Below, in pieces: positions 1-36,983 of a stretch of DNA of 36,983 nucleotides. Location of the stretch: NCBI RefSeq assembly GCF_000315625.1, contig NW_005434621.1, positions 24,943 through 61,925 on the forward strand, written 5' to 3'. The translations under genes and the position numbers were made by a program. Numbering within the stretch: position 1 is the stretch's first letter; every line of letters begins with the position of its first letter. The stretch comes from Guillardia theta CCMP2712 (Eukaryota > Protista > Cryptophyta). A model generated the notes under the pieces. That model searched no databases, was not told the DNA's origin, and worked only from the letters and a program-made list of their open reading frames with translations.

Positions 1-1041
1 CGACAGTTGAGGCTTTTCTTCGCTTCCGTGTCAGGTGGGGGAAGTGAAGGGGAGGGGGGCAGAAGGGAGGGGAGGAGAGAAAGAGAACGAGAGAGAGAGA
101 GAGGGAGGAGGAGAAGGAGGAGGAGAAGGAGGAGGAGCGGGGTGGGGGAGCGGGGAGCGGGGAGCGGGAGGAGGAGGAGGAGGAAGGGGAGGGGGAGGGG
201 GAGGCATTTGGAGGTCTTATGCAGGAGGAGCAGGAGATGGCTACATCAATATCTGGGACATGTCGATTTCTACCCTTGACCCCATCTTGACCGAAGAAAT
301 TCTCCCTGCAAAGGTAAGAGGACATGCAATCGAGCTTGTTCCTCCCTTGCTTCTTCGTCCTCTCTCTCTCCTTCGTCCTCTCCCTCTCCTTCGTCCTCCC
401 TCTCTTCTTCGTCCTGCCTTCCTCCTCCCTCCTCCCACCCTCCTCCCTTCTGCGTTATTCCTCCTCTGTTTCCTCGTTTCCGCCCTTGGCTTCTTCTGCT
501 CTTGAACCACTTCTCCTCCTCCTCCTCTTTATCCCCTCCTCCTCCTCCTCCTTACGACTGTCGTTCTTCAGCCTTCTTCCATCCTCTTTTCCCCAACAGC
601 GACGTCATCGTTGCTGGCGACAGCACAGGAAGAGTTCTAGTGTACAGGTGAGGAGCAATTGCAGAGGAGATCGAGAGAGGGAGAGAGGGAGAGAGGAAGA
701 GAGGGAGAGGAGGGGGCGGGGAGAGAATGGAAGAGGAGGATGGGGGGAAGAAAGGGAGGAGGGATCAGGGGCATGCAGGGAGAGGCTGGGAAGATGAAGA
801 TGCTGTTGAGCGGCGTGTGATGATACTGCAGGCTGCTCGGATTTGCCAAGTCGAGTTCTCACGAGGAGCAGGTAGAGGATGAGGGAGGGGAGGGGAGGGA
901 GGGGAGGGAGGGAGGGGAGGGGAGGGAGGGGAGGGGAGGGGAGGGAGGGGAAGGGAGGGAGGGAGGGATTGCCGTGACTGAGTTATTTCTCAGGTTGCAA
1001 AGTTGGAAAAAGCTCTTGCAGCGAAAGACAACGTGGAATGA
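1..1041 (+). CDS. 3' part of a WD40 axonemal dynein intermediate chain (WDR78/DNAI4/IC138-like); gene begins upstream of the window
   Basis: GT-AG exons at about 1-34, 234-313, 572-647, 832-871 and 994-1041 splice to FFASVSGDGYINIWDMSISTLDPILTEEILPAK-PSSILFSPNSDVIVAGDSTGRVLVYRLLGFAKSSSHEEQVAKLEKALAAKDNVE*. This resembles the last two WD repeats and terminal helix of dynein intermediate chains. It needs one extra base in the C-run near 591. Confidence 0.7.
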
Positions 1042-1182
1042 ACAAGTCGATGAGATGATGCCAATTGTTTCGACGACGACGACGACGACGACGATGAGGA
1101 GGAGGAGGCGGTGGAGGATACGAAGGATGATGAAGAGAAAAGATACAAGTAACATGAACACGTTGGTTCATACAAGATCTGT

Positions 1183-3831
1183 TCATGTCTTCCTGTTCTT
1201 CTTCTTCTTCTTCTCTGATCCCTGTTTACCGTCATCGGGCGACATTGGAGCAAACTTTGACCTCACCTTGGCTGTTTCCTCCTTCCCTATCCCTGCCATC
1301 ATGTCAGTTGATCCGCTCACTTCTCCCTCCCCTGCTCCTCCTCCTCCTCCTCCTCCTCACCTTGAGCCTCCGAGGAGCTTCCACTCTGTTGTTGCTGTGT
1401 GCAAAAAGTTGTCAAGGGATGTCGATTCCTCCTCCTCCTCCTCCTCCTCCTCGTCCTGGCCGGAGTCGTCGAGCTCGTTATAGTGCACTGCCTACATCTC
1501 CGCATAGACGTTGGAATGCTCCTTGCTTCCGCTCTGATCGCCTTGTAACTTCACGCCATCACCTATCATCTGACTCGATAAATGCCTGCATCCCTCCACC
1601 CGTCCGAGTTCTCTAGCGCTGTCTGAGATGTGCTGACAGACAGCACAGTCACAACGCGACATGATAGGCNNNNNNNNNNNNNNNNNNNNNNNNNNNNNNN
1701 NNNNNNNNNNNNNNNNNNNNNNNNNNNNNNNNNNNNNNNNNNNNNNNNNNNNNNNNNNNNNNNNNNNNNNNNNNNNNNNNNNNNNNNNNNNNNNNNNNNN
1801 NNNNNNNNNNNNNNNNNNNNNNNNNNNNNNNNNNNNNNNNNNNNNNNNNNNNNNNNNNNNNNNNNNNNNNNNNNNNNNNNNNNNNNNNNNNNTCCAAAAA
1901 CCCGCTTCCCTCCTGCATTTGAATCATCAGGATGGGAATGGAGAAGAGAAGGGAAGGGGGAGGAGAAACTGAGAGCAGAGGAGAAGGCGGAGGAGAAGGA
2001 CAGGGGAGAGCAAGAAGAAAGAGGAGAAGATGGATGAAAGAACAAGGGAGAAGGCAGAATAGAAGGCAGAGCGACAAGGCGAAAGTAAGGCAGCAACCTG
2101 TTTTTCGCGTTTCTCTTCCACCATACTGTTATCCTGAGCGCTGACCTACCAAAGATCATCAGCGAACGCTCTGATCCTCCGCTCCGCTCCCATTGGCTCT
2201 CCTCCTCTTTGCTCCTCTCCGCTCGGCCCCTTCCCCCTCCCTTCTCTCTCTCTTCTCCACCTCGGTCTGCTTGGCTCGCTTCTCCCGCTTGCTCGCCCTC
2301 TCCTTGTACCTCCGCTCTTCCCTGTTTGCTCCCTGCACCTCCACCTGCACGCCAGCGTGAGGACGATACAGAGAAGCAGGAGGAGAGGAACCCTCCGCTC
2401 TTCGAGGCGAGCCATGATCCTCTGCAGGTTTTCCTTCCTCGTTTGCTCTTCGGAAATGTAGAAGAAAGCGCAGCTGGTACGAAAGGAGGAAAAGGGGGAA
2501 AGACGGAGGGAAAGGATGGGGGAGGAGGGGGGGAGGAGGGGGAGGAGCAGGCGGATAGGAGAGAAGTAATGGAGTAGGAGAAGAAAGATGGAGAGAAAGA
2601 GGAGGAGGAGGAGGAGGAGGATGGTAGAGATGCACAGAAGAAGAGAAACGAGGAGCGAGACAAACCCGTGGAGAGAGGAGGGAATCGATCAAGGAACGGA
2701 AGAAGGAGGAAGAAGATAGGATCGGATAAGTTCGCAAGGACTCAGTTTCAACCCTTCCACTGCAAGTCTCACAGTACCTGAAGGCGACGATGGCGGAGAG
2801 AGCTGCTGTGACCTGAGCGCTAAGGAGACAACTTCACGACAACATAGCGCACGTGGCTTCCGAAGAGTCCAGCATGGTCTCATCTCTCCACTCATTGCTT
2901 TACCCTCCTTGGCTAAGTCCTTCCTCCTTGTTCCTCCTTCTTACTCTTCCTATCGCTCTTCCTCCTCCTCCTCCTCCACCACCACCTCCTCCTCCCCCTC
3001 CCCCTCGCTCCTCCTCCTCCTCGCTCCTCCTCCTCGCTCCTCCATCCATCCATCCCTCCCTTCTTTCCCATTCTAATCCTCTACCTCTCCATCAGCACAC
3101 CTGTACAGGATCGGGATGTTATCCGCAAGGTCCTTGAGTGCCTTCACTTGCAGCTGTTCCGAGGAGAGGAGGAGGACGGGAGCGGCTGCTGCTGCTCCTC
3201 CGATGACGGTGTAGAGCTGCAGCCTGACGGGTCTGGCAGGGCGATATGAGGGAGTAGAGCGGGGAATCAGCCCGTTGCTACCTCAGTGGGGTAGCCTTCC
3301 TCTCCGCTTCAATCACTGCCTCTGGAATCTCCTCCCCCGAAGCTGACATCATCCGTACCTTGACCCTCCCCGTCACTCGCTCAATGCAACTGCAGCAGCG
3401 ACCACGGAGTGGCTGACCTGCATGGTGCGACCTGTCCGGATGCGACCCAGTGGAGTGCCCAGGGATGGCAGCGAGTGGAAGGAGGAGACGGCACAGACGC
3501 AGCTGAGGAAAACAACCTGCTCGAGTGCTAGTCCTTCAGCGGCAACTGGCGCCCTGCTCATCCCCAGCCCCCTCTCCCGCATGCTCATCTACCCACACAC
3601 GCCGCTCTCCTCCCTTCCCTGCTCACCATGCCTACTCCCCCCTCCTACGTGTTCCTGCACTAATTGTGGCTTCACCTTTGAACCTTTCCTCTTCCTCCTC
3701 TATCCCATCCTCTGTCCCATCCTCTGTCCCTCCTCTTCCAAGGCCCCTTATCTTCCTCCTCCCTCCCCCTTCGTCTCGTCCTCTCCCTTCTCCGCCGTTG
3801 TTCCTCTCACCGCGACTTGGATCCTCGCCAT
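1183..3831 (-). CDS. Predicted plastid-targeted two-TM protein, LPA1/DUF3493-like (multi-exon, crosses an assembly gap)
   Basis: Exons 3831-3811, 3516-3418 and later ones splice to MARIQVAVVFLSCVCAVSS-FHSLPSLGTPLGRIRTGRTMQVRMMSASGEEIPEAVIEAERKATPLRPVRLQLYTVIGGAAAAAPVLLL...ILYSAQVTAALSAIVAFSCAFFYISEEQTRKENLQRIMARLEERR. An acidic/Lys-rich tail ends KKKKKNRKT* at 1183. Joining the part beyond the gap to this gene is assumed, and the family call is from remembered motif similarity. Confidence 0.6.
1670..1892. other. Assembly gap
   Basis: N run. Confidence 0.99.
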
Positions 3832-4420
3832 GCCGTAGGGAGGCCGAAGGCGTCGTTCTGGACTGCAAGGGTACGGGGATATGGGAGTTTTATTAGAGCC
3901 CGACTCGATAAATACGTGTACTAGAGCCCACTACTCATCACTCAGCTTCCCCTGTAGTGATCCGGTCACGAAAGCAGGTCACGAAGTGTCCGAATCTACC
4001 CCTCATCCCCGCATGGCCCGGGCCTCCGGCGGTCCGGCCAGTCCGGCAGTCATCAACTGCCGGTCGGCCCCGTCGATGACCAGGGGAGGGGCGGGGGGCC
4101 AGAATGGGGGGCCGAGAGTTGGAATTTTAAAATGGTTTTAATATGTCCTCGGAATCACTTCTTTTCGTCCTGTTTTGAAACCATTAGTTCCATATGACTT
4201 CTTTTCAACAATTGGTAAGCTGAAAAGGATTGCTTTCGTCCGTCGGTTTCCATAGATAAGCCTTAGGAGGTCAGAGGAACCACCTATCTGTCATAGTAGA
4301 AGTCATTCTGCTATGACCCACGGCCTAGCAATCCCTGACTGCCAATTTCGCTTACCGCCTAGGAGGTTTGGCAGGCGCATCATGAACTTGTAAAATTTTG
4401 GTGGCACTTTTGAGCACCCG

Positions 4421-4979
4421 GTGAAAAAACTTCGTGTCAGCAGTAGTCGGAAGGAGAGGGAGAAGACGAGAGGAGCTAGAAACGACGAGGGAGGGAGTGA
4501 AGGAAACAAGGAAGAACGAACACAGGGGACAGCGTACTTGTTCGCACACTTTCTGCAAGGAGGAACGTTGCTCCGAAGACTAGTTGGACGAGGAAGAAGA
4601 AAACGCCGAGAACGAAGCCGTGAACACATAACAGAATGCAAGTTTGTGACTACCTGCCAGCCATCGATGCTTGCTCGTGTCCCAAGAAGCCAGACACTGG
4701 AAATCAGACGTCGCGGTCAGATGTCCGAGACATCAAGAAACAATTTGGAATAGAAAAAGAGAGGGACGAATCTGTCGTTGAAGCACAGCAGTATTTCAAG
4801 TCCTGTATCTACAAGTGCATGCATAGCGACGAGTGCAAGTGCATGTCCTTGCCTCAGTCTGTTTATCACAAGGAACCCTCCAATGATATGCCATTTAAAT
4901 CTCTATCGACGCTCATTCTCACTAGGCTTCACAGCATATAAGATGGGCTTCACTGCAGCCTCTCAGAGCTGAACCTTAG
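4421..4979 (+). CDS. Possible small hypothetical Cys-containing protein (structure unresolved)
   Basis: Protein-like frame AIDACSCPKKPD...QYFKSCIYKCMHSDECKCMSLPQSVYHK at about 4660-4870. No convincing start codon or family. Confidence 0.25.
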
Positions 4980-5142
4980 CAATATCATGATTCCACCTGA
5001 CCTTTGATTATCACGTATTGCTTGCACTTGTATGCTTAGGATACATTCTCCTCTTGTAAATAAAGAAGAAACGTATATGTTGGTTTTGCACAGTTCTATT
5101 CACAGGAAATGAATGAAAAAACAATAGGAATCTCACAAGATG

Positions 5143-7082
5143 TTACAACATGAACGAATGAAATGCTCTGCACGAATGAAAATAGTCGCTTCCAGGGATC
5201 CACTTTCCCTCAGCGCCTCCACCCTGAATTTGTGTCAAAGAGATTGCCATACTTCACCGCTAACCAATACCTCAATCGACTGCCTCGCGATATCATCCCA
5301 ACGATCCAACTCATAGTTGTACCTGTTGTGATAGGACAGACCTGTTAGCAAAGAGCTATGCAGATCGAGTATGTCAACGTTACCTTTCCATGGAGCATTT
5401 TGAACCTGATTGATCCGGCTTGCTCCCAATTACATGCAGGACTCCACCCAAAGCTACCAGAGCAAAGCTACCACGATCTCGATTGAGACTAGCCTAGTCT
5501 GGAATTCAGAACAGACAAAGAGAAATAGAGCAATAAATCAATCACCATGTTCTTCCAAGACCCTGATGACGGATTATAGCTTTCTACTGCCCCTGTTCGT
5601 TGCAACTGTGGTGCAGCTTTAGTTTCTAAAGTGTTGGAGGAAGGGATTTACCATTTCATCAAATCCACCAGCAAAGTATAATCTCCCAGAAACAGAAACC
5701 AATTGCATGCACACTCTTGGCGATGGCATGAACGTCACTACGGTCCACTTGTCAATGGATTCATCGTAACTGCAAAGAACTCTAAGCAAGTCTGGAAACA
5801 ATCAGAATTTTTCCACCGTTCTACGGAGTCCAAGACATTCTTGTTGTTGTCCAGGCCACCAGCCTGACGGAAACCATGCTCAAATCGAAAGAAGCAAGAA
5901 ACCTTGAATGTACCACATAAATGCAACCATCTAGCACTGCAGCGGCAGCGAATGATCGTGCATGATTCTGTGGTGTTCACCAGCAATGGTCAGTGGTTCA
6001 TAACTCAATCTAACAGACACATACAAGGTCAGCAACACGCTCCCATTTTCCTTGTTCAGTATTCAGGCGTTCAACACTGTAAACATTCGAGTCAGTGACG
6101 AAGTGGGTTGGTGTCTTAATCTGCAAATCACCTGGATAGAGCGCCTCGCAAGTTGTCACCGCCAATAGCGTAAATTTTCGAGTGCAGGACAGCAGCACAA
6201 TGAGACGATCTACAACTAAAAATCAAAACCAGCTTTATCATTCAGCTGAAAATGCCTGGGAGAGGTCATCTCAGGTGCAGATTTCCAACCGCTGTGTCCA
6301 TCGTAACATTCCACACTCCTGTCGAATTTCACAATTGTCAGCAGTCAAGTGAGGCTGTACGTCTATTACTTCGTCACCTTAGCCGTTCAAAAGCCCCCTG
6401 CATACCACCCATAATGTACAACTTGGATTGCAGCTCTGCGGCAACCTTTCGGAGAACAAGTATCACCCACGATTCCGAAAGTTAGAACTTTTTCATTCGC
6501 ACCGCGAAAAAACGAGGATGCTGAAGTTCAGGAACCTCTCTCCAGATTCTCTGATCGACCTCGAATCTGTAGACCTAACACAAAAAGTCAGAGCAAGTAT
6601 GCAATGGGTTGTTCATGTGTTGTTCGAATCAGTTTGTGGACTTACAGTGCAAAGTGCTTGCAAACGTTTGCAACAGCCGCCAATTGCATAAATTCCCCGA
6701 AGGTTTATGTAGTCAGTGTGAGCCTTCTTGTACAAAGATTTCCATTCCAATGTGGAGTCTTGGTTGCTCATGTCCCACACAGAAAGATGCTGACAAACAA
6801 AAGCGCATGAACGTGTCAGAGCAGTTTTCCAAACTTTCGAATTTTGGTACTCACAGGTGGGAAATCCCGAAACGCCAATCTCCTCCAAAGGTGTTCTGAA
6901 TTGCTGATCGCATAGATCATTCGACATGTGCTCATAACCTTGCCAATCTCTTCCGCTGGTAGGTAGATAAGAATCTCGTGAAGAATGTCGGAGAGATTCA
7001 GAATCATGTTCTCATCGAAATTGTTTTTGATCTCTACGGACTGGCTTTTGCAGAACCTGTGCACATGCCCAGGGTTCTGCAT
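5143..7082 (-). CDS. F-box/kelch-repeat protein
   Basis: N-terminal F-box (LSDILHEILIYLPAEEIGKVMSTCRMIYAISNSEHLWRRL). Kelch pieces in short exons: IYAIGG, LYIMGG, AGGLDNNKNVLDSVER, YDESIDKWTVVTFMPSPRVCMQLVSVSGRLYFAGG, RYNYELDRW. Last exon GGGAEGKWIPGSDYFHSCRAFHSFML*. Start is either 7082 or 7007. Confidence 0.85.
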
Positions 7083-9238
7083 GCTGCAACAAGGTTGGGC
7101 CACGGGACTCAGCATGCTCTTGCTCTCAATGCCGCCAATGCAGCGCTCATGTACATTGCGTCAGTCCCTGCAGGGATGGGATGTAACCAGTTAGTTGAGG
7201 AGCGGGATGGAGGGGTACTCAACAATGCCAGGCGGGTAACCCAAACCCTGTTCACTTAGTAGGGTAGGGTACTGATGAAAGGGGACAATATGGTCTTGGG
7301 GTACCCAGGGAATGGGTAGGGGTTAGCAATGGAGGGGTATGTTTTGAGCATGGGCCCCCAACGGGCAGTGCGAGTACTGTCCGAGTTTGCTATGAGTGGG
7401 GGTGGTCGGTCCCATCGACACGGCCATGCACTGGAGGCTAATAAGAAATGGTTCAGTCATTGAGAGGAGGGTGGGGGTGGTTACGTTAGAGTGTGGTAGG
7501 GGTAAGGGTCCAGATAGTGGTGGAAGTGATGGGAGCCTTTCTCGACATAGCAACTAGGGGGTAGGGGTGGGGGTTGGGGTGGTCATCCAAAGGGTGCGGT
7601 TTCTTATCGAGACAAGACAATCGACAATCCGCCTTTTAGATTGAATACCCCACCCCCTTCCATGGAACACACCCCACCCTCTGAGCAATGAAATACCCTC
7701 ATATCAGTACAAAGTAGGTACCCTCACCCCCAATTCACAGACGTGGTCGCACCTACCCCCGTTGAGACTGCGTCTTACCGTGCGGCTGCCATGGAGGTAA
7801 CGTGATCATGACCTGCAGGGCACGGACCCTCACCCCCTTTTAGCCCTAGGATCTACCACCCTACCCATGGTAAGATAAGAGGTCTTCCTTGTGGGGATCA
7901 AAGCAGGAAAATTTCTCAATTGAGCTTCAAGTTCTGAAGGCTAAGCCCTCTCCTGCCTTCTCTGATTTCAGGAACCTCAAGATCGACCTTCACCCGGGCC
8001 GGAGTCCCACTCCCCCTGCAGGGGACGAAACCCCAGGGGTCGGTTCGCATCTCAAAACTGCACAAATATTTGAAATTACGGAGTCATATTGAATGTTACA
8101 TTGTAATTTTCAATGGTGTATTGAAAACTGATTTTGGACAAGAACCCCTGGTTTCTACCTGGACCACCTACCCATCCCTCAAGTTTACCACGGTTCCTCA
8201 GGTGTAGGTACCACCCACCCTTCATGGCTATGAAATGAAGGGGTGCTCATGGATAAAGTAAAACACATTTATAACGACCCCCTTCATCAGTCCCCAAACC
8301 CTAAAAAAATTGTCCTCTACAATGCGCCTCTTGCGACGCAGAATGAGTGCGTGTGGAGGAGGGGAAGAGGGAGGGAGAGAGGATGGAAATTGATTCGGAA
8401 TGGGAAGAATGCAGGACGAAGATACGAGTACAATGAATAGCGCGAGGTATGCTGTAGAGAATGAAGAGAAATGTCGTGTGTCAGGAGTCATGTGGGGAAC
8501 GGCATACCTTGTTGAGGTCCGAACCGAACAAGCAAAGGAATCGAATGGTAACCGTTGCCAGATAGAGTGTGTTAACGTGGAAAGGAGAGAGCTCTATGGG
8601 TGCTGGACGGAAGGTGACAGCTGACAGAGTCTAGCAGCGGAGCTGGGATACTAATTAATACAATGTAGAGGTCAATTCCAACACCCTTTGCTTAACACAT
8701 AGAAGCATGATTTGCAGAAGATGGTCTATACCTGTCCCTTCTTCAGGACGCTCTCCACGCCTCCCCCCCCACGCCTCCCCCCCCACCCCCGAGAACTTTC
8801 TATGGAAGAGTATTTATCCTCGATTCTTGAATTGCGATGTATGTATGTTGCTGTTTGTTTGTGATACCCATGCCGAACCCTCAAAGCGTACATGTTTAAA
8901 TATTTCACAATAAATCTCCTAACGCTCTTCATTTCCATCGCTGTCATTGGTTTGAATCTCTTTGCTCTGGCTTCGTCAAACAGGCATGGCCTCAGTCGTC
9001 AGCCTCAAACCTGGCCGGTGGACTCGGAGTAGTGATGTGCTCGCAGTCGTACTTGCCCGGGTCATGTACCGTACGGTCCGATCACGCCGGTCTCAGTTAC
9101 GGTGCTTCTCACTTGCTCGGCTCAAGTCTCGTCGCTGGCCCGAGTCTTGGAAACATCACATGAAGCCCTCAACCCTGACACACTGGCACGGCGGGGCATG
9201 CTGGAGCCGTGACTTCGGAGTGCCATGACCGTTCTAGT

Positions 9239-9481
9239 ACGGCGAGAAGACCCAGACGGAGAAAAGACAGGGTGAACCAATTGTTATCCGTCCCACTGCC
9301 GCATTGTCCCAAACTTACTATGTGACTGATACCTTCCGAGGTTCACATCGCCATGATTGAACCGTTCACTCAACTGTGCGCAGCACTGGCAATGATCTGT
9401 AGTGAAGGTATCAGTTAAGTTTGGGGGACAGCAGTCGGCAGGAATAGGTTTGGTTCTCGCTGTCTTATCTCTTCTCGCCGT
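9239..9481. repeat. Long imperfect inverted repeat (foldback)
   Basis: Nested complementary blocks: 9239-9250/9470-9481, 9264-9270/9460-9466, 9274-9280/9450-9456, 9308-9317/9416-9425, 9325-9336/9404-9415. Confidence 0.85.
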
Positions 9482-9506
9482 TTGGCCTGTGCGACAGTCA
9501 GGGTCA

Positions 9507-9566
9507 AGCCTCCTCGACTCTCCTGATTGTCCTCGTACTGATTTTTAACTTAACTTTGAGTAAAGA
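9507..9566 (-). repeat. Dispersed conserved non-coding element, copy 1
   Basis: The reverse complement of 9521-9566 matches 21679-21724 at 41 of 46 nt; both copies also share a GAGTC(C)GAGGAGGCT block. Confidence 0.85.
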
Positions 9567-9633
9567 GGCCGCTGATTGGCCCCGGATCATCGGATGATTT
9601 CACTCAATTCCCAATCGGGCACATAACTTGGGC

Positions 9634-13679
<4,046 letters not shown>

Positions 13680-13683
13680 AAGT

Positions 13684-16611
13684 CTAAAGGGGAAGCGAAT
13701 GGAAGTACTGGACCGCTGCTGCTGCCTTGGCTATGTCGACATTGAGGACGACGTCAACCCTTGCAACCTGAGGAAGAGGAGAGGATGCGGAGAGGCAGAG
13801 AGGAGGAGAGGGAGGAGAGGGAGGAGGAGGAGAAGACGATAGAGGATAGGAGGAGTGAGGGTCAGGAGGAGAGGCGGAGAGGGAGGAGGAGGAGAAGACG
13901 ATAGAGGATAGGAGGAGTGAGGGGAGGAGGAGGAGAGGACGATAGAGGATAGGAGGAGTGAGGGAAGGAGGAGGGGAGAGAGTGGAGATGTCAGCTGACA
14001 GGCGGGAGGACGAGAATGAGAATTTCGTCACCTTGTTGGTTTCCGGACCTACGACGTCTGCCGCCCCATCGCTGCTACAGTGCTGAGCGACGCTGAGGCC
14101 TGCGCCAGAGAGATCAGAGGACGCAAATCGAAGCATGGAGGAGGAGGAGGAGGAGGAGGAGGAGGAGGAGGAGGAGGAGGAGGAGGAGGAGGAGGAGGAG
14201 GANNNNNNNNNNNNNNNNNNNNNNNNNNNNNNNNNNNNNNNNNNNNNNNNNNNNNNNNNNNNNNNNNNNNNNNNNNNNNNNNNNNNNNNNNNNNNNNNNN
14301 NNNNNNNNNNNNNNNNNNNNNNNNNNNNNNNNNNNNNNNNNNNNNNNNNNNNNNNNNNNNNNNNNNNNNNNNNNNNNNNNNNNNNNNNNNNNNNNNNNNN
14401 NNNNNNNNNNNNNNNNNNNNNNNNNNNNNNNNNNNNNNNNNNNNNNNNNNNNNNNNNNNNNNNNNNNNNNNNNNNNNNNNNNNNNNNNNNNNGAAAGAAT
14501 AGCATCCGTCCACGAGCTTGTTCGCTCTCCCCTGAAACCTGCAAGGAAGGGGGGAGGAAGTGAGGGGAGGAGGGGCAGCGGCAGTGGCAGGAGCAAGAGC
14601 AGGGGCAGGAGGAGGAGGAGGAGGAGGAGGAGACTGACCCTCCCTCCACTTGCATCTGCCGGGAGATCACCCATCTCAGCATCCTCTTCCTGCCGGTGGA
14701 CTGGAGTCAGCAGCAGCAGCAGCAGCAGCAGCATGCGGAGGAGCTCGACCGGTCAACGAGCTGCTGTTTCCCCGCCAACAGGATCGCCGCGTACCCGCAG
14801 AATGAATATCCTCCGTGGGACTCGTTGTTCGGCTCCCCCCCTATCCCTCCTGCAATGAAATGTCTTACCATTCTCCTTCCTCGCCTCTGACCTCCCTGCC
14901 CGCTCCTCTCCCTCTTGTCCTCCTCTCTCCCTTGCAGCTTCTGCCTGCTCTGTATTCCTTCTCTTCTCTTCATTCACCAGCGTGCTTCTTTCCTGCCCCT
15001 CACCCTCCTCAGCCTCCCTCCCTCCCTCCCTCCTCCTTCCCTCCTCCGCCTCCCTCCCTCCCTCCTCCCCTCCTCCGCCTCCCTCCCTCCCTCCTCTACC
15101 TTCGTACGTCTGACAGGACGCTATGTACTCCGCCACACCTTCCTGCTCCTCGTCAGCCACCAGCACATCCGAGCTCAGCTCGCCTTCAGCTCAGGCGTCA
15201 AGATCCCCGTGATGTAGGCGGCTGAAAGGGCACAGTAGCATCCTCTAGCGTCCACCTACCCAGAGGATGAGGAGAGAGCAGGAGGGAGAGAGTCGGCGCG
15301 TCTCTACCTCTCCTCCCTCGTGCAGCGTGAAGCCTCCCGACGGGTGCTTCCTCCTCATCAAGAACTCCAGCAGCTTCTTCCTGTTGATGACGCTGAACGC
15401 CAGTGGTGACCCGATAATGGTCAGAGCGTTGACGGCGGCGTAGGTCGGAGCAAGATGAGGATCCTATCGGCCCCGCGTCACCCTCCTTGCTGCGAGCATG
15501 CGTTCTCACCTGTCCTGGTCCTCCTGCAAAGCCTCCGCCGACATCCTGAGGGCGCGATGAAAGGAGTTTCAGACAAGGGAAGGAAGCAGGAGGCAGTCGT
15601 AGAGAAAGATCAACGGAGGTAGTGCAAGTAGGGGGAGAGCAGGTTCAACAGGAGGAGGAGAGGAGAGCAAGAGAAGTTTAGGGGAAGAGGGGCAAGAGGA
15701 GCAGGAGCAGGAGCAGGAGCCTAAGGTATGCGGCAGCGGGAGGGGACCTGGCATTTGTCCAAAAAGAGTGCGACTTTATCCAGCAGCTCAGGCTCGGGAA
15801 GAGCCTCGAGGATGGAGAGAGAGTTGAGGATCCAGTAGCACAGCCAGGGACGAGATGCGTCAAGCACCGAGAAGCCATTGGGGAGACTGACAGGCATGTC
15901 AACCCTCCCCTCCTCCCTCCTCCTCCTCTCCTAGCGCCAATCACCACCACCTCCTCCTTCATTCCTCCACCTTCCTTCCTCCTCTTCCTCCTTCCTCCTT
16001 GTTCTACTTCTTCTACCTCTCGAGTCCTGCCCGGAGGAACTTGATGTGCGCAGCTCGGTTGAGAAGGAGCGACGAGACGTCCATCTCCTTCATCTGCATG
16101 CAGTTGATGGGGTTGACACCCATGGCTGACCCCAGGCTCTCCTTCACCAGCTCCTCCGTCTCCTTCTGGATGCTGCATGATAGTCATTGAGACGCGGTTC
16201 ACCATGCCCAGTGTGTCAGGGCAGCCATCAGCGGAGCATGATAGGAGCTACTTGCCACGACATGACGCTACATGATTCTGCTTTCCTCGACACCCTCCCA
16301 ACACGCCCCCCCCCACCCCTCCCCCCACCGCATTTTCTCCAACATCACCACCTCGTTTTTGTCCTACTTTCCTCTCTCGTACCATTTCTAAAGATAATCT
16401 TCAACACCACGACCCCTGAAAGTTCTCTCTTTCTACCTCCTTCCTTGCAGCCTTCCTTTCCGCCCTGCATATGCCGTATCCCAAAATCTCGCTTCCTCCT
16501 AGCTTTCATCCCCCCATTCATGGTCTATCTTCATCGCATCCTCTCTCCTCCTCCTCCTCCCCCTCTCCTCCCTCCTGCTCACCGTATCGAGGCTCCTTCA
16601 TGCTCTTCCAT
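13684..16611 (-). CDS. FNTB: Protein farnesyltransferase beta subunit
   Basis: Spliced motifs LDASRPWLCYWILNSL, GGFAGGPGQDPHLAPTYAAVNAL, GGFTLHEGGEVDARGCYCA, CQTYEGGIGGEPNNESHGGYSFCG, RQMQVEGGFQGRANKLVDGCYSF (Zn-ligand Asp/Cys) and GLSVAQH. Part of the gene lies in the gap 14203-14492. First exon and start are tentative. Confidence 0.93.
13824..13963 (+). repeat. Three copies of a ~38 bp purine-rich unit (GGAGGAGAAGACGATAGAGGATAGGAGGAGTGAGG core) in the last FNTB intron
   Basis: Direct copies starting near 13824, 13885 and 13929. Confidence 0.85.
14203..14492. other. Assembly gap inside FNTB, next to a (GGA)n tract
   Basis: N run. Confidence 0.99.
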
Positions 16612-16805
16612 TTTCGCACCCATTCCGTTATAAAATAACGGAGAGTCCGCCTCAGGTTATCCTCCAGGAACCCGGTGCTTCCAAGTTGAGTAAAAGTCGC
16701 ACAGCGAGTGACCCGGTCATCATGGCCCATGAGTCGGCCCGATCCGGCCCCGGACAAGGACTCGAGCACTACACCAAGTGACGGCCCCCGGCGTGACTGA
16801 CCGGG

Positions 16806-16868
16806 CACTGCCCACCAGCCGCCAGCCGACTCGGTCACTGCCCACCAGCCGCCAGCCGACTCGGTCAC
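16806..16868 (+). repeat. Perfect 30 bp tandem duplication upstream of FNTB
   Basis: CACTGCCCACCAGCCGCCAGCCGACTCGGT twice, plus CAC. Confidence 0.95.
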
Positions 16869-17082
16869 CCGGCTGAGCCGCTGAGGGCCCGGACGGTGAC
16901 TTGAAGTCTTGGAAATTCATTTCCATTAAAAGTTGTATAGAAACAAGAGGAAAAACACTGAAAATGGAATGTGACGCCCCTTCGGCGATCGCAGCCCGGC
17001 GGCCTAGTAGCACTCCGAGTGGAAAATGGTGCCGTAGTGCGGTCAGAAGATAGACGTCTCAGTTCCGCGCCATCCTCATTCT

Positions 17083-19722
17083 TCACCCATTCGCGTAAAC
17101 TTGTGACAACATGAAATGCTGGGGAGAAGTCAAACGAGCCATCAACACCTGCCTTCACCTTGAACTCATCCCAGTCGATGACCCCATCTTTGTTTCGATC
17201 GGCAGAGCTCACCATCGCGTCAAGCTACGGGCGAGTCAGCTCATCGCACCCGAGCACACCCTAGTTGCATGCAGACCTCGGAATCGCTCAAGTCCGTTCC
17301 CAGTCGGTGCAGGATCTCTCGAAGCTCTCTACCGTTGATGGATCCGGTGCGTTGCAAGTCGAACGCCTGTGCAGCAGATCGTCAGTGCTGCCATGACGTC
17401 GTGCAACCTCGTACATGGAAGATGGAACGGAGCTCGTTCTCCATCGATTTTGAGTATCCATGCTCATTCTGAGAGAAAGTAAGGCATGAAGATACGCGGC
17501 CTCTTGCATCCATACATAATGCCCAGGCCCCATCATCATGCAATACTCGTCGAAAGAGATGGTCCCTACGACACAAGTGTGAATCATCGTGATGATTGAA
17601 ACCTCCGCACTCACCATTTCGAAGCACGTCAAAATGATCCATCATATCTGAAGCCAAGTTACAAAATCCTTCCTTGAGGACTGCCTAAAAGGATACAAAC
17701 CTTTGATTTGCTTCTCCGACCTATCAATCCCCAACGCTCGCTGCATGACAGCAATCACAACAAAGTCGAACGGGGAGAGGAATAGATCTCACCAGACTCT
17801 CGGTCAGGTTTGTCAGATCGATGAAACCGGTGTGATCACGGTCCAACATATCAAAGGATTCCTTCAGAACCTACACATGCAAAGTCATAAACCCCAAGAA
17901 ATCAACAGGCTCGCGTGCCTCCAGCCGGATCGGATCGGATTTGACCGATTCTAGAATAGATTTCTGCACGACAAGTCATCCCAGGAAAGAGCCTCGGGCT
18001 TGCCGCTCACCCGTTCCCCTTCATCAGGAAACGAAGCCAAGGGACGCGACATGCGGAGGAGAGCAGCAAAGGTGTTCACAGCTCCCTTCAATCGTCGAGA
18101 CGCAACCTGATCGGAAGTTACACTTGGATGAAATGCTTTAGCAGGGTGAGAACCTGCAATTCTTGCAATCGTTCCTGCACATTTCCAGCATCTCCACCGA
18201 GCTGTTCAGTTGGCAGCTCGTCTTCTTTGTATGCTTTCATCCAGGAATGTTGAAAAACCTACATCAAGTAAACACACGGATGCTGGAAAGAAACCAGCAT
18301 ACCTGTGCAGGAGTGAATCGTTTCTTGGGATCTACGTGCATCATATTTCTGATCAAGTCTTTTGCTTGCGCTGTAGAGAATGGCTCAGAATTCAGAAACG
18401 ACAGCAATGAGAATCAATACCAGAGACTCCACTCCAAAACGCATCCGGAAATGAATAGCGGGCCTTTGTGATATGGCTGTTCAGACAGAGTCATTTCACA
18501 ATACATCAGGTCTGATAGGTAGCAACCTGAAAAGGACCGCTGGCGGAGATGTTTGGTCAAACGGCGGCATGCCGCTTAACAAAATATACAAAATCACACC
18601 TTGAGAAAAATCGTGAACACGTTCCAGTGTGGGTTTGCAAACGCACCAGTGCTCCAAATATCGCACTCCATGCCATATCCCTTTCGCATGATAACTTCTG
18701 GTGCTGTACAAGATGTCAATTCAAGCAATCACACACAATCAATCGAAGTCACCCAAGTAACTTGGAGTTCCGCACAATGTTGTCATCGTCTTAACTTTGT
18801 CATGCTCGTGAATATCAATGATTTTCCCCAGGCCAAAATCTGCCAACTTGATAGGAGAGTCCTCTCTCATGTTCGCATAGAGAACATTTTCAGGCTTAAT
18901 GTCCCTGTGCACGATCCCGATGCTATGGAGGTAGTCGACAGCCTTGACGATTTGAATGAAGACATGTGCGGCATCCTTTTCAGAGTATTTCTCCTTCGCT
19001 ATTATGCGATCAAACAGTTCCCCACCGGTGACCAGCTCCATAACAATGTACAGCTTGCTGTTTGAATCGAACACTGCCATACGGCCCCAAGTCAGTCAAT
19101 GAAACACCTCCCTTGGGACCCTCATCAGCAAAGTTGGATTCTCACTTTCTAGAAACTGAATGCAATGGGGGTGTTTCACTTTCTTCATAATCTCAATCTC
19201 TTCTTGGAGCTGTTGGATCATCGTCATATACCGCAACAGAGCATCCGATATCGAATACCCTCTTGAGATCCTCATCTTTCTTGCATTTGTCCTTGGAGAT
19301 CACTTTGATAGCCACCTCCTGCACAAACATGACTTGTCAACATGTTGAGGAAACAAGAAAATATTGAGCCTCACATTGCCTGATGCCTTATGTCTAGCTT
19401 TGTAAACCTTTGCAAACTTCCCTTGTCCAATAGCTACAAAATCGTACCCATCAATCAACCGGATCCATAAACCAACGGAAAGACTTACTCTTGCTCTCAA
19501 TGTCATACTCACGCTTAACTGCACTGCTCAAGAAGCTGAAGATCGGGAGCATCGTGATTGGCCTCAGAGGCCGAAAGACCGAGTGTTTCTTTTCTGTATC
19601 AATACTTGGTGTTGCCTGCTGCGCTGAATCCAGAAGGGTCCCAGCTGCCAAAAAAGAAAAAGAAAAAATATCATGATGTACGTTCAAGCAAGACTCCGTG
19701 ATTTTGCGAGAAAATTTTTCAT
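17083..19722 (-). CDS. CaMK-family Ser/Thr kinase fused to a four-EF-hand domain (CDPK-like)
   Basis: Kinase motifs IGQGKFAKVYKA, VAIK, MELVTGGELFDRI, HRDIKPEN, DFG, CGTPSYLAPE and GVILYILLSGMPPF. EF loops DRDHTGFIDLTN, DVLRNGTISFDE, DLQRTGSINGRE and DRNKDGVIDWDE. Many 40-55 nt introns; 5' exons uncertain. Confidence 0.92.
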
Positions 19723-21678
19723 GAACACACTCTTTGTTCCTTATTTTGATCCACTTCTCTATTCAAAACCATGACACGCCTACCGATTCGCAAAATACGT
19801 AATCAAACATCAAGAAAACAACCGACTCTGAACCAAAACCATGTCAATGACATTGACCTCTCTGAATCACCTAGAAGATGTTGGCACTGATTCGAAATAC
19901 ACTTAATCCTGCTTTTCTGAGCAAATCAAAGGTATCCCCTCCTTGCAAATGCACTCCCTCTACGCCCGATCACAAACGAGCACGATCAAGGTGGCCCATC
20001 ACCAGCAGAATCTCAGCAAACAAGCAGCTTCGGCCCTTCAATCATCCTTCCATGTTCCATAATAAACAGCTTCTCCATCAGCCCTACGGGCTTCCTACCC
20101 CTCCCGACTACCATTTCTTCGCTATTCCACCCTATCCCCTGTCGCGACCATCTTTGGTTGGAGGGCAATCAGGGGAGGAGGGGAACACTCTCTACAAAGA
20201 GGGGTAGGGTAATTGGCCAATCGTACCCCTACCCCCCAGTTCCACCTCTAGCCGCAGCCATTTTGATACCACCCCCTTCCCCCTTGCAAAAGAGGTTGCT
20301 GTGGATAGGGTGTGGGTGGGTTGTTGGGTCTGAAAAATTTACTAGTGGTCAAATCTGAGGACCTCCCCTTGACCAAAAGGGGGTGGGGTCATGAGAGGGG
20401 GGTGGTATCTTTAAAGATAGGGGGTATGTACCCACGGGGGTAGGGGAGAGCGACCGGGAAGTCTCCGAGGCAAGGGTGCTGTCTTTAAATGGGGGATGCG
20501 CCAGGGGTAATTTTATGAGACGGGGGGTGGTAAAGTATAAATAGATCCCGCTCTTAATGAGGGTGGGTAAAAGACCTCGGGGGTAGGGGTGCATGTGCCA
20601 AGTAGCTCCACCCCCAACCCAAGTCAGCCCCAGACTTGGTGAGGTTCTGAAAAGGAGAGTTTTGAGGGGTATTCTTATCCAAGGGGGTGGGGGATGAATT
20701 GGAGGGGGTAGGGGTTCTCCAGTCATCAAGACCAGCTGTCAAGGAGGTATGAAATTAAGACCACCCCTCTTTCCATAGCAGCTGCACCCCTCAACTTTCG
20801 AACACTGAATTATGCGACTACCCCTTATTCAAAAGAGGATTGACCCCAAGCTTGCCTTGAGGTACCCTACCCCATCATGAGCTACGGCTATTCGATCAAG
20901 TACAAAAATCCATTGCTGGAGCCAGCAAAATCGTAGCTTTTCAAGGAGTCGCAGGGGTCCCTCAAGGGAAATTGTAGGGTGGGGGGTGAAAAAGGAATTG
21001 TGGGTGGGGTAGTCTTAAAAATCAACAAGATTCTCCCCAATAGTGGGGATTGGGTGTAGGGGACTGCAGTGGGTGAGGAGATCTTGGGGGTAGTCCAAAC
21101 TGGAACAGGTCAAGTGAAATTAGGGTGGGGTCAAAGTTTAAATATTTGCAGAGACGTAGTGAAAGATGATGAAGGTCGATGGATCATGAGAAAAGTATAT
21201 GATGACATACGATGTTTCTCAGAGGTAGACCCAGCATCACAGCTCGGTCAAGTGGTGTGAGCCATGTCTGGGGTAACCGGTGTGAAGTTCCTCCCTCAGT
21301 GGGGTAGGGTATTTTCAAGTGGTAGATTGTAGGGTGGGGTGGAACAGGTTTTTGCAAGGGGAACAAAGATGCTGTGCTTTCGTTGCATTCGTTGGCCATA
21401 ATTTGGTATTCATATTGAAATATCCATTAAAGTATTTGAAAATTGGGAGAAATAAAAAGTGGAAAGAGGATACGTCAAAAGTTGTTGGCCGAGTCGGCGT
21501 ACTGTGGGCCGGTAGCACTCTGCAATCCGGCTCGTCGACGTTCGGTACGGTCACCGTCACGGTCGGCCCGGGCCGGGCGGCGGCCCGGGCCGCGGATCCG
21601 AGTCATCCGATCCCGGAGTACGGTCCGGGCCGATGGCGCCGCGGATCAAAACTCGGAAGACAGGACCCCATGCTCATA

Positions 21679-21768
21679 TCTTTACTCAAAGTTAAGTGAA
21701 AAATCAGTACGACGACTATCCTGATTGACTTAACTTTGCCGGAGTAAAGAACTGAGTCCGAGGAGGCT
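21679..21768 (+). repeat. Dispersed conserved non-coding element, copy 2 (with an internal inverted copy of its own end)
   Basis: Matches 9507-9566 in reverse. The inserted 21728-21750 (ACTTAACTTTGCCGGAGTAAAGA) is an inverted copy of 21679-21697 with four extra bases. Confidence 0.85.
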
Positions 21769-22604
21769 AGGAACTTCCAAAGTTACTACTCCGTACGGCA
21801 GTCACGCGGTCAACGGTCCCTGCCAACCGGCTTCTGACGGAATACAAGTTTGTTAGACTTGTACTAGTCCAAAGTCACGCAGCCTCGGATATCACATCAT
21901 CGACCTTGGTTGTAACAAGACAGTTTTTGCTCACTGAGACCGAGTTTAATGCACACAAAACCAGAATTGAGGAGCACATGAGAGATAGACTGTATGTAGG
22001 ATGTGAAACCCACACACGCTACATTGCCGCCTCACAGGAGAGTTTTGTTAACTCGGCGCTATCTGACTGGCACGGCTGGCATACGTTCCATCAGCTTCAC
22101 TGAGCCTCCATAAGTTGACGAGAACTGCAGTGACGGTGAGCCTGGCACTGACGGTAGCCCGGCCCGGGCGTCGGGGCCACCCGGACTTCGGAAGCAGGGC
22201 ATAATCTTCAAGCCCGCCTCAAGTGAAATCCTATCAGATGCAGAAGGCAGCAATACTTTCTTGAAACCTACTGGCTTCGATTCCGGCAATGCGATGCGAC
22301 TGGTGATGAGCAGATCGGGATGTACAAGCGGTTGGTACCTGCGCATGAGAGGGAGAAGGGAAGATGGGGAGGACGATGGTGGAAAGAGGAAGGGAGTGAT
22401 GGAGCAGGGATGGGGGGGGCGGGGAGGGGATGGAGCTATGCTGAGGAGAAGTTGACAAGAAGTTGAGTGAAACGAGGTACCCAAAAGTGATGTGAACCTT
22501 GGAAAGGATGGGGTGAGAAGGAGAGTAGATGGAACAGACCAGAGCGATAGCCGGGTTGAAGCAAGCATTGTCCTCTTGAGTGGAGGGAGAGGAGGATATC
22601 CTTC

Positions 22605-25600
22605 ATGCAGAGAGCAATACTCCTTGCTCTTCATTTCTTCATCTTGAATGCCATGGTGAATGGAGGAGACGCTGCTCAAGGACGCGAGCACTGGGTTCAA
22701 GCGCTGTGCTGCAGCAGTAGGATGCAAGCATGGGTGCGAGAGAGCAGCAAGCTCGCCATCCGCGGAGGAGGCAGCGAGGATGAGGATGTTGAGAAAGTGA
22801 AATCAAGGAGGACAAGGGCCTTTCCCGCAACAGGAGATCGGCAACAATCCATGCCGAAGTTTGATGCGAGAGAGGCCGGGGAGACGATGCAATCAGATGA
22901 AGATGACCTAGACATTGATGAGGTTGACAAGTATGTGAAACAGGTTTGACCTTTCAGGGATGGATGTAGACAAAGTTGATGACATTCTTGTGCTTGATGT
23001 CAGTTTGATCGAATGCAAGCCGAGCAAGAAGGCAGAATTCAACGATTGAGCGCACCAGTCCAGAGAAGGCAAGTCATTACTTCTCCTAAGATGTCCTGCT
23101 GTTCTTACTTGGTGACAGGCAAGCATTGAAGCGAGCCTACCAGGACCAGCAGAAAGACAAGGGGCAGCATCGATGCTTGTTGCCGCACGAGCTTCTCAAC
23201 GCAAGGTCCGCCCGACGGAGCTTTGACTTTCCTGTCCGACTCTGCAACAGGTCAGGCGGTGTTGAGCGGAGCAGGAGCTCGAGGCCTGTGCTGCTAAGAT
23301 TCGATGTGAGAGTGAAGCGGGCTGGAGAGATAATGAAGTGATGGCTGGTTGCAGCATCCGTCTGCGGAGGCGTTCTGTGAGTTCTGTCGGGATGTACTTG
23401 GGATGAGGGTGAGCAAGCATGAGCCACGCGATCCAGCAAGTCCGTTTGCAAAGAAAGCAGCGAGCAGTCTGGACCACCTGGCAAGAGGCAATCTTTGGTC
23501 AATAAGTATTACTGGAGACCCTTTGCATTGCATCTTTCAAGTCTACCAGAAGGAAGAGATCCGCAAGGAAGATGTGAGTTTCTTGCATGCACAGGAGGCT
23601 GTTGACAACCGCTGACGCAAGTGAAGCTTCAGAGTCCCGTCCTCTGCTTTCGGTCTGGAAGTCTGTTCCGGCGATGCCGCAGCGTGTTTGAGAACGCTCG
23701 CCCTAGTCGTGGGGCTGATTGGTCGATAAGGCAGTTCAAAGATCACTGTGCCTTTGTGACTGCCCCCGGTATGGTGTGATTGTATCAAATCCATCGCTGA
23801 TGATTTCTCTGTGTTCTCCGCATGCCCTTGGCTCCTCTCGTCCTTTCCGCTGCCTCCGCCCATTGTCGACTCGACCAGGCGACGTCGAGATGATCGTGCA
23901 GGACGAAGGAAGGGACCGTCTCTCAAGAAACGACGACCCGCTCCTTGGTGGCTTCAGCATGGAGCAGCAAGCGTTCATCTGAACGTTGCTCGTGTTCCAG
24001 GCGTCGTCATCTTCTCTTGCGATCTGCCAAGCGCTGGAAGGTGGTGGACAACGATCGGAGGCTTGGGGAGGGCAGCAGTCCCAGCATGGCTCCCAGCAGG
24101 TGGCTGACTGAGGGCATGGTGGATGCGAGCGATGACGAGTTGACTGAGATGATACCTCCAGGCCTGCTGAGGGTGAGGGTGATGGAGGCGTTTGTGAATC
24201 CCTCCGGCTCCTTCAACGTTATCGTGGGGCAAGTCAGCAGGAGGAGGGGAACCGCCGTCACCCTTGCGCTCAGTTGTCCGGGCATGCGCTTCGACTACGT
24301 CAGAGGTGAGCTGTCGGTGAGTCGACTCGGGGTGACGGAGGAGGTTGGCAGGAGGGCTCCACATGCTGCACGCGAACTTGACCATCCCCTGCCTTGACCT
24401 CAGCTACTCCCTCCCACAGGATGTAGAGCTGAGCAACGGGACGAGCGCTCGGCCCGTCAGCCTCTTGGGATGCTCCGAGCCCTGTGGGGTCGAGGTAGTT
24501 CTTGTGGAGGAGGAGGGTCTGAAGGACTCGCTCGCATTCTTCCCTTCCTCGGCATGCTTCATCCTCAACGCAGCAAGGAGCCTCCCACAGCTGCAGCCGA
24601 CCGGGAATGCTTCTCGGGAATACGAAGAGTCCTCCTCAGACGGCAACTTCCCCTGGATGGACCTTAGCTCCTCCAGCAGCGAGGAAAGGTACAGGTCGCT
24701 CCCACCCAACATGAGCTACCGGTACTACAACCTGGAGCTGGACATGGTTGTCGGGATGAAGGGCAAGCGCACTTCGGATTTTGCCGACGTCTACGATCCC
24801 GACCGGGAGCTCTCGAAGCACGTCATCCAGTACTTTGACCTGTGCGCTGCCAGGGGAGCAAAGATCGTCCGCGCGTACATGCGGAAGGGACTATATCCTC
24901 CTCACCTGCGGTGGAGACCGTCGATGATCGGCACGCCGATGGAGAAGTACAAGAAGGAAGAGCTGCCGAAGCTTCCTCCCGCCGAGCTCAGGACTAGACG
25001 CTTCCGCTATTCATATGGAGGAGGAGGAGGAGGAGGAGGAGGAGGAGGAGGAGGAGGAGGAGGAGGAGGAGACATGGATTTCAACCCCGGATGGCTCCGA
25101 GGGCAACAGAGCCTGCAGAGGAGGTCTCAGACGCCGAGCAGTCTGGCGGAGTACGCGATGAAGAGGAGGGAGGTGATGGAGTTCCTGCGGGATGAAGGCT
25201 TGATCGACAGCCTTGACCCTCCGCTGGAGCAGCTGGAGCAGCTGCTGGAGCCGGACGAGGTGGGGAAGCAGCAGATGCGTCCAGAGTCCTTCCTGCGTCT
25301 CAACGAGAAGCTGCGAGCGAAGTCGAGCTGGTGTGGAACGGGTTTCTTCGGAATCTCCCACTGCCGCCGGGTCCGTCGGGCAGGGCTGGAGAGGTTAAGG
25401 AGGAGCAGGGGGAGGCTGCGAGAACTGCTGGGCAAGTGCGAGGATGTAGTCCCGACGAGCGAGCAGGAGGGCAGGAAGGCTCGGTTTCTCGTGCCCAGCG
25501 TTGCTATGGAGGAGGCAGTCGCGCTTGCCAGGACAAAGGCCTCCAATGGCCCTGGGGCAGAGAGGGAGGAGGAGGAGGAGGAGGAGGGGAAGGAGGAGGG

Positions 25601-27146
25601 GAAGGGAGCGCTGGTGGTGGTCAAGGAGGATATCCAGCTCAGGAAGGATCGACCGCAGTCTATGAGTGGACCCCTTCCTGTGAGGTTGGAGGGGAGGGTG
25701 AACGAGAGGGTTCTGTACGCGTGGAGGAGAGGGTTCGGGCCAGGGGCGAGGGAGCTGGAGCAGCAGAGAGCTTTTGCGTTCGACTACGAGTGGCCCTCGA
25801 GCCACGAGGAGGAGCTTCCGGACGGCAGGAGGAAGGTGAGGAGGAGGACGAGGAGGCTGCGGCCGAAGAAGGACTCGACTCCTCAGAACGGGATCGATCG
25901 AGGGCTGGTGAGGGTGAGAGGGGAGTGGGAGGGAGGAGGAGGGGAGGCGGTGGGCAGCCGTTGGATCCGGTATGAGTCCATCCCAGAGGACTACCAGACG
26001 GACTACGAGGGGACGAACTGGAGGAAGAGGATGATGGTGATAAGGGGAAGCTGGAGCTTCGTGGGCTGCGAGCTGCTGTGCTGCCAGGGTCGAGTGGTGG
26101 AGATGCTGGGAGGGTCGACGTTGGTGGCCCGCCGATGTAACATAGGGGGACCATCGAGAGATGACAGGTGAAGAACCCTCCTTCCCCCCCTTCCCCTTCC
26201 CCGTCCCCTTCCCCGTCCGTTTCCTTTCCCTTTTCCCCCTCCCTCTCTTCCTCCTCTACCCTCCTCTTCCTCAAGCGTTCCCGCCACACCTCCTCTTCTC
26301 TGCTCCTCCCACCTTTGCTCTCCTTCCCCTGAGTCGCCTCCAAGGTACCACAGCGCCTTTGGCATCGTAGCTTGCAACAGGTCGACAGTCGTCCTCTCGC
26401 ACTGTCGAATCAGCGACGTCATCTACTCCGCCCTCCTCCTCCTCGGCTCCTCCTCCTCCCTCGTCCAAGACTCCGAGGTCCTCCGCTGCCAGCTCGGAGT
26501 CACGCAGGCAGATTCCTCCGTCCTCCTCCTCAACCGCACAGGCTTCCACAACCACGGTGGTAGCTTCCTCGTCTACATCCCCCGCTGGGAGGAGAGGAGG
26601 GAGGACAGCGAGCTAGCGGCGGTGATCGAGGTGACGAACTGCCGGGACAGCGGGGAGAGCAGGGAGCCCTGGAAGTCAGAGACCCGCCCTCCCCTCCTCG
26701 TCGCCCGCAACAACTCGTTTGACTGCAGGACCATGCACGAGCTCGAGGAGGAGAGGATTGCGGAGGAGGTGAAGGCAGCTGAGGGAGAAGGAGTTTCAAG
26801 CCTCAGGCAAGCGCAAGGATGGAGGAAGCTTGAATCTCGCTGGGACGAGGATGGGAATCGATACATTCACCTGAGTATCTCGGACGAGGAGGACGAGGAG
26901 GAGGAGGAGGAGGAGGAGGAGGAGGAGGAGGAGGAGGAGGACGATGCTGAGAGATCGGAAGCAAGGCGATTGCTGACCAGGGCTGACTCGGGGAAAGTGC
27001 TGAGCTCGCGATCGGGGATGAGCAGTAGCGTGCAAGATGGTGAGGGGCAGGAGGAGGAGAGTTCAATACGGCATGAGAGGGCCCGAGAAACATGGGAGGA
27101 TGGGGAAGAGGTGGAAATGGCTGCAGGAAGATGGAAAGGAGAGTAG
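22605..27146 (+). CDS. Large signal-peptide protein with a C-terminal right-handed beta-helix (pectin-lyase-like) region
   Basis: Hydrophobic N-terminus MQRAILLALHFFILNAMVNG and a long exon at about 24420-26167. After intron 26168-26344 the frame continues: WSFVGCELLCCQGRVVEMLGGSTLVARRCNIGG...AFGIVACNRSTVVLSHCRISDVIYSALLLLGSSSSLVQDSEVLRCQLGV, which shows PbH1-like periodicity. Middle exons are only partly resolved; this could be two genes. Confidence 0.7.
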
Positions 27147-27435
27147 TTTGAAGAATACGGTGTAGGATAGCATGATGGTATGTACTGAAACTTTTCTAAC
27201 TTTGTTTTCCTCGTTTCTCCTCCTCCCCCCTCCCTCTCCTCCCCTTCCTCTCCTCCTTCCCACTCCCTCTCCTCCTCCCCCCTCCCTCTCCTCCCCTTCC
27301 TCTCCTCAGTCCCTTCCCTCCACTGACCTCGTTACTATACACTCTCCTCCTCCTCCAACCCCCCCCTCCCCTCCCGGCCGCCCCGCTTCGTCTCTCCCGC
27401 TCCGCATGCCCTCGTCGTCGAAGCCGCTTCCTCCG

Positions 27436-27619
27436 TCACTCCGATGCTGAGGGTTCGCGGGGTCTGCGAGCTGCGAGCACAAAATTCCTCGGGGAGATGA
27501 GAGGATCAAAGATGGGGACGAGGGCAGCAGAGACTCCTGAGATGGACGTCAGCGAGGAGGGAGGACGAGGACGAGTTGAGGAAAACGAGGACGAGGACGA
27601 GTTGACGAGTTGACGAGTT

Positions 27620-27655
<36 letters not shown>

Positions 27656-27990
27656 TGGACGAGGACGGAGGAGGAGGAGGAGAGGGGGGGGAGGAGAGAA
27701 AGGCGGGGATGAGGAGGACAAGGTTGACGAGGAATGAATGAGGTGAGGGAGGAGCAGGCGAGGGGCAAAGGGAAGGAAGATCGGGAGGACGGTAGGCAGG
27801 GGAAGAAAGGGAGAGGAGGAGAGGAGGAGAGGAGGAGAGGAGGAGAAGAAAGTGAGATGCGGGTGCGGGGATGGATACCTGGGGCCTCTCTAAGAAACAG
27901 GAGGCGGTCGAGAAGGAGGATAGACTCGATGACTGGGGCGAGGGAGAGGCGGAGGGCCTGCAAGCCAGTTAAGGAGGTGGAGCAGGAGCA

Positions 27991-28031
<41 letters not shown>

Positions 28032-28746
28032 AGGTAGTGGTAGTGGTGGTGATGGAGGAGGGAGAGGGGAGGCGGGGCAGGAGGAGGAGGAGGAGGATTA
28101 CGTAGAAGATCGCAGGGCGGTACCATCGACGCAGCTCCTCCTCCATCTCTCCATCCAGGTCCCTGTCCTCCAGTCGCCTGATGAGTTCGTCCAGCCAGTC
28201 CTCCTCCTGCGCACTGCCAGCACCAGGAGCATGCAGCGAGAGGTTCTCCCCAGAGCCCTCCTCGTCTCCTCCTCCTCGTCCTCTCTTCAACCCCCCAACT
28301 CGAGTTGAGGCTCTACGGAGCACAGCTAAGGCATACTGCTTGAAACTCCCGTGCTTGGCCGCCTGTTCTTCACTCTCACGATCTCCTCCTCCTGCCCCCC
28401 CTCCTCTTCCCCTCCTCTTTCCTTTCTCTATCCCGCTCCTGAACTTCTTTCCATTCACTCCTGTCCTCTTCTTATCTGTGTCCCGCTCCCTCGCTGNNNN
28501 NNNNNNNNNNNNNNNNNNNNNNNNNNNNNNNNNNNNNNNNNNNNNNNNNNNNNNNNNNNNNNNNNNNNNNNNNNNNNNNNNNNNNNNNNNNNNNNNNNNN
28601 NNNNNNNNNNNNNNNNNNNNNNNNNNNNNNNNNNNNNNNNNNNNNNCCCCTCTCCTACCCCAGTTATCCTCCTCCTTCCCTCCTCCGTCCCTCCTCCGTC
28701 CCATCCCCCCTCCGCCCCCTTTCTTTCCCCATGACTACCGCCCTGC

Positions 28747-28827
<81 letters not shown>

Positions 28828-30238
28828 ACCTGTTCTCTGAATTGGAATCCATCCTCATCCTGCGGAAGCCCCAGCGGCAGACCGAGGCTAGAGAGGAAGG
28901 AGCTCATGGGGTACTTGATGAAACTTTCTCCCTCCTGCCCGGCGTCCTCGTCCTCGTCCTCTTTCCTCCTTGCGCCGTTGCAGCGAACCTTCATGTAGCT
29001 GCAGAACAGATCTCAGGGATAGGACGAGATAAGGAACTGACGATTTTGGTATGAAAATTTAGCAGGAGAAGGAGCGAGGAGCGAGGAGCGAGGAGCGAGA
29101 AGCAGGGTTGTGGCAGCATCGGCGAGGAAGGGAAGGAGAGGAGGTACCAGCAGCTGACGGCGAAGAGATGACAGCATCCTTTCGTCTTAACGAAGTACTC
29201 GAGCATGTTCGGCACCAGGTCGCCACAAGCATGCAGGCAGATCAGACCAAAGTTGTCGATGCTGCTCCTGATCCCCCCGCCATCCTCCTGCTCCTGCTCC
29301 TGCTCCTGCTCCTCTATTGCCCTGTGCTTGCCCGCTGGCATGCTGCTCGTCTCGTTCAGCTCCTCCACGTCCTCCTCCTTGCTAGCACGGTGCCGCAAGT
29401 TTCCAGCGAGGGCTGAAACGACTCCTCCCTCCCTCCATTTTATCTGGTGCTGCAGGTACTTTATGTTTGCCTGCTCCAACGTTTTGCGTTACTTTCATGT
29501 AACATCGTTCTAAGTCATCTCATCTCCGGCATCCATCAAACAAAATTTCCATCTTGTGCTTTCATACATGTTGCAGTCGTACACATATTTGCCACACACA
29601 CAAAAGTTGCATTCATACACGCGTTTGCATTCATACACGTATTTGCAACACACACTTGATCGACATTCCTATCCGATTATGATACACATGTATCACCATT
29701 TCAACGTATCTTTGCAACTTTCATACACGCGGTTTCAACATCACAACTCCTTCTGCAGCTCCTCTACAAACACGACATCTCTTCTCACAGATGCAAGTTG
29801 GGCTGACGCTGCGTCCTCACCCTTGTCCTGTCGCCGCAAGTTGAACTCCAACTCCTTCCTTACCTGGGCATCCAGCCTGTTGCAACATCAGCGATGTTGC
29901 CTAGCACTGATCTCCTTCCACTTCACCTCTTCGCTTCCTGTATGTTGTTGGGATCTTGTTCGATCCCGATCACATCGATCGACCCTCTAAGGTAAGGCAT
30001 AAGCAAGGAGGAAAGCAAGAGGAACGAGGGGAGGAGAGGACAGCAACCAGGGAGGGAGAAGTAAGAGAAATAGGAGGAGGAGGAGGAGGAGGAGAACCAG
30101 GAGGAGGGGGGAGGCACGACATGAGAGGAGGGAGCTGAGGAGAGGATCATGGCAGAGGAACTTCCTCACTTGAACGAGAGCGCCCGGCACAGGTACCCCT
30201 GACCCGACCCGATGTCCACCAGGAGCGAACGAGCAGGT

Positions 30239-30286
<48 letters not shown>

Positions 30287-31612
30287 TTGCTGCTGTTGCT
30301 GCTGTTGTTGTTGCTTCTGCTGCTGTTGCTGTTGCTGTTGGTGGTGGTGGTGGTGGTGGAGGAGGAGGAGGAGAGTGTATGATTCACGAACTGGAGGAAC
30401 ATCTCCACCTTCCTCAACAGCATCAGCCGACAGCATCCAGTATGCAGCCCCTCTGTGTAGACCTCGTGCATCTTCTTGGGTGACATGCCCCTTGCAAGGC
30501 CCTCCCCGCACCTGGCTCCACTCAAACCTCCTCCCTCCACCACCCTCCCGCCCTCACCTCATCCTGTCCCCGCAGGATGGACGAATCTTGGTCTTCCTGT
30601 CAAGGGCCAGCAGCGAGATCTGGCCCAAGAACCTCAACAACGAGGAGCAGGATTTGAGCCCTGGCACGCACGTCAGCCCGTGGGAGGAGCAGCAGGAGCT
30701 TGCGCTGGGCACCTTTGACTTGCAGCAGCTGAACCACCTCCCTTGGGTTGCTCATCCTTTCGATCATCTCGATGCAATCGCTCTCAGAGAGCTTCTGCAG
30801 CCGAGGAGCGAGCAGAAGGTGCAGGAGCAGGTCAGGCCTTCCCTTGTCATGCTAGAAAGCAAGCTCACCTCGAAAGTCTCGCGCCAGTCCGAAGGGATCG
30901 AACTCCACATGTCTTTGACGTAGAAGTCCGTGACATGTCCCTTTACCTTCAACCAGCGTCATCGAATCTTCCCCTCCCTCCCTCCCCTCCCTCTTGCGCT
31001 TGCTCTCGCTCCCCCTCCCCCTCCTTTCCTCTGCAGCAATACACAATTCTACCCACCAGGTATTCGAACTCTTCAAAGAATGCCACAAGTTGCTTCAATC
31101 TGTCTTGAATGGCCTCCTGCAAGTCAGAAGGGATCACCATAGGATCCGGGAACAAGTCGCACGAGTGTACATCAGGTGTTGTCCAGTCAATGTCTGTCTC
31201 AACATCGACGAGTCAGAGTTCTCATCAAAATCTAGAGAGGGTGGTAAAGGACGACTCAGAGCAGACCCAAGGGATCAAAGGCATGAAAAGAAGGAGTGAA
31301 TTAATAAAGGAATAAATCAACAAAGGAATGAAACGATGAACAGAGCGAAAGGAATGCAAGGGGTCAAAGGATGAAAGCAACCAAAGGAACCACAGGGATC
31401 TAAGAGGAAGTTGGTCGACCTGACGCAGCTGGCATGCTATCGTCTGTCTTGGGCCCCTCCTCCTCGTCGCAGAGCATCTCGTCTCGTACCTCCCAGCCGC
31501 CAACCCGCTGAGGCTGCTCCATGTTTCCAGGTCCCACAAGTATCCTCCTGACGCTAAAGTCTTCTCCGCTGTCTCTGCCATCGTCAAGCTCGTCAGACTC
31601 TTCAGCTTCCAT
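27436..31612 (-). CDS. METTL25/RRNAD1-family SAM-dependent methyltransferase
   Basis: HVTDFYVKDMWSSIPSDWRE, MSPKKMHEV, LVDIGSGQGYLCRALSF (motif I), LHACGDL, LRLSLAPVIESILLLDRLLFLRE and LVPIFDPLISPRNFVLAA. Start is tentative; the gene contains a gap. Confidence 0.88.
28497..28646. other. Assembly gap
   Basis: N run. Confidence 0.99.
28748..28827 (+). repeat. (CTGCTC)n hexanucleotide microsatellite, intronic
   Basis: About 13 tandem units. Confidence 0.95.
29555..29745 (+). repeat. Degenerate minisatellite (TTGCATTCATACACG-like units) within the methyltransferase gene, probably intronic
   Basis: Recurrent TTGCA / TTCATACAC / ACACAC words at roughly 18-20 bp spacing. Confidence 0.7.
30238..30370 (-). 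repeat. CAG/CAA/CAC microsatellite lying in frame within the methyltransferase
   Basis: (AACAGC)n reads SSSSSTTTTTTNSNSNS...N in the same frame as both FLQFVNHT and LVDIGSG. Confidence 0.85.
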
Positions 31613-32064
31613 TGTCGGCACGGATCTACTGACATGATCCTGCGCTGTGGGGTGACGAAACACTTGTCGCTTTCATGGGATACCAGCGATGAGACGCAGC
31701 AGCACAGGACCAGCAGGTGGCGCAGCAAACTAACTCCTGGCGTATTTGAGGAGGACAAGAGTAGGAGCCTGAGGGAGCAAGTGGTCATTGATGTAGAGGA
31801 TAGAGGGATCGCAAGGAATGGGGGCGGAAAATAGAGAGATTACAGGAGAGGCAGCAGGGAGTCCAAGGAGCAGGGAGCAGAGGGAGGGGGATGATGAAGC
31901 AGGAGGAACGCACAGAAAGAGGGAGAGAGGAGCTGGGGAAGGGGAGGGTGGGGTGGGTGGGAGCAAGAGGGGGAGCGGGCGGAGGGAAGGAGAGAGTTGT
32001 TGGAGTGGGGGCGAGCATGGCCACAGATGGCCAGGAGACTGATTTCAGTGAGGCAGACTCAGTA

Positions 32065-32305
32065 TTGACTAAAGATGTACGTAGCTCCGCTGACAATATT
32101 GACTACAAGGCCGGAAGGCGTAAGGAAATATTGACTATAAGTGTAGTGGGGGGGTTCAGAGGGTGGTAGAGGCGTTGACATTGACTAGAGCGCAATGATT
32201 GACTACAGGACCTTATATTAATTGACTATGATACCAGAAAGCTTTGACTACAATGCTTCCTTTCGACTACATTTTGACTATAGTAGTGCAGATCAAAATT
32301 GACTA
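32065..32305 (+). promoter_or_regulatory. Homotypic TTGACTA motif array between the divergent methyltransferase and 14-3-3 genes
   Basis: TTGACTA at 32065, 32099, 32131, 32181, 32199, 32222, 32244, 32274 and 32299; TCGACTA at 32263; a further copy at 32600. The regulatory role is inferred from position. Confidence 0.7.
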
Positions 32306-32619
32306 CAAGGGTGATACGGCCACACCGGCCCCCTACGTTGAAAACAAAAGTATTTTAACTTTCTTCCATAAGTAGAAATACTAAATCTGTATATAAATTT
32401 CTCGAAGAAATAAAAATGTATTAAGTTGCTGATGAGTATAGATACCAAAGCTTCTCTTGTACCAATATGTTTAAAATTTTATATCATATACCACCAAGAC
32501 TCAGCTTTTGTATTACAACATACCAATTTTAGTTCTGTAGTACAAAAGTTGCTGCCAGGAACCTCTAATACTGTTTTTAAAGACCCGCAGGGTTCATTCT
32601 TGACTATAGTACAGGCGCG

Positions 32620-33348
32620 ATGGCGGAGGATCGGCAGCAACTAGTGTTCATGGCGAAGCTCGCGGAGCAGTCGGAGCGATACGACGAGATGAAGGAAGGA
32701 ATGATGCAGATTGTTGAGCTCGGCCCTCAGCTCACCCTTGAGGAGAGAGAGATGCTCTCCATCGCATACAAGCATTGTGTCGGCAACCGCCGTACCTCGT
32801 CCCGTATCATTTCAGCGATGGAGGAGAAGGATGCAAACAAGAAGGACCCGGACAGCTTGGAGAAGATCAGGGAGTACAGGGTGAAGGTGGACGAAGAGCT
32901 GAAGTTCCTCTGCGAGGAGATCATCAGGCTCCTCGATATGAAGCTTATCCCCAACGCGGCCGATGATGAGAACTTGGTCTACTACAACAAGATGAAAGGA
33001 GACTACTTTCGCTACCTTGCTGAGTGCCTCCCAGAGCCTGATCGCTCCAAGTACGCTGAGAGCTCAAGAGCTTCCTACCAGACCGCAAGCGAGATCGCAG
33101 AGAAGCTGTCTCCTACCAACCCCACCCGCCTTGGACTTGCCCTCAACTACACTGTGCTGCAGTTCGAGGTTCTGAAGCAGACCGAGGAGGCGTGCAAGCT
33201 CGCCAAGAAGGCCTTCGATGATGCGATCGAGCAGGTGGACTCGCTGGACGAGGCTCACTACAAGGAGAGCTCGACCATCATGCAGCTCCTGCGCGACAAC
33301 CTCACAACCTGGACAGCGGACATGCACGTCTCTACAGCTGATGAATGA
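32620..33348 (+). CDS. 14-3-3 protein, divergent paralog with an intronless CDS
   Basis: 242 aa ORF containing AKLAEQSERYDEM, KMKGDYFRYLAE, PTRLGLALN, AKKAFDDAI and IMQLLRDNLTTW. Confidence 0.98.
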   Translation: MAEDRQQLVFMAKLAEQSERYDEMKEGMMQIVELGPQLTLEEREMLSIAYKHCVGNRRTSSRIISAMEEKDANKKDPDSLEKIREYRVKVDEELKFLCEEIIRLLDMKLIPNAADDENLVYYNKMKGDYFRYLAECLPEPDRSKYAESSRASYQTASEIAEKLSPTNPTRLGLALNYTVLQFEVLKQTEEACKLAKKAFDDAIEQVDSLDEAHYKESSTIMQLLRDNLTTWTADMHVSTADE

Positions 33349-33478
33349 GAGGTAGGGGGTTGCATCCCAGGGGAACAGATCGTCTTTGCAAGCTCGTGAC
33401 CTCTCTTGCGATTTCAATTTTGAATAACATGAAGCAGCATGGGTGCGCCTGTCCCGTCCCGTCCCCTCCTCTAGGGCT

Positions 33479-34524
33479 CTAACCGTGCAGGGGCTCGGAG
33501 CTCTTTGCGTTCGGATCGAACTTGTCTGTGTCCTCCCAGCAATCTGTCATCAGACCTGCTCGTCCAACTTCAGCTCGCACTCGCTCCTTGCCCCCATGGT
33601 GAACCTGACCTGCGCTCTCCGCTGTTATCGAGACCCCTCTACAGAGGAGGTGGTAGTCGTGCGAGGGAGCAGAAGCTTGTTCTTCCCCTGACCTCTCGCT
33701 CGATCTGCCGCCTCTCACGCACTCCATAATGACGTCCCGCAGTGCCTGCGTCGTTGACATGTCACTGTTAGCAAGTAACACCAACTCAGCCAGTCATGAT
33801 CACCTCAGGGAAGTTGTTCATGCCGTGAAAGCCCGGAAAGTAGTTGAGGTCAACGATGTAGAACTCATTCGTGTCTGAGAGCGATGAAAAATCATCATGC
33901 TTGTAGACTTGTGCCAGCGTGAAACCTCGTCTGCGAACGACGTCGACGCCGAACAGCCGAGGGGGGCCAGGCGGGTCGTGGTTGAACTCCATGGCGATCG
34001 CCTGGCATATCAGATCCCGAATCGCCGTGAGGGCAGAGGCTGAGGGGACGCGTCAGGAGAGGCGTGTACAGGAGGAGGCGACTTGACCCGGCAACTTGGT
34101 CGCGTCGGAGATGGTCTTCCTGTAGTCCTCAGAGTTCTCTTGCTGCAGTTTCCTGGAAGCTCTTCAGCATCTGGGGAGCAGGGGGAAGGCGGCATGCCTG
34201 GCGATTGCGTCGGACGAGACACGAGAAAAGGGGAGGAATTTCTCCCTGCTGCCAAAGTCGTTGGGGATGGACGGCCTGCGAGATGTGAGGCAGCGTGGAG
34301 GTTTGAAGATGATCGAGGTCATCATAGACAACAAGATCAACTCTTGACAAAAGTCCTCACAATCATCAAAATCAAAATCAAAATCAAATCCAAAACCAAA
34401 GTCATCGTTCTCATTCTCATCTCCTCCTCAGCCACCACCACCATCACTAGAACCATCACCACCACCACCATTACCATCATCATCACCATCACTAGACCAT
34501 CATCATCACCATCATCATCGTCAT

Positions 34525-34556
<32 letters not shown>

Positions 34557-36187
34557 TCACCACCACCACCACCACCACCACCACCACCACCACCACCACC
34601 ACATGGTGTTCATCAGATCTCTACCTGTGAATGACACATAGCTGCGATCCAACGCAATAGATCTGTCCATCGGATAACCATCATCTCTACCTTCAAAAAC
34701 ATTAGATCTCTCTCTCTCACCTTATAGATCATCTTGTTGTGGGGCACAAACTCCTGGCATCGATGTAAGGAGAAAACAGATGTCTGGCGTCAGGTCACCT
34801 GCACTAGACATGGCACAATTTTGTGCAATCTTTTCCTGATCTCCTCAAGTTCCCAGGCAATGAACAAGTCGTGGGAGGAAGCTCTACAGAGGAAAGAAAG
34901 AACTCACATTCTGTGAGCAAACTCGAAAGTTCCCCACCGCCCATCATCGTACACAGGTTTGATCACAACCTGAAAATTGTTCATTGAGAGCTCAGAGAGT
35001 AAGAGACCAGAAAACCGGAAGATTCATCGAATGGTTCTTGAAAGCAAACTCGACGTCAGCTCCATTCTCCAGCACGAAACTCTTTGGCATTCTAGCCAAA
35101 AGAAATTGATGCTACGATCGACTAGAATGGAAAGAAAACGTATTACCTGATTGACCAGTGGAAGTCTCCAACTTCTTCCTCCTTCGCTTTCAGTTCCACC
35201 TCATCCTGTCCTTCCCTTCTTCCCTTGTCCTGCCTCTCCCTCTGTCCCTCTCCCTCTCCCGTGTCCTCCAGACTTCCTTGAACAGCATGACAAGGATCTA
35301 GTTTAGGACAGCAACGCAGGAAGTCCATCCCCTGAGCTCTGATCGTCTCCTGCATCCTTGAAACAACCTGCAGGACAAACAGTGAGGGCATGGAGTCGTT
35401 CAAGATTCAGAGTGCAAGTATTATTCACAGCAATCAGGCGTGAACATCTCTAACTACCACACCAAACAGGCAAAAGATCTCTCAACAATCAAACAAGAGG
35501 ATCGGTCAACAACCCTGGGCCTGGAGCTCATGAATCTCTGCAGCCTCATCGGATCGAGGACGGGGACGCCTTTGTTGCGCTCCTCCCACCTGGACGACCA
35601 AGACTCTCAGAGCATGGCAGAGGAGGCGCGTCATTGCTCCGCGCACTCATCCTCCCTTCACCTCTGCATCTGATCCACCAGCCTCTGCTTCTCCACGGAT
35701 TCTTCCTCGCAAGCAAACAGATGCCTAGCATGAGCATCACTGCCGTCAGCCCCCGTCCCCCCTTTCCCAGTCTTCACTGCTGGCTCACTGCGAATGGCTG
35801 AGGAGTACGGCTCCGTCCCATCTCCCTGGCGCCGCTCCATCCATCTCGAGGTCCTCGAAGCTTCCGCATGCCATGTCAGCATCATCGTCAACTGATCTCC
35901 TCCATGCCTCTCACTCACTTCACTCGGATCCCCCTTGCCGCAAAGCTCTGCTGAAGGTGTTCCAGGATCCGTTTCTTCTTCTGAGGAAGAACGAGGCCGA
36001 TGCGCATCGGTTGCCGCACCGGCGACGAGTTGTCGTGCTGCGATGAAGAGACGCCATGGCTCCTCAGCCTCGGGACCAGGCGATATGAGACACCATGGGA
36101 GGATCCCTGGGATGCCGGCGTCTCTCGGGCCTCGCGCAGATTGTTCGGATCGCTGCTGCTGCATTCATTCCTCCTGAAAGAATACAT
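33479..36187 (-). CDS. ITPK1: Inositol-tetrakisphosphate 1-kinase / Ins(1,3,4)P3 5/6-kinase (ATP-grasp)
   Basis: RIGLVLPQKKKRIL, VVIKPV, QEFVPHNKMIYK, RPSIPN, LFGVDVV and FYIVDLNYFPGFHGMNNFPE. The start may extend into the gap at 36219. Confidence 0.87.
34362..34602 (+). repeat. (ATCAAA)/(ATC)/(ACC) microsatellite complex in an ITPK1 intron
   Basis: Tandem tri- and hexanucleotide runs. Confidence 0.9.
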
Positions 36188-36218
36188 TCCTCCTCCTCCT
36201 CCTCCTACACCACCACCA

Positions 36219-36692
36219 NNNNNNNNNNNNNNNNNNNNNNNNNNNNNNNNNNNNNNNNNNNNNNNNNNNNNNNNNNNNNNNNNNNNNNNNNNNNNNNNNN
36301 NNNNNNNNNNNNNNNNNNNNNNNNNNNNNNNNNNNNNNNNNNNNNNNNNNNNNNNNNNNNNNNNNNNNNNNNNNNNNNNNNNNNNNNNNNNNNNNNNNNN
36401 NNNNNNNNNNNNNNNNNNNNNNNNNNNNNNNNNNNNNNNNNNNNNNNNNNNNNNNNNNNNNNNNNNNNNNNNNNNNNNNNNNNNNNNNNNNNNNNNNNNN
36501 NNNNNNNNNNNNNNNNNNNNNNNNNNNNNNNNNNNNNNNNNNNNNNNNNNNNNNNNNNNNNNNNNNNNNNNNNNNNNNNNNNNNNNNNNNNNNNNNNNNN
36601 NNNNNNNNNNNNNNNNNNNNNNNNNNNNNNNNNNNNNNNNNNNNNNNNNNNNNNNNNNNNNNNNNNNNNNNNNNNNNNNNNNNNNNNNNNNN
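36219..36692. other. Assembly gap
   Basis: N run. Confidence 0.99.
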
Positions 36693-36983
36693 GAATGAGT
36701 GTGCCACGTATGTTGGTAGAACTGCACAAAAAGCGTGGGGGCCCACCTGTGGGGCCCAGCGTGGGTCCCTGCGTGCAGCCTTCGTGGCGCTTCCCTGCAT
36801 GGGGGCCCCGGGTGTGGCCCCGGGCCCGGCGGGGCCCGGATGAGCCCGGGACTCTCTCCGTCTCACGCCACTAGCGACAGCAGTGGGCAGGACGAGGGTT
36901 GGTCTGTGCGACGTGACTCAGCCTCACCCGGCAGCAGTCACTGAGTACAGGAAGAATAACTACGTTAAATGAGATACACCGTT

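Follow-up and report, generated by a model that had tools for sequence, protein, structure and literature searches.

The window, by which we mean the whole 36,983-nt stretch of Guillardia theta DNA analysed here, contains a full-length, intronless coding sequence for a 14-3-3 protein of 242 aa on the plus strand (32620..33348; Pfam PF00244, E = 8.8e-85). The closest solved relatives of this protein are 14-3-3 epsilon, and a metagenome scan with it retrieved no relative. Its left neighbour is a Methyltransf_32-like gene on the minus strand with exons across 28991..31663: the Pfam match lies at 28991-29479, the open reading frame at 30166-30543 contains the SAM-binding motif VDIGSGQGYL, and the first exon is likely to be 31400-31663. 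As this gene is encoded on the minus strand and the 14-3-3 gene on the plus strand, the array of short words described below is situated between head-to-head genes, in an intergenic stretch of about 1 kb, with the 14-3-3 gene on the motif-strand side. Low-complexity tracts rich in GA/CT pervade the window; open frames in the region of the methyltransferase-like gene (29987-30543, minus strand) encode a run of about 45 Gln together with Asn/Ser runs, and an open frame downstream of the 14-3-3 gene (34083-34634, plus strand) encodes a run of about 40 His. Comparison with the Rfam families gave no match of note in 31000-33500.

The 241 nt from 32065 to 32305 of this intergenic region carry, on the plus strand, nine exact copies of the word TTGACTA (starting at 32065, 32099, 32131, 32181, 32199, 32222, 32244, 32274 and 32299) and one copy of the one-base variant TCGACTA (32263-32269), separated by unrelated spacers with start-to-start distances of 34, 32, 50, 18, 23, 22, 19, 11 and 25 nt. 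A further plus-strand copy, the eleventh if the variant is counted, is found at 32600-32606, starting 20 nt 5' of the ATG at 32620 and leaving a gap of 13 nt. Our recount reproduced the copy numbers, strand and spacings of the array reported in an earlier, sequence-only reading of this DNA, as well as its additional copy 20 nt before the ATG. The window as a whole has 11 exact copies, all on the plus strand and 10 of them inside 32065-32606, and the minus strand of the 37 kb has none. In dinucleotide shuffles of the window, copies numbered 2.4 on average and never exceeded 6, and none of 100 shuffles reached 11. Furthermore, based on the genome-wide count given below, about 0.009 occurrences are expected per 241 nt per strand, so that the nine exact copies (ten with the variant) are far beyond chance. 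The GC content of the array is 0.41, compared to 0.53-0.59 in the flanking DNA. Immediately to its left lies a purine-rich low-complexity tract (31800..32015), the counterpart of which is pyrimidine-rich on the motif strand in most other arrays. To its right lies an AT-rich tract (32330..32590, plus strand; GC about 0.3), which the sequence-only reading had also described and which we confirmed, with a GC content of 0.34 over the first 300 nt after the array, falling to 0.25 in the lowest 150-nt segment.

Genome-wide counts in the G. theta assembly (87,145,349 bases in 669 contigs) revealed 3,301 + 3,280 occurrences of TTGACTA (6,581 on both strands of the 87.1 Mb), or approximately one per 26 kb per strand. 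The reversed word, used as a control, is commoner, with 9,159 occurrences; hence, it is the clustering of TTGACTA alone that is unusual, the genome showing no preference for the word as such. This clustering is apparent in the overlapping triples, sets of three copies with 4-34 nt between neighbours: we counted 89 of them, whereas the reversed control gives 29 and the frequency of the word would lead one to expect about 0.01. It is equally apparent in the pairs: 217 same-strand pairs were observed at 11-41 nt (about 8 predicted from word frequency; 68 for the reversed control), alongside 30 convergent (control 10) and 16 divergent pairs (control 8). Once merged, the triples represent about 33 arrays of at least three copies whose spacers are unique, plus seven true or near-tandem arrays on contigs 8, 11, 12, 86, 151, 158 and 227. 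The locus is thus not the unique occurrence that the sequence-only reading had allowed it might be. With its nine exact copies and one variant, the array in the window is the largest of those with unique spacers, followed by a seven-copy array at C3:72.8 kb.

The copies at different loci agree beyond the seven invariant bases. Over 82 copies from 20 other loci we observed a flank bias in agreement with that of the window, namely ATA at positions -3 to -1, Y at +7 (76/82), A at +8 (58/82), R at +9 (60/82) and slight further bias at +11 to +14, amounting to a footprint of approximately ATA-TTGACTA-Y-A-R with about 12 informative nucleotides. Distances between neighbouring copies are also unevenly distributed: of 82 listed pairs, 35% have a spacing of 19-23 nt, and the distribution shows a second hump at 29-33 nt and a minor one at 40 nt. 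When tested for periodicity at 9.5-11.5 nt (Rayleigh test), the distances gave p = 0.014 under a flat null and p = 0.003 under a smoothed null (R = 0.29); helical-turn spacing is accordingly a preference with modest phasing and no strict rule. The spacers of the window's array align with each other no better than their own shuffles (p = 0.6), and TRF at its lowest threshold detected nothing in 31950-32700. These two results rule out a decayed tandem repeat, which the sequence-only reading had named among the outcomes that would undo its interpretation. In an all-against-all blastn comparison of the 21 array loci with 4-kb flanks, only low-complexity matches were recovered and nothing was common to the loci other than the word. 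The idea that the arrays are parts of a transposon or MITE was rejected for these 21 loci, given the want of common flanks and of an inverted partner array in the window.

Gene neighbourhoods were studied for these 21 arrays, comprising that of the window and those of the 20 other loci. Gene calls were made from open reading frames and Pfam matches, with exons searched singly, rather than from transcripts, and a strand classifier based on codon usage, which is confounded by the GA/CT-rich low-complexity tracts, served as a rough guide. Most of the arrays are located between head-to-head genes or on the start side of a gene, and none clearly lies between two gene ends. Among eight Pfam-confirmed right-hand neighbours, that is, genes on the motif-strand side, seven (including the 14-3-3 gene) read in the direction of the motif; genes with this orientation encode Snf7 (L031), a TIG-domain protein (L040), a ubiquitin fusion (L043), zuotin/DnaJ (L045), the Mtr4 helicase (L046) and a WD40 protein (L050). 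A long right-hand open reading frame of 845 aa at L034 likewise reads in the motif direction. The exception is the Pfam-confirmed ion-channel gene at L048, which has its 3' end towards the array, and at L033 and L049 the right-hand gene, as judged by open reading frames, is also opposite in direction; sense orientation is therefore a tendency and not a rule. The array-adjacent downstream genes have no obvious common function. The suggestion of the sequence-only reading that the element is strongly inducible finds no support in these neighbours, which are of housekeeping types (14-3-3, ubiquitin fusion, Snf7, zuotin and Mtr4). The ATG lies about 60-90 nt past the last copy at L040, L041 and L043, and the gap to the gene is 300-450 nt in the window and at L031, L034, L045 and L050. 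Open reading frames start within 60 nt of arrays in 24-33% of cases versus 14-16% at random positions, and at 7 of the 21 loci an ATG-initiated minus-strand frame opens no more than 60 nt from the first copy, versus 14% at random positions, a mild enrichment that is partly confounded by the GA/CT-rich tracts.

Several arrays adjoin YACCCC words and GC-rich islands. Islands of the 'GGCCCGGGCCGG' type, bounded by TTTGAGTAAAG and GAGTGAC or their complements, adjoin the arrays L032, L033, L035, L046 and L047 and are also present at L013:1900-2100 and at 9540-9565 of the window. The window element at about 9540 carries the word AACTTAACTTTGAGTAAAG, which is also found in array-adjoining GC-rich islands, and no copy of the element as a whole (9507-9566) was detected in the intergenic region between the methyltransferase-like and 14-3-3 genes. 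At L042, about eight tandem units of approximately 57-60 nt (GCATATGCGAGCACGGGCGG...GATGCAAGGCATGCGGGGGCAGCA) are situated downstream of the TTGACTA array (4250-4700, oriented coordinates), and these possibly code for a Cys/His-rich repeat.

The AT-rich tract between the window's array and the 14-3-3 gene is peculiar to this locus: downstream of the 20 other arrays the minimum GC content is 0.31-0.55, not differing from that on their upstream side, compared to 0.25 in the window, so that a layout of repeats plus AT-rich tract is no property of the class. The tract contains a consensus TATA word, TATATAAAT, at 32390-32398, candidate GT donors in or near it at 32311, 32350, 32372, 32418 and 32436, and upstream ATGs at 32416, 32432 and 32467, which are flanked by ATG-free stretches at 32254-32415 and 32468-32619. 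As automatic intron finding by codon scores gave mostly false positives, six introns of conserved genes were instead curated by hand, namely two from the ubiquitin gene (L043), three from the WD40 gene (L050) and one from the Snf7 gene (L031). All have GT...AG ends, and in four of the six the motif YTGAY is present with its A 11-13 nt before the G of the terminal AG. Short introns of 43-54 nt with YTGAY are seen at L043:4236-4627 and L050:4531-4772 (oriented coordinates). It is possible, therefore, that the G. theta genome employs a fixed branch-site distance, with the A of YTGAY at -11 to -13. The A of the eleventh TTGACTA occupies position -12 relative to the G of an AG (32613-32614) that itself lies five bases before the ATG; a second acceptor candidate, formed by CTAAT, a run of T and an AAG ending at 32582, lies within the tract. 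We accordingly favour the view that the AT-rich tract comprises an intron of about 180-300 nt in the 5'UTR, which would end at the AG 32613-32614 and for which the eleventh copy may serve, or double, as the branch site. Such an intron would give the array a distance from the mature ATG comparable to that at L040, L041 and L043. The tract might alternatively, or additionally, be a core promoter with TATATAAAT at 32390, which we consider less likely. The branch-site reading of the eleventh copy furnishes a rule on intron ends in the G. theta genome that is open to testing, namely YTGAY 11-13 nt before the AG.

Certain loci provide hints as to how the arrays arise. On contig 93, about 14 kb separates two paralogous arrays that are inverted relative to each other (C93:158722-158959, minus strand, and C93:172647-172753, plus strand). 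All three cores common to both are intact, 5 of the 54 spacer bases are different (about 9%), and one unit has been gained or lost between them; the pair may represent an inverted segmental duplication or mark the two ends of a large element. An apparently young array at L016:1300-1700 (C11:988.2-988.5 kb) retains 27-nt and 18-nt units that are still nearly identical, along with the variant words GTGACTA and TTGACTC and YACCCC-rich surroundings, and looks like an array in the making. Furthermore, in several true tandem arrays TTGACTA heads units of 26-37 nt. Taken at face value, the arrays seem to grow by local duplication and afterwards to retain the word alone, as would be expected if the word were under selection.

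The same observations could be read to mean that the arrays are a neutral by-product, either a decayed minisatellite or a remnant of the subterminal repeats of a mobile element, with no function at present. The true tandem arrays with TTGACTA on contigs 8, 12, 227 and 151 would be in keeping with this, as would the still alignable L016 array and the unit gained or lost on contig 93, which indicate that arrays do grow by duplication. However, nine of the ten cores in the window's array are identical and its spacers are at shuffle level, a combination that requires the core, and nothing else, to have been subject to selection or conversion. Moreover, 33 independent loci have the core and its flanking bases in common and nothing else, the window lacks an inverted partner array, and the arrays are located on the start side of genes; hence, we see only a slim chance that they are functionless. 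A comparably slim chance attaches to a chromatin or architectural role, in which the arrays would exclude nucleosomes or form boundaries between head-to-head genes by virtue of DNA shape or an abundant architectural protein. The arrays are indeed AT-rich islands (GC 0.27-0.44) in DNA of GC 0.5-0.6 and in their majority lie between divergent genes, but an invariant 7-mer with defined flanks speaks for base-specific recognition, and some 33-100 loci are too few for a general promoter architecture. The sequence-only reading had also likened the layout to an initiator array with an unwinding element, that is, a replication-origin-like module of iterons beside an AT-rich tract. This layout fits at the locus in the window alone, and bacterial or phage-type arrays of TTGACTA at a regular 22-23 nt do exist in metagenomes (L070, L094). 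In the iterons of plasmid and phage origins, conservation extends along the entire unit of 17-22 nt and the spacing is even, and an initiator gene lies beside them in a small replicon. The arrays described here resemble them in that the repeats are direct, tend to be spaced about 21-22 nt apart and, at the window's locus, have an AT-rich neighbour, but differ in lacking full-unit conservation, even spacing, an initiator gene and a small replicon. Their units, irregularly spaced at 11-50 nt, agree over just 7-12 nt, the AT-rich tract does not recur at the 20 other arrays, the DNA is nuclear, eukaryotic and flanked by two ordinary genes, and a total of about 33 sites falls far short of the number of origins that 87 Mb of chromosomes would need. 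An origin is thus extremely improbable, and the earlier comparison is not supported.

A different alternative is that the element acts at the level of RNA, with the array or its 3' part belonging to the non-coding first exon or leader of the 14-3-3 gene and UUGACUA acting as branch-site-like decoys, or as sites for an RNA-binding protein, that control splicing of the leader intron or translation. TTGAC matches the branch consensus YTRAY, and the eleventh copy sits exactly at the position that YTGAY occupies in four of the six curated introns. At L040, L041 and L043 the ATG follows so closely upon the array that transcription start sites may lie in or just after it, and about 80% of neighbouring pairs genome-wide share a strand. 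However, the four ATGs inside the window's array (32075, 32195, 32228 and 32253) would be awkward in a leader, the arrays L033, L048 and L049 are without a downstream gene of the same sense, and within the word a YAG follows just 6 nt past the branch A, as opposed to the 11-13 nt of real introns. Furthermore, inverted pairs of the full motif are themselves 2-3 times above controls, which points to recognition of double-stranded DNA rather than RNA. We therefore regard an RNA-level element as unlikely. As to the identity of a DNA-binding factor, the sequence-only reading had proposed an enhancer for a WRKY-like or unknown factor. Our analysis supports the part of this proposal that takes the array, which is non-random and recurs elsewhere in the genome, for a probable cluster of factor sites; it does not support the WRKY-like factor. 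TTGAC(C/T) is the core of the plant W-box bound by WRKY factors; TTGACT, which matches this core, lies inside every exact copy, and clustering is a further feature shared with plant W-box clusters. However, six-frame searches of the whole genome recovered no match at E <= 0.001 to the WRKY, FAR1, FLYWCH or GCM domains (PF03106, PF03101, PF04500 and PF03615), a result from which domains split by introns could escape and which hence falls short of proving absence. In addition, the invariant A after TTGACT and the Y-A-R tail are foreign to the W-box. A W-box enhancer bound by a WRKY-type factor is consequently very unlikely.

Another family deserves consideration as a source of the factor. Members of the TALE homeobox group in animals and plants recognise a TGAC core, and the potato BEL5-POTH1 pair reportedly binds tandem TTGAC sites. 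Sites of the MEIS, KNOX and BELL proteins resemble the arrays in that a TGAC/TTGAC core occurs in direct repeats, and it is this similarity of words alone that links them to TTGACTA; a TALE homeodomain protein may therefore be taken as a lead. We detected matches to the TALE homeobox at seven places in the genome. The best of these (69 bits; C53:2297-2416, plus strand) is on the same contig as the window, about 22 kb to its left, a proximity that implies no link to the array.

Similar words were also sought outside G. theta. A metagenome scan with three extended words returned more than 119 stretches, 80 of which were read. These were either satellites of constant period or operator- or iteron-like arrays of bacterial or phage type, and none of the 80 was a unique-spacer array in eukaryote-like DNA, which says nothing for or against the presence of the class in other cryptophytes. 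L098:3200-3320 has four palindromic, operator-like TTGACTATAGTCAA sites, and the regular 22-23-nt repeats of L070, from a human-gut metagenome, and of L094 are iteron- or operator-like; all three are unrelated to the algal arrays. So far, then, the class has been observed in the G. theta genome alone. A literature search found no description of the TTGACTA word or of any cryptophyte nuclear promoter element.

Based on these lines of evidence, we propose that the array is probably a cluster of identical putative binding sites for a single sequence-specific DNA-binding protein, positioned on the start side of genes. The arrays display the features by which homotypic clusters are recognised: at least three copies of a motif far above chance, spacers unrelated both within and between loci, and a non-coding, start-side position. 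According to this proposal a protein would bind the array, thereby affecting transcription, and would serve one of the two flanking genes. The unit it recognises would span about 12-18 nt, in which a weak ATA precedes the invariant TTGACTA and Y-A-R follows it, trailed by faint further signal. The favoured intervals between starts, near 21 and 32 nt, would correspond to about two and three helical turns and would bring many of the sites onto the same face of the helix, which might favour cooperative occupancy. The occurrence of the same kind of array at about 33 places on the start sides of genes would mark a small set of similarly controlled genes. Homotypic site clusters are already known as a kind of element. 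Like the Gal4 UAS sites and the Bicoid site clusters, the arrays place many copies of a short word with unrelated spacers within a few hundred bases on the non-coding start side of genes, recurring at many unrelated genes; the word, its strong one-strand polarity and the organism are new by comparison. Another parallel is offered by the SAG1 promoter of Toxoplasma, with its repeats carrying WGAGACG. There, too, a short lineage-specific word is repeated directly upstream of a gene without a classical promoter layout, but the units are true 27-nt tandem repeats, whereas the spacers of the TTGACTA arrays are unique and differ in length.

As a more speculative extension, which we regard as possible rather than probable, the TTGACTA arrays might be the cis-element of a cryptophyte-specific regulon, bound cooperatively on one face by a lineage-specific factor (possibly a TALE protein) and providing the functional core of compact promoters, many of them bidirectional. 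In combination with the YACCCC arrays they might then constitute a promoter grammar of "word arrays" undescribed in other eukaryotes. To our knowledge, almost nothing is known of how cryptophyte nuclear genes are activated, with no promoter element having been defined, and we know of no established genetic tools for Guillardia. A rare, sharply defined word that is almost confined to arrays on the start side of genes thus provides a handle on cryptophyte nuclear promoters. The arrays may serve as bait in pull-downs of the factor, delineate a candidate set of co-regulated genes, and supply a compact candidate promoter for the development of tools in Guillardia.
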